Made by a program: the position numbers and the translations under genes
Notes under the pieces: model-generated
What the model saw: only the letters and a program-made list of their open reading frames with translations
Database searches by the model: none
Told to the model about the DNA's origin: nothing
In this document: piece by piece, positions 1-64,000 of the stretch
How positions within the stretch are numbered: the first letter of the stretch is position 1
Layout of the letters: every line of letters starts with the position of its first letter
Source of the DNA: Chloroflexota bacterium
GTDB lineage: Bacteria; Chloroflexota; Chloroflexia; QHBQ01
Direction of reading: 5' to 3'
NCBI GenBank assembly: GCA_025355955.1
Contig: JANXYP010000278.1
Span: forward strand, 284 to 64,283
Length of the DNA: 64,000 nucleotides

Positions 1-11
1 GCTAATTCCTG

Positions 12-185
12 AGGTGCGCGTCACGTTTTTGCATACCCAACCAGGGCGGGCCACCGCCCGCCCCTACGTTTACCCAATGACTTGTTTCACATCCGAGTGA
101 TGTTCATAGTATTGCGATGCCCACCGGGGCGAACGCCATTCGCCCCTACATCAGCTACGAAATTGCAATTTGATGAAATCGCACC
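12..185. repeat. Cluster of REP hairpins within composite inverted-repeat elements
   Basis: cagggcgggccaccgcccgcccctac (42-67) and ggggcgaacgccattcgcccctac; 109-185 recurs inverted at about 1226-1300. Confidence 0.8.
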
Positions 186-620
186 CTAATTCCCCAACTT
201 CTGTTCGTACAGGTCTATGAAGGCTACCCCTCGGTCTGCCTGGTAGTTTATGTCGAGGGTTACCTCCCACTCTCCATCCTGGCTTTCGTAAACGGCGCGG
301 CGGAGGTCGGGGGTAGAGGCAATCTTATCGTTCAGCACTATCCATCCTGTGCTAGTAAACTCCTTTTGATAGAAGGCAGTGATTTGCGTAAGGGTAGCCC
401 CTTGCATCTGCATATGTACTTCGTAGCTGCTGCCGTTGTCTACCGTCTGAGTCACGTGCGCGCCCGGGTACACCGCCAGCTTGGGCGGCTGTGGTTTGGG
501 GCTGAAGAATAGCACGAAGAACACCACCAGCGCGGCCAGCGCCAATCCGCCCAGGATGAACCTCCTGAGTCGAGGGCTGACTGGCGGCACGGTTTTAACT
601 TGTGATGAGGATCTCGCCAT
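186..620 (-). CDS. Hypothetical protein with a single N-terminal TM anchor
   Basis: 144-aa ORF; hydrophobic FILGGLALAALVVFFVLFF then a soluble domain; overlaps the ppa stop by 26 nt, suggesting an operon. Confidence 0.7.
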   Translation of the reverse strand: MARSSSQVKTVPPVSPRLRRFILGGLALAALVVFFVLFFSPKPQPPKLAVYPGAHVTQTVDNGSSYEVHMQMQGATLTQITAFYQKEFTSTGWIVLNDKIASTPDLRRAVYESQDGEWEVTLDINYQADRGVAFIDLYEQKLGN

Positions 621-1152
621 TTGCTACCTTCTTCTGGTACAAATCAATTGCATAGTTGATGCGCTCCCATGCCACCTCGCGGCCCTCCCAGCCCTTTGCC
701 TCGGTGGTGATGCCCTCCAGATCCTTGTATACGCTGAAGAAGTGGGTCACCTCTTTCATATAGAATGGTGGCAACGAGGCGAGGTCATGAAACTCGGCGA
801 AATATGGATCACGCTCCAGCACCGCCAGGATCTTGTCGTCGTGCTGGCCGTGGTCAATCAGATGGAAGATGCCAACTGGGCGCGCCTCCACGATGCAGCC
901 GGGGAAGGTGGGATTGTTGGTCAGCACCAGCACATCGAGCGGGTCGCCATCGTCGTAGTAGGTTTGGGGAACAAGCCCATAGTCGCCGGGGTAGTATACC
1001 GATGCGTGCAGCACGCGATCGAGCTTAATCGCGCCGGTCGGCTTGTGCAACTCGTATTTCATGTTACTGCCACGGGGGATCTCCACTACCACATTGATTA
1101 CTTGGGGCGTTCGCCCTTCAGGGCCAGGCGCGAGTTCGTGCCATAGGTTCAT
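595..1152 (-). CDS. ppa: Inorganic pyrophosphatase (family I)
   Basis: VVEIPRGS..KYE, YPGDYG and DGDPLDVLV motifs; start at MNLWHE (1152) with a GAGGAG RBS. Confidence 0.95.
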   Translation of the reverse strand: MNLWHELAPGPEGRTPQVINVVVEIPRGSNMKYELHKPTGAIKLDRVLHASVYYPGDYGLVPQTYYDDGDPLDVLVLTNNPTFPGCIVEARPVGIFHLIDHGQHDDKILAVLERDPYFAEFHDLASLPPFYMKEVTHFFSVYKDLEGITTEAKGWEGREVAWERINYAIDLYQKKVANGEILITS

Positions 1153-1225
1153 GCTTTTGCTCTCCTCGTCGAACATCTAGATGTTAAGCGAGTATAGCAC
1201 AGTACCGCGCCCGGCTGCAAGTTGC

Positions 1226-1505
1226 GGATGTGATTCATCAAATTGCAATTGCATAGCTGGTGTAGGGGCGGATGACGTTTACCCTGATGCGCGATCGCAT
1301 TATAGTGAACGGCGGGTGTGCATCACGTTCTTGTAAATAATGGTTCAGTAGGGGCGAACCGTTGTTCGCCCTGGTCGGGTATGCAAAAACGTGACGCGCA
1401 CCTGTGAACTGCACGGGTGTGCATCACGTTCTTGTAAATAATGGTTCAGTAGGGGCGGGCCACCGCCCGCCCCTACGTTTACCCAATAACTAGTAACACA
1501 CCCGA
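1226..1505. repeat. Three REP-containing composite elements
   Basis: ggtgtgcatcacgttcttgtaaataatggttcagtaggggcg duplicated at about 1315 and 1417; closing arms similar to those at 12-100, 30257-30345 and 62017-62302. Confidence 0.8.
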
Positions 1506-1582
1506 ACTGCACCCGCAAGTTGCCCGCGCCGCCATGATTGTGGTAAAATAGCGAACAGCTATTTTACATATCAGGAGCAACC

Positions 1583-2890
1583 ATGTCCCGCATCATCGAG
1601 ATTGACCCGCGCACCCTGCTCATCCTGGTCGGCGTATCGGGCAGCGGCAAGAGTACTCTGGTACGCCGCTTCTTCCCCGAAACCGCGATTGTCGCTACTG
1701 ACCGCTGCCGGGCGCTCATCTCCGACGACGAGAGCAACCAGGCGGTTTCCGGCCCTGCTTTCGAGCTATTCTACAGCATCATTGATAAGCGGCTGGCGCT
1801 GGGGCGCACCACGGTTGCTGATAGCACCGCGCTGCGGGCCGAGTACCGCACCGCCCTGCGCGAGCTTGCCCGTAAGCACAACTTCGCCGCCATCGTCCTC
1901 GCCTTCGACGTGCTGGAGGAGCTTGCCAACCAGCGGGATCGTGGTCGCAATCGCCGGGTCGGCTCGCTGGTGATCAGTCGCCAGACCGATGCCTTTCGCA
2001 ACTCGCTGCCCCTGCTGGCTGATGAAGGCATGGATGCGGTTTATACTCTCGGCCCTGCTGACCTCGACGCGCTGGAAATCAGCGTGCGCGACATCACCAC
2101 AGGCGGCGATGGCCCGTTCGACTTCATTGGCGACGTGCATGGCTGCGCCGACGAACTCGAGGAGCTGCTTAAGCAACTCGGCTACGTCAATACCGCCCAG
2201 CTCACCTATATCCACCCCGAAGGCCGCCGCGTCGTCTTCATCGGCGACATCACCGATCGGGGGCCGCGCAGTATTGAAGCCTTCCGCATCGTTCTCAACA
2301 TGGTTGCCGCTGGCAGCGCGCTCTTCACTCCCGGCAACCACTGCAACAAGCTGATGCGCTGGCTGATGGGCCACAATGTACACATCGGCTTCGGGATGGA
2401 GACAACTATCGCGGAGTTCGACTCGCTGCCGACTGCCGAGCGAGAGGAGTTCCGTCAACAGATCATTGCTCTGGTCAGCAAATCACCCGCCTATTTGATG
2501 CTCGATAGCGGGCGGGTGGTGGCCTGTCATGCCGGTATCAAAGAAGACATGATTGGAAGGCAAGGCAAGGATGTAGTATCCATGTGCCTATATGGTGATA
2601 CTACTGGGGAAACTACTGCCGAGGGCCTGCCGGTGCGCCGCGACTGGGCGGCCAACTATCAGGGCTGGCGCTTCATCGTCTACGGCCACACGCCGGTGCG
2701 TACGCCGCAGATACGCAACAACACCATCAATATTGACCAGGGTTGCGCCTTCGGCGGTTGGCTGACCGCCTTCCGCTGGCCGGAGCGCACCCATATGCAG
2801 GTGCCAGCCTATCGTGTCTACTACAACCGCCATCTCCCCGCGCTAGGTCAGGACGAACGATTCGGCCCCGAAGCGCTGATACCTCGCTGA
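1583..2890 (+). CDS. Polynucleotide kinase-phosphatase-like protein (P-loop kinase plus metallophosphoesterase, no ligase domain)
   Basis: GVSGSGKST P-loop; GDVHGC, GDITDRGP and GNH calcineurin-like motifs; 435 aa. Confidence 0.85.
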   Translation: MSRIIEIDPRTLLILVGVSGSGKSTLVRRFFPETAIVATDRCRALISDDESNQAVSGPAFELFYSIIDKRLALGRTTVADSTALRAEYRTALRELARKHNFAAIVLAFDVLEELANQRDRGRNRRVGSLVISRQTDAFRNSLPLLADEGMDAVYTLGPADLDALEISVRDITTGGDGPFDFIGDVHGCADELEELLKQLGYVNTAQLTYIHPEGRRVVFIGDITDRGPRSIEAFRIVLNMVAAGSALFTPGNHCNKLMRWLMGHNVHIGFGMETTIAEFDSLPTAEREEFRQQIIALVSKSPAYLMLDSGRVVACHAGIKEDMIGRQGKDVVSMCLYGDTTGETTAEGLPVRRDWAANYQGWRFIVYGHTPVRTPQIRNNTINIDQGCAFGGWLTAFRWPERTHMQVPAYRVYYNRHLPALGQDERFGPEALIPR

Positions 2891-2950
2891 ATTGCAGATT
2901 TAAGATTAAGAATAGCCGCAAAGCGTTGTTGCGGCGTGAAGAGGTGAGTT

Positions 2951-3044
2951 ATACCCAATAGCTTTGGTGAGAGTGTAAATTGAACCAGGGCGAACAACGG
3001 TTCGCCCCTACAGAAAATACACCATCTCCTCGGCTAATTGGTAT
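2951..3044. mobile_element. About 93-bp MITE-like element (ATACCAATTAGC...GCTAATTGGTAT arms) enclosing a REP hairpin
   Basis: Similar copies at 17420-17513, 23422-23514, 27109-27201 and 62125-62218, and four at 45418-45822. Confidence 0.75.
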
Positions 3045-3068
3045 TACACTCGCCCTACGGAGAAAGTA

Positions 3069-3536
3069 ATGATCGATGACATTGACGCGGAGATCCTCGC
3101 CCGCTTGCAGGATGATGCCCGCATCCCGCTCTCGCAGGTGGCCGAGCAGATCGGACTTGCTACCAGTTCAGTACATGAGCGGGTACGAAAGCTGGAGAGT
3201 CGCGGTATCATCCAGGGCTATCGCCCTATCCTTGATGCCGAGGCGCTCAACTCAGGCGTGACCGCCATTGTGCAACTTAGCCAGATGGGCGGCACCACCC
3301 ACGACGTTGACCTACACGCACGGCTGGCCGAGTTCGTCGAAGTGGAAGATTGCTACGGAGTGGCCGGTGAGGACGACTACGTGCTGAAGGTGCGTACCAG
3401 CACCACCCGCGACCTCGAAATGTTGCTCAAGCGGCTGAACACTATTCCCAGCGTCTCGCGCACCCGCACCACCGTTATCCTCAACACCTACTTCGAGCAT
3501 CGCCCCTTCCCCATCCGCCCCGAAAAGCGGGACTAG
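3069..3536 (+). CDS. Lrp/AsnC family transcriptional regulator
   Basis: N-terminal DDIDAEILARLQDDARIP HTH, GIIQGY, and a C-terminal AsnC ligand domain. Confidence 0.93.
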   Translation: MIDDIDAEILARLQDDARIPLSQVAEQIGLATSSVHERVRKLESRGIIQGYRPILDAEALNSGVTAIVQLSQMGGTTHDVDLHARLAEFVEVEDCYGVAGEDDYVLKVRTSTTRDLEMLLKRLNTIPSVSRTRTTVILNTYFEHRPFPIRPEKRD

Positions 3537-3639
3537 CCACCAGTGCTGAGTGCTGACTGCTGAGTGTTAATTGTGAATTATGAATGATGCTTGATCGCGC
3601 CCAGGTGAAGCGCATCCACGCTTAAAGGAGAACATCAAT

Positions 3640-4662
3640 ATGAGAGTAGTGATCGTCGCAGGCGGGATGGGAACGCGGATGCGCCCGCACACCTTCAGCC
3701 ACACCAAGGCGCTGGTCAACGTGGCGGGCAAGCCGGTGCTGGGCCATATTTTGGACGAACTGTTGCAGATACCGATCGAGCAGGTTGTCTTCATCACTGG
3801 CTACCTCGGCCACCAGATCGAGCCATACGTCAAGGAAGCATATCCCGATCTAAAGGCCGCCTATGTGGAGCAGCCGGTGCCACTGGGCCAGAGCCACGCG
3901 ATCAAGCTGGCGGCAGAGTATCTGGTTGGCCCGTGCATCGTGATGTTCGCCGACACCCTGTTCGAGGCCGACCTGCTACAGTTGCCCACCGTCAAACATG
4001 ATGGCGTAGCCTTTGTGCAGCCAGTGGCAGACCCGGCCCGCTTCGGCATCGCCGTGCCTGGCTTCGACGGTTACGTGGCGAAGCTGGTGGAGAAGCCGCA
4101 GCAGCCGGAGTCCGACCTGGCGGTAATCGGCCTTTACTACTTCCGCGAGGGTGAGTGGCTGGCGCGGGCGGTCAACGACCTGATTGAGCGTGACATCAAG
4201 ACTAAGGGCGAGTTCTACCTGGCCGACGCGATCCAAATTATGATCGACGAGGGCGCGAAACTCTCCACCAGCATTGCCGAGGTGTGGGAGGATACCGGCA
4301 CGCCCTACGCCCTGTTGCACAGCAACCGTTACCTGCTGCGCCGCCATAACCAGCATGGCGAGGCACCCTACCTTCACGGCAGCAGCGTGGTCATCCCCCC
4401 CTGCTACATCCACGACTCCGCCACGTTGGAGCAGAGCATAATTGGCCCCTATGCCACCATCAACGCAGGTGTGACGGTGCGGGGCAGCATCGTGCGTAAT
4501 GCAATCATCAACGCCGGGGCGCAACTGCACAACGTGGCGCTGTCAGCTTCGATCGTGGGCGAGAAGGCTAGCGTGCGTGATGCCTACAAGACGCTCAACG
4601 TGGGCGACAATTCTGAAGTCACTGCCGAAACCTCCGAGGAGATTGATGAGACCTTCAAATAG
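3640..4662 (+). CDS. Sugar-1-phosphate nucleotidyltransferase (long glucose-1-P thymidylyltransferase type)
   Basis: AGGMGTRMRPHT, EQPVPLGQSHA and LVEKP motifs; C-terminal left-handed beta-helix repeats. Confidence 0.9.
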   Translation: MRVVIVAGGMGTRMRPHTFSHTKALVNVAGKPVLGHILDELLQIPIEQVVFITGYLGHQIEPYVKEAYPDLKAAYVEQPVPLGQSHAIKLAAEYLVGPCIVMFADTLFEADLLQLPTVKHDGVAFVQPVADPARFGIAVPGFDGYVAKLVEKPQQPESDLAVIGLYYFREGEWLARAVNDLIERDIKTKGEFYLADAIQIMIDEGAKLSTSIAEVWEDTGTPYALLHSNRYLLRRHNQHGEAPYLHGSSVVIPPCYIHDSATLEQSIIGPYATINAGVTVRGSIVRNAIINAGAQLHNVALSASIVGEKASVRDAYKTLNVGDNSEVTAETSEEIDETFK

Positions 4663-4726
4663 CGACGAACCTGGCGGGCGGGTGCAGCCTCACTACCTGG
4701 GCAGCGTCATCAACGCGCAAGGTGAG

Positions 4727-5506
4727 ATGAAGGAGCCTCTGGGCGCACTCATTTTGCACGGCTTCACCAGCAGCCTGGACACGGTGCGGGCGCTGGAGCC
4801 GATGGTGGAGAGGCTGGGCTTGCCCTATCGGATGCCGGTGCTGCGCGGCCACAACACCTATTACAAGAACTTGCAGGGGGTGGGCTGGCCGGAGTGGTAC
4901 GCCGATGCCGAAGCCGCGCTGAAGGACTTGCTCAATGAGGTCGACCGCGCGGTTATCCTCGGCCTCAGTGTGGGCGGGCTAATTACCCTTGACCTTGCCA
5001 CCCGCTACACCGCCCGCCTGGCCGGTATCACCACCATCGCCGCCGCGCTGCGCTACCTCAGCCCGCTGACCAAGATGACCCCGCTGCTGGCCGCCATCCT
5101 GCCGGAGTTCAACTCGCCCAACGCCTTCAACGACAAGGAACTGGCGAAGCGCAGCACCAACTACAAGAAGTTCCCCACCAGGAGCTTCAAGTCGGCCTGG
5201 GAGTATGCCAAACTGGTGGAGCAGAAGCTGCCCCAGGTGCGTACCCCCATCCTGGTACTCGCCTCGCGCAAGGACAACATCATCGCCCCCTCCGCCGCAA
5301 TGACCATCTACGAGCGGGTCAGCACCCCCGACGACCAGAAGCAGATCGTCTGGTTCGAGCGCAGCGGTCACGAGATGCTGCAAGATATGGAGGCCGCCAC
5401 AGTGGTGAAGACCATCGAGGATTGGCTGGTGGATGATATTGGTGCGGTGCGGGGGTTATCGGGAGAGCCTTATGACTATTCAGTATCGTCTCCTCGAACC
5501 TGGTGA
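4727..5506 (+). CDS. Alpha/beta hydrolase (carboxylesterase/monoacylglycerol lipase type)
   Basis: LILHGFTS, GLSVGG nucleophile elbow, SGH catalytic His; start chosen at MKEPL. Confidence 0.88.
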   Translation: MKEPLGALILHGFTSSLDTVRALEPMVERLGLPYRMPVLRGHNTYYKNLQGVGWPEWYADAEAALKDLLNEVDRAVILGLSVGGLITLDLATRYTARLAGITTIAAALRYLSPLTKMTPLLAAILPEFNSPNAFNDKELAKRSTNYKKFPTRSFKSAWEYAKLVEQKLPQVRTPILVLASRKDNIIAPSAAMTIYERVSTPDDQKQIVWFERSGHEMLQDMEAATVVKTIEDWLVDDIGAVRGLSGEPYDYSVSSPRTW

Positions 5507-5750
5507 AGAAGAAGCAGCCATCGCCTTCTGGACAGGGTTCGTGATGAACAGCCGCATGAAAGACCGGATACGCAACATAGATAGCTATGAAGAGAAGCTG
5601 TCGCGTAGCTCTATCCCTCTAGTAGAGCTTACTGAAGCAGTAGCTATCGGCCGCCAACGTGAGCAGTCACATATTCGTAATGGCTGGGCTAGCCATCTCC
5701 GCACCATCCCACTCCATCCTTTGCTAATGCGAGGCAAGCTTAATGTATAA
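5472..5750 (+). pseudogene. Possible truncated GNAT-like fragment or hypothetical protein
   Basis: MTIQYRLLEPGEEEAAIAFW resembles GNAT N-termini, but the rest is AT-richer and has no acetyl-CoA motif. Confidence 0.3.
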
Positions 5751-6079
5751 AAATGTGTTGGAGAAGATGCGGCAATGTATTCACCAAAGGCTGTATCTAA
5801 CGAGAACACATGCAGTTAAGGCTTTGGACGATGATTATCTGGCCCCTGATGACGCAATCCGGGCAATCTTTAATGGATGATTATCTGGCCCCTGATGACG
5901 CAATCCGGGCAATCTTTAATGGTATAATCATAAAACGTCAATGGGAGAATCAGGAAGGCGAATACAAATACCTCATTCAAGGAAGACTAGCTACTGGCGG
6001 CGAGATTGTTGTTGTGGCTAAAATTGAGCAAATTGAGCAAGTAGAATGGACGGCTATAATTACCGTTTACATGGTGTAA
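5743..6079 (+). pseudogene. DUF4258-like putative RNase toxin frameshifted by a 46-bp tandem duplication
   Basis: Removing one copy of 5830-5875/5876-5921 gives a 96-aa ORF: MYKNVLEKMRQCIHQRLYLTRTHAVKALDDDYLAPDDAIRAIFNGIIIKRQ...YKYLIQG...IITVY. Confidence 0.8.
5830..5921 (+). repeat. Perfect 46-bp tandem duplication
   Basis: gatgattatctggcccctgatgacgcaatccgggcaatctttaatg x2. Confidence 0.97.
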
Positions 6080-6093
6080 CCAAGGGGAAAGCA

Positions 6094-6444
6094 ATGATTT
6101 GCAAGAATTGTGGGCAAGAAGGCGCATACATTCATAAGACCACTGAAGCCTATGGTACAGGCGATCGGCTGGTGGTTATTGAAGACATACCCGTAATTAG
6201 CTGCCGCAACTGTGGGGTTGATTTGTTGTCGGCGGATACGCTCGACCATCTACATATGTTGATGACATATCTAAGGTCAAATCCCGCCAGCCGCGCTAAT
6301 GAACGAAGTGTGAAAGTTGCCAGCTTCCAGGAAAGCCCGCTTGCGGTGCAGGAAAGCGCCGCTGATCTGGCCCTTACTCGCAGTTTGTCTTCAACCTCAC
6401 AATATAGCATTGATAATAATACCAATATGACTTACACAGCATAG
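6094..6444 (+). CDS. YgiT/MqsA-type zinc-finger protein (putative antitoxin)
   Basis: CKNC...IEDIPVISCRNCG zinc finger directly downstream of the DUF4258-like gene. Confidence 0.8.
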   Translation: MICKNCGQEGAYIHKTTEAYGTGDRLVVIEDIPVISCRNCGVDLLSADTLDHLHMLMTYLRSNPASRANERSVKVASFQESPLAVQESAADLALTRSLSSTSQYSIDNNTNMTYTA

Positions 6445-6733
6445 CTTGTAGTACAACCACAGTAGGCACATATTAGCTTGCATTAAGTAGCAAGTTGAGC
6501 CTGTAGGCTGGCGCTATTAGCCTCAATGCCTTAGCTACTACCGTTCATGATGCTTAACTCCTATCCAATTGGGTTAGGTAATGGTGTAAATTGCACCAGG
6601 ACGGGCCACCGCCCGCCCCTACGAAAAACCACCTCTTCCAAACGTATTTGTTAGTAATAGTGAAGGGGCGCACCCACCTGGATGCGCCCCCCTTACAACC
6701 TTCAACAGATTTCAACTTTCAACTCACTACTCC

Positions 6734-7942
6734 CTACTTCTTCGGCGTTGGTGTGGCTGCCGCTGCGGCGGGGCCGTTCAGCACCTGGGCGGCCTGCGAT
6801 AGCACGCTGGCGGGGATGGTCACGCCCTGCTGCTGTGCGTAGAAAGTGTTGACGTAGAGCGCCGTCTTAGACTGCAGTTGGATTGGCATATTCTTGACCT
6901 GCTGCTGGCCGGTCAACGCTTCCCAGGCCATCAGCCCCACCTTGTGTCCCGAGTCCACATAGTCGAGGCCGTAAGCCAGGCACGCGCCGCGGGTGGCGGA
7001 GATGAAGTCGTTGCCGAACAAGGGGATTTTGGGGTTGTGGTCGGCCCCCGCCTGGGCGATGCCAGGCAGGCCGGTGACGACATAATTAGTGGTCGAGACG
7101 AAGAAGGCCTCCACCTGCTTGTCGGCAAGGGCATTGGCTGCCTCCACCAGGTTGACGTTCTTGGTCGCAGGCTGCTCGATGATGGTGAAGCCCAGCGAGG
7201 CGGCGGCGCGGTCGGCAATCACCCTGGTATAGACCGAGTTGGACTCATCAGGATTCCAGAGCAGGCCCACGTTCTTCACCTTGGGCAGCACCTCTTGCAG
7301 CAGCTTCAGCGCGTCAGTCACCGGGGGCGAGTCCTGAATGCCGGTTATGTTATCGGCATGGTCGGTAGCTGAGTTGGCGAACCGGGCAGTGCCGGGTACT
7401 GAGCCGTAGGGGTCGGAGACCGCGACGAAGAAGAGGGGCAACTTATTGCCCGCATCTGCCACCGCCTTCATTGCCGCTGCCGTTGCCGGGGTGCCAACCG
7501 CGATGATCGCATCGTAGCCAGCGGTGGGATCGGCAAAGGCCGCGCCGATCGCCGCCAGGTTGGTCGGGTCGAGGTTGCCATCCTTGATGTCGAAGTGAAT
7601 ATTCTGGCCCTCGCTGTACCCCTTCTCCTGGAAGGCCATGGTTACACCTTGAGTAGCAGCAATCAGCGCAGGCTGGTTGACTGTCTCGATTACGCCCACC
7701 TTCAGCGTCTTGCCGCCAGTGGCGCTGGTCGGGGTAATGACCATCGCTGGGGTGGTTGCCATTGCGCTGCCGCCCGTGCTGGTTGCGTTGGCGTTAGCGC
7801 TCTTGGTGGGCGTACCGCTCACTATCGCTGTGGGGCCGGGGGTGGGCGCGGGGCTGCTACCGAACAGATCACAGCCACTGATTACCAGCGACAGCGTCAG
7901 TATCGCCATTAGTGCCGTAGCCTTCTGCCAATTCCTACTCAT
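6734..7942 (-). CDS. ABC transporter substrate-binding lipoprotein (ABC_sub_bind type)
   Basis: Lipobox VISGC; FFVAVSDP, VGLLWNPDESNS, YGLDYVDSG. Confidence 0.88.
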   Translation of the reverse strand: MSRNWQKATALMAILTLSLVISGCDLFGSSPAPTPGPTAIVSGTPTKSANANATSTGGSAMATTPAMVITPTSATGGKTLKVGVIETVNQPALIAATQGVTMAFQEKGYSEGQNIHFDIKDGNLDPTNLAAIGAAFADPTAGYDAIIAVGTPATAAAMKAVADAGNKLPLFFVAVSDPYGSVPGTARFANSATDHADNITGIQDSPPVTDALKLLQEVLPKVKNVGLLWNPDESNSVYTRVIADRAAASLGFTIIEQPATKNVNLVEAANALADKQVEAFFVSTTNYVVTGLPGIAQAGADHNPKIPLFGNDFISATRGACLAYGLDYVDSGHKVGLMAWEALTGQQQVKNMPIQLQSKTALYVNTFYAQQQGVTIPASVLSQAAQVLNGPAAAAATPTPKK

Positions 7943-7992
7943 AGGTTCCTCCTTTGGCTGGGCGGGCATCGTGGCCCACCCGCTGTTTTGAT

Positions 7993-8784
7993 TTAGCCAA
8001 ACAACATCCGGTCGGATAGCAATTCCTGATTGCGACTGGTGAAGCGTGCCACCAGTTCGCTTGCGCTGGTGTGCGCCCGCTCTGCGCCACTCAGGTCGAG
8101 GATAATCTCGCCCTGGTGCATCATCAGCGTGCGATTGCCCATCGCCAACGCCATCGCCATGTTATGCGTTACCATCAGGGTAGTCAGCCCCTGCTGTACG
8201 ACGATCTGCTCGGTCAGCGCCGTGATGCGCGGGGCCGCCAGCGGATCAAGGGCAGCGGTATGCTCATCGAGCAGCAGCAGGTTAGGGCGGGCCAGGGTTG
8301 CCATCAGCATAGTGAGTGCCTGGCGCTGCCCACCACTGAGCAGGTTAACCCGCGTTCCCAGCCGCTGCTCCAGTCCCATGCCTAGCGAGTTCAGCCGCTC
8401 GCGGAACTGAGAGCGCATCTGGCGGTCGACTCCCCAGCCCAAACCGCGCCGTTTGCCACGCTGCAGCGCCAGGGCCAGGTTCTGCTCTACCGTCATCGCC
8501 CCGGCGGTGCCGAGCAGCGGGTCCTGAAACACCCGCCCCACCTGTGTTGCCCTGATGTATTCGGGCGTGTAAGTCACATCGCGCTCCGCAATGTTGATGC
8601 GTCCGCCATCCGGTTGATAGGCGCCCGCAATTAGGTTGAGCAGCGTACTCTTACCCGCGCCGTTCGAGCCGATAATCGTGGCGAACTCGCCCGCCGCCAT
8701 GCTCAGGTTCAGCCCACTGATCGCCTTTACCTGATGCGCGGTACCTGCGTTGAAGGTTTTACGCAGGTTGCTGATCTCCAGCAT
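7993..8784 (-). CDS. ABC transporter ATP-binding protein
   Basis: GSNGAGKST, LSGGQRQ, LLLDEHTAALDP. Confidence 0.95.
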   Translation of the reverse strand: MLEISNLRKTFNAGTAHQVKAISGLNLSMAAGEFATIIGSNGAGKSTLLNLIAGAYQPDGGRINIAERDVTYTPEYIRATQVGRVFQDPLLGTAGAMTVEQNLALALQRGKRRGLGWGVDRQMRSQFRERLNSLGMGLEQRLGTRVNLLSGGQRQALTMLMATLARPNLLLLDEHTAALDPLAAPRITALTEQIVVQQGLTTLMVTHNMAMALAMGNRTLMMHQGEIILDLSGAERAHTSASELVARFTSRNQELLSDRMLFG

Positions 8785-8789
8785 CTTGC

Positions 8790-8898
8790 CCTCTCCCAGC
8801 CTCCCCCGGTGGGGGAGGGGTTTGGTCTGCGTCCTCTCCCAGCCTCCCCCGGTGGGGGAGGGGTTTAGTCTGCGTCCTCTCCCAGCCTCCCCCGCTGG
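8790..8898. repeat. 43-bp tandem repeat (about 2.5 copies) containing the palindrome cctcccccggtgggggagg
   Basis: Units start at 8790, 8833 and 8876; the same 35 bp recurs at 14233-14267. Confidence 0.9.
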
Positions 8899-9839
8899 TG
8901 GGTGGGTAAATTAGCCGTGCTGCGCCGCTGGCCCAGGCGTTTGAACTGGCCGCCAATCTGTGGCAGAGCTAGCGCGAAGATGACCAGCAGGGCGGTGACA
9001 AGCTGGGTATCGGTCACTTGCACCTGTTGGGCGAGGGCGATCTGCACCGCGATGTGGTAGATGACGCTGCCCAGCAATGCGCCAATCAGCGCCCAACCTA
9101 CCGCCGCGCTGCGAACCACCACCTCGCCCAGTATCACCGCCGCCAGCCCGACCACGATGGCAGTATTACCCACGTTCGCGTCGGTGTAGCTGTTATTCTG
9201 CGCCACCAACGCGCCGCTGACCGCCACCATTCCATTGCTCACCGCCAGCAGCAACATCTTCATATTGTCGGTGTTGATGCCAACCGAGCGGGCCATTTGC
9301 TCGTTCACGCCAGTTGCCCGCATCGCCAACCCCAGTTGCGAGCTCATCAGCCAGTAGAGCAGTAGGGTCAGGACAATGGCGATTGCCGCCATGATGATGG
9401 CGCTGCGCTGCTGTACTGAGAGCGGCAGCCAGGCCAGCAGGTCGCGTAGCTGCGCCTCAGTGCCGTTGTAGAGTGACAATTCGCTGCGAATACCGCCCGC
9501 TGCGCCGATGCTCATCACCCGCAGGGTAATAGTATACAACCCTGTCATCACCAGGATGCTTGCCAGCAGCGCGTTGATCTTCAGCTTGGTGTGCAGCAGT
9601 CCGGTCGCCAGCCCCGCCAGCATCCCCACCAGCAGCGCGACCGGCAGGGTTGCCAGCGGCTGCCAGCCAGCGGCGGTAATCAGAATGCCGCTTACCGCGC
9701 CGCCGACTGCCAGGCTGCCCGCCACCGTCAAATCGGGCAGGTTCAGCACCCGAAACGACAGCCATATTCCTTGCGCCAACCCGCTGTAGGCCAGGCCGGT
9801 TGCCCCCGCCTGTATGTAGGTATCAGGATTAAACGCCAT
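8865..9839 (-). CDS. ABC transporter permease
   Basis: LNLPDLTVAGS, LLASILVMTGLY, GLAMRATG; start at MAFNP. Confidence 0.9.
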   Translation of the reverse strand: MAFNPDTYIQAGATGLAYSGLAQGIWLSFRVLNLPDLTVAGSLAVGGAVSGILITAAGWQPLATLPVALLVGMLAGLATGLLHTKLKINALLASILVMTGLYTITLRVMSIGAAGGIRSELSLYNGTEAQLRDLLAWLPLSVQQRSAIIMAAIAIVLTLLLYWLMSSQLGLAMRATGVNEQMARSVGINTDNMKMLLLAVSNGMVAVSGALVAQNNSYTDANVGNTAIVVGLAAVILGEVVVRSAAVGWALIGALLGSVIYHIAVQIALAQQVQVTDTQLVTALLVIFALALPQIGGQFKRLGQRRSTANLPTHQRGRLGEDAD

Positions 9840-9981
9840 TGTTGCGCCCGCCGCGTGTGCTGATTTAACGTTATGTATAGTTATTATACGCGCCTTCGCG
9901 TCAATTTGCAACTAGCTATCCGCTAATATTGCCCTAAAGTGAAGGGTTTGGCGGCGGCCAGCCTATAATAGCAGTAACCAG

Positions 9982-12726
9982 ATGAACACAATCAGCCCAC
10001 AGCGTAATAGGATGATTGCCGCCCTCGCCCTTAGCCTGCTGGCGTTGCTGCTGGCGCTGCCTGCCGCCGCGCCGCTGACTGGTTATAACCTTGATGTGGG
10101 CGGCCCCCTCGATGCGCCGTTCATCTCCGGGATGGGGTTGCCAGGGGCCGTTGACAGGGTGAGCTACCGTTGGAGCGACGGCGCGGCTGGCGTGCGCCTG
10201 CCCGCGCTGGACACATCTGCGCCAATCCTGGTTAGCATCCGCACCGGCGCGAACTGGTGGCCGACCGCCACGCCACTGACTATGACCCTGCGAGCCAACG
10301 GCCACGCCGTCGCCGCCCTGCCACTGCACCCTGGCTGGGACTGGTACACCGCGACCATCAGCCCCGCACTGTTGCGCTCCGGCCTGAACCTTACCATCGA
10401 GAGCGCCACCTTCACCGATGTCAACGGCCTAAATCGGCTGGGCCTGCCGCTCGATGCGGTTGCGGTGCAGTCGCTCGACTCCGCCCCCGCACCCGACCTA
10501 TGGCTGCCTTTGGCCCTCGCCCTGGCCGTGCTGCTGGCAACGCTGCTGGGTTGGCGGCATAACTGGCGGTCGGGATTGGCGGTGGGGCTGTTGGCGATCG
10601 CCACGCTCACCCCGGCGTTGTATCTCTACCGCCCGCTGTTCGCCCTCTACATCAGCACGGTGCTAGTCGCGCTGGCAGCAAGTCTGGCGCTGGCTCACTT
10701 CCGCCCCTGGCTGCGCCGCCCTGCCCCCAGCGATGCGCGGGTAGGGCTGTATCTGTTCGTCGCCGCCCTGGCCGTTTACCTGTTGCTCACTCCCGGCCAG
10801 TTCACTTCTGATGATGACAAAGTAAAGTACCTTGCAACTGAGAGCCTGCTTGTGCGTCACAGCTTTGCCCTACCCACGCCAATCTACGGCGCTACCTACA
10901 GCAAATATGGCCTCGGCCCCAGCCTGGCAGATGCGCCACTGCTTGCCCCCGTGCTAATCCTGGAGCAGGCGCTCGGCACACCGTTGCCTGTGCTGCGCCA
11001 GTTCAGCGTGATCCTGTTGAACCCATTGCTGGGGGCGTTGCTGGTGTTGCTGCTCTACCGTACCGCGATGCTGCTCTACCGTCGCCGCGCCGTGGCAATC
11101 GTCCTCGCCCTGATCGGCGGTGGCGCTACTACCATCTTCGCCTATGCGCTGCTGACCAGCGCCGAACTGCTGCTTGCCACCCTGCTGCTGGCGCTGGCCT
11201 ATTGTCTGCTGCGCTACTTCGACGCTGGCGATAGTGATAGTGATACAGCAAAAAGCATCACCTTGCAGCAAACTAAGCCCCCAGCGGGGGTTTGGGGGAG
11301 AGAAGCCGCCCCACTACTAACAAAGCCCCCAGCGGGGGTTTGGGGGAGAAATGCTGACCAGCTACCAGGTTCGTCGTTGTCCGCCTCTGCATTGGGTAAT
11401 AGCGTAGACGATCGCCGTGTATGGCTGATACGTTCGGGGCTGCTGCTGGCAGCGTTGACCCTGGTCAAGCAGGAATACGCGCTAGTAGGGCTGCTGGTGC
11501 TGGGCTGGTGGCTGCTGCGGGTGCGTCACGCAAAGGCGACCAGCGGCGCGGCACTGCGCGGTGGCATATTGCTGGCCGCGCCGCTGCTGCTGGCAATTGC
11601 CGCCAACGTCGGCTATAACCTGCTCTGCAGCGGCGACCCGCTTAATCCCGGCTACACCGCCACCGCCTTTGCTGCGCCGACCATTAGCGCGGAACTGACC
11701 GGCATTTACGGGATGCTTGCCAGCCCCGGCAAGAGCCTGTTCCTCTACTCGCCACCGCTGCTACTACTGCCGTGGGTGGTGGGTCGTTTCTATCGTCGCC
11801 ACGCCTGGGATGCCGCGCTATGGACGGCGATCAGCATACTGCTGCTGCTCTTCTATGCGCGACTATCGTTCTGGAGCGGCGATCTCGCCTGGGGGCCGCG
11901 CTATATCATGCCACTCACCCCATTGCTGCTGCTGCCGCTCGGCACACTGCTGCTCGACTTCAGCACCTGGCGGCGCGGCTATAAACTCTGCGTTGGCGGG
12001 CTACTGCTGCTCGGCGGGGCGGTGCAGCTACTCAGCGCTCTGGTCAGCTTCCAGGCCGCTTTCTTCGCCGACTTGCCACCCGCTGGCGACATTCCCAGCC
12101 ATTACACCGCCTGGCAGTTCATCCCCTGGCAATCGCCGCTGGTAAGGATGGCGGCGATGCTGCTGGGCGGCCAAATCAACGCCCAAGCCATCAACCACCT
12201 GAGCAGCTACGGCTTGCCCCTGCTTGCCGATTACCTTGCGCCCGCCGCGCTGCTTTCCATAGCGGCATTGTCGATTGCTACCATCATTGACGCGCTTCAC
12301 GCGGGCGTATACGATTCGCCCCTACCCTATCTACTCACACCTCGTCCCTCATCCCTTATCCCTCGCGCCTCATACCGCGCCCCTCATCGCTCATCCCTAC
12401 CCTTGCGCCACCTCGATTTGATCCTCGTCGAAGACGGGGTCGTGGCCCAGCGTGGCGCTGACCTCGCGCTTGAAGCTATCCGCATCGACGTTGAAGCCGC
12501 GCGGCTCAATCTTGACCTCGTAGCTGCCGCTGCGGATAAAGAGCAGCAACAAGTCGGGGCCACCGTTGTGCCTGGCGATCTCGGCGATCTGGTGCATCCT
12601 ATCGGTGTCAGCATCGGCATCGTCGCTGACCGGCAGGCGCAGGTGCAGACGGCGCACCCAGGTGGTCGCTGGAGGTGGCGGGGCGGACACAGACTTGCCG
12701 CCCTGCTTCGCACCCTCCTTGCCTGA
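9982..12726 (+). CDS. Polytopic membrane glycosyltransferase (GT-C/ArnT-PMT-like); the C-terminus after about 12300 is probably read-through
   Basis: SDDDKVKY, YSKYGLGPS, PGKSLFLYSP and WGPRY motifs; many TM helices; the last 330 nt overlap the convergent gene. Confidence 0.75.
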   Translation: MNTISPQRNRMIAALALSLLALLLALPAAAPLTGYNLDVGGPLDAPFISGMGLPGAVDRVSYRWSDGAAGVRLPALDTSAPILVSIRTGANWWPTATPLTMTLRANGHAVAALPLHPGWDWYTATISPALLRSGLNLTIESATFTDVNGLNRLGLPLDAVAVQSLDSAPAPDLWLPLALALAVLLATLLGWRHNWRSGLAVGLLAIATLTPALYLYRPLFALYISTVLVALAASLALAHFRPWLRRPAPSDARVGLYLFVAALAVYLLLTPGQFTSDDDKVKYLATESLLVRHSFALPTPIYGATYSKYGLGPSLADAPLLAPVLILEQALGTPLPVLRQFSVILLNPLLGALLVLLLYRTAMLLYRRRAVAIVLALIGGGATTIFAYALLTSAELLLATLLLALAYCLLRYFDAGDSDSDTAKSITLQQTKPPAGVWGREAAPLLTKPPAGVWGRNADQLPGSSLSASALGNSVDDRRVWLIRSGLLLAALTLVKQEYALVGLLVLGWWLLRVRHAKATSGAALRGGILLAAPLLLAIAANVGYNLLCSGDPLNPGYTATAFAAPTISAELTGIYGMLASPGKSLFLYSPPLLLLPWVVGRFYRRHAWDAALWTAISILLLLFYARLSFWSGDLAWGPRYIMPLTPLLLLPLGTLLLDFSTWRRGYKLCVGGLLLLGGAVQLLSALVSFQAAFFADLPPAGDIPSHYTAWQFIPWQSPLVRMAAMLLGGQINAQAINHLSSYGLPLLADYLAPAALLSIAALSIATIIDALHAGVYDSPLPYLLTPRPSSLIPRASYRAPHRSSLPLRHLDLILVEDGVVAQRGADLALEAIRIDVEAARLNLDLVAAAADKEQQQVGATVVPGDLGDLVHPIGVSIGIVADRQAQVQTAHPGGRWRWRGGHRLAALLRTLLA
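11275..11349 (+). repeat. Two in-frame copies of a MITE terminal repeat inside the glycosyltransferase CDS
   Basis: aagcccccagcgggggtttgggggaga x2, 48 bp apart, encoding TKPPAGVWGR twice. Confidence 0.85.
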
Positions 12727-15198
12727 AGGGCGGGCGCTGCTGCCATTGTTGGGGTTGGTGCGGTTCACGGTATTGGTAGTCGTCCTCTCTGCTGGTACTG
12801 GATCAGGCTTTGCCTGGCTGGGCGCTAGTTCGTCGATTACGTCGAAGATATCGCCCCGCATACTGCTTCCCCTCTCCTTCGGGGAGAGGCTGGGTGCGGG
12901 TAGGGGCAGCGGGCCGATCGCGCCGCCTTCGTAGCTGCTCACCTGCTCGACTAGCAGCGCGGCCTGGCCGTCGTTGACCAGCAAGGTGCCGTAGGCCAGC
13001 AGCAGCCGCCCCTCGACGGCAGCCAGTTGCGTATGAGCGGGAGGGTAGGCAAAGACGTGCAGTTCGCCTGCCAGGTCGCGCAGCCGCGCCGCCACTAGCG
13101 GGTTGCCATCGCTGCTGACCAGCCGCCGCATCCCGTACATTATCCCCAGCGCCCGGCCGTGACTGCCCGATGTGGGCAACGCCGCGCTGCTGAATAGCCG
13201 CCCGTCGGCGGTTGCCGCCCGCCAGTGTTCGGCATGGGCAGCTAGTGGATGCAGGCCCAGTGGTGCAGTTGCGTCCGCGAAATACTGCTGTGGTTGGTGC
13301 GCCTTGATGTAGGCGAGGCGATAGTTGTCCCAGGCCAGGCAACGGGTGGTGGCATCATCATCACTCACCCCCATCTGCGCCGCCAACGCCGTCACCAGTT
13401 CGCTGATACTGCCCACCGGCGGCAGCGGCCCGCCGCCCTCGATGTCGTCGGCCTCGCCCGCTTGCAGCAAGGCCAGAGTCGCGGCATCATCCAGTGGGAT
13501 GTCCAGCTCTGCCCCCCCCGCCTTTTCCAGCAGATCGAGGGCCGCGCTAGGCGACAGATCAATCCGTACTCCGCCCAGCTTGCTGACTGCTGTGCGACTT
13601 AGGCGCAGTGTGGGTAGTGGCGACCCTCCCTGCAGCGGAAGAGATTCGCCGATCGGCTGGGCGGTTAGCAGCAGACTGCGGCTGCCGCTCTCGCCCGCAC
13701 GCGGTCGCCCCGCCATACTTTGGGCCAGGGTCAACAGGGCAAGCTGCGTCTCGCTCAGGCTGCTTGTATCCGCAATTGCCTTATCGCTAGTCAAGCGAAG
13801 CAGCTGGGCCAGGTCGTCTGCGCTTGCTCCGTTAGCCTGCGCGGCTTCGCGCAAAGCGCTACGCAGGCTGGTGCGTGGCGGTGGCATCAGCAGGCAGGCA
13901 CACCCCGCATAATGTGCTGCTATATACTCTAGCAATTGTTGCTCCCGTGCCACCGTGTATTCCAGGCAGAGGCTGCGTCCCACCCCACCCGACACTGGCA
14001 GCAACTGCGGCGGCAATGCGCCTACGCCAAACGCCAGTGCCAGACTGTCGCCGCCCTGCCCCGCGCCGACGCGCACGGTAAAGCCCTCGGTGCGGGCGTA
14101 AGCGGTCAACTCCTCGGCCAGCACATAGGCAAAGGTCAGCCCCGCCGCCTCGACCATCGTCAACTCCTGCGTCGCCGCCGCGCCAAGTGCAGGCGGCAAC
14201 TGGGCCAGCCGCGCTTGTAGCCGAGCGATTGGCCCTCTCCCAGCCTCCCCCGGTGGGGGAGGGGTTTTGCCCGGTGGCGCAAGCGGCGCATCAGGCAGGG
14301 TCAGACTAATCGTCGCGGCCAGGTTGATCGCGGCTTCCAACGCACCTGGCAGGGCGGCGAAGCGGGCGCGGGCTTCATCTGCGGGCAGCAGCGGACGCGG
14401 CGCAACGGGCATTGGCAGGTTGTGCAAGGTGCATAGCGCGGCGTAGGCAGCCGCCTCGTCCGCGTCAATGTAGTCGGCACAATGCAGCGCCAGCAGCGGC
14501 AGGCCAATTTCCGCCGCCTGCTTATCCAGGCGGACCGCCTGCTGGGCTTCACCCGCATCCACGCCGAGATATAGCTGCCCGTCACAAGCCTGCTTTGCCA
14601 CCATCAGGGCGCGGTTGAGTGCAAGCATCTCCTTCTTGCTACCCGTCAGCATCATCGCCGCCCAACCCAGACTGATCACGGTCAACCCTGCGCCGCACAG
14701 GTTGAGGCTGTCGAGATCCAGAGCGTGACCTTTGTCCGCAAGTTGGCGCAGGTTGGCCCAGCCGTGCTCGTCCCTTGCCAGCAGCAGCAGCGGGGTTGCG
14801 GCAATCGGCTCACGCTTGCCCTTCACCTCCATCGTCTCACCCACCCGCAGCGGCAGCGCCAGCCCCAGCAGCAGCTTCGTCTCACCGTCAGCGGTGTAGG
14901 CGGCTAGATACAACTCCACCGCGCCCGCCAATGTGCCAATGCTGGCAATCACCAAAGGCTGCCAGCCCCGCTCCCAGGCCGCCGCCACAAAATCAGCCAC
15001 CCGCCGCAAACCGCTGGCATCACCCTCGGCGGCCCGCACCAGCAGCAGCGGCAAGCCGTCACCCGCCGGGGCGTGATTCATCGCGCCCTGGCTTGCAACA
15101 TTCTCGCGCTTACCGTCCCGCGACTTGTGCTGATGGGGCGCTTCTTCATCTGCGGTTGGCTCCTCGCCAAACAGCGGCAGCGGCTTGACCTTGCCCAA
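12397..15198 (-). CDS. Degenerate DNA polymerase III alpha (DnaE) paralog, predicted catalytically inactive
   Basis: Collinear with DnaE PHP, palm, IPLDD, AYIKAHQP, OB-fold and C-terminal domain; PDIDIDF is replaced by RSLCLEY. Confidence 0.8.
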   Translation of the reverse strand: MGKVKPLPLFGEEPTADEEAPHQHKSRDGKRENVASQGAMNHAPAGDGLPLLLVRAAEGDASGLRRVADFVAAAWERGWQPLVIASIGTLAGAVELYLAAYTADGETKLLLGLALPLRVGETMEVKGKREPIAATPLLLLARDEHGWANLRQLADKGHALDLDSLNLCGAGLTVISLGWAAMMLTGSKKEMLALNRALMVAKQACDGQLYLGVDAGEAQQAVRLDKQAAEIGLPLLALHCADYIDADEAAAYAALCTLHNLPMPVAPRPLLPADEARARFAALPGALEAAINLAATISLTLPDAPLAPPGKTPPPPGEAGRGPIARLQARLAQLPPALGAAATQELTMVEAAGLTFAYVLAEELTAYARTEGFTVRVGAGQGGDSLALAFGVGALPPQLLPVSGGVGRSLCLEYTVAREQQLLEYIAAHYAGCACLLMPPPRTSLRSALREAAQANGASADDLAQLLRLTSDKAIADTSSLSETQLALLTLAQSMAGRPRAGESGSRSLLLTAQPIGESLPLQGGSPLPTLRLSRTAVSKLGGVRIDLSPSAALDLLEKAGGAELDIPLDDAATLALLQAGEADDIEGGGPLPPVGSISELVTALAAQMGVSDDDATTRCLAWDNYRLAYIKAHQPQQYFADATAPLGLHPLAAHAEHWRAATADGRLFSSAALPTSGSHGRALGIMYGMRRLVSSDGNPLVAARLRDLAGELHVFAYPPAHTQLAAVEGRLLLAYGTLLVNDGQAALLVEQVSSYEGGAIGPLPLPAPSLSPKERGSSMRGDIFDVIDELAPSQAKPDPVPAERTTTNTVNRTNPNNGSSARPSGKEGAKQGGKSVSAPPPPATTWVRRLHLRLPVSDDADADTDRMHQIAEIARHNGGPDLLLLFIRSGSYEVKIEPRGFNVDADSFKREVSATLGHDPVFDEDQIEVAQG

Positions 15199-15322
15199 TC
15201 CCTAATCCTCCTCATTTACGAAAACTGGCCGCGTCATTATATCATCTTGCCCGCCGAAAAGCCACGAATAAGGGTACATAATCACTCAAACCTCAATCCT
15301 CAAACCTCAGCACTCGGCTGCG

Positions 15323-15352
15323 CTTGAACCCCACTTGACAATGTGCTATAAT
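15323..15352 (+). promoter_or_regulatory. Sigma-70-type promoter for the Get3/ArsA-like gene
   Basis: TTGAAC-N17-TATAAT. Confidence 0.5.
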
Positions 15353-15526
15353 TCAGCCCACAGACCCGCAGGACGTTGCGCTCACTCTTGCAACCTTGCA
15401 ACCCACGCTGCGTTTTTGTAAGTAGGCGATGCCGTATTCCGTAGGGCGGGTTGCGCTCGCCCCGCTCATTTGTGCATAGGGGCTAGTGGCACTCGCCCGC
15501 GTCGGGTTACACAGAAAGCAATTTTC

Positions 15527-16693
15527 ATGCGTATACTGCTCTACACCGGCAAAGGGGGCGTAGGTAAGACCAGCGTGGCGGCGGCGACCGCCCTGCGCCT
15601 TAGTCAGCTTGGCTATCGCACTATCATTCTCAGCACCGACTCGGCCCACTCGTTGGCCGATTCGTTGGATACTGCGCTCGGCCCTGAGCCGGTGTTGGTT
15701 GCCCCTAAATTGTGGGGTCAGGAAGTGGATGTTCTACACGAGATCGACCTCAACTGGGAGAAGGTGCAGAACTATGTCACCAGCCTGCTCTCCTGGCAGG
15801 GCATGGAAGGGACGTTGGCGGCGGAGATGAGCGTGCTGCCTGGCAGCGAGGAACTGGCCGGACTGCTACGCATCATCGCCCACCGCGAGAGTGGCAACTA
15901 CGATGTGGTCATCGTCGACTGCGCCCCCACCGCCGAGACCCTGCGCCTGCTCTCCTTCCCCGAAATGGGCGAGTGGTGGTTGCAAAAAATCTTCCCCATC
16001 CAGCGGGCCGCCGCCAGGGTTATGCGACCGCTTATGCGTACCATGACCAATATGCCAATGCCCAAGGATGAAATCTTCGATGCGGTCAAGCACCTGATGG
16101 AGCAGTTGCAGCACATCCATACTATTCTGGTCGACCCGCAGGAGTCGGCGGTACGCATCGTCCTCAACGCCGAGAAGATGGTGGTGAAGGAGGCGCAGCG
16201 TATCTACACCTACCTTAACCTGTTCGGCTACGCCACCGACCTGATCGTGTGCAACCGCGTCATCCCTGATGAGGTCAACGACCCTTACTTTGCCGCCTGG
16301 AAGGATAGCCAGAAGCGCTACCTGGGTTTGATTGACGAGGCGTTCTCCCCCGTTCCCATTCTGAAGGGACCGTTCTTCGATCAGGAGGTAGTCGGCCTGC
16401 CGATGCTGCAGCGCATGGGTGATGCCGTCTATGGCGATCGTGACCCTTCGACCATCTTCTTCACCGGACGGGCGCAGGAGGTCAGGCCGCAGGTGGGCGG
16501 CAAGGGCTACACCCTCAGCCTGCCGCTGCCACTCGCCACCAAGAGCGACATCAACCTGCTGCAAACCGGCGACGAACTGATCGTCCAGGTCGGTTGGTAC
16601 AAGCGCAACATCATCCTCCCCCGCGTCCTCACCACCCTGTCGCCACACGGCGCTCGCTTCGAGGATGGGCGGCTGGTCATCAATTTCAATTGA
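15527..16693 (+). CDS. Get3/ArsA-family ATPase with a C-terminal HSP20-like domain
   Basis: GKGGVGKT, STDSAHSL, DCAPTAETLRLL; single ATPase domain plus an alpha-crystallin-like tail. Confidence 0.9.
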   Translation: MRILLYTGKGGVGKTSVAAATALRLSQLGYRTIILSTDSAHSLADSLDTALGPEPVLVAPKLWGQEVDVLHEIDLNWEKVQNYVTSLLSWQGMEGTLAAEMSVLPGSEELAGLLRIIAHRESGNYDVVIVDCAPTAETLRLLSFPEMGEWWLQKIFPIQRAAARVMRPLMRTMTNMPMPKDEIFDAVKHLMEQLQHIHTILVDPQESAVRIVLNAEKMVVKEAQRIYTYLNLFGYATDLIVCNRVIPDEVNDPYFAAWKDSQKRYLGLIDEAFSPVPILKGPFFDQEVVGLPMLQRMGDAVYGDRDPSTIFFTGRAQEVRPQVGGKGYTLSLPLPLATKSDINLLQTGDELIVQVGWYKRNIILPRVLTTLSPHGARFEDGRLVINFN

Positions 16694-16833
16694 ATGAAGC
16701 GTAGGGCGAGTGCAACCCTCCCCTACGAAATGTAGGGCGAGTGCAACCCGCCCCTACAGAAAATAAAACCGTTTGGTGGGTAAACTCTGAAGCATTTGGC
16801 CTTTGTCGGTGTATATTACGAAGGAGGCGGCTA

Positions 16834-17412
16834 ATGTCCGACGAACACGCGCATAGCGATGCGGCTCAGGATGAGCAGGCAATGCAGCCCTTGGCTGGTG
16901 CTGATGAGGGCGACGCAGCCCAGTTGAACGCCGACGAAATCGAGACGTTGGTGCTGGTCAACGACGACAATGGCGACACCCTGATGCTGGATATGCACAG
17001 CGGCGAAGGGGTCTTCCTGCAGGGCGGACGCAGCATGGCCGAGATAGTGGTGGATGACGATGACGAGATCAGCGATGAGGATACTGACCTCGACTTCGGC
17101 AGCCGCGAACTGGATGCCGGTGACGAGCGCGATGGCTGGGCGATGCCTGATATTATCGGCTTCCTCGAAGAGCGGCTGTTGCCGGAGCAGGCAGCCCGCC
17201 ACAGCCGCAACTTCCGCCGCGAACTACTGCTCGCCGCTCGTTCGCTGATTGATGCCAGCCTGCGCGGGATGGAGCGCGAAGATGTCGAGGGAGATTATAT
17301 CCCAGAGCCGGAAAGCGGCCACAACGTCACTGCCGACCAACCCCGCCACCGCCCCAACGCCCGCCGCGCCGCCCCCGCCAAGCGCGGCCCACAACGCATC
17401 GAACTGGATTAG
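16834..17412 (+). CDS. Acidic hypothetical protein, probable partner of the Get3/ArsA-like ATPase
   Basis: AGGAGG RBS; D/E-rich N-terminal half; RRELLLAARSLIDA helix; ends in RIELD. Confidence 0.7.
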   Translation: MSDEHAHSDAAQDEQAMQPLAGADEGDAAQLNADEIETLVLVNDDNGDTLMLDMHSGEGVFLQGGRSMAEIVVDDDDEISDEDTDLDFGSRELDAGDERDGWAMPDIIGFLEERLLPEQAARHSRNFRRELLLAARSLIDASLRGMEREDVEGDYIPEPESGHNVTADQPRHRPNARRAAPAKRGPQRIELD

Positions 17413-17511
17413 TGCAAGGATACCGATTAGCTATGGCACCATTATAAATTGGGGCAGGGCGAACCGTTGTTCGCCCCTACGGAATTGGCGCAGCACCATA
17501 GCTGATTTGTT

Positions 17512-18917
<1,406 letters not shown>

Positions 18918-18921
<4 letters not shown>

Positions 18922-19355
18922 ACTCGACCGAGCAAAAAGAGTACAATCGTCAGATGATCGAGCAATTCCGTGCCAGTTGGGGTAATCCTGGTGGGCCGAC
19001 GGAAAGCAGACCTATGCTCCTGCTCACCACCACTGGTGCTAAGAGCGGCCAACCTCGCGTCACCCCGATGATGTACCTTCCTGATGACGACCACCTGATC
19101 GTGCTAGCCTCTCATGCTGGAGCAGTGAGCCACCCTGACTGGTATCACAACCTCGTCGCTCACCCCCAAGTGACCGTCGAAGCCAGGGGCGAAACGTATG
19201 CCGCCACTGCCACCGTCACTGAAGGTATGGAGCGACAGCGGCTGTGGACCATAGTAGTTGCACAGTATCCCTTCTTCACCGCGCATCAGGCCAAAATCAC
19301 CCGCCAGATTCCGCTGATTATACTCTCCCGACGAGAAGGTAGCGAGGCTGTTTAA
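18918..19355 (+). CDS. F420-dependent (DDN) nitroreductase family oxidoreductase
   Basis: LLLTTTGAKSGQPR, HPDWYHNLVAHP, RQIPLIIL; start overlaps the sigma-factor stop. Confidence 0.9.
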
Positions 19356-19388
19356 TCAGGCACGCCTACATTCATCACCAATCACCAA

Positions 19389-20996
19389 TCACCAATCACT
19401 ATACACCACTTCGCCACCGACGATGGTATGAACCACCCGCGCCTGCTTGATCTGAGGCGGCGGGATGGCGAAGATGTCGGCATTAAGGACCACGCAGTCG
19501 CCCAGCTTGCCCACCTCCAGGCTGCCCTGGCTGGCCTCTGCGCCAGCGGCGTAAGCTGCGCCGCTAGTATAGCCCGCCACCGCCTCGGCCACGCTGAGGC
19601 GCTGCTCTGGATTCCAGCCCCCAGTCGGGCTGTCGTTCGCCTGCTGGCGAGTGACTGCAGCGTGGATGCCCGCAATCGGGTCAAGCGTCTCCACTGGGCA
19701 GTCGGAGCCAAACGCAAGCCGCGTGCCATAATCCAGCAAGGTGCGGAAGATATACGCGCCGCGCCGCGCCCGCGCCGCACCCCAGTATTGCTCCGCTACC
19801 TGCCAGTCGGATGGTGCGTGTATCGGCTGCACCGAGGCGATTACCCCTAGCGTGGCGAAGCGGGCAAAGTCGGCGGGATCCACCAATTGGGCGTGTTCGA
19901 TGCGATGGCGCAGCCGCATTGCTCCCTCTGCCTTGCGCCCTTCGGCCAGCGCGTCCAGCGCACGGCGTACCGCTCGATCGCCAATGGCATGGATCGCCAC
20001 CGCGATGCCGCCCGCCACCGCTCGTTGCGTCAGTGCGACCAGCTCCTCCTGCGCGGTCACTTCAACCCCCCGCGATGCGCTACCCGTGAATGGCTCCAGC
20101 ATATCGGCAGTGAGCGAACCGAGCGATCCATCGGTGAACAACTTGAGGTGGCCGAAGCGCAACCAATCGTCGCCTGCACCCGATGTTTCGCCCGCCGCCA
20201 GCGCGGCGGCCAACTGCTCCGCTCTGATCAGGTAGGATACCCGCAGCTTGAGCCGCCCCTCAGCCCGCAACTGGCGCAGCACGGTCAACTCCGCCGCGCC
20301 GCCCACATCAGGCAGCACATTATGGATACCAGTCAGCCCCTGCCGATGCGCCTGCCGCATCCCCTGCTCATAGGCCGCCATAATCTGCGCCACGCTCGGC
20401 TCTGGCCTGGCCTGATAGAGCAGACGCATGGCGGGGTTCTCCTGCACCACTCCGCTCGGTTCGCCGTGTTCATCATGGATGATCACCCCACCGGAGGGAT
20501 TGGGTGTTGCTGCACTGATGCCTGCTGCCGCCAGCGCCGCGCTGTTCGCCCAGATGCTATGCCCATCCTTGCGCGTCAGCAGCACTGGATGATGCGACGC
20601 AATTGCATCGAGTTGCTGTCGGGTAGGCAAGCGCCCGCCCCACAGGTGGTGGTTCCAGCCTGTGCCGCTGATCCACTCGCCCGCAGCAGTGGTTGCCGCC
20701 CGCGCCTGCACCAGCGCCAATGCCTGCTCCACACTCGGTACACCCTCCAGGTCGATGCCGCGCAACTCCAGGCTGTACCAACCGAAGTGGATGTGCGCGT
20801 CGGTCAGCCCGGGTAGCGCCGTACTGCCAGCCAGGTCAATCACCTCTGCACCGTTGCCGCCCGCTGCCTGCGCCGCGGCGCGGTCGTCGCCAACATAGGC
20901 GATGCGCCCATTACGGATTGCCAGCGCGGTGGCGTGTGGCTGGCGCGGGTTCATTGTATAGATGTTGCCATTGTGCAATACCAGTGCAGTTGCCAT
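19389..20996 (-). CDS. Amidohydrolase_3 (YtcJ-like) metal-dependent hydrolase
   Basis: LPGLTDAHIH, KLFTDGSLG, HAIGDRA, RIEHAQ, FGSDCPV, GSLEVGKLGD. Confidence 0.93.
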   Translation of the reverse strand: MATALVLHNGNIYTMNPRQPHATALAIRNGRIAYVGDDRAAAQAAGGNGAEVIDLAGSTALPGLTDAHIHFGWYSLELRGIDLEGVPSVEQALALVQARAATTAAGEWISGTGWNHHLWGGRLPTRQQLDAIASHHPVLLTRKDGHSIWANSAALAAAGISAATPNPSGGVIIHDEHGEPSGVVQENPAMRLLYQARPEPSVAQIMAAYEQGMRQAHRQGLTGIHNVLPDVGGAAELTVLRQLRAEGRLKLRVSYLIRAEQLAAALAAGETSGAGDDWLRFGHLKLFTDGSLGSLTADMLEPFTGSASRGVEVTAQEELVALTQRAVAGGIAVAIHAIGDRAVRRALDALAEGRKAEGAMRLRHRIEHAQLVDPADFARFATLGVIASVQPIHAPSDWQVAEQYWGAARARRGAYIFRTLLDYGTRLAFGSDCPVETLDPIAGIHAAVTRQQANDSPTGGWNPEQRLSVAEAVAGYTSGAAYAAGAEASQGSLEVGKLGDCVVLNADIFAIPPPQIKQARVVHTIVGGEVVYSDW

Positions 20997-21082
20997 TTGT
21001 TCTCCTTTCGCTTTATTATGCGCGGCAATATTAACATAATTGCCCCCGATTTGACATCTGCTAAATATGTTTGGGCTGGCGC

Positions 21083-21112
21083 TTGACATTTTTAGTTTTT
21101 TGCTGCTATAAT
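21083..21112 (+). promoter_or_regulatory. Near-consensus sigma-70 promoter
   Basis: TTGACA (21083-88)-N18-TATAAT (21107-12). Confidence 0.7.
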
Positions 21113-21304
21113 GTGTGTGCAAGAACTCATCATGCTTGCAATTGCGTTGCCCTGTCTAGCGCCTTAGTCTACACCAGGCGTACCCAACATCTGGCTTACC
21201 ATTAGGGAACACAGGGCGGGTCGATTTGCGCCTGTCTGAATGGCGTGGGGCGGCAATGCAAGCAGCCTTATAACTAAACCTAATCAGGAAAGGGGAAAGT
21301 CCAT

Positions 21305-22177
21305 ATGTTTAATCGCAAGTGGTCGGCTCGTGGGGCAGTAATCGTTGGCGCAATGTTGTTGGCGATGCTGGTAACTTCGTTCAGCCCGGCTCTCGCTGAT
21401 AGCACCACCAGCACCAATGGTCACGGTCATGCCAACGTCGCGTTGCGGCTGAGGGTCGACCAGGATATTACCGCCGCCGTCGGCCAGCCCATTAACTTCG
21501 ACGTTGCCGCCATCAACCTCGGCAGTGTCGAAGCCACCAACGTCGAGGTCGGCGTGCCGCTCGATCTCGGCAATCTTGCCCTGACCGGCGCGAAGTTCAC
21601 TGACACCCTCGGCGGTAAGAGCGCATTCGTCACCGGCATCTTCAGCGACCCCTCGATCAACCTGTTGACTGCCCACTATGCTAACACGCTGGCACCAGGC
21701 GAAATCGTCACCGGCACCTTCACCTTCGTTCCACAGGGGCGCTCGTTGGGTCTCAGCATGAACGGCACAACCAGCAACACCACCATCGCTAACTGCATCG
21801 CCATCTTCACTGATGTTGACAATGGTAGTGTTGCCATCTCCAACCTGGTCAGCTTCACCATCGGTAATACCTCCCAGGCGACCGGCACTAACGGCCAGGT
21901 ACAGATGGCCGACGTGGTTCCCTACCGCAAGAATGTTGCCCACCTCAACTTCGTCGCCCGCAACTTCTCCCCTGGAGAGAAGCTAGGCATCTGGATCAAC
22001 GCCCCGGGCAATATTGTTGTTGGCACCTCCAGTTACACCTACGCTGACGGCACTGGCCTCTTCGAGATTGACAACTTCGACCCGCAGATTGGCGGCCTAC
22101 CAGCTGGCAACTACTCGTTTGTCTTCCATGGCTACAGCTCCAATGTCGACTATGTTGCCCCCTTCACCGTACACTAA
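21305..22177 (+). CDS. Secreted beta-rich hypothetical protein (DUF11/Ig-like)
   Basis: Signal peptide ending ALA; T/N/S-rich beta-strand pattern. Confidence 0.75.
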   Translation: MFNRKWSARGAVIVGAMLLAMLVTSFSPALADSTTSTNGHGHANVALRLRVDQDITAAVGQPINFDVAAINLGSVEATNVEVGVPLDLGNLALTGAKFTDTLGGKSAFVTGIFSDPSINLLTAHYANTLAPGEIVTGTFTFVPQGRSLGLSMNGTTSNTTIANCIAIFTDVDNGSVAISNLVSFTIGNTSQATGTNGQVQMADVVPYRKNVAHLNFVARNFSPGEKLGIWINAPGNIVVGTSSYTYADGTGLFEIDNFDPQIGGLPAGNYSFVFHGYSSNVDYVAPFTVH

Positions 22178-22311
22178 TTATCGGACGAGGGGCTGACCCA
22201 ACCTGGCGGGGCGCGGCAACTGTTGCCGCGCCCCGCTTTGGTGTAATACTATGCTGCAAAGGGGAGTAGTCACCGCACGTCGAGCCATCATCGGCGTAAA
22301 GAGAGGTTTGT

Positions 22312-22842
22312 GTGACAATCACCGAGTATCTGCTAGCGGGCGGTCTGTTGGTGGCCCTAATCTGGTTGGTTTTGCTGCAAACCAGGCTCAACCGCCTCGT
22401 CGTTGCCCGCGCTGCGCTCACCCTGGGACTGAATAGCGCGAAGCGGCTCACCCTTGAAGATCTGATAACCGAGCTGGGCAATCGCTTGACTGATACCCAG
22501 GCGCGGCTGTCAAACCTCGACGACCAGCATAACAATCTGGGGGCAGAAGTGGCGGCGCTGATCGGCGAGTCGCGCTACAGTTTGCAGCGGGTTGGTTTGG
22601 TCCGCTTCAACCCATTTGCCGATACCGGCGGCGACCAGAGCTTCGCGGTCGCGGTTCTCGATCGGCTGGGCAACGGCTTCGTTTTCAGCAGCTTGCACGG
22701 GCGTAGCGGCACCCGCTTCTACGCCAAGCCCTTGCGGAATGGGCAATCTAGCTATCAGCTATCCGACGAGGAGGCCGAGGCAGTCAAGTCGGCGTTGAGC
22801 CAAACCAGCAGTATTGGTGCAGCGCGGGCGGCAAACCATTAA
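22312..22842 (+). CDS. DUF4446-like protein
   Basis: N-terminal TM, coiled coil, then LQRVGLVRFNPFADTGGDQSFAVAVLD...YAKPL...LSDEE. Confidence 0.85.
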   Translation: MTITEYLLAGGLLVALIWLVLLQTRLNRLVVARAALTLGLNSAKRLTLEDLITELGNRLTDTQARLSNLDDQHNNLGAEVAALIGESRYSLQRVGLVRFNPFADTGGDQSFAVAVLDRLGNGFVFSSLHGRSGTRFYAKPLRNGQSSYQLSDEEAEAVKSALSQTSSIGAARAANH

Positions 22843-23285
22843 TCGCCAGTTCGCTCCCAGATCGTCTCGTAGCCTTCACCGCGAATTAGCGCAACCATCT
22901 CGCGGTACTCGGCGGTGTGTAGGTCGCGCACCGCGTTGGCACAGGCAAGCGCCGCTCCGCTGTTGCTCATCCCCGCCCGAATCAGTCGCCGCTCGATGCG
23001 CTCCATCACCCCAACCTCAATCAAGGTGTTGACCGACTTCATCCACGGCACGCCGAGAATACCTTTGATATGGCCCAGCTGCGGGCGGCGGCGCTCCAGG
23101 GTAGTCACCCGCTCCTCCATGGAGCCAACCTGCGGCATCACCTCGATCAGCGGGTCAGACTCGTAGCTGCTGCGCGTATCCACCACCAGCGCCCGCCTAA
23201 GCAGAGGAAAGAACACGGTCATTACCTCGGCTTCGTCAATGTGCATCATTACCTGCATCAAAAACTGTTCCTCGTCCATTGCCAT
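22839..23285 (-). CDS. Hypothetical protein
   Basis: 148-aa ORF with a GGAGG RBS; no recognised motif. Confidence 0.65.
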   Translation of the reverse strand: MAMDEEQFLMQVMMHIDEAEVMTVFFPLLRRALVVDTRSSYESDPLIEVMPQVGSMEERVTTLERRRPQLGHIKGILGVPWMKSVNTLIEVGVMERIERRLIRAGMSNSGAALACANAVRDLHTAEYREMVALIRGEGYETIWERTGD

Positions 23286-23535
23286 TCCTCCGCTATTCAG
23301 CGATTGTCGTGACCCTCAAGGTTGTCACCTTTGCCAATTTGCTGCGCTAATTATAGCATATTTGTCAGACAGGGACAAAGAATGGGGGCAGGCATGACTA
23401 TACCAGTCATACCTACCCATTATACCGATTAGCGATGATGCCGCTATAGATTGAGCCAGGGCGAACCGTTGTTCGGCCCTACAGAACTATAGCATCGCCA
23501 CGGCTCATTGGAATTAGATATAGCCAGGCGATCCC

Positions 23536-24870
23536 TTATACCTTCACTGGCAGGTTGGCGCGCACGAACTCGCCATACCACTTGCCGCTCTCCTTCAGGG
23601 TGCGCTTCTGGGTGGCATAATCCACGTAGGTAATGCCGAATCGTTTGGCATAGCCCTCGCCCCACTCGAAGTTGTCCAGCAGCGACCAGAGGTAATAACC
23701 AGCTAGCGGCACACCCTGGGCTATGGCCGCGTTGCAGGCAGCGAGATGGTTTTCCAGGTAAGCGCGGCGCTGCTCGTCGTTGATGTAGCCATTCGCGTCG
23801 GGTTGGTCGCTGAAGGCCGCGCCGTTCTCGGTGATGTACATCTTCTGCGCTCCATAGTCGCGGTGCAGGCGCAGAAGCAGGTCGTACAGTGCGTTGGGGT
23901 ACACTTCCCAATCCGTATCGGTATAGGTTGCGCCGGGGATCTGGACGAACTGCGGCTGGCTGTCTTCCACGTGCCGTACCACACTGCGGCTGTAGAAGTT
24001 AACCCCCAAAAAGTCGGTTGGCACCGCGATCGTCTCCATGTCGCCGGGCTGTATTTGTGGTGGGTTAGCAGTGAAGCTGTGCCACAATCCATCAGAGTAG
24101 CCACGCCCGAATACCGGGTCGAGGAACCATTGGTTGGTGAACAGATCAACCTGTGCGGCAGCGAGGCGGTCGGTAAGCTGATCGCTAGCGGGGTAGGCGG
24201 GGGTGAAGTTGAGAGTGATACCCACCTCCGCGCCAGGGCTGTTGGCGCGAATGACTGGCACCGCCTGCCCATGCGCTACCAGTAGGTGATGGCCTACCTG
24301 TGCGGCTACGCTGGGGTCGTGCAGGCCGGGCGCGTGCTGGCCCCACAGGTTGCCGATTACTGCCACGACCCACGGCTCGTTAATCGTAATCCAGAACTTT
24401 ACCCGATCGCCCAACCGTCGGGTAACCGCATCGGTGTAAGCGACGAATGCTTCGACGGTGGCGCGATTGGCCCAGCCGCCATCGTCCTGCAAGGCTTGGG
24501 GCAGATCCCAGTGGTAGAGAGTGGCGCACGGTTCGATGCCGCGCTGTAGCAGGCTATCAACCAGCCGGTCGTAGAAGTCCAATCCTTTTTCGTTGACCGC
24601 GCCGCGCCCGGTGGGGATGATGCGCGGCCAGGCGATCGAGAAGCGGTAGGCGTTGAGGTCGAGGCTGGCAACCAGGTCGAGATCCTGCTCCCAGCGGTGG
24701 TAGTGGTCGCAGGCGACTGCGCCGCTTGAGCCATCCTTGATGTTGCCGGGGATGCTGGCGAAGCGGTCCCAGATGCTCTCGCTGCGGCCATCCTCGTGGA
24801 TAGCGCCCTCGATTTGATAGGCGGAGGTGGCTACCCCCCACTTGAAGTTGTCGCTGAATTGCTTATTCAA
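23536..24870 (-). CDS. Beta-glucosidase, glycoside hydrolase family 1
   Basis: WGVATSAYQIEG, TINEPW acid/base, YITENG nucleophile, DNFEW. Confidence 0.97.
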   Translation of the reverse strand: MNKQFSDNFKWGVATSAYQIEGAIHEDGRSESIWDRFASIPGNIKDGSSGAVACDHYHRWEQDLDLVASLDLNAYRFSIAWPRIIPTGRGAVNEKGLDFYDRLVDSLLQRGIEPCATLYHWDLPQALQDDGGWANRATVEAFVAYTDAVTRRLGDRVKFWITINEPWVVAVIGNLWGQHAPGLHDPSVAAQVGHHLLVAHGQAVPVIRANSPGAEVGITLNFTPAYPASDQLTDRLAAAQVDLFTNQWFLDPVFGRGYSDGLWHSFTANPPQIQPGDMETIAVPTDFLGVNFYSRSVVRHVEDSQPQFVQIPGATYTDTDWEVYPNALYDLLLRLHRDYGAQKMYITENGAAFSDQPDANGYINDEQRRAYLENHLAACNAAIAQGVPLAGYYLWSLLDNFEWGEGYAKRFGITYVDYATQKRTLKESGKWYGEFVRANLPVKV

Positions 24871-25092
24871 TGTATGACTCCCTTGTTATTTAGCATTTAT
24901 GTGTTCGCACCAGGCAAACAGCGGTTCGCCTCGACAAACAATGATTATGATTTGACCACCCCTGCGGTCGGGCTGCGCCCATAAGGGGTGAACAATGGTT
25001 CGCCCCTATGAACTATGATAATGATTTAACCGCACCAGCGGTCGGGCTGCGCCCACACAGGTCGAACAACGGTTCGCCCCTACGAACAATGA

Positions 25093-26004
25093 TTACGATT
25101 TGACCGCACCGGCCGTCAAGCCGCTGATCATCTGCTTCTGGACGAAGAAGAACAGGATCAGCAACGGGATGGTGACGACCACCGCAGCAGCCATCGCCAG
25201 TTCGTAATTGCTCTTATTTCCTGCAACCTGGCCGAGATAGAGGCGGATGCCCACCGGCACCGTTTGCACATCATCGGTAGTGGTCATCACCCAGGCGAAT
25301 AGCAACTCATCCCAGGCGGTGAGGAACACGTAAATGGCGGTGGCGGCGATGCCGGGGCGGGCCAGAGGCAGGGCAATCTTGTAGAATGCCTGGAAGCGAT
25401 TGCAGCCATCCACCATCGCTTGCTCCTCCAGATCGGGAGGGATGGCAGCGAAGAAGCTTCGCAGGATCCACAGACTGAGTGGCAGGAAGAAGGCAACGTA
25501 TAGCACGATCATACCCAGGTAGGTGTTAAGCAGCGGAATGCCCAGGTTGTCGCGCAACCACTTGAAGAAGTTGAACAGTGGCAGCAGGAACATGATGCCG
25601 GGGATCAGCTGGGTAGCCAGTATGGCGATGCCGTAAGTATCGCGCCCCGGAAAGTTGAACCGAGCGAGGGCGTAGCTGGCAAAGGTTGCCAGCAGGGTCG
25701 CTACCACCATGGTCGTGCCGCAGATGATCAGGCTGTTCTTCAGGTAGTTGCCAAAGTTGATCGAAACCCACATCTTCGGGTAGTTGTCGAAGTGCCACAC
25801 TGAAGGGAATAGCGAGGTATTACTTAGCGCTTCGGTATTGCTCTTGAAGCTGGTGGTAACCATCACCAGGATGGGGTATAGCGTGATGATGACGAGCAGC
25901 AGCAGCGCGACCCATGCCAACACCTTGCCACTGATGCGCCCCCAGTTTATCGGCTTCGCTGTTCCTACTGGTCTTACGGTTCTTGCTGCGCTAGCCATTT
26001 CCAT
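25093..26004 (-). CDS. Carbohydrate ABC transporter permease
   Basis: EAA loop IPPDLEEQAMVDG; start at MEMAS with a GGAGGT RBS. Confidence 0.93.
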   Translation of the reverse strand: MEMASAARTVRPVGTAKPINWGRISGKVLAWVALLLLVIITLYPILVMVTTSFKSNTEALSNTSLFPSVWHFDNYPKMWVSINFGNYLKNSLIICGTTMVVATLLATFASYALARFNFPGRDTYGIAILATQLIPGIMFLLPLFNFFKWLRDNLGIPLLNTYLGMIVLYVAFFLPLSLWILRSFFAAIPPDLEEQAMVDGCNRFQAFYKIALPLARPGIAATAIYVFLTAWDELLFAWVMTTTDDVQTVPVGIRLYLGQVAGNKSNYELAMAAAVVVTIPLLILFFFVQKQMISGLTAGAVKS

Positions 26005-26041
26005 ACCTCCTGATCGGCTTGCCTGCTTCTGTAGGTCGCGC

Positions 26042-27037
26042 CTAGCTGTTCTTTGGCTCAGTGCTGAGTGATTGTCGGAAGAAGGTGTACCAGATGGCAA
26101 CGAAGACGAGCATAGCAATCATCAACATAACGCTGACCGCTGAACCTGCACCAAAGGCATAGCCCTGGAAGGTCTGGCGCTGGATTAGCACCTGCATCAG
26201 GTCGCCGTTAGCGCCGGGATAGCCCGCGCCGTTGCCGAACATCACTGCCACGATATTGTAGGCATAGACCGAGCCGATTACCCCCCACAGGACAATAATA
26301 GACAGCACTGGCTTGAGCAGTGGCGCGGTGATGTGACGAAAACTCTGCCAAGCATTGGCTCCATCGATCTTGGCCGCCTCGTACAGGTCGCCAGGGATGA
26401 CTTGCAGGCCACTGAGTAGCAATATCATGGTAAAAGGGAAGCCCCGCCAGATAGTGGGGATGGTGATCGCCCAGAAGACATTGGGGCCAATTAGCCAGAA
26501 TGGGGCGTGTTGGTGGTCGGTGAGGCCGAGCGCGATTAGGATGTTGTTGATTGCACCAGTGTCCTGCCGCCACATGAAGCCCCAGACTAGCCCCACGATG
26601 TAGGTGGGCAGGATCCAGGGCATCAGCAGCAGGGTGCGGACGATACCACGCCCGCGAAACTCGCGGTTGATTAGCAGCGCTGCGCCCAGGCCAATCAGGA
26701 TCGTGCCGATATTAACCACGATAGCGTAGAAGAAAGTGTTGCGGGCAGCATCGGCCAGGCCGAAGCTGAGTGGGCTGGAGTTGTTGAATACATTTGTGTA
26801 GTTGTTCAGGCCGATAAACGGTGCGCCGAGGAACTGCTTGAGGGTGCGCACCCGCAAGTCGAGGAAGGACATATAGATAGCCTGGGCGGTGGGAATGAGG
26901 TGGACTAGGATCATCGCTAGCACTGCTGGTGCGATCATCGCATAGGCGAAGCCATTCCGCCGCACTCGCCACCACAATCCGTGTCGCGGCTGGACATAAG
27001 CCCGCGGCGTGGCAGTAGTTGCTTGTGGGGTTGCCAT
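26042..27037 (-). CDS. Carbohydrate ABC transporter permease
   Basis: GLQVIPGDLYEAAKIDGA EAA loop. Confidence 0.93.
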   Translation of the reverse strand: MATPQATTATPRAYVQPRHGLWWRVRRNGFAYAMIAPAVLAMILVHLIPTAQAIYMSFLDLRVRTLKQFLGAPFIGLNNYTNVFNNSSPLSFGLADAARNTFFYAIVVNIGTILIGLGAALLINREFRGRGIVRTLLLMPWILPTYIVGLVWGFMWRQDTGAINNILIALGLTDHQHAPFWLIGPNVFWAITIPTIWRGFPFTMILLLSGLQVIPGDLYEAAKIDGANAWQSFRHITAPLLKPVLSIIVLWGVIGSVYAYNIVAVMFGNGAGYPGANGDLMQVLIQRQTFQGYAFGAGSAVSVMLMIAMLVFVAIWYTFFRQSLSTEPKNS

Positions 27038-27358
27038 ATATCCTCCTCCTGATTATAGATTGCAGATTGCAGATTGCAGATTGGGTTTGATTATGCCCCT
27101 CGCAACTTATACCAGTTCGCTAAGGAGTTGCTACAATTCTGTAGGGGCGAACCGTTGTTCGCCCTGGCCCAAACTATAGCGGCACCATAGCTAATTGGTA
27201 TTAGATTGGTAGAGGTTGGCCTGTTGCGCTACTAACCTCTAATCCACAATCTGCAATCTGCAATTCCGATGCGGGTCGGAGCAGAGGCAAGGCGGCGGCG
27301 CACCACCTTACCCCTGCGCCAACCCAGGTGGAAAGAACCTTGGGGCGAACCCCGCCCC

Positions 27359-28831
27359 TTACTTGTTGGCAGCGATGATAGCGTTGACTTCCTGTGCGGC
27401 GGAGTCGAGCCGGGGCTTGATCATGCTGGGGCTGAAGGTGCCATTCACGCCAGCCACATCATCCCACAGGCCGCTGAGGTTCTTCTGCATCGCGCTTTCG
27501 ATCTGGCCCCAGGCAGCAATGGTCGGATAGGACTTGCCGGTGCCAGCGGCCTTGATGAATACCTGATACATCGGGTCGTTGCTGAAGTAGGGGTCGCCAT
27601 AGCCAGCCTTGGAGGCGGGCATATTACCACTCAGCTTGGCGTAGGCTACGTTGGCCTGCTGGCCGGTGAGGTACTTGATCAGGGCGACCGCTTCGGTCGG
27701 ATGCGTACTCGACTTCATCACCGTCAGGTCAGAGCCACCGACGAAGGTGAGCGAACCAGCCGGGCCAGCGGGGATAGGTACCACGCCAACCTTACCTGCG
27801 GCGGCCATATCGCTGAAGCCACCGTTGGCGCTGGTCTGGTGCGACTGGCCGATAATCCACGAGCCAGCCACCACGAACGCTGCCGCGCCCGACTTGAAGA
27901 TGTTCTCCGCATCGGCGGTGTTCTTCTCCAGCACGGAAACTGGGGTGTAGCCCTTGGTCACGAAGCTGGTATACTCCTGCACACCCTTGAGCGACGCATC
28001 GCTATTGAAGGCCGAGGCGGTGTTGTCGGGGGTGAGCATATCGCCACCACCGCTCCACACCCAGGGTGCGAAGTTGTGAACCACGTTCCAGTCATTCTTG
28101 CCAGGGAAGACGTAGGTGGTGGTGACGACGTTGGCCGCCTTGACCTTAGCCATGCTCGCGTCGAAGTGATCCCAGGTGTCGAGGCCGGTGGTGGGGTCGA
28201 TGTTGAGGTTCTTGAGGATGTCGGTGCGATAGTACAAGGCGCGCACATCGAGGAACCAGGGGATGGCAGTAATGTCGGTGGTGCCGAACTGGTGCGAGGT
28301 GTTCCAGGCAGCGGGGAAGAAGGAACTCTGCCCGCCCATAGAGGTGACCTCATCGGCGGTGAAGGGGCGCAGGCCGCCCAGTGCGCTGACTGCGCCGACC
28401 CAGGTGGTGCCAAGTTGGGTCACGTCGGGGCCTTCACCGCTGGTGACTGCGTTGGTGATCTTGGTGAACGCCGAACCCCAGTCCAGCACGGTTACCTGCA
28501 CGTTGATGTTGGGGTACAACTTTTTGAAACCGGCTAGGGTAGCGATCATATCATCCTTGGAATTGCCAGTGTTGGGCATAATCCAAAGTTTGATGGTGGT
28601 GGATGCGCTGGGATTGCTGTCGCCCATCGGATAGGTGGCGGTGGGTGGCACGACGGTGCCAGCAGTGCTGCTGGTGCTGCTCGCAGTAGTGGCGGTGGCG
28701 GCTGCCGTGTTGCTGCCCGTGCTAGCGGTGCCGGGAGTCGCGGTGGGATTGCCGCCAGTGTCGCAGGCGGCCAGGACCATGGTCAGTACCAGAATGAGCA
28801 GAAACGGGGTGAGCTTACGATCGAACTTCAT
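27359..28831 (-). CDS. Sugar ABC transporter substrate-binding lipoprotein
   Basis: Lipobox VLAAC; T/S-rich linker; GPDVTQLGTTW, IPWFLDVRALYYR, FVGGSDL. Confidence 0.92.
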   Translation of the reverse strand: MKFDRKLTPFLLILVLTMVLAACDTGGNPTATPGTASTGSNTAAATATTASSTSSTAGTVVPPTATYPMGDSNPSASTTIKLWIMPNTGNSKDDMIATLAGFKKLYPNINVQVTVLDWGSAFTKITNAVTSGEGPDVTQLGTTWVGAVSALGGLRPFTADEVTSMGGQSSFFPAAWNTSHQFGTTDITAIPWFLDVRALYYRTDILKNLNIDPTTGLDTWDHFDASMAKVKAANVVTTTYVFPGKNDWNVVHNFAPWVWSGGGDMLTPDNTASAFNSDASLKGVQEYTSFVTKGYTPVSVLEKNTADAENIFKSGAAAFVVAGSWIIGQSHQTSANGGFSDMAAAGKVGVVPIPAGPAGSLTFVGGSDLTVMKSSTHPTEAVALIKYLTGQQANVAYAKLSGNMPASKAGYGDPYFSNDPMYQVFIKAAGTGKSYPTIAAWGQIESAMQKNLSGLWDDVAGVNGTFSPSMIKPRLDSAAQEVNAIIAANK

Positions 28832-28963
28832 GATTTTCCTCCTTACAGGTGTGAGACTAACCGATAAACAAACGGTGGTTGTTCCGCTCCCTTCGCGGCG
28901 GCATTGCCGCAATCTGCGCCCGGCCGTGGTGCAGAGTGGCGTTTGGTCCGAAGAAGGGTGTCG

Positions 28964-30103
28964 CTATATAAGCCTGCAGCACTTTTCGTTGTGCGAGGCG
29001 CTGAAAAACGCAAGGGTTAAGTCTGTGTCTAGTTGTCCTGGTAAGTAAACGCCGACTTCTACTCGGCTCTTGCCATCCATCTGGATGTTAGATACCGGCG
29101 TGCCGCATGAGCGGCGCACCACGAGCGCGCATGGCAACACCTGCTGCACTGGCTGGCTGGCTTCTTCGCTGATCACGTCGAGCAGTATTTCGGCGGCAAC
29201 CGCGCCCAGTTCAGCGATGGGCTGGCGCACAGTGGTAAGCGCGGGTACGAGATGCGATGCCTGTTCGTTGTCATCGAAGCCGACCACTGAAATGTCGTCG
29301 GGTACCCGCAAACCGGCCTCATAGATAGCGCGATAAGCGCCAACCGCCATTGTGTCGCTGGCAACGAATACCCCTTCGGGACGGAAAGGTAGCAGTCGGC
29401 GCATCGCCTCGTAGCCTTGCAGGCTGCTGAAGCCACCTTCCACAATCAGTTCGGGGTCGGGCGTAATGCCCGCCTCGGTCAGCGCCCGCAGATAACCTTC
29501 GCGCCGATCCGCTCCGGCGGTAACTTGCAGACTAAAGGTGATGGTAGCGATGCGCCGCAGACCCAGTTTGATCATATGGTGAACCGCCTCCGCGGCGGCA
29601 CCAATGTTGTCCACATCAACATAGTTGATGCGGGTGTAATAAGGATGACGACCGATGGAGACGAACGGGATGTTGCGTTCAGTAAGATAGGGAATGAACG
29701 GGTTGTTGTTGACCAGACTGAGGCCGAGGATGAAGCCGTCGGTGTTGTGGGTATTGAGCAGGCGGTGTTGCATATGCGGGTCGGATTTGTCGAGCATTAG
29801 CAGCATCAATCCATAATCGCGGTCGTTGCAGACTGAGGACAGACCCTTAAGCAACAGGCTATAGAAGGGGTCGTTGAAAGTTTCCACCGGCGAACGAGGC
29901 ACCAGCAGGCTGATCACCTGGGTACTCTTGCCTGCCAGGTTACGAGCCGAGGCGTTAGGCCGATAGCCAGTGTCGGCAATGATGCGCTTGACCCGCGTGC
30001 GCACTTCGTCGCTCACCTTTGGGTCATCGTTGATCACTCGTGAAACTGTCGAGCGTGATGTGCCTGCTAGTTTAGCTACTTCTTCGAGAGTCACCGCTGA
30101 CAC
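28964..30103 (-). CDS. LacI family regulator (CelR/CebR-like)
   Basis: TLEEVAKLAGTSRSTVSRVIN HTH, YRPNASAR, VPDDISVVGFDD, LTTVRQP. Confidence 0.93.
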   Translation of the reverse strand: MSAVTLEEVAKLAGTSRSTVSRVINDDPKVSDEVRTRVKRIIADTGYRPNASARNLAGKSTQVISLLVPRSPVETFNDPFYSLLLKGLSSVCNDRDYGLMLLMLDKSDPHMQHRLLNTHNTDGFILGLSLVNNNPFIPYLTERNIPFVSIGRHPYYTRINYVDVDNIGAAAEAVHHMIKLGLRRIATITFSLQVTAGADRREGYLRALTEAGITPDPELIVEGGFSSLQGYEAMRRLLPFRPEGVFVASDTMAVGAYRAIYEAGLRVPDDISVVGFDDNEQASHLVPALTTVRQPIAELGAVAAEILLDVISEEASQPVQQVLPCALVVRRSCGTPVSNIQMDGKSRVEVGVYLPGQLDTDLTLAFFSASHNEKCCRLI

Positions 30104-30113
30104 CCCTTTTTTG

Positions 30114-30167
30114 TGGGAACGCTCCCACCGGCCTTCTAAGTGTGGGAACGCTATGGGAGCGTTCCCA
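30114..30167. promoter_or_regulatory. CelR/CebR-type operators
   Basis: TGGGAACGCTCCCA (30114-27), TGGGAGCGTTCCCA (30154-67) and a partial site at 30143-52; each full site is 13/14 to TGGGAGCGCTCCCA. Confidence 0.85.
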
Positions 30168-30172
30168 CAAAC

Positions 30173-30201
30173 ATAATATCACAAGTTTTTGATCCTGTCA
30201 A
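30173..30201 (-). promoter_or_regulatory. Sigma-70 promoter of the lacI-ABC-GH1 operon
   Basis: TTGACA-N17-TATTAT on the minus strand, just upstream of the operators. Confidence 0.7.
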
Positions 30202-30380
30202 TACCTTTTTGCAAAATTGGGGTAAATTGGTGAAATTGGTGGAAGTTCGTTAATGGGGGTGCGCTACAGGTTATTGGGTAGCTTGTTCGCTCACCAGGGC
30301 GGGCCACCGCCCGCCCCTACGTTTACCCAAACCTGTAGCACACCGGTTAATGGGTGATTAGTTGCGCCTGCTAGCAAACG

Positions 30381-31727
30381 GTGCTACAATTAGCCGACAA
30401 AGATAAGCTGCTGCTAAAAAAGGGATACCTTAAGGATATTACACTCATGAGCCTTGATCAATCGCTGCTTTTCTATACTGCGAAGAAGCATTCGGCAGTA
30501 AGAACTGTAGAGTACTTGTACAATCAGCTGATTCCATACATTGGCAACAAGCGCAAGTTGTTGTGGATGATAGCTGAAGCTGTACGCCAGACGGGCGTTA
30601 CCAGCGGCACTTTCGCGGACTTCTTCGCTGGTAGCAGTGTGGTGTCGCGGTTTGCCAAGGTTGCTGGCTTCAGGGTTGTTGCCAATGACTGGGAACCATA
30701 TGCCGGTGTAATCAATGGCTGCTATGTGCAATGCAACACAATGCCTTCCTTCAGTCAGCTCGGTGGTTGCGAAGAAACATTCTATGTCCTCAATCATGTA
30801 GAACCACGTGTAGGCTATATTACAACTCATCTATGTCCTGATTATGACGAAAACCCCAACCCTGATCGCGAGAGGATGTTCTACACCCGTGCCAATGGGA
30901 TGAAAATTGATGCTATGCGTGAACAACTCTATGAATGGGAAGAAAAAGATCTTCTTAGCGAAGAGGAACGCACTGTGTTGCTAGCTGCAATGATGTATTC
31001 GGTTAGCTATACGAGTAACACAAGCGGTGTATTCAAAGCCTTCCATCGGGGTTGGGGCGGTGAGACAAAGACGGCTTTGTATCGTATCCTTAGTAACATC
31101 GAGCTACGCCTACCGGTTCTCTACGATAATAAGCAGGACAACAAGGCATATCAAATGGATGCACAGCAGCTTGCCTTGCAGCTAAGGCACGCTGGCGAGA
31201 TAGTGGATATTGCCTACCTCGATCCCCCTTACAACCAACACCCCTACGGCAGCAACTATCATGTTCTCAATACGGTGGCGCTATGGGACAAACCCGTGGT
31301 TGCTCCATATGTAGAAGGTAAGAATAAGTCAGCGATCAGAACTGATTGGCGGACCGAGCGGCGTTCGGCATACAATCACAACACTGCTGCTCTCGCATAT
31401 GCCAAGCTGCTAGAGACGATTGAAGCCAGGTACATACTGACCAGCTATAGCACAGATGGAAACATTTCGCTTTGGAAGATGCTGGAGGCTGCGTCCCAGC
31501 GAGGTTCGCTTAGTTGTGTAACTAAGTCCTACAAACGATATAGGGTTAGTTCACAGCGTATGTCAACAAAGCCAATGAACGCTGAGTTCGTCCTTATTAT
31601 TGACACTAGCAGCCGCTCAAAGGCCGAAGATGTCGAACAGATTTACGCTCAGATTATAAATACTGAGCGTCAGGCATTGATGGCCCACAAGGAGTCGGTG
31701 AGCTATATCCAGGCATCGCTGTTCTAA
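30381..31727 (+). CDS. N6-adenine DNA methyltransferase (D12/alpha class)
   Basis: PYIGNKRKL, DFFAGSSVVS (motif I), YLDPPY (motif IV); AT-richer; true start may be 30447. Confidence 0.9.
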   Translation: MLQLADKDKLLLKKGYLKDITLMSLDQSLLFYTAKKHSAVRTVEYLYNQLIPYIGNKRKLLWMIAEAVRQTGVTSGTFADFFAGSSVVSRFAKVAGFRVVANDWEPYAGVINGCYVQCNTMPSFSQLGGCEETFYVLNHVEPRVGYITTHLCPDYDENPNPDRERMFYTRANGMKIDAMREQLYEWEEKDLLSEEERTVLLAAMMYSVSYTSNTSGVFKAFHRGWGGETKTALYRILSNIELRLPVLYDNKQDNKAYQMDAQQLALQLRHAGEIVDIAYLDPPYNQHPYGSNYHVLNTVALWDKPVVAPYVEGKNKSAIRTDWRTERRSAYNHNTAALAYAKLLETIEARYILTSYSTDGNISLWKMLEAASQRGSLSCVTKSYKRYRVSSQRMSTKPMNAEFVLIIDTSSRSKAEDVEQIYAQIINTERQALMAHKESVSYIQASLF

Positions 31728-32440
31728 GCCACTTCTTCTTCCAGCTCGAACCGCATCGAATGGTATTTGCTCTTATAATACTTGATACTAAACCTCATAA
31801 CTTCAAGAACCCTAACGGTCATTTCTTCAACTGTCCACTCATCTTCCCTGAAATACATACACCCTCTTTGAAACTCACCTTTTGGCCCTTGTCGCTGCAC
31901 AGCGAATGTGTTCAGCGGGCCGAACATATTGATGGTGGTTATGCGGTCAAGAATTGAGGATGCTGAGTCAAAGTCGCAGCCATCGCCAAAGCAAACAAAA
32001 GGAAATATATCCTCATGCAGGAGCCATGTACGGAAACCGATGACGTTCTTCCCCAACCTTTCAATAGCGTTGCCTTTTGCCTGCTTGGGCTTGCCTTCAT
32101 CCAACCTTTGCTTGTTCGTTCCCTGATTCTTAACTTCGGTTACAAGAATTGGATAAAGATTTCCTTCATGGTCAGCGATGCTGACAATGCCGCCATCGGG
32201 CCTCATTGATGATGTACCGAAATGATGATGAAACTCCACATCTGGATACGCTTCCTTCAGAGCTGCAACAATGTTCTTAAGGAAGATATGGTCGTGCCAT
32301 ATAATGCTAACCTTGAATTCCTGGCGAGCTGTTTCTATTGCACTCAATATAGCTATTTTAATCCTCCCTTCTTGTGCGGAAGAGATCTTGTTTATAACTG
32401 TTCCTTCGCGTTGAACTCTAAGAGTTGCCTTCCGTGCCAT
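31724..32440 (-). CDS. EcoRI-family type II restriction endonuclease
   Basis: RPDGG...VTEVKNQG (PD..ExK) and GNAIER match EcoRI hallmark motifs; convergent with the MTase, 4-nt overlap. Confidence 0.85.
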   Translation of the reverse strand: MARKATLRVQREGTVINKISSAQEGRIKIAILSAIETARQEFKVSIIWHDHIFLKNIVAALKEAYPDVEFHHHFGTSSMRPDGGIVSIADHEGNLYPILVTEVKNQGTNKQRLDEGKPKQAKGNAIERLGKNVIGFRTWLLHEDIFPFVCFGDGCDFDSASSILDRITTINMFGPLNTFAVQRQGPKGEFQRGCMYFREDEWTVEEMTVRVLEVMRFSIKYYKSKYHSMRFELEEEVA

Positions 32441-32608
32441 TTTAACACCTCCATAATTAAACTAGTTCAGGTCTGGTACACCTATGTTCACTATCTTTGC
32501 ACTCTTGCTATTTTCGCCCATATCTTGTAGGCATTGGCGTTGTCAAGACGCAAGGGGTTGTGGTAAAACCCGAAAGTGCAAAGATAGTGCTATGTTTTTA
32601 GCTGCGTA

Positions 32609-33565
32609 TCAACCCACTATAACTTCAGCAAGGAAGGCTGGATCAGCGTTGCCCCCACTGATTACCGCGATCACTCGCTTGCCGCGCAGCCCCGCCTTGC
32701 CACCCATGATCGCGGCGGTAGCCACGCTGCCGCTCGGCTCGGCGACGAGGTGGGCGCGGCGGGCCAGCAGGCGCATCGCGGCGCGGATCTCGTCCTCGCT
32801 GACGGTCACGATATCGTCAACGTACTTCTGCATTTGTCGCCAGTTCCAATCGCCGATCCGCTGGGTGCGTAGGCCGTCGGCAATCGTCTCCACCTTGGCC
32901 CACTCCACGATATGCCCAGCCTGGCGCGAATGGTAGGCATCGGCAGCGCCCTCTGGCTCGACCCCAATCACCCGCACATCGGGGCGCAGCGACTTGACCG
33001 CCGTGGCAATGCCACTAATCAGCCCGCCGCCACCGATCGGCACGACAATGGCATCAAACTCCGCAAGGTCCGCGCATACCTCTAGCCCGATTGTTCCCTG
33101 CCCAGCGATGATATATGGGTCGTCGAAGGGTGGCACGATGGCATAGCTGTATTCTGCCGCCAACTGCTCGGCCTTCAGGCGGCGCTCCTCGGAGCTATCA
33201 CCAACGAATACCACCTCCGCACCCCAACTGCGCGTGCCGTCAATCTTTACCTGGGCAGTCTTCGCGGGCATAACTACAATTGCTGGACAACCCAGCAGGT
33301 GCGCGGCGCAGGCTACGCCCTGGGCGTGGTTGCCGGAGGAGTAGGTGATCACCCCGCGCTGGCGTTGCTCCACGCTCAGGCTGTTCACCTTGTTGTACGC
33401 GCCGCGAATCTTGAAGCTGCCAGTCTTCTGCAGGCACTCTGGCTTGAAGTAGACCAGGTTGCCCAACTCATCGCCCTGAAAGGGCAGCAGCGGGGTGTGT
33501 ACCACTACGCCATGCAGCACACTTGCCGCCGCCTTAATATCGTCAATCGTCACGTATTCGCTCAT
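32609..33565 (-). CDS. PLP-dependent threonine/serine dehydratase (short form)
   Basis: KPECLQKTGSFKIRGA, SSGNHAQG, PIGGGGLISG, ISGGN. Confidence 0.93.
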   Translation of the reverse strand: MSEYVTIDDIKAAASVLHGVVVHTPLLPFQGDELGNLVYFKPECLQKTGSFKIRGAYNKVNSLSVEQRQRGVITYSSGNHAQGVACAAHLLGCPAIVVMPAKTAQVKIDGTRSWGAEVVFVGDSSEERRLKAEQLAAEYSYAIVPPFDDPYIIAGQGTIGLEVCADLAEFDAIVVPIGGGGLISGIATAVKSLRPDVRVIGVEPEGAADAYHSRQAGHIVEWAKVETIADGLRTQRIGDWNWRQMQKYVDDIVTVSEDEIRAAMRLLARRAHLVAEPSGSVATAAIMGGKAGLRGKRVIAVISGGNADPAFLAEVIVG

Positions 33566-34746
33566 CGGTTCTCCTTGTATGTTAGTGTGCCGCCAATCGA
33601 AGCGGCGAAGCCTGCCAGCGCCTCATCACCAGCCACGCGCACACGGGGTAGCTGCATCGGGTCAGCACTTGGATAGCTCCAACCATAGCGAGTTGTGGTC
33701 GCCGCACTGTATCCCGCAAGCTGCGCTGCCTGCGCCACCGCCCCGTTGTAATGACCCGCTGGATAACAGATAATCGTCACTGGCTTGCCAATGTGGGCTT
33801 CCAGTTGGGCTTTCGACTCAGTCAATTCGTAATTTAGCTGGGCGGTGCCGAGACTGTCCAGGTTAATGTGGTCGACGGTGTGGCTCTCGATGTCCATGCC
33901 CGCCGCGCTCATCGCTTGCAACTGCGGCCAGCTCATGTAGCCATCCCAGCCAACCTTTCCGGTAATAACATGGAATGTGCCGACCATGCCATGCTGCAGC
34001 AGTAGCGGGTAGGCATTGGCATAGATGTCGTCGTAACCATCATCGAAGGTCAACACGATGGGGTTGGCGGGCAATGGCGGAGCGGGTTGGCCCAACCGAG
34101 TTGCGTTCATCCAATCTACATATCGCGCAAGAGTGATAGTCTGGTAGCCATGGCTGCTGAGGTAGTCGAGTTGGGCGGCAAAACCTGGCGGCGTGACCGA
34201 CAGCCCGATGCGAATGGTGTCTGCATTGGCGGGCGGTACGGCAATGTGGTGATACATCATAATTGGCACGCCCGCGCCATTGTAATGCTGTGCTACTGCT
34301 GGCGTATTGCTCGTCTGCACTGGCGTTGCTGCGGTCACTATAATCGGCGTTGCCACGGCCACTATACCTGGCGTAGCTGGTGGCTCTGGCGTAACCGTCG
34401 GCAGTGTGATGACGGTCTCGGCAGGAGGCTGCGCCGCCACAGTCGGTTGCGACGTGGCGGCGTAGGCGATGGGCTGCACTGGGTCGTCGGTATCGGGGAT
34501 GGTCGCAGTTGCTGACGCTAGCGCAATCTGGTTGGTTGCGGGCAGGGCTGGGGTGGAGGCCGCAATAGGTATTACCTTGACGGCTGCTGATGTTGGGGCC
34601 GCGATGGTTACCGCCTCGATGCGGACCATCTGCACAGCAGGCGGCTGCAGCGCGGCAGCAAGCGCTTGCCAACCGCTTACCCCTAGTAGCGCCCCGGCAA
34701 CCAGCAACAGCAACCCCGTATAAATGTGGCGATGTTTGATATCCAC
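33562..34746 (-). CDS. Membrane-anchored polysaccharide deacetylase (NodB/CE4)
   Basis: VPIMMYHHI, LTFDDGY, IESHTVDH, ICYPAG, LPRVRV after a P/T/A-rich linker. Confidence 0.9.
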   Translation of the reverse strand: MDIKHRHIYTGLLLLVAGALLGVSGWQALAAALQPPAVQMVRIEAVTIAAPTSAAVKVIPIAASTPALPATNQIALASATATIPDTDDPVQPIAYAATSQPTVAAQPPAETVITLPTVTPEPPATPGIVAVATPIIVTAATPVQTSNTPAVAQHYNGAGVPIMMYHHIAVPPANADTIRIGLSVTPPGFAAQLDYLSSHGYQTITLARYVDWMNATRLGQPAPPLPANPIVLTFDDGYDDIYANAYPLLLQHGMVGTFHVITGKVGWDGYMSWPQLQAMSAAGMDIESHTVDHINLDSLGTAQLNYELTESKAQLEAHIGKPVTIICYPAGHYNGAVAQAAQLAGYSAATTTRYGWSYPSADPMQLPRVRVAGDEALAGFAASIGGTLTYKENR

Positions 34747-34757
34747 AGGTGCTCGCT

Positions 34758-35969
34758 TTACAACTCGCCAAATTGCAGGCGCGGGCGCTCGGAGCGAACG
34801 CTGGTTTGCTGCACGATCAGCTTCCTTACTGGCTCGACCTCCTCATTGCGATTGATGAAGATGGCCGCGCCGATATGATCGTCCTTGACGTACAAGACAC
34901 TGAAGGGCTTCTGGCTGGGGTCGCCACGCACGATCAACTCGTCCCAATCCTTGACGTTTCCGAGATACTCCATCGCCACATCGAACACGTCGGAGAAGAA
35001 GTAAGGTAGGGTGGTGTACTCCTCATGCGCCCCGGCCATATTGCGGCCCGCTGCCTTGCCCGTATTCTGGGCCACATCCCAATGCTCTACTCGCATCTTG
35101 CGCCTGTACAACGCACTATCGAAAGCGGCAATGTCACCCGCGACGAATACATCAGAAGCGCTGCTCTCCAGATACTGGTTTACATCCACGCCGCGTTCGG
35201 CCATCTTCATCCCGGCCTGCTCGGCCACATCGGTGTAGGGGGTTGCGCCCACCCCGGCAAGGACAAGGTCGGCATCCAGGTTGCGGCCACCGTTAGTCTT
35301 GACCCGCAGGCCGCTGCCGCTTTGCTCGATTGCGCTGGCGCTATCTTCGTGGATGATCTCGATGCCGTGCTGTTCGAGTACGCCGGTCATGAACGTGGCA
35401 ACCTGAGGGCCGAACATCTCCCAAACTTGCTTGCCCTTGTTCAGCAGCGTCACTTTCGCGCCACTCTGCGCCGCACTAGCGGCAACCTCCACCCCGATGA
35501 AGCCTGCGCCGATAATAACCACGCGCTGGCCCGCGATGATCTGTTGTTTGAGGCGATGGCTGTCGGCCAGGGTGCGTAGGTAATGCACGCCGGGCAAATC
35601 GCCGCCAGGTGCATCCAGCTTGCGCGAACCGCAGCCGGTCGCCAGCAGCAGTCGGTCGTAGTGAAATACGCTACCATCGTCCACTCGCACCGTCTTCGCT
35701 GCGGTGTCCAGGGCCACCGCCTCGCGGCCAATCAGCGCCACCACCCCATTCTGCTTGTAGTAATCCTCGTTATGGACGTAGACATCCGCCTGCGGAGTCT
35801 CACCGCGCAGGAAATCTTTGGACAGCGGCGGACGGTGGTACGGTAGTTCCACCTCCCGCGCCACGATGATAATGCTGCCATCCTTGTCCAACTCGCGGAT
35901 ACCCTCGACCGCCGAGGCCGCCGCCAGCCCGCCACCGACGATTACATACTTCGCATTCTGTTCAGTCAT
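34758..35969 (-). CDS. FAD/NAD(P)-dependent oxidoreductase (ferredoxin reductase type)
   Basis: IVGGGLAA, YHRPPLSK, LLLATG, IGAGFIGVE, VFVAGDIA, RVEHW. Confidence 0.92.
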   Translation of the reverse strand: MTEQNAKYVIVGGGLAAASAVEGIRELDKDGSIIIVAREVELPYHRPPLSKDFLRGETPQADVYVHNEDYYKQNGVVALIGREAVALDTAAKTVRVDDGSVFHYDRLLLATGCGSRKLDAPGGDLPGVHYLRTLADSHRLKQQIIAGQRVVIIGAGFIGVEVAASAAQSGAKVTLLNKGKQVWEMFGPQVATFMTGVLEQHGIEIIHEDSASAIEQSGSGLRVKTNGGRNLDADLVLAGVGATPYTDVAEQAGMKMAERGVDVNQYLESSASDVFVAGDIAAFDSALYRRKMRVEHWDVAQNTGKAAGRNMAGAHEEYTTLPYFFSDVFDVAMEYLGNVKDWDELIVRGDPSQKPFSVLYVKDDHIGAAIFINRNEEVEPVRKLIVQQTSVRSERPRLQFGEL

Positions 35970-36039
35970 TTTGCTCCTCCTGACCCTGATTATAAGCCCG
36001 CAATTATCAGCGCGTCAAGTATACAGGGCAAAAAGCGGT

Positions 36040-36230
36040 TGCGGTTCACGTTCTTGCATTATCGAGCAAGGCGAACAACGATTCGCTCCTACCGAATGCT
36101 TGCGCTGCAAGAATGTGAACCGCATCAGGGGCAAAAAGCGGTTGCGGTTCACGCTCTTGCATAACCAAGCAGGGCGAACCGTTGTTCGTCCCTACCGAAT
36201 GCTTGCGCTGCAAGAACGTGAACCGCTCCA
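36040..36230. repeat. Two tandem composite elements (gcggttcacg...cgtgaaccgc arms) of about 100 bp, each around a REP
   Basis: gcggttgcggttcacg(t/c)tcttgca...ctaccgaatgcttgcgctgcaagaa(t/c)gtgaaccgc x2. Confidence 0.85.
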
Positions 36231-36232
36231 GG

Positions 36233-36368
36233 GGCAAAAGCAGAGAAGCCTCGAACAGTCCTTGCGGAGCATCCGAAGCCTCTCATTTTACGGGCAGCAT
36301 TGCTGCTGTCGTGTTACTATCTTATCACCGTTCCCCCATCCTGTCAAGGGGGTTATCCACAATTTTGC
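36233..36368 (-). ncRNA. Candidate promoter plus structured RNA cassette, copy 1
   Basis: TTGACA (36347-42)-N17-TAAGAT (36324-19), followed by hairpins and a U-tract; near-identical to 37613-37749. Confidence 0.5.
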
Positions 36369-36448
36369 AGGCGATTTTGCGGTTTCGCGGAAAATAACTA
36401 AAGGCGGAGGCTATCCGCCCCCGCCCTTGTATCCAGCTGCGTGCTGCT

Positions 36449-37351
36449 TTAGCCGTTGCTGCCGCTGCCAGGAGCGGTGTTGTTGGGAGTGCCATTGTTA
36501 TTGCCATTGCTGCCAGGGCCACCGAAGCCGGGGCCGCCGAAACCACGATGACCGAAGCCGCCAGGGCCGAAGCCGAAGCCGAAGCCCCTCTGAGTCAGGT
36601 CAGCGTTCTGGATGCGCTGGATGATGCTATCCTCCTGCGCCTGGGTCAGCGTGCCAGCCTTCACCGCTGTATCGAGCGTCGGCTTGACCGTGTTGACGAT
36701 GGTAGTCTTCAGGTCGGCCACGCTAACGTTCTTGCTCTGGGCGATCTGGGCCAGGGTCTGAGTCTTAAGGTCGGTCATCAATTCAGTGGTGGTAATGCCC
36801 AGCTTGTTGGCAACTGCGGTGACAACCTGCTGCATCACGCCGCCCATTACGCCCATGCCTGGGCCGCCAGGCATATCCTTGCCGCCCATGTGGCCGCCCA
36901 TCATCGGGCCGAAGCCACGGCCAAAGCCTCCGAAGCCGTATTGACCGTTCTTCGCCATCGCATCAATGCGCTGGTTGATGCTATCGGCCTGGGCCTGGGT
37001 TAGCTTGCCATCCTTGACTGCCTGGGCGATGGTGTCCTTCTCTGCCTGCACCATGCTCTGGGTGAGCTTGAACTTGCTCACGCCCAGGTCGGTGGATAGG
37101 TTCTGCAGGTAAAGGTTGTAGTAATAACTGTTGGTGTCAGTCATCGGCTTGGTTGTGGTGGCGGGGTTGGTGGTGCCGGGGTTGGTGGTTTGCGCCTGAT
37201 TGGCGGTGGTCTGCGCCTGGTTGACGGTTTGTGCCTGCGATGCTGCGGCTGTGCCGCCTCCGGTCTGCATGGCAGCGATAAGCATCAACGCGCCTAGCAG
37301 TAGCACCGCGGTAAACGAACTGGCGATTACTAGTAGTTTGTACTTCTTCAT
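36449..37351 (-). CDS. Secreted or membrane-anchored hypothetical protein with repeated helical modules (GKLTQAQAD / GTLTQAQED)
   Basis: N-terminal TM/signal, T/Q linker, two helical repeats and G-rich spacers. Confidence 0.8.
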   Translation of the reverse strand: MKKYKLLVIASSFTAVLLLGALMLIAAMQTGGGTAAASQAQTVNQAQTTANQAQTTNPGTTNPATTTKPMTDTNSYYYNLYLQNLSTDLGVSKFKLTQSMVQAEKDTIAQAVKDGKLTQAQADSINQRIDAMAKNGQYGFGGFGRGFGPMMGGHMGGKDMPGGPGMGVMGGVMQQVVTAVANKLGITTTELMTDLKTQTLAQIAQSKNVSVADLKTTIVNTVKPTLDTAVKAGTLTQAQEDSIIQRIQNADLTQRGFGFGFGPGGFGHRGFGGPGFGGPGSNGNNNGTPNNTAPGSGSNG

Positions 37352-37612
37352 TGCAATTCTCCTTCTAAATCCTGGTTTATTGCGTCTGCTTTCGCAAACG
37401 CGGTTGGTTTAATACTTCGACGAGATGGTGTAGCCGTCTCTACCTTAATTACACCTTGCGCCAACGCTTGTTTCGCAACTGGCCTCCACTTTAATCTGCT
37501 TTTAATTTACTGCTTTAGCTTGGGGTTGGTGGGTATGGATACTGATCCATTATCGCACGTCCAGGTTAGAGTGGGATGAACTGAAGATGAAATCTGCATT
37601 AAAGATAATATC

Positions 37613-37749
37613 GGCAAAAAGCAGAGAAGCCTCGAACAGTCCTTGCGGAGCATCCGAAGCCTCTCATTTTACGGGCAGCATTGCTGCTGTCGTGATACTA
37701 TCTTATCACCGTTTCCCCATCCTGTCAAGGGGGTTGTCCACAATTTTGC
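37613..37749 (-). ncRNA. Candidate promoter plus structured RNA cassette, copy 2
   Basis: Differs from copy 1 at about 4 positions, none in the hairpins. Confidence 0.5.
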
Positions 37750-37791
37750 CAGAATATGCAAAACTCATAATTCAAACTTAATCACCACTCA

Positions 37792-38472
37792 CTATCCGAT
37801 AGCAGTACCCTGCACATCCAACTCGTCGGCCTTGATTTGTGCGCTGGGCTTGAGGCCTGCGCTGGGGGTGGTAAGGCGTTCGAGCAGGCGGAAGATCAGG
37901 TCGACGCTGATCGAGAGCAGCGCGATCATCACCGCGCCCGCCAGGATCTTGTCGTTGTTGCGTTCGCCTACCCCGTTGAGCAGCAGTTGGCCGAGGCCGC
38001 CCGCGCCGATCCAGGCGGCAATTGTGCCAATGCCGATGATCAGCAGCGCGGCGATGCGAATACCCGCGATGATGATCGGCAGGGCCAGCGGCAGTTCCAC
38101 CATGGTCAATCGTTGCCAGCTACTCATGCCCATGCCGCGGGCCGCTTCCTTGATTGCCGGGTCAATCTGATCGAAGCCGAGCGCCACATTGCGTACCAGG
38201 CTCAGTTGCGAGTAGGCGACCAACACACTGATGGCGGGCAAGAAGCCGAGGCCGAGGAACGGCACCATGATGGCGAACAAGGCCAGGCTGGGCATGGTGT
38301 AGATGATACCCAGCACTGCTAGAATGGGGGTGGATAGCGGCTTAACCCGGCTGATTAGCAGGCCGAGCGGCAACGCGATGATGATGGCGATAATCAGCGA
38401 GTAAGCGGTAAGCTGCAGGTGCTGATACAGGCGTTGGCTCACCTCGTCAAAGTTATTGAAGATGTAATTCAT
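37792..38472 (-). CDS. Osmoprotectant ABC permease (OpuC/OsmW type)
   Basis: IYTMPSLAL, EAARGMGMS, VELPLALP, GAGGLG. Confidence 0.92.
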   Translation of the reverse strand: MNYIFNNFDEVSQRLYQHLQLTAYSLIIAIIIALPLGLLISRVKPLSTPILAVLGIIYTMPSLALFAIMVPFLGLGFLPAISVLVAYSQLSLVRNVALGFDQIDPAIKEAARGMGMSSWQRLTMVELPLALPIIIAGIRIAALLIIGIGTIAAWIGAGGLGQLLLNGVGERNNDKILAGAVMIALLSISVDLIFRLLERLTTPSAGLKPSAQIKADELDVQGTAIG

Positions 38473-38511
38473 TATTGCCCACCCCCAGCCCCTCCCGGTG
38501 GGAGGGGAGAA

Positions 38512-39558
38512 TCATGTTGTAGCCCCGTCCGGTGGGAGGAGAGTGTTCGGGTGGTCGCTGGTTAGCTGGCGCAGCGCCGTCAGGGTCATCTGGCCGCGTG
38601 GGTTGCCTGCCTCGTCCACCACTCGTAGCGCGTCGCTGCCGCTGCTCATTATCAGGCCGAGCGCATGGCGCAAGTTGTCGCCAATGCCGATGCTTAGGGC
38701 GTGATTAGCCGCTGCCTGGCTGGTGAGAGGCTCCAGCAAATCCTTTACTGCTAGCAAGCTGAGGCGGCGCAGCACATCTTCCGCGCCCACTAGCTGGCTG
38801 ACGAACTGATTGGCAGGGCGGGTGAGGATGTTGAGCGGGGTGTCGTACTGCACCACCTCGCCGTTCTGCATGATCACGATCTCGTCGGCCAGGCGCAGCG
38901 CCTCCTCGACATCGTGGGTGACGAACAGGATGGTCTTGCGTACCGTATGCTGAATACGCAGCAGTTCGTCTTGCAGGCGGGTGCGGGTGATGCTGTCAAT
39001 AGCGGCGAACGGCTCATCCATCAGCAGGGTAGCGGGGTCGGCGGCCATGGCGCGGGCGATGCCTACCCTCTGCTGCTGCCCACCGGATAGCTGGCGGGGG
39101 TAGCGGCGGCGATATTCCTCTGGCGGCAACCCCACCAGCTTGAGCAGCTCGTCAATCCGTGCGTCAATCCTGGGCTTATCCCAGCCCAGCAGGTTGGGAA
39201 CGACCGCAATATTCTTCTCCACCCGCATATGGGGAAAGAGGCCGACATCCTGGATTACGTAGCCAATCTGCCGCCGCAGAGCTTCGAGCTTCAAAGCATA
39301 TATGGGCGTACCTTCGATGTAGATGTAACCGGAGGTCATCTCGTGCAAGCGATTGACCATCTTCATCAGGGTAGTCTTGCCGCAACCGGAGGGGCCGAGC
39401 AGGATAACCAGGTGGCCGCGCTTGACGCTTAGGCTGACATGGTTGACCGCTGGCCGGGCCGCGCCGGGGAAGTCCTTGACTACATCCTCGAACACAATCG
39501 CCGCATCATCGGCAACCTTCGGTTCGACCTTCGTCTGCTCTGCGATCTGCGCCGCCAT
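38512..39558 (-). CDS. Osmoprotectant ABC ATP-binding protein with a CBS-like tail
   Basis: GPSGCGKTT, YVIQDVGLFPH, LSGGQQQRVG, LLMDEPF. Confidence 0.94.
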   Translation of the reverse strand: MAAQIAEQTKVEPKVADDAAIVFEDVVKDFPGAARPAVNHVSLSVKRGHLVILLGPSGCGKTTLMKMVNRLHEMTSGYIYIEGTPIYALKLEALRRQIGYVIQDVGLFPHMRVEKNIAVVPNLLGWDKPRIDARIDELLKLVGLPPEEYRRRYPRQLSGGQQQRVGIARAMAADPATLLMDEPFAAIDSITRTRLQDELLRIQHTVRKTILFVTHDVEEALRLADEIVIMQNGEVVQYDTPLNILTRPANQFVSQLVGAEDVLRRLSLLAVKDLLEPLTSQAAANHALSIGIGDNLRHALGLIMSSGSDALRVVDEAGNPRGQMTLTALRQLTSDHPNTLLPPDGATT

Positions 39559-39594
39559 AGTTTTGCCTCTTTAGCTTCACTCCAATAGCACAAA

Positions 39595-39766
39595 GGCGCA
39601 CTGACGAGGGCTAGCGATTAACCATTGCATTGTCGGCGGAGGTAGGGCGCAATTCATTGCGCCCCTACAATAACGGAAACTGGTTCTTCGTAGGGGCGTG
39701 ATTTATCACGCCCTTACCGAAGCGCCGACATATCCTGATCAGCCATCGAGGTTTCGTCAGTGCGCC
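39595..39766. mobile_element. 172-bp inverted-repeat element enclosing a REP doublet (REPIN-like)
   Basis: 13-bp ends ggcgcactgacga / tcgtcagtgcgcc; two GTAGGG..CCC(C/T)TAC hairpins inside. Confidence 0.7.
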
Positions 39767-39774
39767 CTGCTGGG

Positions 39775-40833
39775 CTACTTGATCAGCCCTTGTGCTACCA
39801 TCCAATCGTGAGCCACCACCTTGTAATCCTTCTTGTTGATGTCCACATCGGCATTCAGCTTGGTGATCTCAGCGTTGGTGATCTTGGCATCAACTGCGTT
39901 GAGCAGGTCAGGGATGTTGGGGTAGGCAGTGATGATGTCGTCACGCACGATGGGGGCAACCGGGTAAGGTGGGTAGAGGTTCTTGTCGTCGGTTAGAACG
40001 ACCAGGTTGTTGGCAGCGATCGCGCCCTCGGTGCTGTAGGCGATAACCGCATCGCCCTTGCCCTGCTTCAGCGCATCGTACTTGATTGCGTTGTCAACGT
40101 CGAGTACCTTTTTAAACTGGAAACCGCCGTAAGCCTTCTGCAAGCCGGGCAGGCCGTCGGCACGGTTATCAAACTCGGCGGTGGAGATGAGGGTGAGGTT
40201 GGGGGCCTTAGCCGAGAGGTCGCTGAGGGTCTTGATCCCGAGCTTGGTGGCGCAGTCACTTGGCATGGCGATGGCCTGGGTATCGTTCATCGGGGCGGGA
40301 GTCAGCACGGTGAGCTTGAACATACTCTCGTAATCGGCTTTGACCCTGGCGTACACCTTGTCGGCGTTATGCCAGTCGGGGCTGGAGGTGAGATCTACCT
40401 TGAGCACGACACCGAGGCTGGTGCCGGTGTATTCGGGGTACAAACTGATATCACCCTTGACGAGGGCGGCCTGGGCGATGGCGGTCGCACCCAGGTTCAT
40501 CTTGCTGCGGTCGACCGAGATGCCCGCGTTCTGCAAGGCCAGGGCGTACATCTCGCCGATGATGTATTCCTCGGTGAAGTTCTTGCTGCTGACGAACACG
40601 GTGGGCTTGTTCTGCTGGGCGGGCTGGATGGGGGGTTGAGCTAGTTGCTGTGCAACGATATGGCTATCGGACCTACCTGCCTGGGCAACCAGTACCCCGT
40701 TGGGTAGGCTACTTGACGAGGTGGTGCAGCTTTGGGCGGTGCTGGAGCTACTTGTGCCACCCAGGTCGCAGCCGCTGAGTAGAGGGGCGGCAAGCGCTGC
40801 CAGTAGCAGCATGACAAACATTCTTCGCTTCAC
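39775..40833 (-). CDS. Glycine betaine/choline ABC substrate-binding lipoprotein
   Basis: Lipobox LLSGC; SKNFTEEYIIG, YPEYTGT, DDKNLYPPY. Confidence 0.92.
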   Translation of the reverse strand: MKRRMFVMLLLAALAAPLLSGCDLGGTSSSSTAQSCTTSSSSLPNGVLVAQAGRSDSHIVAQQLAQPPIQPAQQNKPTVFVSSKNFTEEYIIGEMYALALQNAGISVDRSKMNLGATAIAQAALVKGDISLYPEYTGTSLGVVLKVDLTSSPDWHNADKVYARVKADYESMFKLTVLTPAPMNDTQAIAMPSDCATKLGIKTLSDLSAKAPNLTLISTAEFDNRADGLPGLQKAYGGFQFKKVLDVDNAIKYDALKQGKGDAVIAYSTEGAIAANNLVVLTDDKNLYPPYPVAPIVRDDIITAYPNIPDLLNAVDAKITNAEITKLNADVDINKKDYKVVAHDWMVAQGLIK

Positions 40834-40866
40834 AATGAGATTCCTTTCCTGTTCCTTTGGAACAAA

Positions 40867-41520
40867 CTACTGATAACGGAACGAACGTTGCACCGCACTG
40901 AGCAGCAGCTCGGCGGTGAAGGCCAGAATTGCCACTGGTATTGCCCCCACCAGTAGCAGGTCGTAGCGGCTGAGGGGTAGACCCGCAAAGATGAAATAGC
41001 CGAGGCCGCCGATGCCGATCAGGTAGGCAATGGTGGCGCTGGCGATCACCTCGACCGCAGCAGTACGAATGCCCGCGATGATCACGGGCAGGGCAAGCGG
41101 GAGTTCGACGCGGGTGAGCAACTGCGTGGGCGACATTCCCATGCCGCGCCCGGCTTCCCTGACTGCCGGGTTGAGGCCGCGCATTCCTGCGTCGGTGTTG
41201 ATGAGGATGGGCGGACCAGCCAGCACGACGAGTGCGACCAGGGCAGTCGGTTCGCCAAAGCCGAGGGTTGGCACCAGCAAAAACAAAATGGCGATGCTAG
41301 GGATGACCCTGGCAACGCCAACGAGGTTGATTATATAGCGGGCCGCCTGTGGGTGGCGGCTGATCCAGATGCCCAGCGGTAGGCAGATGATGATGGCGAG
41401 CGCCAGCGCAGTCAAACTGATACGCAGGTGCGTCCCCACTGCCTCCCAGAAGCGGCTCTGGTTATGCTGTATGTAATCGTAGGCCTTACTGAGAAGCTCG
41501 ATCATCAGCGCCTGCCTCAT
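40867..41520 (-). CDS. Osmoprotectant ABC permease
   Basis: RVIPSIAIL, EAGRGMGMS, VELPLALP. Confidence 0.92.
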   Translation of the reverse strand: MRQALMIELLSKAYDYIQHNQSRFWEAVGTHLRISLTALALAIIICLPLGIWISRHPQAARYIINLVGVARVIPSIAILFLLVPTLGFGEPTALVALVVLAGPPILINTDAGMRGLNPAVREAGRGMGMSPTQLLTRVELPLALPVIIAGIRTAAVEVIASATIAYLIGIGGLGYFIFAGLPLSRYDLLLVGAIPVAILAFTAELLLSAVQRSFRYQ

Positions 41521-41670
41521 ACTTTGTTACAGCGGGAGAAACACCAACCGCTATCCGTACTTACGACTAAATAGCAGTGTCTGGATGTATCGTACATTAT
41601 ACAGGGGTAGGGAGGATAAGTCAAGTGATCAACAAAAATCAGGGCGAACAATTGTTCGCCCTGATTTAGA

Positions 41671-42219
41671 TTACTGCCCCATCCGCCGCCGCACCTCAGC
41701 GTCCACTTCGCGCTGGCGGTCGACTTCGCTCTGCCGCGCCCAGCCACCGTAGACAGACATATAATGAGAGAACAGGCCGATGCCCCAACCGAACGCCACC
41801 CAGATCGGCCAGAAGTAGATAAGACCGCCAGCGGCAATCGAAGTTACCAGCCAGATAGCGATGAGCAGGATCATTGTAAAGATATAACTAGTAAGGTGCT
41901 GGCGGAAGCCCTGCCGATCCTTGACCGCTTTGGTCGCCTCGGCGCGCACGCGGTCAACATCGACCTGCGTGTACGGCAGCGGTGCTGGCGGCGGTTGGTA
42001 GGGCTGGATTGGCCCGCCGGGCGAAGGGGGTAGCGGCTGCGCCAGGTTGCCGCCCGGGTAGGCCTTCACCGGCGTGCCGTAGGCTTCCTTGGTCTGATCG
42101 ACGTAGCCGATCGGTTGGTTAGGGTCGTAGCCACCGATGCCCGGCTGGGCCATCCGCTGGGTCTGATCAGCAGGCAGTTGCCCACCGCCAGAGTTGTAAT
42201 TATAGTTATTGTTGCTCAT
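41671..42219 (-). CDS. P/Q/Y-rich protein with a C-terminal 2TM domain
   Basis: GFRQHLTSY...FWPIWVAFGWGIGLFSH; start at MSNNN. Confidence 0.8.
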   Translation of the reverse strand: MSNNNYNYNSGGGQLPADQTQRMAQPGIGGYDPNQPIGYVDQTKEAYGTPVKAYPGGNLAQPLPPSPGGPIQPYQPPPAPLPYTQVDVDRVRAEATKAVKDRQGFRQHLTSYIFTMILLIAIWLVTSIAAGGLIYFWPIWVAFGWGIGLFSHYMSVYGGWARQSEVDRQREVDAEVRRRMGQ

Positions 42220-42364
42220 CCCTTGCTCCCTTTTAGCTGTCGGTTGGGTCTGGCTTGGCAAGTGTTTTACCACAGCCGGTCCGGTTTTGCATCAGCCTGA
42301 TTTACTAAAGCGGCATCATCCCCAGGGTGTGATACCGCTCTATTTGGGGTTGCTTGCTTTGTGC

Positions 42365-43117
42365 TTACCAGCGATTGCGGTTGCGCCAGCGTCTACCGTA
42401 TCTACCATAGCGACCCAACCGACCAAAGATGAACAGCGGCCAGAAGATGAAGAACGGCCAGAAGCTATATATCGGCCAGAACCCCCACCAGCCTCCTGAC
42501 GAGAAGATTGACAGCACCACGATGCCGACGATTAGCCAGATGAACCACGGCATCACTGGCCGAGTAGAGGGCGATTTTGATGGCAGCGGCTGGCCGTTGT
42601 ACTGCTGGTCAGCAGGGGCATAGCCGCGATAGGTCTGTTGATCTGATAGCGGCGTATTCTGCTGCATTGGGGTCATTTGCTGATCGCCCTGATAAATCGT
42701 CACTGGCGCGTAAGGCGCGGGCTTGACGTTGTAATCGGGCGTGGATGGGGTGCTGTAGCCCTGCATCGGCGGGTTGGGGTAGCTCTGCACTGGCGTGCCG
42801 GGGTAGCCCTGCACGGGAGGGTTGACGTAATTAGGTGCGGGCGGATACCCTGGCACGTTCTGCGCCGCCTGTGCGTAAGGGTGCTGCTGTGACTGCTGCG
42901 GCATCGGCAGCGGTGGCATGGGCGGGAAGGCCCCTGGCCCGGTGTACTGCTGCACCGGCGTGCCGTAATCCTCGTCGCGGTCGGGCTGCCACGCGCTGTC
43001 CCACTGCAAGCTGCGGGTAGCATCCGCATCGGCGTTGCTGCCAGCCACGCTGTTATCGCCAGCGGCGTTGCCTCGCGCCACGTTCTGGTTACTGCTATCG
43101 TAATTAGGATTGTTCAT
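42365..43117 (-). CDS. P/Q/Y-rich protein with a C-terminal Trp-rich TM segment and WQPDRDEDY motif
   Basis: 250-aa ORF; low-complexity N-terminus, hydrophobic C-terminus, Arg-rich tail. Confidence 0.75.
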   Translation of the reverse strand: MNNPNYDSSNQNVARGNAAGDNSVAGSNADADATRSLQWDSAWQPDRDEDYGTPVQQYTGPGAFPPMPPLPMPQQSQQHPYAQAAQNVPGYPPAPNYVNPPVQGYPGTPVQSYPNPPMQGYSTPSTPDYNVKPAPYAPVTIYQGDQQMTPMQQNTPLSDQQTYRGYAPADQQYNGQPLPSKSPSTRPVMPWFIWLIVGIVVLSIFSSGGWWGFWPIYSFWPFFIFWPLFIFGRLGRYGRYGRRWRNRNRW

Positions 43118-43246
43118 CCTGGTTGCCTTCTTTCTGGTTTTACTGCCTGATAATACCTTTGTGTAAATTATACCATAATCGACGAAGCTGCTGCGTTAGA
43201 TATCGGTATGAGATGCCTCAGTCCGATTGTCAGATGTGGGCCGCGC

Positions 43247-43903
43247 CTACCCTACAAAACTGAGCAGAAACAAGATAACATTTCCCAGCAGCCACAACAC
43301 ACCCAGGACAATCTCGAAGTTGAACTCTAGAATCCCACCAACCGCCCCATATTTGGGATGGCGCTGGCGGTGCCAGTTTATTATGCCGAGGATTGACGCG
43401 GTCCAGATTATTGCCCAGACCGGCCATACCTTCCTGAAGATGAGGGTGAGTAGCGCCAGGGTAAACACAAGGGCAGCAATGCGGCCAATCGCCCCCCATC
43501 GCCCTACTGATTGAGCCTCCGAAGTAGCTTCGCGCATGGTTGATTGTGTAGTTAGCGGAGCCTGCAAGGTCGGCAGCATCACAGTCCTGAACGGCCCTGC
43601 GTCAAGCAGCATCCCGGGCCGATTAACCTGCTGTGTCTCTTGCGGATTGGGCAATATCGCCTGGCTGGAAGCGGTAGGCACTTGCGGCAACGCCTGGCGA
43701 GTTGGCGCATAGGCTATAGGGCTAACGGGTCGCTGCTCAATCAACATACTTTGCGCCGTGCCAAACGCATTATCCGGCGGGTTCGGCTGTGGCGTAGGTG
43801 AACTGGTCGCCAACCGCACCTCGTCGCCATAATCTTCATCGTGGTCGGGCTGCCATCCGTTGGCTGCATCGCCTGGTTTGTCGCTGTAGACAGGTCGCTG
43901 CAT
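43247..43903 (-). CDS. P/Q-rich membrane protein with WQPDHDEDY motif
   Basis: Start at MQRPV after a GGAG; three C-terminal hydrophobic segments. Confidence 0.7.
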   Translation of the reverse strand: MQRPVYSDKPGDAANGWQPDHDEDYGDEVRLATSSPTPQPNPPDNAFGTAQSMLIEQRPVSPIAYAPTRQALPQVPTASSQAILPNPQETQQVNRPGMLLDAGPFRTVMLPTLQAPLTTQSTMREATSEAQSVGRWGAIGRIAALVFTLALLTLIFRKVWPVWAIIWTASILGIINWHRQRHPKYGAVGGILEFNFEIVLGVLWLLGNVILFLLSFVG

Positions 43904-44373
43904 AATTCCCCGCTCCGGTTCGCTGCGCTGATTGCTTTGGTCAGCCACAAGATCGCCAGTCTGGCGATGATAAAGATGTAAAGTCCGGCCTGATGAAAGA
44001 GCAGAATGGCGACGATCAGGCCAGCGGCGGTGAGTAGCCACACCCAGGCAGGCGTTCCCTGGCGGATGGTAGTAGGCGTGAAGCCCTGCCCCATCGGTTG
44101 CGCGGCCTGGATTATCGCCGGTGGGGTGTGCGCGTCAGGGTGATACTGATCAATCTGTACACGCTGGCTAGGGTCGGGGTTCACCGCCTCACCGGGCTGC
44201 CAGATCTCGGTCGGCTCGACCACGCGGGTTTGCTGCTTGCGGGCAGACTTCTGTTCGCGTTGCAGTTGCGCGCTATAGTCGGGGTCGAGGTCGGGCTGCC
44301 AGGTGCCTTCGCCCTGCGCCACGGCGCTGTTTGGTACTGATGTATTCTGACTTTTGTAGTTGGCGTTCGGCAA
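43741..44373 (-). CDS. Membrane protein with WQPDLDPDY motif; 3' end overlaps the next gene by 163 nt
   Basis: TTG start after AGAGG; two TM segments; the tail after the TMs looks like read-through. Confidence 0.6.
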   Translation of the reverse strand: MPNANYKSQNTSVPNSAVAQGEGTWQPDLDPDYSAQLQREQKSARKQQTRVVEPTEIWQPGEAVNPDPSQRVQIDQYHPDAHTPPAIIQAAQPMGQGFTPTTIRQGTPAWVWLLTAAGLIVAILLFHQAGLYIFIIARLAILWLTKAISAANRSGELCSDLSTATNQAMQPTDGSPTTMKIMATRCGWRPVHLRHSRTRRIMRLARRKVC

Positions 44374-44404
44374 GCAATTTACCTCTTTGGCTGTGGAGCT
44401 ACAA

Positions 44405-44890
44405 TCAGAATACCCCGTTCAGCTTGCATAGCAGGGTGATGAAGACACTAGCGAAGATGGCGAGGGTAATCAGCAGCATCACCAGTCGTGAGCCAATGTA
44501 GGCCGCGCCATATCCGCCGCTCCGCTTGCGTAGCCCGCCACTCAACCCAACCAGCGGGAAGACGATTATGAGCCACCATACCCCTGTGTAGTAGTAGAGC
44601 AACAAGCCCGCCGCCAGGGTAATTAGCAGCGACACGCCAAGTGCAATCGCGTTGAAGGGTGGAGCAACCGGACGGCTGTATTGCGGCGTGATGGTCGGCC
44701 ACTGCTGGTATGTGGGCTGGCTAGTCTGCCCGCCAATATATTCGGGTGGCGGGTAGGCATTCGTATCATAAGCTGACGGGTAGGCGTTGGGCGCGGGTTG
44801 ATAGTTGGGCGGCGGATAGCCAGACTGCCCACCGTTGCGCTGGATTTGCAGGTAGTAATCCTCGTTATTGTCGTTGTTGGCGGGGTACAT
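44405..44890 (-). CDS. P/Y/Q-rich protein with C-terminal TM helices
   Basis: Start at MYPAN; YPPP-type low complexity followed by three hydrophobic segments. Confidence 0.7.
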   Translation of the reverse strand: MYPANNDNNEDYYLQIQRNGGQSGYPPPNYQPAPNAYPSAYDTNAYPPPEYIGGQTSQPTYQQWPTITPQYSRPVAPPFNAIALGVSLLITLAAGLLLYYYTGVWWLIIVFPLVGLSGGLRKRSGGYGAAYIGSRLVMLLITLAIFASVFITLLCKLNGVF

Positions 44891-45119
44891 CGTGCCGCTC
44901 CCTTCGCTGGCTTGACTGCTGCTCTCAATTATACTACGTTGGCGGGCGCTGGCAAGTTGCAACATTCGGCGCTAACCACCCTCCGCTCCTGCTTGACCCC
45001 TGGATTAGACAGGGCGACAGGGGTAGGTTGTTTCATACCTGCCACTTGTAGATGCTGATTGTGCTATAATCATCTAGTCCCTAGCCGGAGCAGAAGAGAT
45101 AGAAATCGGAGGACACCCA

Positions 45120-45413
45120 ATGCCAAACAACCGCACCAGAGTGAGCTTCAGCGACGAGGAGATGGCGAAGATAGATAAAGCCCTGGCCGTCATCGGCGAT
45201 ATTGATATTAACGTGTTCGTACACGAAGCCGCGCTGTACTATGCCGACTTCCGCCTCGGCGTAGAAGCCAGCGCCACACCTACCGAACAGGCGTTGCTCG
45301 AAGGGCAGCGGCTTACCAACGCGCAAATCGCCAAGAACAAGCGGGCTGAGGAACACGAGCAGTTGCGTACACCCAGCTTCCGCCCTCCGGCGCAGGGCAG
45401 ACGCGGGCGCTAA
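45120..45413 (+). CDS. Small hypothetical protein, possibly ribbon-helix-helix DNA-binding
   Basis: GGAGG RBS; RTRVSFSDEEMAKID beta-helix pattern. Confidence 0.55.
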   Translation: MPNNRTRVSFSDEEMAKIDKALAVIGDIDINVFVHEAALYYADFRLGVEASATPTEQALLEGQRLTNAQIAKNKRAEEHEQLRTPSFRPPAQGRRGR

Positions 45414-45415
45414 TC

Positions 45416-45824
45416 TAATACCAATTAGCTGTTGTGCCGCTATAGATTGAGGCAGGGCGAACAACGGTTCGCCCCTACAGAACTATAGCATTGCGGCGGC
45501 TAATTGGTATAACCCTCAGTAATACCAAATAGCTGTTGTGCCGCTATAGATTGAGGCAGGGCGAACAACGGTTCGCCCCTACAGAACTATAGCATCACTG
45601 CAGCTAATTGGTATAACCCTCAGTAATACCAAATAGCTGTTGTGCCGTTATAGATTGAGGCAGGGCGAACAACGGCTCGCCCCTACAGAACTATAGCATT
45701 GCGGCGGCTAATTGGTATAACCCTCAGTAATACCAAATAGCTGTTGTGCCGTTATAGATTGAGCCAGGGCGAACAACGGTTCGCCCCTACAGAACTATAG
45801 CATCGCTGCGGCTATTTGGTATAA
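45416..45824. repeat. Tandem array of four 104-bp units (93-bp MITE plus constant linker)
   Basis: Units start at 45416, 45520, 45624 and 45728. Confidence 0.95.
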
Positions 45825-45896
45825 TCAGATATGGGCGGGCAGCGGCCCGCTCATTTGCTGGCTTCAATGATCGATCGCAAGACAACAAACCTACTA

Positions 45897-46005
45897 GGGC
45901 GATTGCAAAGTCGGCCAAGGCGCATTGAATTAACGCTCCTTCAAGCTGGAAACCATGCAGGGGCGTTGATTTATCCCGCCCATGTTGCCGACTTTGCAAT
46001 CGTCC
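45897..46005. mobile_element. 109-bp MITE-like element flanked by TA
   Basis: tagggcgattgcaaagtcggc / gccgactttgcaatcgtccta, 20/21 inverted match. Confidence 0.7.
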
Positions 46006-46121
46006 TATCAAACCTACCCTTAGCTATTTGACAAGCATACAACCTTCTAATATAATGCAGCAAGCAACTGTATCATGGATAATGTTACAATAACCCCTTT
46101 GGAGATGAAAGGAGCAAGGCA

Positions 46122-46940
46122 ATGGCCTTTGAGAACCCCGCGCTAAATGACAAAACGTTCAAACAAGCAATCGCCGCGTCGCAAGTGGGCTACGGACAGC
46201 CTGGTTATGGGCAACCCGCCTACGTGCAGCCCGCAGAGGTAATGACCGCCAGTGGCACCTACGCGATTACTGCCGCCCTGCTGATGCTAGTCATCGCGGG
46301 CGCATTGATTGGCTGGACCCAGGTGGAAACCATCCCCTACAGCCAGTATGGCGGCACCACCTGGATACCGACTTCGATACCGATCTGGCTACTACCCGCG
46401 TTGATCGGCACCCTCATCCTTGCTTTCGCCGCTTCGTTCTTCCCCAAAGCCTCGCCCATCATCGCACCGATCTACGCCGTTGGTGAAGGGTTGGTCATCG
46501 GGGTGATCTCGCGGCTCTACGATGCTCAGTTCAAGGGCATCGTGCTGGAGGCAATGCTGGCGACCATTGCCGTATTCGTCACCATGTTGTTCCTCTACAG
46601 CACGCACATCATCAAAGTGACGAACAAGTACATCATGGTGGTAACCGCCGCTACGATAGGCATCTTCCTGGTTTATCTGGTTGGCTTTATCTTGTCGTTG
46701 TTTGGGGTACACTTCTACGCCCTCAGCCAACCCACTCCCTGGACCATCGGCATCAGCCTGTTTGTCGTCATCGTCGCGGCATTGAACCTGCCGCTTGACT
46801 TCAACTTCATCGAGCGCGGCGCGCAGGCGGGCGCACCGAAGTATATGCAATGGTACGGCGCGTTCGGCCTGATTGTGACTATCGTCTGGATTTACATCTC
46901 GATCCTGCGCCTGCTGGCCCTGCTTCAGTCGCGGCGATGA
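46122..46940 (+). CDS. Bax inhibitor-1/YccA family membrane protein
   Basis: NPAL, APIYAVGEG, AALNLPLDF, WYGAFGLIVTIVWIY. Confidence 0.9.
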   Translation: MAFENPALNDKTFKQAIAASQVGYGQPGYGQPAYVQPAEVMTASGTYAITAALLMLVIAGALIGWTQVETIPYSQYGGTTWIPTSIPIWLLPALIGTLILAFAASFFPKASPIIAPIYAVGEGLVIGVISRLYDAQFKGIVLEAMLATIAVFVTMLFLYSTHIIKVTNKYIMVVTAATIGIFLVYLVGFILSLFGVHFYALSQPTPWTIGISLFVVIVAALNLPLDFNFIERGAQAGAPKYMQWYGAFGLIVTIVWIYISILRLLALLQSRR

Positions 46941-47020
46941 GGCGGAAATTAAAGATTAAAGCAATAGGGGCGCACCATCAGTGCGCTCCTACTCATACCT
47001 CGTATCTAATGCCTTGCGGC

Positions 47021-48043
47021 TTACCAGTTGCGCGGCGTAACCATCTCTATGGGGTGATGCTCGGCGGCGGCAATCTCGGATTCGAGGAACTTCTCGGCAT
47101 CCATCGCCGCTTTGCAGCCAGAACCGGCTGCGGTAATCGCCTGGCGGTAGCGGGTGTCGAATACGTCGCCCGCCACGAACACGCCGTGGACGTTGGTGTG
47201 ACTCTCGCCAATCAGCCTGACGTAACCCTTCTCGTCGAGGTCAATCTTGTCCCTGAACACGCCGGTATTCGGCTCGTGACCAATAGCGACGAACACGCCA
47301 CTCACCGCCAGGTCGCGGGTCTGACCGCTAATGATGTCGCGTACGCGCAGACCAGTTACATCATCCTCACCCAAGATCTCTTCGATGCCAGTGTTGAATA
47401 GCACCTCGATCTTCGGGTTTGACAACGCCCGTTGCTGCATGATCTTCGAGCCACGGAACGCATCGCGACGGTGGATGAGCTTCACCTTGTTGACAATATG
47501 ACTGAGGTAAAGCGCTTCTTCCAGCGCAGAGTCGCCGCCACCGATGACTGCTACATCCTGCCCACGATAGAAGAAGCCGTCGCAGGTAGCGCAGGTTGAC
47601 ACCCCACGTCCGCGCAGCCGCGTCTCGCTGGGGATGTCCAGCCACTTGGCCGCCGCGCCGGTGGCGATGATTACTGCATCGGCGGTGTAGGTGTCGCTAT
47701 CGGTGTTGAGGGTGAAGGGACGCTTGCTGAAGTCCACCCGCTCCACATCCTGGTCGATCACCTTCGCGCCCACCCGCTCGGCTTGCGCCCGCATTGCCGC
47801 CATCAATTCAGGCCCCTGGATGCCCTCGGCAAAACCGGGGAAGTTCTCTACATCGCTGGTCAGCATCAACTGTCCGCCGTAGGTGAGGCCCGCGATTACG
47901 GTGGTGTCCAGGTTGGCCCGCGCCGCATAAATCGCCGCCGTCAAACCCGCTGGGCCGCTGCCCACAATCACCACTCTCTTCATATGTTCTGGCCCATCAT
48001 GCGTTGGCGCTGCCGGGTCAAACTCTTTCACATCTATAGCCAT
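47021..48043 (-). CDS. trxB: Thioredoxin-disulfide reductase
   Basis: GSGPAGLTAA, VENFPGF, CATCDG, GGGDSA, IHRRD, GVFVAGDV..YRQAITAAG. Confidence 0.97.
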   Translation of the reverse strand: MAIDVKEFDPAAPTHDGPEHMKRVVIVGSGPAGLTAAIYAARANLDTTVIAGLTYGGQLMLTSDVENFPGFAEGIQGPELMAAMRAQAERVGAKVIDQDVERVDFSKRPFTLNTDSDTYTADAVIIATGAAAKWLDIPSETRLRGRGVSTCATCDGFFYRGQDVAVIGGGDSALEEALYLSHIVNKVKLIHRRDAFRGSKIMQQRALSNPKIEVLFNTGIEEILGEDDVTGLRVRDIISGQTRDLAVSGVFVAIGHEPNTGVFRDKIDLDEKGYVRLIGESHTNVHGVFVAGDVFDTRYRQAITAAGSGCKAAMDAEKFLESEIAAAEHHPIEMVTPRNW

Positions 48044-48167
48044 TCTGATTACCTCGTTTCTGCTACTGCCTACCAGGGCGCATAGCCATGCCCCCCTATC
48101 TCGGTTGTCTGCTTATATTGTACCATCTTTATTGCAAGAAACAAAATTATCCAAAAATCTTTCGTGC

Positions 48168-49085
48168 TTAGACCTCACCCAACTGCAGCGCGTGCCACCA
48201 GTAGAACGCCGCCCAGCCGCGCCAACCTGCCCACTGTTCGGCTAGCTCCCTCACCTCGATTTCGCTGGCGTTACGGCTCAGGCCGTAGGCACGACCTATA
48301 GCGATGCGTAGCCCCATATCAGCGGCAGGGATGCTATCGCACTCACCCAGGCCGCGCATCAGCACGTACTCCGCCGTCCAACGCCCCAGCCCACGCAGAC
48401 GGGTCAGGTAGGCAATCGCCTGCTCATGGGGCAGGCTGGCAGCGTAGGCAAAATCGAGTTCGCCGCTGATGAGCGCGTCAGCCGCGCCGATCACGTAGCT
48501 GCTCTTCTGGCGGCTAAACTGGTTGGCAGCCAGCAACGCCGGGTCGAGTGCGGCGATCGCCTGCGGGGTCGGCATCAGCGGATAGTCGGCTCCCGCGATG
48601 GCTAGCTGCCCTCCACACAGCTCTACTAGCCGCTGCTTCAACTTGCGGGCGAAGCTCACATTGATTTGCTGCCCGATAATCGCCCAGATTAGCGCCTCGA
48701 ATGGCGAAACAATCGTAACCGGGCGCAGCCCATAGTAGCGCTGCACCAATGCGCCGAACACCGGGTCGGTATGGGCGATGCGATAGAACTCGGTGGGGTC
48801 ATCGTCGAGCGAAAAGACGCGACATATCAGCCGTTTGGCCTCGCTCATAAGCACGGTATTGATCTGTCCGCCCGCCACTGTAAGCTCCAAGTGGGGCGCG
48901 TCTACGCTGCCCACCGATTTGACGGTGAGCAGCACATCCTGCCCGCCCAGGGTTACGGCGCGGCGGTAAATGCCATCATCGCTGACCTGTTCCAGCACTG
49001 CCGATGAAGAGCGGCGCACATAGTCCAGGGCAGCGGCGAAGTTGTAAGGAGCAATAGGGGTAATTTCAGCAGGGGCAGAAAGCAT
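48168..49085 (-). CDS. alkA: DNA-3-methyladenine glycosylase II (AlkA N-terminal plus HhH-GPD)
   Basis: PFEALIWAIIGQQI, LRGLGRWTAEYVLMR, PAADMGL. Confidence 0.9.
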   Translation of the reverse strand: MLSAPAEITPIAPYNFAAALDYVRRSSSAVLEQVSDDGIYRRAVTLGGQDVLLTVKSVGSVDAPHLELTVAGGQINTVLMSEAKRLICRVFSLDDDPTEFYRIAHTDPVFGALVQRYYGLRPVTIVSPFEALIWAIIGQQINVSFARKLKQRLVELCGGQLAIAGADYPLMPTPQAIAALDPALLAANQFSRQKSSYVIGAADALISGELDFAYAASLPHEQAIAYLTRLRGLGRWTAEYVLMRGLGECDSIPAADMGLRIAIGRAYGLSRNASEIEVRELAEQWAGWRGWAAFYWWHALQLGEV

Positions 49086-49113
49086 AAGTCGTTTCCTTGT
49101 AGGGCGATAGCGC

Positions 49114-49710
49114 CTATATCTCAGCGCGGTAAGTCTTGCCTAGCTCCTCACCAAGTCCAAAATAGTGACGGAAGTTGTAGATGAGCGGATGCCAGGCAAT
49201 GGGATTAATGTGATTTCCGCCAGTAACAATGTCGGGGTTGGCGTGAACGCGAACCACGCTGACTTCGACAATCGATGTACCGCTCTCCGTGCCACCCAGC
49301 GGATATATCGCGTTGACCTTCGCTTCAAATTGTAGTGGACACTCAAGCACACGCGGCGGAGCAATGCACTCGGCAGGAACAGGGGTGAGTCCGGCAGCCG
49401 CAAATTTGTCGCGCTCGTAACGCGACTGGGCTACCTTAGCGGGCGGTACGGGATTCTTGCCGGTCAAGGGAGCGAGCCGCTCTACCGCCTGCCACATATC
49501 TGCCGAGGGAAAGTTGAGAACACACTCCCCGCTACGGCGGAGGTTCTCAATAGTCTTCCCTGAATTACCAAAACCTAGAACAATGTTCCAACCCAGCGCC
49601 CACGCGGAGGACATAGGGGCAAGGTTGGCGCTGCCATCTTCATTCAGTGTGCTTATCAGCACTACCGGAGTGCCGAAGTAAAGAATCTTCGGCTCAATCG
49701 CTATGTGCAT
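49114..49710 (-). CDS. Flavin reductase family protein
   Basis: LYFGTPVVLIST..ANLAPMSS, PPRVLECP; start at MHIAIEP. Confidence 0.88.
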   Translation of the reverse strand: MHIAIEPKILYFGTPVVLISTLNEDGSANLAPMSSAWALGWNIVLGFGNSGKTIENLRRSGECVLNFPSADMWQAVERLAPLTGKNPVPPAKVAQSRYERDKFAAAGLTPVPAECIAPPRVLECPLQFEAKVNAIYPLGGTESGTSIVEVSVVRVHANPDIVTGGNHINPIAWHPLIYNFRHYFGLGEELGKTYRAEI

Positions 49711-49785
49711 TGATACATCTCCTTGACAAGATTTGTGCATGGATATATAATAACACAAAGATATGTAAAATGCAAGGAGCGTACC

Positions 49786-50523
49786 ATGGTGAAAATCATC
49801 CAGGTGGCACAGGCGTTCGCCGACGAGACCCGCCTGAACATTCTGCGCGTGCTGCTGGACAGCGACGCAACTGTCAATGACCTGGCCGACCGGCTGGGCC
49901 TCATCCAGCCACGCATCTCTACCCACCTGGCCGCGCTGCGCGAAGCCGGGCTGGTGTCGAGCGTCAGCCAGGGGCGGCAGCATACCTACAGCGTGCATCC
50001 GAAGAAGGTGGGCAAAGCGTTGGCCGCCTTGCAGGCGCTGGCCGACGGCGAGAATCCGCCCGCAGATCACGACAAGCACAAAGCGAAAGGAAAGAAGAAA
50101 GCGATGAACGCAACCCTCAGCCCCCAGGCCGCCCGCGAGGTGCAGCACAACAGCGGTATGCGCCAGGCGCGCACCTGCTACGACCACCTCGCGGGGGTGG
50201 CGGGCGTGCAATTGCTGGACGAGATGCTCAAGCGCAACTGGCTGACCAAGAGTAGCGGCGCGGGTCGCTCAACCTACCAGCTTACCGCTGTGGGCAGCCG
50301 CGCCCTTGCCGAGCGGGGCGTAGACCTGAGCGCAGCAGCACAGGCCCGCCGCGCCTTTGCCTACGGCTGCCTTGACTGGACTGAGCGCCGCTCACATTTG
50401 GGTGGGGCGTTGGGTGCAGCGATTCTGCAACGGATGATGGACGCGGGTAACGTGCAGGCGGAAGCGGCGGGCAGGGCCGTGAAGGTGGTAAACCTGGTTG
50501 GAGAGTGGTTGCCACGGAGCTAA
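49786..50523 (+). CDS. ArsR/SmtB family regulator with an ARTCYDHLAG C-terminal domain
   Basis: ADETRLNIL, PRISTHLAALREAGLV, RTCYDHLAG, CLDWTERRSHLGG. Confidence 0.9.
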   Translation: MVKIIQVAQAFADETRLNILRVLLDSDATVNDLADRLGLIQPRISTHLAALREAGLVSSVSQGRQHTYSVHPKKVGKALAALQALADGENPPADHDKHKAKGKKKAMNATLSPQAAREVQHNSGMRQARTCYDHLAGVAGVQLLDEMLKRNWLTKSSGAGRSTYQLTAVGSRALAERGVDLSAAAQARRAFAYGCLDWTERRSHLGGALGAAILQRMMDAGNVQAEAAGRAVKVVNLVGEWLPRS

Positions 50524-50527
50524 GATG

Positions 50528-50926
50528 CTAAGGATTAACCTTACTCGCTCGAATATTAGGCGGTATTTCCTGCAATGACCAGGAGTTGCCATCGGGGTCA
50601 CTGAAGTAAACATACTTAACCCCGCCCATATCGTCAATCTCGCTTACGGCAACGCCGCGTTCCGCCAACACTTCGCGGGCCTTGCTAACGTCGGCGACAA
50701 CCAAGTGTAGACCCCTCAGCGATCCGGGTGGCATTTCGAGACCTTGCAGGCCACTGCTAAGAAGGATCGAACAAGCCGACCCCGGTGGGGTTAGTTGCAC
50801 AATTCTCATGGTTCCGCCAGGCTGAATGTCATGGTCAGCGTTAAATCCCAGCTTCTCAACGTAGAAGGCTTTGGCGCGATCAATATCGGAAACCGGCATC
50901 GGCACCAGCTCAAGTTTCATTTCCAT
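50528..50926 (-). CDS. VOC/glyoxalase family protein
   Basis: PVSDIDRAKAFY, VQLTPPGSACSI, FSDPDGNSW. Confidence 0.9.
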   Translation of the reverse strand: MEMKLELVPMPVSDIDRAKAFYVEKLGFNADHDIQPGGTMRIVQLTPPGSACSILLSSGLQGLEMPPGSLRGLHLVVADVSKAREVLAERGVAVSEIDDMGGVKYVYFSDPDGNSWSLQEIPPNIRASKVNP

Positions 50927-50999
50927 CTTAGTTCTATCTCCTTTTACCGGGGCGAGCGCCGCCCGCCCCTACGATTTACGGCATGAACAGATGTATTGA

Positions 51000-52175
51000 T
51001 TATATACGGAACTTCAGACCCTCCAACTTCACTCCCTCATCCACCCCCTTCCCTTGTAGCAATACCTGAAACCGGCCCAGTCCGCCCATCTCGATCAGGC
51101 GGAGCAACGCGGCGCGTTGGCGGATAAACTGCTCATCGCTGAGGCCGAGGCTGGGCAACGCTTGCAACATCTCGCCGAGGCCGAGGCTGGTGAGGAAGGC
51201 GGCCTGGTTGGTCAGGCCGAGGGTGTGCAGGCCAAGCTGCTCGCCACGCTGCTGCAAGGTGGTAAAGTCCACCTGCGCGGTGATATCCTGGCGACCGAGG
51301 CGGGCGAATGGATTGCCGCTGAGGGTGTGCTGGTAGTAGCAGAGCAGCGTGCCATCGGTGCGGCGCGGGCTGTAGAGGCGGTCAGCGGTGTTGCCGTAGT
51401 CAATGGTGATGACGTAGCCACGCTGCAAGATGCTGTCAACCTCGGCCAGCCAGTCGAGCATTGCCAGGTTGACCTCGGCGCGATTGTTACGTGGGATGGT
51501 GATGCCGAGCCGGGCGAAGTATTCGGCCAATGCTGGACTGCTGGGTGCGGCAATAATCTCGCGCAAGTTGGCAGCGTCGGGGTCGAGGGTCTCATCTCGT
51601 CTATCGTCAGTGGTAACATATAGCTCGCCAACGCCGCCTTCCTGCCCCACCACAATATGCACGGGGAAGGCATCCACCAATTCGTTGCTGAGGATCACGC
51701 CTTCGATGGGGCCAACCTGCGCCAACTGCTCATGCCAGCGTACCGGCGCATCAGCGGGCAGAGCCTCGCGCTGGCGGGCTTGCAAATCGGGGCTGATCTC
51801 TACGATCGCATAGGTGAGCGTGGCGTAGAGGTCGGGCTGGCTAGCGCGGAGTTCAGCCAGGATGTCGGCGGCCAGCTTGCCCACGCCCGCGCCCTGCTCC
51901 ACGATGGTGAAGTTGGCGGGCTGGCCCATAAGCTGCCAGCACTGCGCTAGCTGGCGGGCGATCAGCTGGCCGAAGGCTGGCGAAACGTCGGGGCTGGTAT
52001 AGAAGTCTGCACCTTTGCCGCCAATCTTCTGCCCGGGCGCGGTGTAATAGCCGAGGGTGGGGTGATAGAGCGCCAGGCTCATGAACTCGGCGAAAGTTAT
52101 CTGCTGCTGGGGGGCGGCGGCGATGCATTCGATGATTGCGTTATAGAGGGCAATACTGCGCTCGATGTCGTTCAT
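51000..52175 (-). CDS. MidA/NDUFAF7-like SAM-dependent methyltransferase
   Basis: FAEFMSLALYHP..GYY, DFYTSP, VEQGAG, SNELVDAFP, IDYG, DITAQVDF. Confidence 0.92.
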   Translation of the reverse strand: MNDIERSIALYNAIIECIAAAPQQQITFAEFMSLALYHPTLGYYTAPGQKIGGKGADFYTSPDVSPAFGQLIARQLAQCWQLMGQPANFTIVEQGAGVGKLAADILAELRASQPDLYATLTYAIVEISPDLQARQREALPADAPVRWHEQLAQVGPIEGVILSNELVDAFPVHIVVGQEGGVGELYVTTDDRRDETLDPDAANLREIIAAPSSPALAEYFARLGITIPRNNRAEVNLAMLDWLAEVDSILQRGYVITIDYGNTADRLYSPRRTDGTLLCYYQHTLSGNPFARLGRQDITAQVDFTTLQQRGEQLGLHTLGLTNQAAFLTSLGLGEMLQALPSLGLSDEQFIRQRAALLRLIEMGGLGRFQVLLQGKGVDEGVKLEGLKFRI

Positions 52176-52202
52176 ACCAGGTTTTCTCTTGGTTGTGATC
52201 TC

Positions 52203-52745
52203 AATGAGCATTAGTGCCAGGCGAGATTATCCCTCACCCAGCCTCTCCCGCTGGGAGAGGCGCAAAGCGGATACTCCCTCAACCTTATCACAGGTACAAT
52301 GAGCATTAGTGCCAGGCGAGATTCTCCCTCACCCAACCTCTCCCGCTGGGCTTATCGTTACCCACAAATAAAAGGTGCAATAGTACGATGCGACAAGAAA
52401 GCCCGCCGCGTGCCGAGTTACTGGGGGTTGGGGGCGTAGCCCCTGCTAGCCACCCCACCATGCCTATCGGCTGCTTACCTGCCATCGAGTTTATCGCGCG
52501 GTTTTGGGTAGCCACGTACCAACCCCTTTGCGCTGGGCTTATCTCGCACCATGCCAGCTATACAACTGCTACCAGCATTGGTACATTTACCCTTTCAATA
52601 AGCAATTGTGCGCTTGCGAGTAGGGAGCTACGCTCCCAACCCTATGTAACTCGGCAAGCGGCAGGCTATTCCCACCACTACCACCCTTCACCACTTGTGG
52701 GTAAGGATAAGCCCGCTGGGAGAGGAGCAAAGCGGATACTCAACA
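52203..52745. repeat. Tandem duplication of about 94 bp carrying a ccctcaccca(g/a)cctctcccgctgggagagg palindrome; the second copy is interrupted
   Basis: caatgagcattagtgccaggcgagatt at 52203 and 52297; copy 2 resumes at 52712. Confidence 0.85.
52351..52711. mobile_element. About 361-bp non-autonomous insertion element with TIRs and a target duplication
   Basis: cttatcgttacccacaa / ttgtgggtaaggataag (16/17), flanked by cccgctggg on both sides. Confidence 0.85.
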
Positions 52746-52760
52746 CTCGGCACTCAGCAC

Positions 52761-53687
52761 TCAGCACTGACGTAACCACCGTCGGCTGGGCCAGGCGAGG
52801 ATGAAGACGCTATAGCCGTTGGACATGATTTCGGTTTCGCAGGCAAGCTGGCGGTTATTTGGCGCAAAGGTGAGCAGGTCGGGGGCGCTAGCCTGGCGGT
52901 TGCTGCGCGAGAGGTATAGTTCGGTGGCGGGATGCGTCCAGGGGATTAGCGTATTAGGGGCAAGGTAGCCATTGCCCAGCCGCTTCATCGCAGGCGAGAC
53001 GACCACGTAGCGCACTGCTAGAATCGGTTGGCCCGCGTCAATGCTGCTGCCCAGGTCGGGACGTGGGGTGACGACCAGCAGGGCGACGGCGGCGGTGTGA
53101 CTCTCCACGTAGTGGCGGGCGGTGGCCTCGAAGCTGGTTTTGTATATTTTGGTTAGCTTGCGGATGGTGCTGATGCCGATGCGGTAGTCGGCTACCTCTC
53201 GCTCGAAGCGGTCACCGAGGAAGGCGCACTCGCTGGCGAACCAGTTGGCATCCTGCTCCAGAGTGGCGAGCGCTTCAGGACTCATATCCAGTTCGCTACA
53301 CTGGTAGAACAGTTCGCGGTGCCAGGGTAGGGTGAAGTGGCCCAGTTCGTGAAAGATACAGAAGCGACGGGGGTCGGGCAGGAGGCTGTTGTGGGTGAGA
53401 ACTACGTTGTCCGCCATGTCGAGAATGCCCCGCACCTTCACGTCAATGTCCATGCGGGCCAGCAGTTCGCGCTTGGCCGCCCGCTTGGCCGACTCGCGTT
53501 GTCCAGCGAGCAGGGGCGGTAGTCGGTCGGAATAGGCAAAGGTTTCGCTATCCAGTTTGCAGGCGGCTAGCAGGGTGTCGGTAGAGGCAGGGGGGTCGCT
53601 GATGCCGCACTCACGCAGCAGCGCAAGTGCGGCTTGTCTAATCTCTGCCCGCAGGGCGCGGACTTCGCTGGCGGTGGCTGACGGCAT
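52761..53687 (-). CDS. ImmA/IrrE-family zinc metallopeptidase
   Basis: RRFCIFHELGHF (HExxH), LEQDANWFASE, HTH-like TSFEAT and a C-terminal extension. Confidence 0.88.
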   Translation of the reverse strand: MPSATASEVRALRAEIRQAALALLRECGISDPPASTDTLLAACKLDSETFAYSDRLPPLLAGQRESAKRAAKRELLARMDIDVKVRGILDMADNVVLTHNSLLPDPRRFCIFHELGHFTLPWHRELFYQCSELDMSPEALATLEQDANWFASECAFLGDRFEREVADYRIGISTIRKLTKIYKTSFEATARHYVESHTAAVALLVVTPRPDLGSSIDAGQPILAVRYVVVSPAMKRLGNGYLAPNTLIPWTHPATELYLSRSNRQASAPDLLTFAPNNRQLACETEIMSNGYSVFILAWPSRRWLRQC

Positions 53688-53745
53688 AGGCGTGGATTTA
53701 CCGTACGCCCCTCCCACCGGGAGGGGTTGGGGGGTGGGTAGTGGC

Positions 53746-54132
53746 CTAGCCCCGTTGTTGTTTCTGCCGCTTGAAGCGTAGGAACTTTACGAAATCCTGC
53801 ACCTCTTCGACCTCCTCATCGCTGAGGTCATCAATGATGTTGAAGGCGGCACGACCGGGACTGGTGGCGGTTTCGCGCTGATTGAGGTAGCCCGCCTGGG
53901 TCATCAGGCTCTCGTAGCTGATATTGTATACTACAGCCAACCGCTGCAGGTTGCGCGGCGAGGGCTGGTCGATGTAACCGTTCTCCAACTGGCTGAGATA
54001 GCTGTTGCTGATGGTGGTGCGCTCTTCGATTTCGCGCAGGGTCAGGCCGTGCTGCTTACGCAACTCGCGCAGATAGTGGCCGAACTTGCTGGCCTGCTCG
54101 GCGGCACGGGGGTTCTTAATCGGCTCCGTCAT
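53746..54132 (-). CDS. XRE/Cro-CI family HTH repressor
   Basis: LRELRKQHGLTLREIEERTTISNSYLSQLENG; C-terminal LSDEEVEEVQDFVKFL. Confidence 0.93.
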   Translation of the reverse strand: MTEPIKNPRAAEQASKFGHYLRELRKQHGLTLREIEERTTISNSYLSQLENGYIDQPSPRNLQRLAVVYNISYESLMTQAGYLNQRETATSPGRAAFNIIDDLSDEEVEEVQDFVKFLRFKRQKQQRG

Positions 54133-54185
54133 TTTATGCTCCTCTTTCCAGTTTTATCTAAGCCGATTCCGGTTCGGTCGTACGT

Positions 54186-54291
54186 ATGTGGTAGGGCGAA
54201 CCGTTGTTCGCCCCTACAGATCTGGTTCGGACGCGCCTATGTGGCAGGGCGAACCGTTGTTCGCCCCTACAGATCTGGTTCGGACGCGCCC
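54186..54291. repeat. 53-bp tandem REP-containing duplication overlapping the MazG-like 3' end
   Basis: atgtgg(t/c)agggcgaaccgttgttcgcccctacagatctggttcggacgcgcc x2. Confidence 0.88.
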
Positions 54292-54650
54292 ACGTAGTGC
54301 GTCCATTTCTTGTTGCTGCCCTTTGCCAGATGCGCGGGGTAGCGATGCTCGTTGATTGCCATCTTTTCCTTGTAGACTGCGCTCAGATCGAGACCCAGTT
54401 GCAGGCAGATAGTCATGATGAAATAGAATACATCGGCGACCTCGTAGCCAACCTCGCGGTAGTGGTCGGGGTCGGTCAGGTACTCGCGCACCTCAGCATC
54501 AGACTTGAAGCGCACGTGTTCTAGAATCTCGCCCACCTCGAGGCTCATCGCCAGGGTTAGATCCTTCAGCTCATCGTGCTGCCAGTCGCGGGCAACGATG
54601 TACTGGCGGCAGATCTCCTTCAGTTCGCCAATTGTGGTAGTCTCATCCAT
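54267..54650 (-). CDS. MazG-like nucleotide pyrophosphohydrolase
   Basis: ARDWQH..KDLTLAMSLEVGEILE, EVADVF, KMAINEHRYP. Confidence 0.9.
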   Translation of the reverse strand: MDETTTIGELKEICRQYIVARDWQHDELKDLTLAMSLEVGEILEHVRFKSDAEVREYLTDPDHYREVGYEVADVFYFIMTICLQLGLDLSAVYKEKMAINEHRYPAHLAKGSNKKWTHYVGASEPDL

Positions 54651-54820
54651 AATGAATGTAGAAGGTAGAATGTAGAATCTGGCATATAAGCAGCTAGTCT
54701 GAATAGGGTGAACAACGGTTCGCCCCTACGAACCACGCAAGTCTTTTGGTAACTTTTTCAGCATTCAGCACTCAAACTTCAGCACTCAACACTACTCATA
54801 GCTCATGCCTCATGCCTGCT

Positions 54821-54849
54821 AGTATAGCACAGTTTTTCCAAAATTGCAA
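54821..54849 (-). promoter_or_regulatory. Leftward sigma-70 promoter (mazG-xre-immA)
   Basis: TTGCAA-N17-TATACT on the minus strand. Confidence 0.65.
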
Positions 54850-54853
54850 GGGT

Positions 54854-54925
54854 TTTGCCCAGTTTGCCAAAATGGGCAAATATCAGTTTAACAAACTGGG
54901 CAAAAGGCTTGACAAACTGGGCAAA
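54854..54925. promoter_or_regulatory. Operator-like array of (C)AAACTGGGCAAA
   Basis: Inverted copy 54854-66, variant 54868-80, direct copies 54891-904 and 54912-25 (21 bp apart). Confidence 0.75.
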
Positions 54926-54937
54926 GTCTGTTATGAT
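54909..54937 (+). promoter_or_regulatory. Rightward sigma-70 promoter
   Basis: TTGACA-N17-TATGAT. Confidence 0.75.
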
Positions 54938-54955
54938 AAGCGCAACAAGAAAAGA

Positions 54956-54969
54956 CGAACGGATGTTCG
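54956..54969. promoter_or_regulatory. Candidate LexA (Gram-positive-type SOS) box
   Basis: CGAAC-GGAT-GTTCG just downstream of the -10; not embedded in a REP. Confidence 0.6.
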
Positions 54970-55040
54970 TAAGATGGCACGATTTATGCCTTAGTAACCG
55001 CATAGAGCGATATAGTTTGCATACAGATAGGAGCAAGACC

Positions 55041-55442
55041 ATGATGCAGGCACAGATGGGCAATCGAGTGATAACCGCGCCGACCACGAATTGGCGCACC
55101 GCTGGCACGCTAACCGGGGTGGCAGCGGCGACGGTGGCGGCCAACGTGCTGATGGCGCTAGGTTGGAGCCACCTGCTAGGCAGCGATGTATGGCTGGTGC
55201 AGGCGGCTGGCTGGCTGCGCCTGGTCTGGCTGCTCGGTTTCGGCGTGCTGATGGCAAGCAACAATGCGCTGGCTGCGCTAGCGCTGTGGGGCTGGGCGCG
55301 GCGATTGCAGCAGCAGTCTGAGATGCGTAAGCTGGTACGCTGGGCGCGACAGGAGCAAGCTCCGCGCCTGGGCCACAGCTTCTCGCTGGTTGCGCTGCCC
55401 GCGCTGGTGCTGCTTGCCCCCGCCCTGCTGCTGCTGATATAA
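55041..55442 (+). CDS. Small hydrophobic membrane protein (133 aa)
   Basis: AGGAG RBS then ATG at 55041; 3-4 hydrophobic segments. Confidence 0.7.
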   Translation: MMQAQMGNRVITAPTTNWRTAGTLTGVAAATVAANVLMALGWSHLLGSDVWLVQAAGWLRLVWLLGFGVLMASNNALAALALWGWARRLQQQSEMRKLVRWARQEQAPRLGHSFSLVALPALVLLAPALLLLI

Positions 55443-55546
55443 TCAGCAAAGCACAGAATATATGGTTGACCACACTCGCCTCTGAACACAGAGGCGAGTG
55501 TGCTTTTAGTTAGCGTACCCTTCTCCTGCCTTCTACCCTCTACCTT

Positions 55547-56722
55547 CTACACTCCCAATACCTGACGATAGCCCGCCACCGTCGCCATTGCGGTTCGCTC
55601 CCAGGTGAAGCGGGCGGCCTGCTGTGGCCCTCGCGCCCTTAGCTCCGTCTGCTTGGCCTCATCGTTCAACACCGCCAGCATCGCGGTGCGGAGGTTGGCG
55701 GGGTCGTGCGCGTCCACCAGGATGCCCGCATCGCCGACCACCTCGGGCAGACTGGAGCCATTGGCGCATACGAGTGGTGTGCCACTTGCCAGCGCCTCCA
55801 GCGGATCGAGGCCGAAGCCTTCATAAAGGCTAGGAAAGACGAACAGTCCCGCCGCTGCATACAGCGCGGCCTTGTCGGCATCGCTGACCCTTCCCAGCCA
55901 GCGTACCTTGTCGCCCAACCCCAAGCGTTGTGCCTCACCCTGCACATCAGGGAAGAGCGCGGGGTTGGAGAGCCGCGCCTTATCGTCGGGCGGCTTGCCC
56001 GCAATTGCCAGCACGCGGGGCGAGTCCATATCGGTTAGCGCAGCGGCATAAGCCCGTAGCAGGCCAATCACGTTCTTACGCACGTCAAATCCGCCGATGT
56101 AGAAGATATATCCCTCCGGCAAGCCGAACCGCGCCCGCGTCTCTGCCTGCTGCTCCACGCTGGCGGGATGATACTGCGCCCCCACCGCCAGGTAGGTCAC
56201 CTTCACCCGCTGCTCTGGTACGCGCAGCAACGCGATGATGTCGCGTTTGGAACACAGCGAGTCGGTGAGAATTAGCCGCGCTCGCCGTGCGGTCATGGTC
56301 GCTAGCCGCAGGTAGATGCGGAATAGCAGCGAACCGCGATAGGCAGGCAGCCGCAGTGGGATAAGGTCGTGAACTGTGACCACCAGCGGGCAGGGCTGCC
56401 GCAGCGGCGCGGCCATGTAAGGCGAGTGCAGCAAGTCCATACTCAACATTCGTGCCGCATCGCCCATCTCCACCTGCTCCCACCACAACTCGCGCAGGTT
56501 ATCGCTCATCTCCCAGCGCCCTTGCACCTGGTAGTGCGCCCCCAGTGCGGCATCGGAGTCGCTTGCCACTTTCTGCTCCGGCGGATGCAGCAGCGTCGCC
56601 CGCAGATCGCCGCCGACTAGCCCAGCCGCGTGCAAGGCCCGCCACAATTCGCGGGTATACTGCCCGCTGCCGGTGAACGGCTTATCCCAGAAGTACCCAT
56701 TGATGCCAACCCGCTTCAGCAA
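55547..56722 (-). CDS. GT4 (glycosyltransferase family 1-type) glycosyltransferase
   Basis: VTVHDLIP, RKNVIGLL, FVFPSLYEGFGLDPLEALASG; TTG start after GGGGAG. Confidence 0.92.
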   Translation of the reverse strand: MLKRVGINGYFWDKPFTGSGQYTRELWRALHAAGLVGGDLRATLLHPPEQKVASDSDAALGAHYQVQGRWEMSDNLRELWWEQVEMGDAARMLSMDLLHSPYMAAPLRQPCPLVVTVHDLIPLRLPAYRGSLLFRIYLRLATMTARRARLILTDSLCSKRDIIALLRVPEQRVKVTYLAVGAQYHPASVEQQAETRARFGLPEGYIFYIGGFDVRKNVIGLLRAYAAALTDMDSPRVLAIAGKPPDDKARLSNPALFPDVQGEAQRLGLGDKVRWLGRVSDADKAALYAAAGLFVFPSLYEGFGLDPLEALASGTPLVCANGSSLPEVVGDAGILVDAHDPANLRTAMLAVLNDEAKQTELRARGPQQAARFTWERTAMATVAGYRQVLGV

Positions 56723-56925
56723 ATCATGCTCCCCCGCGCAATGTTGTCTCCCTGGCCTGATCATAGCACAGCGGTGTTTATTTGACAAAGGCAGCGGCGG
56801 TGAATTATAATACAGAATACGGGTTGGCAACAACACGCCCGCGTTGGACATAAGATGCTAGCATAAGACATAAAGCGGATCTAAACGACATAAATCAGCA
56901 GCACTACAGGAGGATTGACAAAACA

Positions 56926-57258
56926 ATGGCAAAGCCAATAGAGATAACCGACAGCAATTTCCGCAGCGAAGTAACCGGCACTAGCCAGCCGGTACTGGTA
57001 GACTTCTGGGCCACCTGGTGCGGCCCCTGCCGTGCCGTAGCCCCGGTAGTCGAGCAGATCGCTACCGAGCTTGATGGGAAGGCCAAGGTCGGCAAGCTAG
57101 ATGTAGATGCCAACCCTATTGCCCAAAGTATGTTTGGCGTACGCAGTATTCCCACCCTGATCATTTTCAAGGATGGCCGCGAGGTTGAGCGCGTGGTCGG
57201 CGCAGTCCCCAACCTGAAGGCCACTTTGCAGAGCAAGCTCGAAAAGCACTACGCTTAG
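56926..57258 (+). CDS. trxA: Thioredoxin
   Basis: DFWATWCGPC, VRSIPTL. Confidence 0.97.
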   Translation: MAKPIEITDSNFRSEVTGTSQPVLVDFWATWCGPCRAVAPVVEQIATELDGKAKVGKLDVDANPIAQSMFGVRSIPTLIIFKDGREVERVVGAVPNLKATLQSKLEKHYA

Positions 57259-57327
57259 GTGGATTGCAGATAGCAGAAGGTTGATCAACTAAGCCCCTAG
57301 CGGGGATTGGTGGAAGGTTGATCAACT

Positions 57328-57459
57328 AAGCCCCCAGCGAGGGTTGGGGGAGAAAGCTCGAAGCTCCAGTCAGGTTATTCGTAAGCACGGATCCATTGCC
57401 GAGTTTACCTTTAGCCTGACTACCAATCAAGACTCTCCCCCAACCCCCGCTGGGGGCTT
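57328..57459. mobile_element. About 132-bp MITE with long TIRs
   Basis: aagcccccagcgagggttgggggaga ... tctcccccaacccccgctgggggctt; sister copy at 63723-63856. Confidence 0.8.
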
Positions 57460-57507
57460 TTTGCTTGAAGTTCGGGATGACTCACGTAATACTATCTACA
57501 ATCCTGC

Positions 57508-58092
57508 TTAAGCCATGCTGAAGGTTGGCACGAACGCGGCTGCCCTTTGCTCTTCCTGCACCATAATCTCTTGCAAACTATGGAGGGCGCGATATTGCAG
57601 GGCGCGAATCGCGCCTTCCTTCTTGTTCATCATTCGGGCGATGTCGGCGTTATCGTAGCCTTCGATGAACTTGAAGTGGATGACCTGACGTTGTTCGCCG
57701 GTGAGCTGGCCGATTGCCTGGCGCAACTCCTGGGCCTGGATGCTGTTTAGCAGCGCAATTTCGGGGTCGACTGGCTCCTCACGGGTAACAATCGTATCAT
57801 CGAGCGGCAGGCTCTCGCGGTGGGTGCGGTAGTGGTCGACCACCAGGTTGTGAGCCAGGCGATAGAGCCACGAGGAGAAAGGATACCCAGTCCAGGTGTA
57901 GCGCTCGATTGCCTCCCAGGCCTTGAGGAATGCTTGCCCACAGAGGTCTTCGGCCTCGGACGCATCGCCCACCTTGTAGTAAATATAGCGGTAAATCTTC
58001 TCAACGTAATGGCTATAGAGTTCAGCGAACGCCGCTTCGTCGCGCTTCGTTGCTCGCTGTACCAGGTCTGCCTCGCTGCACGTCAGAGCCAT
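57508..58092 (-). CDS. ECF sigma factor
   Basis: AFAELYSHY, AEDLCGQAFLKAW, FSSWLYRLAHN, LTGEQRQVI, GAIRALQYRAL. Confidence 0.93.
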   Translation of the reverse strand: MALTCSEADLVQRATKRDEAAFAELYSHYVEKIYRYIYYKVGDASEAEDLCGQAFLKAWEAIERYTWTGYPFSSWLYRLAHNLVVDHYRTHRESLPLDDTIVTREEPVDPEIALLNSIQAQELRQAIGQLTGEQRQVIHFKFIEGYDNADIARMMNKKEGAIRALQYRALHSLQEIMVQEEQRAAAFVPTFSMA

Positions 58093-58280
58093 AATGTTTC
58101 CTCCTTGATTATCGCCGCAAAACTACTTTATTACATAATTTTGGTTATTAGTAGACGGTTAAGTATAAAGCAACATTTGTGCCACACTCGTACCTCCTTT
58201 GTTATCCGCCCCGATTATGTTATAATTCAAGTACAAACCATTCGCCGCCTGCAGTTACCTCGCGGCAAGGAGGAGCAGCA

Positions 58281-59219
58281 TTGGTAGTCAAATACACCCT
58301 TACCCCAGTACATGGCAGCATCAGCTATCTACCTGGCCCGCAGAACATCGGCGTAATTGTCGGCGCAAACGATGGTGATTGCGCCATCGTCGATAGCGGC
58401 CTTACCAAAGAGAACGGCAAGGATATTCTCAAGACCTTGTGGAGTGCGGGTCTCAGTGTGAACACTATTCTCAACACCCATTCGCACGCCGACCACTTCG
58501 GCGGCAACGCCCAAATCGCCGCTTCCTCCAATGGCGGCGCGGTGCGCATCTATGCCCCGCCGGTCGAGGAAGCGTTTATGCGCTACCCTGTGCTGGAACC
58601 AACCGGCCTATTCGCCGGAGCCGCACCGATCAAGCCGCTCTACTCGCACTTTCTCTACGCCCCGCCCTCGCCGATCGACGTGGTGGTGTCGCCCGGCCCA
58701 CTGGAATTGCCTCAACTGGGCATCAGCATCGAGGTGGTAGACCTGAAGGGCCACGCCGCAGGGCAGATGGGCTATCTCGCTGGCGATGTGCTGTTCGTTG
58801 GCGACCTGCTCCTGCCTGCCCAGGTGATTGACAAGTACAAGGTGTTGTACTGCGCGGGCGTAGCCGAGCATCTCGCTTCGCTCGATCGCGCCCTGACCTA
58901 TGCCGATCGGGTTGCCGCTATCGTCCCCGGCCACTCGCCCGCGCTTACCCCTGCTGAGTTCACTGCCCTGGTCGCCATCAACCGCGCCCACTTCCTCGAC
59001 ACGCTAGACTTCATCGTAGCCCACCTGCAAGCGAATGGGCCGCAGAGCAGCGAAGCGGTGCTGCGAGCAGTCTGCGCCCACTACGATTTCAGCGTTACCA
59101 CTGCCGAGGCATACTACCTGCTTCAACCTACGATATACGCGCACCTCAGTTGCCTGCATCAGCAGGGGCGCGTCGGCTGGCAGGTGACAGATAATACGGC
59201 GCTCTGGCACTCACTATGA
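58281..59219 (+). CDS. MBL-fold metallo-hydrolase
   Basis: VDSG, THSHADHFGG, GHAAG, FVGD, PGH; TTG start after GGAGGAG. Confidence 0.9.
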   Translation: MVVKYTLTPVHGSISYLPGPQNIGVIVGANDGDCAIVDSGLTKENGKDILKTLWSAGLSVNTILNTHSHADHFGGNAQIAASSNGGAVRIYAPPVEEAFMRYPVLEPTGLFAGAAPIKPLYSHFLYAPPSPIDVVVSPGPLELPQLGISIEVVDLKGHAAGQMGYLAGDVLFVGDLLLPAQVIDKYKVLYCAGVAEHLASLDRALTYADRVAAIVPGHSPALTPAEFTALVAINRAHFLDTLDFIVAHLQANGPQSSEAVLRAVCAHYDFSVTTAEAYYLLQPTIYAHLSCLHQQGRVGWQVTDNTALWHSL

Positions 59220-60067
59220 CTCTCTGGTTGTTCCTAATTATCGTCTTTGCCACCTCGCTGACCGCCGGGCTGATTGGCGCGTTGGTGGGCATCGGTGGCG
59301 GCATCCTGATCGTGCCGCTGCTGACGATTGCGTTCGGCATTGACATCAAGTACGCAGTGGGCGCGAGCATCGTCTGCACCATCGCCACATCCAGCGGCGC
59401 GGCGGTCGCCTATTTGCGCGACCACATCATCAACCTGCGGGCGGCGATGTTTCTGGAAGTGGCGACTACGATCGGGGCAATCAGCGGCGCATTTCTCACT
59501 GGCATCCTCAATCCCAACTTCCTCTATATCCTTTTCGGTGCGGTGATGTGCGTCTCCGCCGCGTCACAGGTGTTTAAGTTCGGCGAGGAGCTGCCGCAGG
59601 GAGTGCAGAGCGATGCGCTGGCCTTGCGTCTCAAGCTGCCTAGCGAGTATCCCGACAAGAAGCTGGGGCTGGTGCGTTACAACGTTACTCGCGTGCCACT
59701 CGGCTTCGCCATAATGTACGTGGCCGGCGTTCTCTCTGGACTGCTTGGTATCGGCAGTGGCCCGTTCAAGGTGATGGCGATGGACAGCGCGATGCGGATG
59801 CCGATGAAGGTATCCAGCACTACCAGCAACTTTATGATTGGCGTGACCGCCGCCGCCAGCGCCGGGGTCTATCTGGGGCGCGGTGATGTCAACCCGCTGC
59901 TGGTCGCGCCGGTAGCGGTGGGGGTGCTGGGAGGGGCGTTGCTAGGCAGCCGCATCCTGCCGAATATGACCAATCGCGGCATCCGCAAGCTATTCGTGCC
60001 CATCCTGCTGCTAATCGCCGCACAGATGATCCTCAAAGGGTTTGGAGTGAGCTTCTTTGGCGAATGA
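59216..60067 (+). CDS. TauE/SafE sulfite-exporter family permease
   Basis: GALVGIGGGILIVP, SGLLGIGSG, TTSNFMIGVTAAASA. Confidence 0.92.
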   Translation: MTLWLFLIIVFATSLTAGLIGALVGIGGGILIVPLLTIAFGIDIKYAVGASIVCTIATSSGAAVAYLRDHIINLRAAMFLEVATTIGAISGAFLTGILNPNFLYILFGAVMCVSAASQVFKFGEELPQGVQSDALALRLKLPSEYPDKKLGLVRYNVTRVPLGFAIMYVAGVLSGLLGIGSGPFKVMAMDSAMRMPMKVSSTTSNFMIGVTAAASAGVYLGRGDVNPLLVAPVAVGVLGGALLGSRILPNMTNRGIRKLFVPILLLIAAQMILKGFGVSFFGE

Positions 60068-60515
60068 AACTAACGAGCTGAATAAGGTGCAGCCCCCCGC
60101 TCCAATAAATGAGCAGCGTGAGGCGTTCGATCTGGAGATGCTGATCGCCCGCGTGTTGCGTGTGGGCGTGTTTACCAGCGCTGGGCTGCTGGCCTTTGGC
60201 CTGATCCTCTATCTGGTGCAGCAGGCATCACAGGCGGGGCAGACGGGCGATTGGCATACCACCGTGGATTATGTAGGCCAGCACAACCAGCTATATATGC
60301 TGGGCAACCTCATCCCCGCGCTGTTCCGCTTCGAACCACTCGCCTTCGTCGAGGCCGGAGTTATCCTGCTCATCCTCACCCCGATTATGCGCGTGGCCGC
60401 CTCGGTACTGCTCTTCGCCCGCGAACGCGACCTGCTCTACGTTGGTATCACCATAATTGTGCTGGCGGTACTGCTGGTCGGCTGGTTTGCCCATTTAGGG
60501 CGGATTAAAGATTAA
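60057..60515 (+). CDS. DUF1634-like membrane protein
   Basis: IARVLRVGV, GVILLILTPIMRV; usual partner of TauE. Confidence 0.85.
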   Translation: MANETNELNKVQPPAPINEQREAFDLEMLIARVLRVGVFTSAGLLAFGLILYLVQQASQAGQTGDWHTTVDYVGQHNQLYMLGNLIPALFRFEPLAFVEAGVILLILTPIMRVAASVLLFARERDLLYVGITIIVLAVLLVGWFAHLGRIKD

Positions 60516-60588
60516 AGACCAAAGATTAAAGATGAAGTGGATTTACGTACATCCTCTTTAAACTTTAACCTTTAATCTTTAGCCCCGG

Positions 60589-61014
60589 TTGAGGAGGTGC
60601 TGGTTGGCTAATCGCATCCTAAGTGGCATTGGCGTGATACTGGCGATGTTCGGCGTGGTGGCGCTGCTGGTAGGGATACTGTTCGCCATCTCCACCGCTA
60701 TGAGTGTCGGAGGGTCAAGTAGCGCGACTGGCACCGTTATTGGCTTCAACACTGATGACAGGGGGATAAGCTATCCAGTGGTGCAGTTTCCCACTGCGCT
60801 TGCTCCTGTTACTTTCACGGTCTCGTACAGCTCGACCAATGACCCGCACCATGTGGGTGACAAGGTGGCGGTGCTGTTCAACCCCGAAACCCCCACTGCG
60901 GCGCGGGTCAATTCCTTCTTCTCGCTGTGGTATCTCCCAGTCTTCCTGCTAGGCGCGGGCGGCGTGTTGCTGCTAGTTAGCGGGGGTTTGCTGCTGCTGG
61001 CACGAAGATTTTAG
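60589..61014 (+). CDS. DUF3592-like membrane protein
   Basis: TM, ATGTVIG..YPVVQF, VGDKVAVLFNP, TM; start uncertain. Confidence 0.75.
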   Translation: MRRCWLANRILSGIGVILAMFGVVALLVGILFAISTAMSVGGSSSATGTVIGFNTDDRGISYPVVQFPTALAPVTFTVSYSSTNDPHHVGDKVAVLFNPETPTAARVNSFFSLWYLPVFLLGAGGVLLLVSGGLLLLARRF

Positions 61015-61016
61015 TG

Positions 61017-61589
61017 TCAGCTTCCGCCGGTGTAGCTGATCTCCTGCGCCGCCTCGATTATCTCATTTGTGGGCGGGTTGTCAGCGGCATCATGTGCGAT
61101 GTGGACGAAGCGGAGCGTGCCACCGTTGTCAATTACGAACACCCCGCCTAGTTGCGCCATATCCGCATCGGTGCTGCGGGCGATGCCTTGCTGGCGCAGG
61201 CTGGATAGGTTGCGTAGCCAGGTAAGCGGGTTGATTTCGTGCAGCACGCTCAACCGCCCTAGCCCGTAGCGCCGATACCCTTTGCGGCGATTATCCGATA
61301 GGATCGGGTAGGTCAGGTTGTGTTCCGCCTGATAGGCGGTGACCGCCGCATATGGGTGGGGAGTGATTACCACCAGCTTCAGGTTGGCCGCTGCGATGCG
61401 GTCATAATCTTGGCGCAACTGCGCCATCTGCGCCCTGGCATATGGTCAACCAAAGTGACGGATGAACACCAGTAGCAGCGGCTGATCGCCAAGCCAGAGC
61501 GACGATAGCTGTATGTCGTTGCCATTCGCATCCTGCACCGTTGCGTCCGGCGCGGGTTGCCCCACCTTCAACTCACTCTTATCGGCCAT
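61017..61589 (-). CDS. Peroxiredoxin-like (AhpC/TSA-2, SelL-related) selenoprotein candidate, 190 aa with UGA at codon 48
   Basis: Open from an ATG with GGAGG RBS: KVGQPAPD...LVFIRHFG-UGA-PYAR..., continuing in frame into the ORF-track 61427 ORF. Confidence 0.8.
61411..61426 (-). promoter_or_regulatory. Candidate bacterial SECIS hairpin
   Basis: UGGCGC-AGUU-GCGCCA; apical loop 25 nt after the UGA, with G at loop position 2. Confidence 0.65.
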
Positions 61590-61628
61590 CCACATCAACC
61601 TCCGATTTAATTATGTGCTGCCCCATAA

Positions 61629-61850
61629 CTATGCAAATCTGAGGCCACCGAAGGCGGCGAGAATGAACAGCACAATCGCGGCGAACATCACCAGGGCCAG
61701 CAGGGCCAGCGCAGCTAGCATCAGCCGCCACTGCCACTCGCTGACCCCCACCGCCCTCCTGCTCGGTCTGCGCGGACGCTTTACCGTACTGCTGACTGTT
61801 TCATTTGCCGCTGGTTGTGGTCGCTGCTCCTCGATCATCTGCATACCCAT
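61629..61850 (-). CDS. Small basic protein with a C-terminal TM helix
   Basis: GAGGAG RBS; RPRRPSRR then a hydrophobic helix. Confidence 0.6.
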   Translation of the reverse strand: MGMQMIEEQRPQPAANETVSSTVKRPRRPSRRAVGVSEWQWRLMLAALALLALVMFAAIVLFILAAFGGLRFA

Positions 61851-62016
61851 CTCCTCAAGCAATATAGCGCCATTATAACCCATAGCTGCGCCCCTTGCTA
61901 TGCCTTAGCCATTGTGTAAGCAAGCATTGCTGTAGATAAGCGCGAAGTTTATGCAGATTTAATGCGAACACTTCTGCGACGTAGGGTCGCTGCTCGTGAG
62001 CCAGCCTGGGGAATAT

Positions 62017-62302
62017 GGTGCGCATCACGCTCTTGCGTTGCAAGCGTTCAGTAGGGGCGAACCGTTGTTCGCCCTGGTTGGGTATGCAAGAACGTGAAGC
62101 ACACTCCTAGGAATCGGGTGTGTTATACCAATTAACCCTGGTGACGCTATAATTTCTGTAGGGGCGAACCGTTGTTCGCCCTGACCCAATTTATACCATC
62201 TGCTCGGCTAATTGGTATTACTAGTTATTGGGTAAACGTAGGGGCGGGCGGTGGCCCGCCCTGGTGAGCGAACAAGCTAACCAATAACTTGTAACACACC
62301 CC
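62017..62302. repeat. Three adjacent REP-containing composite elements
   Basis: Same families as at 1315-1505, 2951-3044 and 30257-30345. Confidence 0.8.
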
Positions 62303-62416
62303 TGAGCATCCAGCAGGTTGCCTGATAGCGGCTAGTCTGCTATGATAGAAGCTGTACAGTCATATTGTTTGCCTGCAAGTTCTAGCCAGGCCCGTTTCGG
62401 GCAGAAAAAGATAGTT

Positions 62417-63340
62417 ATGAAAGGCAATCGCATCATCATGTTCGCCGTAATGAAAAGGCTATCCTGCGTACGAGGCGTGCTTAACTCCGGCTTGCTTACC
62501 GTAGCCTACAGTCTGGTTCTGGTTAGCGTCTCGTTGGCCGCCAGTTCGACCAACTATGCGGTCAAATGGAGCCAGGCTGGAGCGGATGGCGGCGAGGGCC
62601 AGCAGTCGACCAACTACCGCTTTAGCTCCACCATCGGACAGGATATCGCGGGCCGTGGTGACAGCGCGAATTACCGCGCCAATCTTGGATATCGCCAGGC
62701 GCTCGGCGCAGTCACCCCTGGCCCGACCCATACTCCAGCCCCGCCTACGCCCACGCCGCCATGTCCTATTCCCTTTGTGGACATCAACGGCAACATCTTC
62801 TATGGGGCGGTCACCTACCTTTACTGCAATCATGCGGTCAATGGTACTGATGCCAGCCACTACTCGCCCGCTGGCACTTCTACCCGCGGCCAATTCGCCA
62901 AAGTGGTGGTGCTAGGCTTCGGCTTGACCTTCTACACCCCCTCTGGTGGTAGCCAGGACTTCCACGATGTACCACCCGGCTACTTCGCCTACCTCTACAT
63001 CGAGACTGGCTTCCACGCCGGTATCCTCAGCGGCTTCGATGCTGGCAGTTGCGCCAGGCATGGCGTGCAATATCCTTGCTACCTGCCCAACGTACCCATC
63101 ACTCGCGGGCAGCTTACCAAGCTGGTGGTCGGTGCGGCGCATTACCCGCTGTTCACCCCCGCTGGTGGGCAGTCAACCTTCAGCGACGTGCCGCCCAACA
63201 ATGTCTTCTTCATCAGCATCGAAACGGCCCACCACAAGGGCGTGATCAACGGCTATCCCGATCACACCTTCCGCCCCAACAACAACATCCGCCGCGACGA
63301 GATGGCCCAGATCGTCTTCAAAGGGGTAACTACGCCGTAG
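62417..63340 (+). CDS. Secreted S-layer homology (SLH) domain protein
   Basis: Signal peptide, P/T linker, three SLH-like repeats (TRGQFAKVVV, TRGQLTKLVV, RRDEMAQIV). Confidence 0.88.
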   Translation: MKGNRIIMFAVMKRLSCVRGVLNSGLLTVAYSLVLVSVSLAASSTNYAVKWSQAGADGGEGQQSTNYRFSSTIGQDIAGRGDSANYRANLGYRQALGAVTPGPTHTPAPPTPTPPCPIPFVDINGNIFYGAVTYLYCNHAVNGTDASHYSPAGTSTRGQFAKVVVLGFGLTFYTPSGGSQDFHDVPPGYFAYLYIETGFHAGILSGFDAGSCARHGVQYPCYLPNVPITRGQLTKLVVGAAHYPLFTPAGGQSTFSDVPPNNVFFISIETAHHKGVINGYPDHTFRPNNNIRRDEMAQIVFKGVTTP

Positions 63341-63399
63341 CGGTGGTGAGGTTTGAGGACTGAGGAGTGAGGTTTGAGGACTGAGTAAGAGCAAAGCAT

Positions 63400-63882
63400 A
63401 TGAGTCATCCCGAACTTTGCAAGGCGCAAGCGGTGAAAGACTAAGAGCTTATCCGGAAAACGCCAAAACAGGGCTTTTCTGTGCGCGGACGCAAGCCACA
63501 TGACAGTTTTTCGGATAAGCTCTTAGAGCTTATCCGAAAAGGGCGAACAACGGTTCGCCCCTACGAACAACGGGCGGATTTTCGGATAAGCTCTAATATT
63601 ACAGCCTCAGTTGCCAGGCAAGATGACGTAGATACGATTGGCTTTGACACAGGGCGGCAGGGCGTATGCGATTCGCCCCTACACCAATCTGGCGCATTTA
63701 TGCCAGCTGAGGCTGTAATACTAAGCCCCCAGCGGGGGTTGGGGGAGAAAGCTCGAAGCTCAAGACAGGTAAGTCGTAACCATTCACTCTGTGCCGTGCA
63801 ATACCCTTACCCTGACTGCCAGTCAAGATTTCTCCCCCAACCCCCGCTGGGGGCTTTTTGCTTAATGTTCGGGATGACTCAT
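63400..63882. mobile_element. 483-bp region bounded by 16-bp perfect inverted repeats, containing nested MITEs
   Basis: ATGAGTCATCCCGAAC / GTTCGGGATGACTCAT; inside are two GAGCTTATCCG elements, REPs and the 63723-63856 MITE. Confidence 0.7.
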
Positions 63883-64000
63883 GTTTGCGTGTTCCTAGTT
63901 ATTGTCGAGGTCGCGCAGCCCGGACATCACCGCCCGTTAACCTTGTCGGGCTGGATTATATACATCAAGCGGTTCTTTGACACACCGCCAAAGTCCTGAT

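Follow-up and report, generated by a model that had tools for sequence, protein, structure and literature searches.

A predicted catalytically dead relative of DNA polymerase III alpha occupies the place of DnaE1 in one order of Chloroflexia and in the Chlorohelix family

The window analysed here, a stretch of 64,000 nucleotides, carries on its reverse strand a gene of 933 codons without a stop, confirming the intact frame described in the original prediction. The gene begins with a TTG codon (15198-15196), and the same start is given in the NCBI annotation of the ortholog P0002 (936 aa, 80% identical). The gene and the elements upstream of it are as follows.

12397-15198, reverse strand: gene for P0001, a 933-aa, probably DnaE1-derived protein predicted to be catalytically dead, recognised from its open reading frame and DnaE homology
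15207-15213, reverse strand: Shine-Dalgarno sequence GAGGAGG, separated by 8 nt from the TTG start codon (15196-15198), read directly and conserved in G002
15236-15244, reverse strand: extended -10 promoter element TGATATAAT, read directly and identical upstream of the G002 ortholog
15266-15277, no strand assigned: GAAT-AAGG-GTAC, previously proposed as SOS-like, judged not to be a LexA site

Judged by their sequence, the promoter and ribosome-binding site are predicted to be strong, and the intergenic region as a whole is 87% identical to its G002 counterpart. The proposed SOS-like site did not hold up, as it has two core mismatches against GAAC-N4-GTTC and its 4-nt spacer becomes 5 nt in the G002 promoter. 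With no conserved box of the GAAC-N4-GTTC type in the promoter, membership of the LexA (SOS) regulon was rejected.

One flank of the gene carries an ArsA-like ATPase, AF_1253 and a sigma-70 factor, and the other a membrane protein. This context differs between genera and suggests no partner. Neither imuA/imuB, already reported as missing from the vicinity, nor any conserved partner lies beside the gene, and the same is true of the active DnaE genes of its relatives, whose contexts vary and look housekeeping-like (groES-groEL in one case).

The encoded protein is very divergent in sequence. Pfam returns a weak PHP match only (E 0.0036), and the NCBIfam DnaE match has an E-value of 2.4e-9. On NF004226 it scores 35.6 bits, below the DnaE1 equivalog cut-off of 1002 bits, where the DnaE1 proteins of other Chloroflexia score 1150-1380 bits; on NF004225 (DnaE2) it scores 22 bits. 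Profile-profile alignment with hhalign places residues 66-583 on residues 19-603 of DnaE1 with a probability of 99.1% (E 7.6e-19, 502 aligned columns), and the same collinear blocks appear in a 54-sequence alignment (A4), so that every DnaE-like block listed earlier was reproduced; YRLAYIKAHQP, for example, aligns to YQTAYLKAHYP. A profile of the family matches real DnaEs at an E-value of about 1e-75. Structural comparison, which had been suggested alongside profile alignment as a check, leads to the same enzyme: Foldseek matches the AlphaFold model to 2hpi, 7pu7 and 4iqj (E about 1e-32), and the top 14 matches are all Pol III alpha. The model was built from the 54-sequence alignment, which included DnaE sequences, and the fold match is therefore not independent of the sequence homology; an earlier model from five sequences gave a pLDDT of 42 and was set aside. 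The dead protein is thus predicted to carry a C-family polymerase fold, with a homologous core of PHP, palm and thumb.

14299-15063, reverse strand: PHP-like domain, residues about 46-300, supported by Pfam PHP (E 0.0036), hhalign, the alignment and a pLDDT of about 85-95
13264-14241, reverse strand: palm/thumb and last finger helix with the dead active site, residues about 320-645, supported by hhalign to residue 583 and a pLDDT of about 75-94

Relatives of the dead protein are treated below by family, namely f1 (the family of the window, five genomes), f2, f3 and f5 (the Chlorohelix family). Three short segments mark the site of catalysis.

14044-14067, reverse strand: GAGQGGDS, residues 378-385, which replaces the nucleotide-binding motif GRGSAAGS (alignment A4 and hhalign)
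13957-13974, reverse strand: SLCLEY, residues 409-414, in place of PDIDID, in one register in A4, MAFFT and hhalign
13555-13569, reverse strand: VRIDL, residues 544-548, in which the third catalytic aspartate is kept as D547 (alignments)

All 39 active enzymes in A4 have PD[IF]D[ITV]D, and within f1 the SLCLEY that replaces it is conserved. The loss of the PDxD aspartates claimed in the original prediction stands. The replacements do not: in the in-register alignment catalytic Asp 1 has become L410 and catalytic Asp 2 L412, not S and C. Acidic residues at the catalytic positions had been named as evidence against a dead site, and none occurs at the first two positions in four independent alignments. 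The third position holds T, R/L/V or E in the dead relatives of f2, f3 and f5. Retention of D547 in the window's protein had not been mentioned before. The metal-binding HxH of the PHP domain is gone (LVRAAEG where DnaE has HLHTHSE), the RPGP and YGFNKSH motifs are absent from the alignments, and about 350 aa of fingers and HhH/beta-binding domain are missing by comparison with both DnaE1 and longer dead relatives, in line with the deletion noted originally. Because two of the three metal-binding aspartates, the GRGS and finger motifs, the PHP ligands and the fingers/HhH region are all missing, the protein is predicted to be no longer able to polymerise DNA. Continued activity as a polymerase or other nucleotidyl transferase, using D547 together with E413, is very improbable. 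D547 is kept, E413 lies in the former catalytic strand and the protein is the sole C-family homolog in the window's assembly; however, E413 sits between the two former aspartates and should point to the other face of that strand, the GRGS, RPGP and YGFNKSH motifs are missing together with the dNTP/template-binding fingers, and the f2, f3 and f5 relatives lack even D547.

Outside this core, several parts resemble the elements that anchor Pol III alpha in the replisome.

15169-15183, reverse strand: PLPLF, residues 6-10, putative beta-clamp motif, invariant in 5/5 f1 proteins between variable flanks
13186-13206, reverse strand: DGRLFSS, residues 665-671, apparent remnant of the internal beta-clamp motif, matching the position of DnaE1 GQxxLF
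12904-13176, reverse strand: OB fold, residues about 675-765, found by phmmer, hhalign and Foldseek (pLDDT about 80)
12682-12900, reverse strand: disordered linker, residues 767-839 (pLDDT below 50, low column conservation)
12406-12666, reverse strand: C-terminal beta-alpha-beta domain (CTD), residues 845-931, homologous to the DnaE1 CTD (pLDDT about 80-90)

PLPLF lies in a disordered tail (residues 1-45, pLDDT below 50) and is without the usual leading Gln. DGRLFSS sits in a disordered linker (pLDDT below 50) directly before the OB fold; genus g1 retains the internal motif, genus g2 (GRLA) does not. At the same canonical position the dead proteins of f2, f3 and f5 keep a clamp-type motif, with QQTSLF, GQAGLF and GQLSLF among the dead relatives and a canonical GQxSLF in the longer ones, and it is missing from the active CTD-less enzymes. 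These motifs suggest that the dead protein may bind the beta clamp.

The OB fold matches residues 1016-1098 of M. tuberculosis DnaE1 (7pu7) by phmmer and the OB folds of RPA and SSB by Foldseek; its hhalign match to DnaE1 is weak (E 0.001) and collinear, with LGLHPL aligned to LGLYxSGHPL. The f1 CTD aligns to that of DnaE1 end-to-end, with weak statistics (E 0.004). A CTD is common to all dead relatives, Chlorohelix included, whose matches to NF004226 reach position 1134-1144 of 1146. Since the f1 statistics are weak, both assignments depend on support from the longer relatives and the model, with which the OB fold and C-terminal domain first read from the sequence were both recovered. In E. 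coli and Thermus the C-terminal domain of Pol III alpha binds tau. By analogy the CTD of the dead protein may do the same; like the clamp contact, this is proposed from motifs and from homology to the alpha subunits of E. coli and Thermus. DnaN and a DnaX of tau length are encoded in all f1 genomes.

The gene is under purifying selection. The dN/dS ratio is 0.20 in the pair G000/G002 (dS 0.60) and again 0.20 in G003/G004, and is uniform along the gene; among its neighbours the sigma-70 gene has 0.167 and the ArsA-like gene 0.025, so that compared with the latter, tightly constrained neighbour the dead gene is relaxed. The very divergent sequence and the lone weak Pfam match could be expected of a decaying pseudogene or of an annotation artefact of high-GC DNA, a reading with next to no probability, as the frame is intact in every ortholog from 80% down to 43% identity, the promoter, ribosome-binding site and short motifs are conserved, and folded domains are predicted with confidence. 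A dN/dS near 1 and a lack of homologs with conserved architecture had been set out beforehand as the marks of decay; homologs with conserved architecture exist, the ratio is 0.20 in two independent pairs, and by these marks the pseudogene reading is refuted.

The dead family is present in 38/40 genomes of the window's order and in 10/10 sampled genomes of the Chlorohelix family, including the closed genome of Ca. Chlorohelix allophototropha, which comes from an enrichment culture. A bona fide DnaE1 is found in none of the 38 genomes of f1, f2, f3 and f5, compared with 113/113 other Chloroflexia. The architecture of the dead family is itself of DnaE1 type (clamp motif, OB fold and DnaE1-type CTD), and throughout the order of the window and the Chlorohelix family it is the dead protein that fills the architectural slot of DnaE1; the window's protein is the most reduced member. 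In the closed Ca. Chlorohelix genome the sole C-family proteins are WP_341470882.1, which is dead and annotated as a PHP-domain protein, and WP_341471196.1, an active-type enzyme of 961 aa without OB fold, CTD or clamp motif. The tree puts the dead family on long branches, in neither the DnaE1 nor the DnaE2-like clade, and its descent from DnaE1 therefore rests on architecture and not on topology. The homologs looked for at the outset thus exist, with the dead site and architecture conserved, but the label of paralog is not supported for a protein that fills the DnaE1 slot itself. Identity of the dead protein with DnaE2/ImuC was rejected, given its dead active site, its CTD and the absence of imuA/imuB neighbours.

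The only active C-family enzyme in the four families is DnaE2-like, without CTD or clamp motif, and its occurrence is patchy. The active DnaEs of the window's order group in the tree with CTD-less/DnaE2-type enzymes, not with the DnaE1 of Chloroflexota and Dormibacterota, score below both NCBIfam cut-offs and match the second, accessory-type enzyme of other Chloroflexia; on these grounds they were rejected as DnaE1. As a candidate partner of the dead protein such an enzyme is present in f2, f5 and one f3 genome. The separate active dnaE that the original prediction expected was not detectable in the window's 5.15-Mb assembly (any six-frame ORF) or in the four other f1 genomes, giving 0/5 for the family, and at most 2/9 f3 genomes have one. 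At the detection rate of short-read f2 assemblies (about 14/23), the probability of 0/5 in f1 is about 0.01. In several metagenome-assembled genomes (MAGs) contig ends interrupt the active dnaE, or a piece of it is all that is left on a very small contig (G023, G032, G035, G036 and G020:C700), and because of this its absence from short-read MAGs may be an artefact of assembly or binning. An active CTD-less DnaE is encoded in each of the four highly contiguous assemblies (Ca. Chlorohelix L227-S17, G009, G006 and G030). PolB was considered as the missing polymerase and rejected as a general answer, since it is found in some genomes only.

The dead protein is probably a non-catalytic scaffold for clamp, tau and single-stranded DNA, descended from the replicative DnaE1. 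Selection would keep those parts that hold Pol III alpha in the replisome, namely the clamp-type motifs, the OB fold and the DnaE1-type CTD. The scaffold would dock on the beta clamp and on DnaX/tau, perhaps also on the single-stranded template, and keep a second polymerase, which does the catalysis, in position at the fork or at the ends of primers. In the relatives this partner could be the active DnaE that lacks CTD and clamp motif; as none is detectable in f1, another polymerase is proposed there, the leading candidate being PolA2, a clade-specific, proofreading A-family enzyme. Of the adaptor role suggested originally, a selected, dead derivative of Pol III alpha with docking parts remains, and the paralog label and the SOS link fall away.

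In the boldest sub-case of the scaffold model, to which we give only a minority chance, the dead DnaE1 is the docking subunit, PolA2 synthesises the DNA and f1 truly has no active C-family polymerase. PolA2 and bona fide DnaE1 have exactly complementary distributions, with PolA2 present in 38/38 genomes of the four families (f1, f2, f3 and f5) and in none of the 113 other Chloroflexia. The ExoI-III and polymerase motifs of PolA2 are intact, it has no 5' nuclease domain, it apparently contains inteins in many f2 genomes, and in the two f3 genomes checked 3-4 kb separate its gene from dnaN. The scarcity of active C-family enzymes in f1 and f3 points the same way, as does the known accessory role of DnaE2-type enzymes (PMC3919608). 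Against it stand the active CTD-less DnaE of all four highly contiguous assemblies, the possible artefact behind its absence from short-read MAGs, and the lack of a clamp motif in PolA2. The four families may also be one clade, so that the co-distribution could reflect a single event, and chromosome replication without a C-family catalytic subunit is unknown in bacteria (PMC3919608; PMC12926913). It is accordingly conceivable, though unlikely, that the window's order and the Chlorohelix family gave up C-family catalysis in replication for PolA2, with the DnaE2-like enzyme optional and lost in f1. Regular-expression matches to clamp motifs were dismissed for PolA2 and the active DnaEs, because they lie within conserved segments that are folded.

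The dead protein might instead act outside the normal replisome, as a mutasome-like damage-tolerance factor that gives clamp binding to a DnaE2-like polymerase, much as ImuB, itself a dead polymerase, brings DnaE2 to the clamp (PMC10421592; PMC11791113). The moderately relaxed dN/dS would suit such a role, as would active enzymes in the four families that fall near DnaE2 and have neither clamp motif nor CTD. We nevertheless consider it improbable: it needs a separate bona fide DnaE1, which none of the 38 genomes has, the closed one included; f1 has no detectable DnaE2-like partner; the promoter has no LexA box and neither gene has imuA/imuB-like neighbours; and the dead protein is near-universal where the DnaE2-like enzyme is patchy.

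Set beside the DnaE1 structures of E. coli (2hnh/5fkv), T. aquaticus (2hpi/4iqj) and M. tuberculosis (7pu7), the dead protein has the same domain order (PHP, palm, thumb, OB, CTD), collinear blocks and its best fold matches, with a clamp-type motif directly before the OB fold and a tau-binding-type CTD. It differs in lacking Asp1 and Asp2 (both Leu), GRGS, RPGP, YGFNKSH, the fingers/HhH region and the PHP metal ligands, and in its new N-terminal PLPLF tail. With ImuB it shares the history of a polymerase homolog that lost catalysis and was kept as a clamp-binding adaptor, putatively so here, and in related families a DnaE2-like enzyme lacking a clamp motif occurs alongside it. However, the fold is of the C family and not the Y family, there is no imuA partner, SOS box or operon with the active enzyme, no DnaE2-like enzyme is detectable in the family of the window, and the dead DnaE replaces the replicative enzyme instead of accompanying one. 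A further likeness is found in the C-terminal half of Pol2 of eukaryotic Pol epsilon, an inactivated replicative-polymerase fold kept for structure; this non-catalytic module is essential to the replisome, and catalysis can come from elsewhere (PMC6265327; PMC9022971). The Pol2 module, however, is of the B family, shares its polypeptide with an active module and has a role in CMG helicase assembly, and the two have no evolutionary relation.

According to two comprehensive surveys, no bacterium is without a catalytically competent Pol III alpha (DnaE1, DnaE3 or PolC type), and dead members are described there for the Y and X families only (PMC3919608; PMC12926913). In the present case selection maintains a dead C-family protein in four families or more, in the DnaE1 slot, and we found no published precedent. 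At the least, it would be the bacterial equivalent of the inactive Pol epsilon half and a counterpart to ImuB, and would demonstrate that alpha's docking functions (clamp, tau and single-stranded DNA) can be separated from catalysis onto another polypeptide. At the most, it would mark a bacterial replisome with a DnaE2-like or A-family catalytic subunit and, if PolA2 does carry out synthesis, a replicase lacking any C-family catalytic subunit, which would be a first for bacteria. With a dead protein in the place of the replicative enzyme, copying of these genomes would fall to another polymerase, a question that growth of Chlorohelix in enrichment culture makes directly testable.

The protein encoded by the dead dnaE gene is securely homologous to the alpha subunit of Pol III. 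Pfam returns a weak PHP match alone, the NCBIfam DnaE model matches across the N-terminal third of the protein (E 2.4e-9), and phmmer matched the OB fold of M. tuberculosis DnaE1. A profile of the family finds genuine DnaEs at E ~1e-75, and hhalign against DnaE1 gave 99.1%, with residues 66-583 set against 19-603. Foldseek searches with an AlphaFold model (built from 54 sequences, pLDDT 75.8) matched the Taq, M. tuberculosis and E. coli alpha subunits (E 1e-32 to 1e-24), with PDB 4iqj among the matches. The DnaE-collinear sequence blocks listed in the original prediction were all reproduced.

In an alignment of 54 sequences, 39 of them active enzymes, PD[IF]D[ITV]D is present in 39/39 active enzymes at the position where the window protein reads S409-L-C-L-E-Y414, and the catalytic aspartate positions therefore correspond to L410 and L412. 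The register was the same in MAFFT alignments of two further sequence sets and in hhalign. Replacement of the PDxD aspartates, as originally proposed, is thus borne out, but the residues then named as replacements, S and C, lie one position off register. The third catalytic aspartate is retained (D547). Also missing are GRGSAAGS, RPGP and YGFNKSH, the HxH ligands of the PHP domain, and ~350 residues of the fingers and the HhH/beta-binding domain.

The gene is a single 933-codon open frame (window 12397-15198, minus strand) preceded by the following start signals:

15198-15196, minus strand: TTG start codon, 8 nt after GAGGAGG
~40 nt upstream of the TTG start, minus strand: extended -10 element TGATATAAT

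These signals and the entire intergenic region (15199-15469), which is common to dead dnaE and a divergent ArsA-like ATPase gene, are 87% identical to those of the closest relative (G002), well above the level at synonymous sites (coding-region dS 0.6). A tandem TTGCAAGGTTGCAAG lies in this region at 15387-15401; an SOS-like site, which had been suggested upstream of the gene, found no support. At its 3' end dead dnaE overlaps by 330 bp with a convergent ORF for a 914-aa membrane protein (9982-12726, plus strand), in whose place G002 carries other genes. The last ~110 residues of this ORF read like what the antisense strand of the region for the dnaE C-terminal domain (CTD) would encode, so its true stop may be obscured.

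The window protein is a polymerase-dead protein of DnaE1 architecture that is under selection. dN/dS is 0.20 in both genome pairs compared (G000/G002 and G003/G004) and uniform along the gene, and orthologs are intact without exception at identities as low as 43%, which rules out a pseudogene. The adjoining genes have dN/dS of 0.025 and 0.167. The short type of dead protein forms only three clusters among 1.84 billion cluster representatives.

The source of the window is a soil Chloroflexia MAG, 84% complete, from an order with 40 species genomes in three families: its own (f1) and two others (f2 and f3). Dead proteins of this kind occur in 38/40 of these genomes and in 10/10 sampled genomes of a further family (f5), which by database names includes Candidatus Chlorohelix. 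Chlorohelix encodes its dead protein (WP_341470882.1, annotated as 'PHP domain-containing protein') on the 2,453,413-bp chromosome 2; the genome of strain L227-S17 is closed (PMC10972752). The f2 and f3 relatives are longer (1,220-1,310 aa) and have PGVE[VL]P or PRLTVA where PDIDID is expected, with the third aspartate in none. They keep a fingers-length body, the OB fold, the CTD and a canonical clamp motif (QQTSLF, GQAGLF, RQVDLF).

Docking elements are kept family-wide. In the AlphaFold model of the window protein, disordered segments connect four folded parts (PHP-like, palm/thumb, OB and CTD). PLPLF in the N-terminal tail is invariant in all five f1 proteins with variable flanks, and DGRLFSS in the pre-OB linker occupies the exact position of GQxxLF in DnaE1. 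The CTD is shared with the longer dead relatives, and because their DnaE-model match extends to 1134-1144 of 1146 it can be identified as the DnaE1 CTD. In E. coli and Thermus this domain binds tau. Every f1 genome encodes a tau-length DnaX and DnaN; in the window's own assembly dnaN matches in two frames (C237:9243-10378; model 1-67 and 59-367), which points to either a frameshift in the clamp gene or its misassembly.

Bona fide full-length DnaE1 (1150-1380 bits, model 4-1143) was found in 113/113 genomes of other Chloroflexia families, three of them cut by contig ends, and in 0/38 genomes of f1, f2, f3 and f5 and 0/40 across the whole order of the window. A second, CTD-less enzyme (760-860 bits) also occurs in many other Chloroflexia genomes, and this type is the sole active C-family enzyme in the f1/f2/f3/f5 group. 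Here it scores 800-890 bits, too low for either the DnaE or the error-prone cut-off, and its match stops at about model position 1036-1068; no internal clamp motif was found in these enzymes, and the Chlorohelix enzyme (WP_341471196.1, 961 aa) lacks the OB fold. In a tree they fall with short enzymes that lack the CTD and with the DnaE2 clade, apart from the DnaE1 clade of Chloroflexota and Dormibacterota. An active enzyme without clamp motif or CTD and a dead protein with the docking parts thus form complementary halves of the role of one DnaE1.

In G005 (f2) the active gene is present in two copies (C18:24227-27736 and C57:35862-39356), one of them directly upstream of groES-groEL. In several genomes of the Chlorohelix family (G062:C3:12353-15697, G067:C18, G072:C24, G091:C77) it matches as two halves, with the break at about model position 535 and the second half interrupted by in-frame stops; possible explanations are a split gene, recoding or pseudogene formation.

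The active gene was detected in ~15-16/26 genomes of f2, 1-2/9 of f3, 7/10 of f5 and 0/5 of f1. In the window's own assembly neither tblastn with nine lineage-matched enzymes nor an unfiltered custom HMM run on 52,040 six-frame ORFs found an active C-family polymerase, the sole matches being dead dnaE and a stand-alone PHP protein. Whether f1 genuinely lacks such an enzyme is close to a coin toss. Finding none in five genomes is improbable at the short-read detection rate of f2 (~0.01), and DnaE2-type enzymes are accessory in other bacteria (PMC3919608); however, the gene is present in all four highly contiguous assemblies, and several MAGs have it broken at contig ends or reduced to a fragment.

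We infer that the dead protein would attach to the clamp and tau, and perhaps to ssDNA, and would recruit a separate catalytic polymerase. Our literature search found no paper on a dead C-family polymerase; the nearest parallels are ImuB (PMC10421592) and the non-catalytic Pol epsilon module (PMC6265327).

Should a C-family enzyme be missing, the leading candidate partner is a second A-family polymerase (PolA2), encoded besides Pol I, since its distribution mirrors that of bona fide DnaE1: orthologs, at 49-66% identity, are present throughout f1, f2, f3 and f5 (38/38 genomes) and in 0/113 others. The four families may form a single clade, so this mirror could be one historical coincidence. PolA2 has an intact 3'-5' exonuclease and a Pol A domain, no 5' nuclease domain and, in f1 and f3, a Zn-ribbon. 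The copy in the window's own genome is:

C56:6705-9134 (outside the window), minus strand: PolA2, 810 aa; N-terminal Zn-ribbon, Asn/Gly-rich segment, exonuclease, Pol A

The distance between PolA2 and dnaN is 3-4 kb in the two f3 genomes inspected (G006:C3:264253-270450, G008:C37:8764-14019). In many genomes PolA2 lies in frames of 1,150-1,630 aa whose match falls into two or three pieces (G009:C6:469304-473452, G019:C66, G007:C139, G015:C122, G013:C811, G012:C614, G094:C10); these genes, many f2 copies among them, look to carry one or two inteins. PolB is present in only some genomes of the order. The window's own genome has two B-family polymerase-like genes (C282:245-2647 and C52:2-1633; ~800 aa, ~90% identical by eye), which may be paralogs or may come from different strains within the MAG.

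Follow-up and report, generated by a model that had tools for sequence, protein, structure and literature searches.

The intergenic region at 54821-54990 of the window, by which we mean the whole 64,000-nucleotide stretch of DNA that was analysed, probably controls a DNA-damage module in which a repressor is paired with a protease, as in IrrE/DdrO (CapP/CapH, ImmA/ImmR). The DNA comes from a Chloroheliales-like host within the Chloroflexota, and the module is, as judged by sequence comparison, chromosomal and vertically inherited. The binding events and the membrane-protein function proposed below are predictions. The features on which the proposal rests are collected in Table 1.

Table 1. Features of the locus, in window coordinates
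Feature	Position	Strand	Description or basis
M78 (COG2856) zinc metallopeptidase, IrrE/PprI/CapP type	52761..53687	-	Pfam, PADLOC, fold match
XRE-family repressor, DdrO/CapH-like, 128 aa, proposed operator-binder	53746..54132	-	Pfam, PADLOC, PDB
Two REP-like hairpins	54180..54290		inserted between mazG-like gene and xre
MazG-like / DCTPP1 (RS21-C6)-like nucleoside-triphosphate pyrophosphohydrolase, 127 aa	54267..54650	-	PDB, Pfam
PL, leftward sigma-70-type promoter	54821..54849	-	TTGCAA (54849-54844), 17 nt, TATACT (54826-54821); extended TG
Putative operator O1	54854-54865	-	AAACTGGGCAAA on minus strand; 4 nt upstream of PL -35
Putative operator O2	54869-54880	+	AAAATGGGCAAA; inverted partner of O1, between the promoters
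Putative operator O3	54893-54904	+	AAACTGGGCAAA; 4 nt upstream of PR -35
PR, rightward sigma-70-type promoter	54909..54937	+	TTGACA (54909-54914), 17 nt, TATGAT (54932-54937)
Putative operator O4	54914-54925	+	AAACTGGGCAAA; within PR spacer, touches -35
LexA-type (Cheo) box	54956..54969		CGAAC-GGAT-GTTCG = CGAACGGATGTTCG; 18 nt after PR -10
Sigma-54-like element	54975..54990	+	TGGCAC-GATTT-ATGCC; possible second promoter or other site
Gene for orphan 133-aa membrane protein	55041..55442	+	ORF, RBS, dN/dS
Intrinsic terminator of the membrane-protein gene	55471..55512	+	14-bp stem, then T-tract

The leftward operon begins with the mazG-like gene, followed by xre and the M78 peptidase gene; the peptidase has 308 aa counted from the conserved start, and the longest ORF reaches 53717. 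The product of the first gene matches dCTP pyrophosphatase 1 in the PDB (6sqw, 3.6e-13) and the Pfam MazG-like family (7.8e-6, slightly below the curated cut-off). This gene is restricted to the g1-type clade, the loci of genus g2 and family f3 being without it. The pair of REP-like hairpins between the mazG-like gene and xre is missing from related loci, in which the genes there lie 28-86 bp apart. On the rightward side, the 133-aa ORF is judged real, with a GGAG ribosome-binding site at 55030-55033. No integrase, phage gene or other defence gene is adjacent to the locus.

The initial annotation described back-to-back promoters and four repeats, one pair of them palindromic, two 21 bp apart and one overlapping the rightward -35, and in all these respects it was accurate. 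Both hexamer pairs, each with its 17-nt spacer, are present and are kept in related loci. PR has 11 of 12 consensus matches plus an extended TG, and its -35 is invariant in 9/9 loci; PR is also found in g2 and f3. The repeat AAAMTGGGCAAA is present in four exact copies at 54854-54925, between the two promoters, and these are four of only six exact matches in the whole 5.15-Mb genome. When one mismatch is allowed the window holds five matches versus 0.34 expected, a number reached by 0 of 100 shuffles, and across the whole genome the relaxed pattern AAA-N4-GCAAA clusters, with at least three copies within 100 bp, at this locus only. Written together as AAAnTnnGCAAA, the four 12-mers are essentially unique to this spot genome-wide. 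O1 and O2 form an inverted repeat with 13+13 nt arms and 1 nt between them, and O3 and O4 are the two copies that start 21 bp apart. O4 shares just the first base of the PR -35 hexamer and fills the promoter spacer. The repeats are mostly in direct orientation, a point against XRE as their ligand, since XRE dimers usually bind palindromes. An Rfam scan of 54600-55600 returned only spurious microRNA matches on the inverted repeat and no known RNA element.

Two single 12-mers lie elsewhere in the genome, one of them within a coding sequence and the other, an exact copy, 7 nt upstream of the -35 of the atp operon promoter. The atp operon was considered as a further XRE target and dropped, because its 12-mer is not conserved in G001. 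No operator copy was found directly upstream of xre, so that autoregulation would rely on co-transcription from PL. In this genome such co-transcription must read through the two REP hairpins.

How well is this arrangement preserved? Analysis of homologous promoters had been suggested as a check, and it came out in favour of the repeats: both promoters and all four repeats are retained in nine independent related loci, among which the synonymous divergence of the adjacent gene is 0.43-1.03. The 5' leader of the leftward operon, which flanks the conserved region, is unalignable among related loci. In O2 and in O4 nine of the twelve columns are invariant across the nine loci, and in O3 eight are. 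Beyond these loci, related operators across genera share the core ACTnnGCAA at the same promoter positions. In family f3 the operators form one perfect inverted repeat, TTTGCTAAGTTT...AAACTTAGCAAA, whose second member lies within the PR spacer, so that a counterpart of O4 is retained there as an inverted pair with O1. The M78 peptidase gene, xre and the divergent membrane-protein gene co-occur in genera g1 and g2 (family f1) and g4 (family f3), and the synteny spans three genera and two families of a Chloroheliales-like order. The right-hand neighbours differ, and in two genera the left neighbour is a Methyltransf_28 gene, which indicates the same chromosomal neighbourhood. The locus is present in 5/5 sampled f1 genomes, 5/10 f3 genomes and 0/28 f2 genomes, most of the f1 and f3 assemblies being incomplete. 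In Candidatus Chlorohelix allophototropha the core module occurs with neither a LexA box nor a sigma-54 element. By these comparisons the promoters, the repeats and the gene layout are conserved far beyond neutral expectation.

The XRE protein has the size expected of an XRE-family HTH repressor (about 100-130 aa) and a C-terminal extension. It matches Pfam HTH_3 (3.5e-15) and PADLOC capH (1.8e-12), its residues 14-118 covering model positions 4-98 of 103, and its best sequence matches in the PDB are CapH (7t5u), DdrO (6jq1/6rnx) and ImmR (7t8i). The peptidase matches Pfam PF06114 above the cut-off (2.2e-6) and PADLOC capP (6.9e-19), with CapP also among its PDB sequence matches; capH and capP are the best profile matches of the pair. 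It carries the HExxH signature as HELGH, and H113, E114, H117 and the downstream glutamate ligand E144 are invariant in 12 homologues (alignment A6). The H-to-E spacing is 27, and in IrrE it is also 27. When an AF2 model of the peptidase was searched with Foldseek, full-length matches were found to PprI with ssDNA (8sln; E 7.8e-10, TM 0.62 on target), IrrE (3dte) and CapP (7t5t). The model has three domains, with a GAF-like sensor domain at the C-terminus, at a mean pLDDT of 62 and with good values (about 80) in residues 170-300 only. By profile and by predicted fold, the pair is IrrE/DdrO- or CapP/CapH-like.

The XRE protein is likely the operator-binding protein, an assignment made from adjacency, because the gene layout recurs in three genera. 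The repeats, conserved and genome-unique, overlap the promoters of both the regulator operon and the cargo gene, and the recognition helix of XRE is nearly unchanged across related loci, where related operators stand at the same promoter positions. The suggestion of a dedicated repressor acting on both promoters, with the nearby XRE as the best candidate, is thus supported by the recurrent pairing of xre/M78 with the membrane-protein gene. Damage is probably sensed by the M78 peptidase, a candidate that the initial annotation had overlooked. Because the pair resembles IrrE/DdrO or CapP/CapH in profile and fold, we infer that derepression through ssDNA-triggered cleavage of the repressor is the best mechanism. 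Cleavage of this kind, stimulated by ssDNA, has been published (bioRxiv 10.1101/2022.04.27.489752; PMC10904395; PMC12828697): the CapP peptidase is stimulated by ssDNA (bioRxiv 10.1101/2022.04.27.489752), and in DdrO/IrrE the damage-dependent cleavage, with sensing of ssDNA, inactivates the repressor (PMC10904395).

A scenario for the module is as follows. XRE dimers would occupy the four sites, shutting PR and autoregulating PL. DNA damage would generate ssDNA and so activate the GAF-bearing M78 peptidase, which would cleave XRE, whereupon PL and PR would both fire; repressor and protease would be replenished, and the dCTP-pyrophosphatase-like enzyme and the membrane protein would be made. 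In the window's clade, LexA bound at the GAAC-N4-GTTC box, about 12-25 nt downstream of the PR start, would probably be a second lock, acting as a roadblock placed relative to the -10 like the recA box. Full expression from PR would then need both RecA-mediated cleavage of LexA and peptidase-mediated cleavage of XRE. The membrane protein, in the most speculative step, would be a damage-response effector that arrests filament growth or septation; it would be neither a DNA-binding antagonist nor an analogue of lambda Cro.

That last point bears on the description of the locus as a lambda-like switch, which we do not retain. The product of the rightward gene is a membrane protein in which no HTH is found, so the opposite promoter does not supply a second DNA-binding antagonist as in lambda cI/Cro, and the locus is arranged instead like an autoregulated module of repressor and protease (DdrO/IrrE, CapH/CapP, ImmR/ImmA) to which a cargo gene is attached. 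Since there is no Cro-like second repressor, bistability is not expected here. The locus does share with lambda cI/Cro and with ImmR/ImmA of the Bacillus subtilis element ICEBs1 the back-to-back promoters with several operators and, by prediction, a repressor that is autoregulated from one promoter and derepressed by damage. Unlike both, it has no mobile element, integrase or excisionase, and its peptidase is of the long IrrE/CapP type and not of the short ImmA type.

The Deinococcus system DdrO/IrrE (PprI) likewise joins an XRE repressor of about 130 aa to a COG2856/M78 peptidase with peptidase, helical and GAF-like domains, and there too the pair is chromosomal and vertically inherited. In fold the peptidase comes closest to PprI and IrrE, and XRE counts DdrO among its best sequence matches. 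The control targets are quite different, however. By way of a 17-bp palindrome (RDRM), DdrO governs about 20 repair genes as one regulon, whereas the motif here is confined to one intergenic region, consists of 12-mers in mixed direct and inverted arrangement, and would control a membrane protein and a dCTP-pyrophosphatase-like enzyme in place of repair genes. In Deinococcus, ddrO and irrE are not known to be adjacent. In CapH/CapP the two genes are adjacent, and divergent from the cargo gene, just as they are here, and the repressor binds the common promoter region, as is predicted for XRE. The differences are that one orphan membrane protein serves as cargo in place of a recognisable defence system, that the locus is lineage-conserved and not island-borne, that a mazG-like gene lies inside the regulator operon, and that four sites and a LexA-type box take the place of one 22-bp site. 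IrrE/DdrO pairs are known for their role as master regulators of the repair genes in Deinococcus, and CapP/CapH pairs for keeping the gate of mobile immune operons. The present pair departs from both in being a fixed chromosomal feature of a whole Chloroflexota lineage, apparently dedicated to a single promoter region, with a membrane protein without known relatives as its cargo.

What might the membrane protein do? Its hydropathy and charge show three hydrophobic helices, and residues 86-112 make up a basic amphipathic loop. Its dN/dS of 0.21-0.40 against eight orthologues marks it as an orphan under selection. It is restricted to one order of the Chloroflexota. No Pfam, NCBIfam or PHROG family matched, a profile search against 1.84 billion representatives found nothing beyond the cluster of the family itself, and a wider alignment (A4) gathers about 20 clusters, all of them unnamed Chloroflexia proteins. 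Across families the proteins align through AAN, GFG/LFG, TM-Asn and RxxVRW motifs. The AF2 model is all-helical and poor (pLDDT 66, pTM 0.33). A PADLOC match to BrxA (E 0.0045), spread over a hydrophobic stretch, was disregarded as weak. The SOS-induced small membrane proteins YneA, ChiZ and SosA are division inhibitors in several phyla, and the proposal that the 133-aa protein is likewise a division inhibitor or toxin is a guess. Like YneA, ChiZ, SosA, SidA and DidA, it is a small membrane protein behind an apparently damage-gated promoter. Unlike them, it is larger and multi-pass and has no LysM domain, and no homology or common domain was found with YneA, ChiZ, SosA or SidA, nor any sequence similarity with the set. 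In the case of SidA and DidA there are two distinct damage pathways, LexA and DriD, with one such protein under each, whereas here both pathways may converge on one promoter.

Is the box behind PR a LexA site? The initial annotation placed a stand-alone CGAAC-GGAT-GTTCG after the rightward -10, and it is indeed there, about +12 to +25 from the PR start predicted near 54944, with a perfect GAAC-N4-GTTC dyad at 54957-54968. Computational footprinting indicates that LexA of this organism uses the motif GAAC-N4-GTKC, since both lexA paralogues and recA carry such boxes, GAAC-N4-GT(T/G)C, in their own promoters, and across three genera no block downstream of the -10 is better conserved than the recA box, TAGAACAnnTGkkC. 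Chloroflexota LexA reportedly uses the Gram-positive box. Genes behind perfect promoter-embedded GAAC-N4-GTTC boxes in the genome are mostly not classical SOS genes, so that the motif was validated at recA and lexA instead. The consensus of those promoter-embedded boxes is A-GAAC-AWWT-GTTC-T, unlike the box at this locus, which has a G+C-rich spacer and C/G flanks.

It is quite possible, though we lean the other way, that this dyad is a chance or decaying palindrome, or a 5' stem-loop of the PR transcript, and that XRE alone, perhaps together with sigma-54, controls the gene. The PWM score of the box is 12.2 bits versus 18-25 for the recA and lexA boxes, by a matrix that was built from 6 sites and is small and overfitted, and some 157 genome positions score at least as high. 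Among the nine loci the box is perfect in five, carries one mismatch in three and is lost in one, L016, L018 and L022 being among the loci where it has degraded, and in the orthologous regions of genus g2 and family f3 it is absent, a different 7-bp hairpin occupying the same place in g2. Against this, half-site conservation is 0.93 versus 0.67 for the spacer, which ranks the box first of 77 dyad windows in the 5'UTR, and half-sites that form the most conserved UTR dyad while the spacer varies are the signature of a protein site. G001 and L020 retain all 8 half-site bases despite a synonymous difference of 0.51-0.56, where by our arithmetic the neutral expectation is about 0.1-0.3% for each. 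An RNA hairpin was considered and rejected, since the mismatches in L018 and L021 come without compensatory changes. Moreover, the position of the box relative to the -10 mirrors that of the conserved recA box.

Taken by itself, the pattern is no rarity in this genome. If up to one mismatch is allowed, the window contains CGAAC-N4-GTTCG 27 times, and there are 688 exact copies genome-wide, of which about 550 form the core of a REP-like hairpin, GGGCGAAC(AACG/CGTT)GTTCGCCC. These REP elements, which share the pattern of the box, had escaped the initial annotation, and their abundance might be taken to favour a fortuitous origin of the dyad. A REP remnant was rejected as its source: the box is without GGG/CCC flanks and keeps one fixed position in the nine loci, which sets it apart as a separate element, whereas REP insertions vary between loci.

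The proposed LexA input thus fares unevenly. It gains from the motif at recA and lexA and from the rank of the dyad in the 5'UTR, and loses from a confinement to one clade, from the perfect copies in just five of nine loci, and from a score well below those of the recA and lexA boxes. A LexA site in the clade containing the window is plausible, but it is a weaker proposition than control by XRE. If the LexA lock is real, the locus is a natural instance of two independent DNA-damage sensors converging on one promoter, and it offers a way into the damage checkpoint of organisms relevant to the evolution of phototrophy, as the order includes Candidatus Chlorohelix.

One might also think of a toxin-antitoxin or anti-phage system of the kind seen in RosmerTA or regulated by CapH/CapP, the membrane protein being a depolarising abortive-infection toxin, XRE and the peptidase its regulator or antitoxin, and phage-induced DNA damage the trigger, in place of a housekeeping damage checkpoint. 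We regard this as unlikely, although several observations fit. RosmerTA (RmrT/RmrA) joins an ImmA/IrrE-family protease to a small, family-less, membrane-targeted protein, and its ImmA-type protease antitoxins are paired with varied toxins, one of them membrane-depolarising (PMC10440598). XRE and the peptidase match several PADLOC RmrA models (down to 2.6e-8 and 1.6e-6), immune operons are regulated by CapH/CapP pairs, MazG-like enzymes are common in phage-related contexts (PHROG matches), and the heavy repression implied by four operators and a LexA box would suit a toxic product. RmrA, however, is a single fused HTH-peptidase, co-transcribed with its toxin and usually carried by a prophage or island, whereas the two proteins here are split, the cargo gene is divergent and the locus is syntenic. 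The capH and capP matches are also better than the RmrA matches, the membrane protein has no meaningful PADLOC or PHROG match, the surroundings are devoid of adjacent integrase, phage and other defence genes, and the shared neighbourhood and the distribution among f1, f3 and f2 form a lineage pattern and not the patchy one of mobile defence genes.

A conserved sigma-54-like element, TGGCAC-N5-nTGC, directly after the LexA-type box had also gone unremarked in the initial annotation. The window has TGGCAC-GATTT-ATGC, where G002 and g2 have TTGC; in genus g2 the element reads TGGCACGATCCTTGCC and is, as here, 66 nt from the ATG. The GG and GC of GG-N10-GC are both retained in 6/9 g1 loci and in g2. 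The element suggests that control of the gene may be more complex than so far described. Could a factor other than XRE then use the four repeats as upstream activator sites or UP-like elements, for instance an enhancer-binding protein that serves a sigma-54-like promoter at 54975-54990? This seems very improbable: the repeats do lie at a typical enhancer distance (about 75-145 bp) upstream of the start predicted for that element near 55000, O1 and O3 each precede a -35 by 4 nt and point in the direction of transcription, as an activator or UP site would, a further copy precedes the atp operon -35 and rpoN is present, but O4 in the PR spacer is in a repressor position that is kept in f3, where there is no convincing sigma-54-like element, g1 and g2 differ by 42 bp in how far the repeats lie from TGGCAC, yet the register of the repeats with the sigma-70 hexamers is constant, the gene that consistently accompanies the repeats across families is xre and not any enhancer-binding gene, and the atp copy is not conserved.

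What evolutionary steps might have produced the circuit? One path, which we think decidedly unlikely as a whole, ends with three inputs, from the IrrE/CapP-type protease via XRE, from RecA/LexA and from sigma-54, acting on the order-specific orphan membrane protein as the DNA-damage checkpoint effector, an inhibitor of septation or growth, of filamentous Chloroheliales. The core of XRE/M78 and membrane protein would have come first, in the whole order, followed by the sigma-54-like element in f1, and then by the LexA box and the dCTP-pyrophosphatase gene in the g1-type clade. Apart from that path as a whole, the stepwise gain across genera of the sigma-54-like element, the LexA box and the mazG-like gene should make the assembly of such a circuit readable. 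As to sigma-54 itself, this genome has an rpoN gene, as do 6 relatives, and TGGCAC-N5-TTGCW sites are enriched genome-wide, with 16 found versus about 5 expected.

All of the elements that the initial annotation had listed between the mazG-like gene and the open reading frame of the 133-aa membrane protein are present. Four copies of the operator sequence AAAMTGGGCAAA are packed into 72 bp; with at most one mismatch this sequence has five matches in the window, versus 0.34 expected, only six exact copies exist in the 5.15-Mb genome, and the relaxed pattern AAA-N4-GCAAA clusters at the control region and nowhere else genome-wide. Operators O1 and O2, described as a palindromic pair, form a 13+13-nt inverted repeat, and O3 and O4 are direct repeats at 21 bp. 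A promoter scan recovered the rightward promoter PR (TTGACA-17-TATGAT, 11 of 12 matches, with an extended TG) and the leftward promoter PL (TTGCAA-17-TATACT). O1 stops 4 nt short of the PL -35 and O3 4 nt short of the PR -35, each oriented with its promoter, and the PR spacer is filled by O4. GCAC(A/G)(G/A)TTT-type stretches flank the operator array on either side: the PL spacer contains TAGCACAGTTTTTCC and the UTR contains TGGCACGATTTATGCC, and in the related genome G002 the two have GCACAGTTTTT in common. Outside the window, the promoter of the atp operon (atpZ-like gene first) has hexamers identical to those of PL, TTGCAA-17-TATACT, with an exact AAACTGGGCAAA 7 nt upstream of the -35. In G002 this 12-mer has changed, and the related genome G001 no longer has it, so it is probably not a target of the XRE repressor.

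Features of the switch and of related sites (window positions unless a locus or contig is named)
Feature	Position (strand)	Description
MazG-like enzyme (leftward gene 1)	54267-54650 (-)	127 aa; closest solved relative dCTP pyrophosphatase 1, 3.6e-13
XRE repressor (leftward gene 2)	53746-54132 (-)	128 aa; capH profile match, nearly full length, 1.8e-12
M78 peptidase (leftward gene 3)	52761-53687 (-)	308 aa, HELGH; capP profile match, 6.9e-19
Membrane protein	55041-55442 (+)	133 aa
Operators O1-O4	54854-54925	AAAMTGGGCAAA
GCAC-type stretches	54826-54841; 54977-54990	
LexA-type box	54956-54969	CGAACGGATGTTCG
Sigma-54-like element	54975-54990	TGGCAC-GATTT-ATGCC
Conserved sigma-54 -24/-12-like block	54975-54996; L034 3350-3371; L036 3610-3631	TGGCACGATnnnTGCCTTAG
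REP-like hairpins <800 bp from control region	54192-54215; 54245-54268; 54704-54727	GTAGGGGCGAACAACGGTTCGCCCCTAC
Hairpin at g2 locus	L034 3290-3310	GGAGCGTggcttACGCTCC
Consensus sigma-54 promoter	58169-58184 (-)	TGGCACAAATGTTGCT
Sigma-70-family (ECF-like) gene	57508-58092	
LexA paralogues	contigs C370 ~11250; C266 ~6915	
atp operon promoter	contig C117:75560-75640 (-)	
210-aa membrane protein	contig C130:4883-5700	

Nine loci have the membrane-protein gene: besides the window itself, two lie in genomes of its genus and six on metagenome contigs. As far as the contigs reach, all nine have the gene order Methyltransf_28, M78, xre, mazG-like, control region, membrane protein, with right-hand neighbours that vary. 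Promoter comparison among homologues, a check proposed earlier, bears out the layout of promoters and repeats: in the nine-locus alignment the -35 of PR does not vary, O2, O3 and O4 each have 8-9 invariant columns out of 12, and the hexamers and spacing of both PL and PR are kept. Among related loci the leader of the leftward operon cannot be aligned, and the synonymous divergence of the adjacent gene is 0.43-1.03. At loci without REP insertions mazG-like and xre are 28-86 bp apart, which supports a single leftward operon.

Which protein binds the operators? Beyond the genus-type clade of the window (g1), peptidase orthologues are found at 56-57% identity in a second genus of the same family (g2), and at 39-44% identity in another family (f3), which includes a 2.6-Mb replicon. 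At the g2 and f3 loci the first leftward gene is xre, no mazG-like gene being found there, and the divergent ORF encodes a membrane protein alignable to the 133-aa family through motifs common to all three groups: AAN in helix 1, GFG/LFG plus Asn in helix 2, and RxxVRW. The operators are still recognisable in g2 and f3. Related genome G020 has a perfect inverted pair, TTTGCTAAGTTT...AAACTTAGCAAA, whose second copy is within the spacer after TTGACA, and the counterpart in G006 is TTGCACAGT...ACTGTGCAA. The recurrence of xre, M78, operators and membrane protein as a constant unit across families is the main argument that the nearby XRE, already suspected, is the operator-binding protein; its recognition helix (SNSYLSQ-E-G) is likewise nearly constant across g1, g2 and f3.

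Does LexA act at the LexA-type box? The genome encodes two LexA paralogues. In the one with a perfect self-box the cleavage site reads Ala-Ser rather than the usual Ala-Gly; the other has a canonical cleavage site and an imperfect box. The lexA1 promoter reads TTGACA-A-GAACAATTGTTC-T...TACAAT, lexA2 has GCACAAGCGTTC between -35 and -10, and recA has TAGAACATTTGTGC 13 nt after the -10, its box TAGAACAnnTGkkC being better conserved across three genera than any other block 3' of the -10. From these boxes and the recA conservation, LexA of this order would appear to use a Gram-positive type box, as Dehalococcoides LexA reportedly does. The proposal of LexA control has held only in part. The box sits, relative to the -10, much like that of recA, its half-sites are conserved at 0.93 versus 0.67 for the spacer, which ranks first among the UTR's 77 dyad windows, and 8 of 8 half-site bases are kept in G001 and contig locus L020 despite about 50% synonymous difference; however, L018, L022 and L021 have one mismatch, L016 has lost the box, and the g2 and f3 loci have none. 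Scored with a small PWM trained on recA/lexA boxes it reaches 12.2 bits, versus 18-25 for the training boxes, and about 157 positions in the genome match that score. That the box is non-functional is a serious possibility, and we think it somewhat probable that LexA really acts there in this genome.

The pattern CGAAC-N4-GTTCG is abundant in this genome (688 exact copies; 27 in the window with at most one mismatch), so its rarity cannot serve as an argument. Some 550 of the exact genomic matches form the core of a REP-like hairpin, a perfect match to the pattern that also defines a Gram-positive LexA box; the hairpin occurs at about 20 further places in the window besides those tabulated. We take the box to be a separate element and not part of a REP, because it lacks REP flanks and keeps a single position in related loci, where REP insertions vary. 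The hairpin scores low, 3 bits, by the same PWM; its copies could conceivably titrate LexA. At g2 loci, as in L034, an unrelated perfect 7-bp hairpin stands in place of the box downstream of the PR -10.

Immediately 3' of the box is a sigma-54-like element missed by the initial annotation. Six of the nine loci retain both its GG and its GC, at sigma-54 promoter spacing. The g2 element, TGGCACGATCCTTGCC, lies 66 nt before the start codon, as in g1, the remaining g2 UTR being unalignable and 42 nt longer. The window's genome and six relatives have rpoN, and TGGCAC-N5-TTGCW sites number 16 in the genome versus about 5 expected, roughly threefold enriched, most just upstream of genes. The -12 half of the window element is weak (ATGC), and no cognate enhancer-binding protein was identified for it. 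We think a functional sigma-54 promoter here possible, but somewhat less likely than not. Elsewhere in the window, a consensus sigma-54 promoter is located about 80 nt upstream of a sigma-70-family gene, so that this gene may be under sigma-54 control.

The best solved sequence relatives of XRE are CapH, DdrO and ImmR, and those of the peptidase are CapP and an IrrE orthologue. The AF2 model of the peptidase, confident mainly at residues 170-300, has a whole-chain match to PprI bound to ssDNA, IrrE and CapP, and none of H113, E114, H117 and E144 varies among 12 homologues. With the capH and capP profile matches, we therefore assign the pair to the IrrE/DdrO - CapP/CapH class, in which ssDNA activates the protease and the repressor is then cleaved (bioRxiv 10.1101/2022.04.27.489752; PMC10904395; PMC12828697). 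The mechanism we propose builds on what is shown by the anatomy of the sequence, by its conservation and synteny, and by the assignment to families; in it XRE would occupy all four operators, ssDNA would cause the peptidase to cleave XRE, and LexA would occupy its box. It is possible instead that this is a defence or toxin module, RosmerTA- or CapH/CapP-regulated, a reading that fits poorly with split, divergent genes and with a syntenic, lineage-wide distribution. That the four repeats are activator or enhancer sites is unlikely, since O4 lies within the promoter spacer in all families.

The repressor switch that we favor is itself of a known kind. What is new is that it is dedicated to a single orphan membrane protein throughout a Chloroflexota order, together with the stepwise addition of the mazG-like gene, LexA box and sigma-54-like element and, probably, a double lock. 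Of the three hydrophobic helices of the membrane protein, the first two are rich in Ala, Trp and Asn and the third is strongly hydrophobic; a basic amphipathic loop lies at residues 86-112 (7 Arg/Lys), from which the positive-inside rule predicts an N-in/C-out topology. No family matched in Pfam, NCBIfam or PHROG; a search of 5.8 billion proteins gave 10 homologues, one named as from a Candidatus Chloroheliales MAG, and when 1.84 billion cluster representatives were searched by profile, nothing beyond its own cluster turned up. Its dN/dS versus eight orthologues is 0.21-0.40, pointing to purifying selection. A role in the damage response is our guess, made from the heavy repression we infer and by analogy with damage-induced membrane proteins. 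On contig C130, a 210-aa membrane protein, single-pass and proline-rich at its N-terminus, is encoded behind a strong promoter in which a perfect box, TTGACAAGAACAAATGTTCCATGTTATAAT, is embedded; this box is better than the LexA-type box of the window, and the protein is a further candidate for an SOS-induced membrane effector.

Follow-up and report, generated by a model that had tools for sequence, protein, structure and literature searches.

Structure of the Locus

The window, by which we mean the whole stretch of 64,000 nucleotides analysed here, carries on its minus strand a 190-codon gene for a redox protein with a single in-frame TGA at codon 48. This codon is followed three residues later by Ala, and we therefore call the motif UxxA, where U is selenocysteine (Sec). 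The features of the locus are as follows.

61017..61589, minus strand: complete coding sequence of a predicted selenoprotein (190 aa plus a TGA stop), a SelL-related / peroxiredoxin (Prx)-like redox protein with Sec as residue 48
61603-61599, minus strand: Shine-Dalgarno-like GGAGG with a 9-nt spacer to the ATG at 61589; in relatives, GGAGG or AGGAG occupies this site
61448-61446, minus strand: in-frame UGA, putative Sec codon 48, the sole internal TGA of the frame
61437..61439, minus strand: GCC codon of Ala51, which takes the place of the partner (resolving) Cys in the U/CxxC motif
61411..61426, minus strand: candidate SECIS hairpin UGGCGC-AGUU-GCGCCA, 6 bp, apical loop at +26..+29 after the UGA
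61610..61637, minus strand: TTTGCA-16-CATAAT, a sigma-70-like promoter match located shortly upstream of the ribosome-binding site; weak evidence
61629..61883, minus strand: 84-aa tail-anchored membrane ORF, immediately upstream of the gene, with no Pfam match
58179-60515, plus strand: gene cluster, convergent with the selenoprotein gene, that encodes an MBL-fold protein, TauE/SafE and DUF1634

The initial annotation had described an open minus-strand frame that begins at ATG 61589 behind a GGAGG ribosome-binding site and contains one in-frame TGA. The sequence and its translation confirm this reading, with the start codon at 61589-61587. The terminal stop of the gene is also TGA (61019-61017), and a TAA lies two codons beyond. 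In the translation, codon 48 stands in the context ...LLLVFIRHFG-U-PYARAQMAQLRQDY..., which gives the motif IRHFG-U-PYAR. The protein has no Cys residue over its full length, and Sec would be its only redox residue. The GCC codon of Ala51 is two base changes apart from TGC. In addition, the ORF track was correctly said to show the gene only in truncated form, since the standard ORF list splits it into an N-terminal piece of 50 aa and a C-terminal one of 136 aa. The promoter match agrees with the consensus at 9 of 12 positions, and the scan that found it returned 3 sites against a chance expectation of 1.0.

The 84-aa ORF ends in a C-terminal transmembrane helix (…RAVGVSEWQWRLMLAALALLALVMFAAIVLFILAAFGGLRFA). 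We found it directly upstream of the gene in all UxxA-clade loci tested, and it was not found in the examined flanks of the UxxC sisters L046, L038, and L032. The downstream genes lie on the opposite strand, convergent to the selenoprotein gene, and encode a DUF3592-like protein, DUF1634, TauE, and the MBL-fold protein. TauE and DUF1634 are neighbours in loci L013 and L014 too, but in L015 and L016 they are not, and the synteny is only partly conserved. The neighbour genes are not informative as to the function of the protein.

Family Assignment and Predicted Fold

The peroxiredoxin-like AhpC-TSA / AhpC-TSA_2 identity proposed for the protein is borne out by Pfam, which matched AhpC-TSA (76.7 bits, 1.9e-21), AhpC-TSA_2 (50.4 bits, cutoff 27), and also Redoxin. 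Furthermore, the protein matched the NCBIfam family NF040769, "SelL-related redox protein", with 133.7 bits against a cutoff of 120, and with 125 bits in a six-frame search of the genome. A second redox residue (Cys or Sec) at +3 is typical though not universal in NF040769, and the window protein has Ala51 at this position. Because this position also varies among relatives (Cys in 123 of 149, another residue in about 17), we file it as a variant of NF040769 and not as a protein outside the family.

The AlphaFold2 model of the monomer, which was built from 58 aligned sequences, has a mean pLDDT of 78.8 and a pTM of 0.74. It predicts a thioredoxin/Prx fold in which residue 48 stands directly before the helix formed by residues 49-67. 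The best Foldseek matches of this model were BCP/PrxQ and the 1-Cys Prx proteins AhpE and LsfA (TM ~0.7, E ~1e-11, 17-20% identity). In the sequence-profile search, PRXL2B (9us9) was the only solved structure with a single uninterrupted alignment over the full length (residues 20-181, E = 3.5e-11). The corresponding segment V41-F-I-R-H-F-G-U48 does not show the canonical Prx signature P-x-x-x-T/S-x-x-C(U), as Pro is missing at -7 and Thr/Ser at -3. The window protein is Prx-like rather than a canonical Prx, and because the signature is missing, it is not certain to be a peroxidase. Around the active site, R44, H45, G47, and R52 are kept as in catalytic relatives.

Motif Survey in the Same Class

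To survey the family, the six-frame translations of 301 genomes from this class were searched with NF040769 (E <= 0.001). Matches were found in 262 genomes at this threshold, and 43 genomes had one above the curated cutoff. Among the matches listed, most of the high-scoring ones contain exactly one in-frame TGA. The family is predicted from these frames to be very often a UxxC selenoprotein in Chloroflexia.

For the motif table, 75 loci were extracted, and the distinct sequences comprised 51 UxxC, 11 CxxC, 8 UxxA, and 2 UxxU forms. Nearly all Sec forms have U-x-x-C (for example, GUPFCR, GULPCR, and GUTVCL), and the Cys forms have C-x-x-C. The combination of U-P-Y-A with zero Cys occurred among the 75 loci only in the lineage of the window, namely, in the window itself, two genomes of the same genus, and several metagenome contigs. 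The two UxxU loci, L086 (G069:C38:32730-33700) and L087 (G028:C22:36310-37280), have two in-frame TGAs in the motif A-U-V-Y-U-A and no Cys. Each of them has a single AGUU hairpin at +26..29 from the first UGA, and this hairpin apparently serves both UGA codons.

The initial annotation had also placed the UGA on the first Cys of the FGCPFC motif, with the resolving Cys replaced by Ala. The homolog alignment agrees on both points. In the Cys homologs (P0010, P0011, and 120 others), the Cys column that aligns to the UGA at codon 48 is invariant, and Ala51 stands at +3 where relatives carry Cys. An earlier sample of 120 homologs, all of them CxxC, was too redundant to reveal forms of the CxxA type. 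Among 149 representatives clustered at 50% identity, there were 123 CxxC, 6 CxxA, 3 CxxG, 3 CxxS, and 2 CxxT sequences and single CxxF, CxxY, and CxxW sequences. The second Cys is thus missing in about 17 of the 143 full-length non-redundant Cys-form relatives (about 12%). By these counts, single-nucleophile variants are a recurrent state of the family. We had considered that the loss of the partner Cys might be confined to Sec forms, with selenium tolerating the loss, but the CxxA/G/S/T/F/Y/W relatives among the Cys forms refute this idea. Variants with SxxC also exist (P0216, P0232, and P0265).

Conservation of the In-Frame TGA

In the database search, the close relatives of the window protein were present only as C-terminal fragments of 127-136 aa with 55-90% identity. 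When the DNA of these relatives was inspected, every one of them had a TGA at the homologous codon, and the N-terminal 47-49 codons were conserved in frame. The TGA is retained throughout the UxxA clade down to 62% identity, in independent assemblies. For instance, it is kept at codon 48 in L013-L017, L044, L048, L049, and L088-L090, and further clade members that bear it come from the same genus and from named MAGs. In total, the same TGA was seen in at least seven distinct sequences, including an ENA soil scaffold, a JGI metagenome, and several NCBI MAGs. The initial annotation had named reads with TGC or TGT as a refutation, and TGA is what the independent assemblies contain.

Pairwise Nei-Gojobori estimates of dN/dS were 0.11-0.44 for codons 1-47, upstream of the TGA, and 0.09-0.16 downstream of it, with dS of roughly 0.5-1.5. 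In codons 49-61, dN was 0 and dS was reduced. The purifying selection on the in-frame codons 1-47 indicates that the upstream and downstream parts are translated in the same frame.

The MAG La1_metabat2.069 has two UxxA copies, L088 and L089, on contigs JBBRMT010000370.1 and JBBRMT010000090.1. They are 92% and 84% identical to the window protein, and the coverage of their contigs is 52 and 13, respectively. The two copies are probably two strains that were binned together and not paralogs.

Selenocysteine Machinery

The source genome is 5.15 Mb in 420 contigs and about 84% complete. We found in it selA (457 bits), tRNA-Sec with a UCA anticodon (identified by ARAGORN and by Rfam RF01852 with 67 bits, cutoff 47), full-length selB (wing-3 domain 72 bits; TIGR00475 342 bits, cutoff 242), and selD (335 bits). 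Thus, selA, selB, selC, and selD, whose absence would have pointed to a pseudogene, are all present in the genome, on contigs other than that of the window. The selD gene has its own in-frame TGA in the classic ...S-C-A-G-U-A-A-K motif (G000:C28, L011 2434-2436, minus strand) and is itself a selenoprotein gene. Its hairpin is ACCUG-GCG-CAGGU, with 5 bp and a loop at +28..30 after the UGA.

In addition, selA was present in 20 of the 20 Sec-form genomes queried, and three genomes without selA had only CxxC forms. Taken together, the Sec machinery, the conserved TGA, the purifying selection upstream of it, and the recurrent covarying hairpin lead us to predict that UGA-48 is decoded as selenocysteine.

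SECIS Hairpin

In the bSECIS model, a stem-loop lies downstream of the UGA and has a G in its apical loop, and the loop stands about 16-37 nt after the UGA. The window hairpin (5' arm UGGCGC 61426-61421, loop AGUU 61420-61417, 3' arm GCGCCA 61416-61411) falls within this model. Its stem begins 19 nt past the UGA, and the gap between the UGA and the AGUU loop is 25 nt. The AGUU-loop hairpin reported 25 nt downstream is present, and comparison with relatives identifies it as a conserved covarying SECIS of the SelL-related family. In a thermodynamic test of the hairpin alone, in this sequence of 59% GC, it was no more stable than shuffled sequences (z = -0.25). Thus, the support for the hairpin is comparative, from relatives, and not energetic.

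When the 60 nt after the UGA were folded, the apical loop fell at +26..+29 in nearly every Sec form and was almost always AGUU. The fixed-register test found at least four contiguous pairs around the +26..+29 loop in 37 of 58 distinct Sec sequences, and in most of the other Sec forms, the hairpin recurs with a loop of 3 or 5 nt (GUU, GGUCU). By the same test, the hairpin was found in none of the 11 Cys forms. Covariation was tested on a gap-free alignment of 40 Sec-form sequences with an 8-pair helix. In this helix, 80.9% of cells were paired, and six of the eight pairs showed compensatory double changes. The covariation was 0.355, compared with 0.197 in shuffles (0 of 500 reached the observed value), and slid registers gave at most 0.169. 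RNAfold preferred another fold for the window sequence alone, GGCGCAG...UUGCGCC with its start at +12. We rejected this fold, the covariation of which was 0.128 versus 0.138 in shuffles, with 388 of 500 shuffles as high.

The hairpin lies inside the coding sequence and encodes ...M-A-Q-L-R-Q.... Its loop and part of its stem encode the conserved A-Q-L-R, so that RNA and protein constraints are partly confounded. Despite this overlap, the compensatory changes speak for RNA pairing. An Rfam scan of the selenoprotein locus gave no family match. In a genome-wide scan for other in-frame TGAs with the same hairpin geometry, a plausible coding context was found at the window gene only.

Origin of the UxxA Motif

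In the maximum-likelihood tree of 72 distinct proteins, the UxxA clade of the window (100/100 support) is nested in UxxC lineages. Next to it stand a sister genus within the same family, which has GUPHCR, and then more UxxC groups. Fixed differences specific to the clade are Tyr50 and a block at residues 117-125. Meanwhile, a second U-x-x-A pair (GULFAR/GUMFAH) was found in another family, formed by L075 (G257:C711:12630-13520) and L078 (G205:C70:6150-7040). This pair is placed far from the window clade, among CxxC and UxxC forms, so that two independent origins of UxxA are required by the tree. The motif of the window is thus derived from UxxC ancestors by loss of the Cys, and UxxA arose separately in the second lineage.

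L075 and L078 have no AGUU hairpin at +26. Their hairpin instead has a stem of 6 bp and a loop at about +34..39, and the stems of the two loci differ by compensatory changes.

Proposed Mechanism

We consider it quite probable that the locus encodes one 190-residue cytoplasmic SelL-related/Prx-like selenoprotein with hairpin-directed Sec-48, which has lost the partner Cys and would be recycled by an external thiol. SelB and tRNA-Sec would recode UGA-48 to Sec under the direction of the 6-bp AGUU hairpin in the coding sequence. In the Prx/thioredoxin fold, the Sec would stand where the first long helix has its N-terminus, a place taken in relatives by the first residue of the U/C-x-x-C dyad. Since the second Cys has become Ala and no Cys is left, the intramolecular selenenylsulfide of the UxxC relatives cannot form. 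The selenolate may attack an oxidised substrate, such as a peroxide, a disulfide or a sulfenic acid, and the product would be a selenenic acid or a mixed selenenylsulfide. Then, an external thiol, perhaps thioredoxin or a low-molecular-weight thiol, would regenerate the selenol.

Such a single-selenol cycle with an external thiol is likely. External reductants recycle glutathione peroxidase (GPx) and the 1-Cys peroxiredoxins (AhpE, LsfA), and the monothiol glutaredoxins are a further parallel. The view that a Sec without a resolving Cys implies an unusual recycling route was overstated, because the roughly 17 of 143 Cys-form relatives counted above are also single-nucleophile proteins and a UxxS Sec form has been published.

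Alternative Explanations

If the TGA were a true stop, the gene would be dead or would yield only the 136-aa C-terminal fragment. This would agree with the 127-136 aa fragments given by public gene callers, with the use of UGA as the terminator of the gene itself, and with the unexceptional free energy of the hairpin. However, at a dS of about 0.5-1.5, codon 48 is still TGA in all distinct clade members, the 47 upstream codons stay in frame under purifying selection, and the genome has the full Sec machinery. Furthermore, the covarying SECIS is common to dozens of Sec-form relatives and missing in the Cys forms, and according to the model, the first three beta strands would be missing from the 136-aa fragment, as would the active site. 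A nonsense pseudogene is therefore highly improbable. An assembly or sequencing error that hides a TGC or TGT has a minimal probability, since the at least seven distinct sequences with this TGA come from different samples and assemblies, and in each case the SECIS hairpin, missing from Cys forms, comes after the TGA. On comparative evidence, we regard both pseudogene and error as effectively excluded.

For a real selenoprotein, the two subunits of a homodimer might also resolve the oxidised state by forming an intermolecular Sec-Sec diselenide, comparable with typical 2-Cys Prx, in which the partner subunit supplies the second residue. Sec as the sole redox residue would suit this, as would the UxxU relatives L086 and L087, which place two Sec where relatives have the redox dyad, and the frequency of obligate dimers among the Prx-fold proteins matched by Foldseek. 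We nevertheless judge it improbable, because the CxxA/G/S/T Cys-form relatives, 1-Cys Prx, and GPx rely on external reductants. The protein might instead have a non-catalytic role, as a redox sensor or in the handling or trapping of selenium or metal together with the upstream membrane ORF. CxxS/CxxA mutants of thioredoxin-fold proteins trap substrates, and the loss of the resolving residue could have such an effect here; the 84-aa ORF is clade-specific and co-conserved, and the TauE/DUF1634 transporter pair is near the gene in the window, L013, and L014. However, these transporter genes are convergent and not co-oriented, they are absent beside L015 and L016, and R44, H45, G47, and R52 are retained as in catalytic relatives, which makes this role quite improbable. 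A bolder and rather unlikely proposal is that UxxA proteins are a distinct single-selenol enzyme class, evolved convergently at least twice from UxxC, that works with the 84-aa membrane partner (perhaps as a selenol peroxidase or reductase associated with the membrane) and would be recycled through an intermolecular diselenide or a dedicated partner and not through an intramolecular dyad. We prefer the cytoplasmic single-selenol protein with external-thiol recycling.

Comparison with Known Selenoproteins

The lists of prokaryotic selenoproteins include a Prx-like thiol:disulfide oxidoreductase (PF00578; UxxC, UxxU) and an AhpC/TSA family protein (PF13911/cd02970; UxxS), and the UxxS form of PF13911, with MDX2448127.1 / CAB1081847.1 as its published representative, was predicted from Olavius symbiont metagenomes (PMC9312934, PMC13188914). 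In addition, SelL is cited as a Prx-like protein (PMC2398784). The initial description of the gene as a hidden selenoprotein thus overstated its novelty, for the family was already recognised (NCBIfam NF040769; PMC9312934, PMC13188914). By the convention of the field, a different Sec motif defines a subfamily (PMC9312934), and in our literature search, no paper was found that pairs a selenoprotein with UxxA. The UxxA protein is a minor new variant within a known selenoprotein family, from uncultured Chloroflexia, and it does not overturn current understanding.

With the UxxC/UxxU proteins of NF040769, the window protein shares the Sec position, the R-H-x-G-U context, and the distance of the AGUU SECIS, and it lies inside the family tree. 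However, it has U-P-Y-A, no Cys, its own block at residues 117-125, and the clade-specific upstream membrane ORF. PF13911 is shared with the UxxS AhpC/TSA protein (50.4 bits), and both have a single Sec and a small non-redox residue at +3, although this residue is Ala and not Ser in the window protein; this comparison is by description only. SelL of eukaryotes and marine bacteria, which has a UxxU diselenide, belongs to the same Prx-like fold family and likewise has Sec at the first motif position. The window protein has one Sec, so that no intramolecular diselenide is possible, and the UxxU that marks SelL proper is absent.

Among solved structures, AhpE (1xvw), LsfA (7kuu), and BCP/PrxQ (3hjp, 2cx3) match the model of the window protein best. 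Each of these proteins carries one catalytic chalcogen residue where helix alpha-1 starts and depends on external reductants for recycling. The window protein differs from them in its low identity (17-20%), the lack of P-x-x-x-T/S-x-x-C, and the presence of Sec instead of Cys. Meanwhile, the prostamide/prostaglandin F synthase PRXL2B (9us9), a member of AhpC-TSA_2, aligns full-length to the profile of the window family. However, PRXL2B is an animal Cys enzyme with endoperoxides as its substrate class, and it is only a distant relative of the window protein.

A Prx-fold protein with Sec alone offers a compact model for selenium chemistry without a resolving thiol, and its UxxC, UxxU, CxxC, and CxxA relatives can serve as comparators for UxxA enzymology. 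The SECIS of this family is also a natural experiment, in which dozens of lineages keep the AGUU loop at a constant +26 and the Cys forms act as an internal negative control; it is an unusually clean one. In public records, the gene and its close relatives appear as "hypothetical" or "peroxiredoxin" fragments of 127-136 aa. Many Sec forms of Chloroflexia would be split at the UGA by ordinary gene callers in the same way, and correcting this alters the estimate of the selenoproteome of the class. In addition, the representatives P0200, P0219, P0234, P0266, P0271, and P0279 have 127-139 aa and begin at about residue 55-59 of the family, and probably these too are Sec forms that gene callers have cut short.
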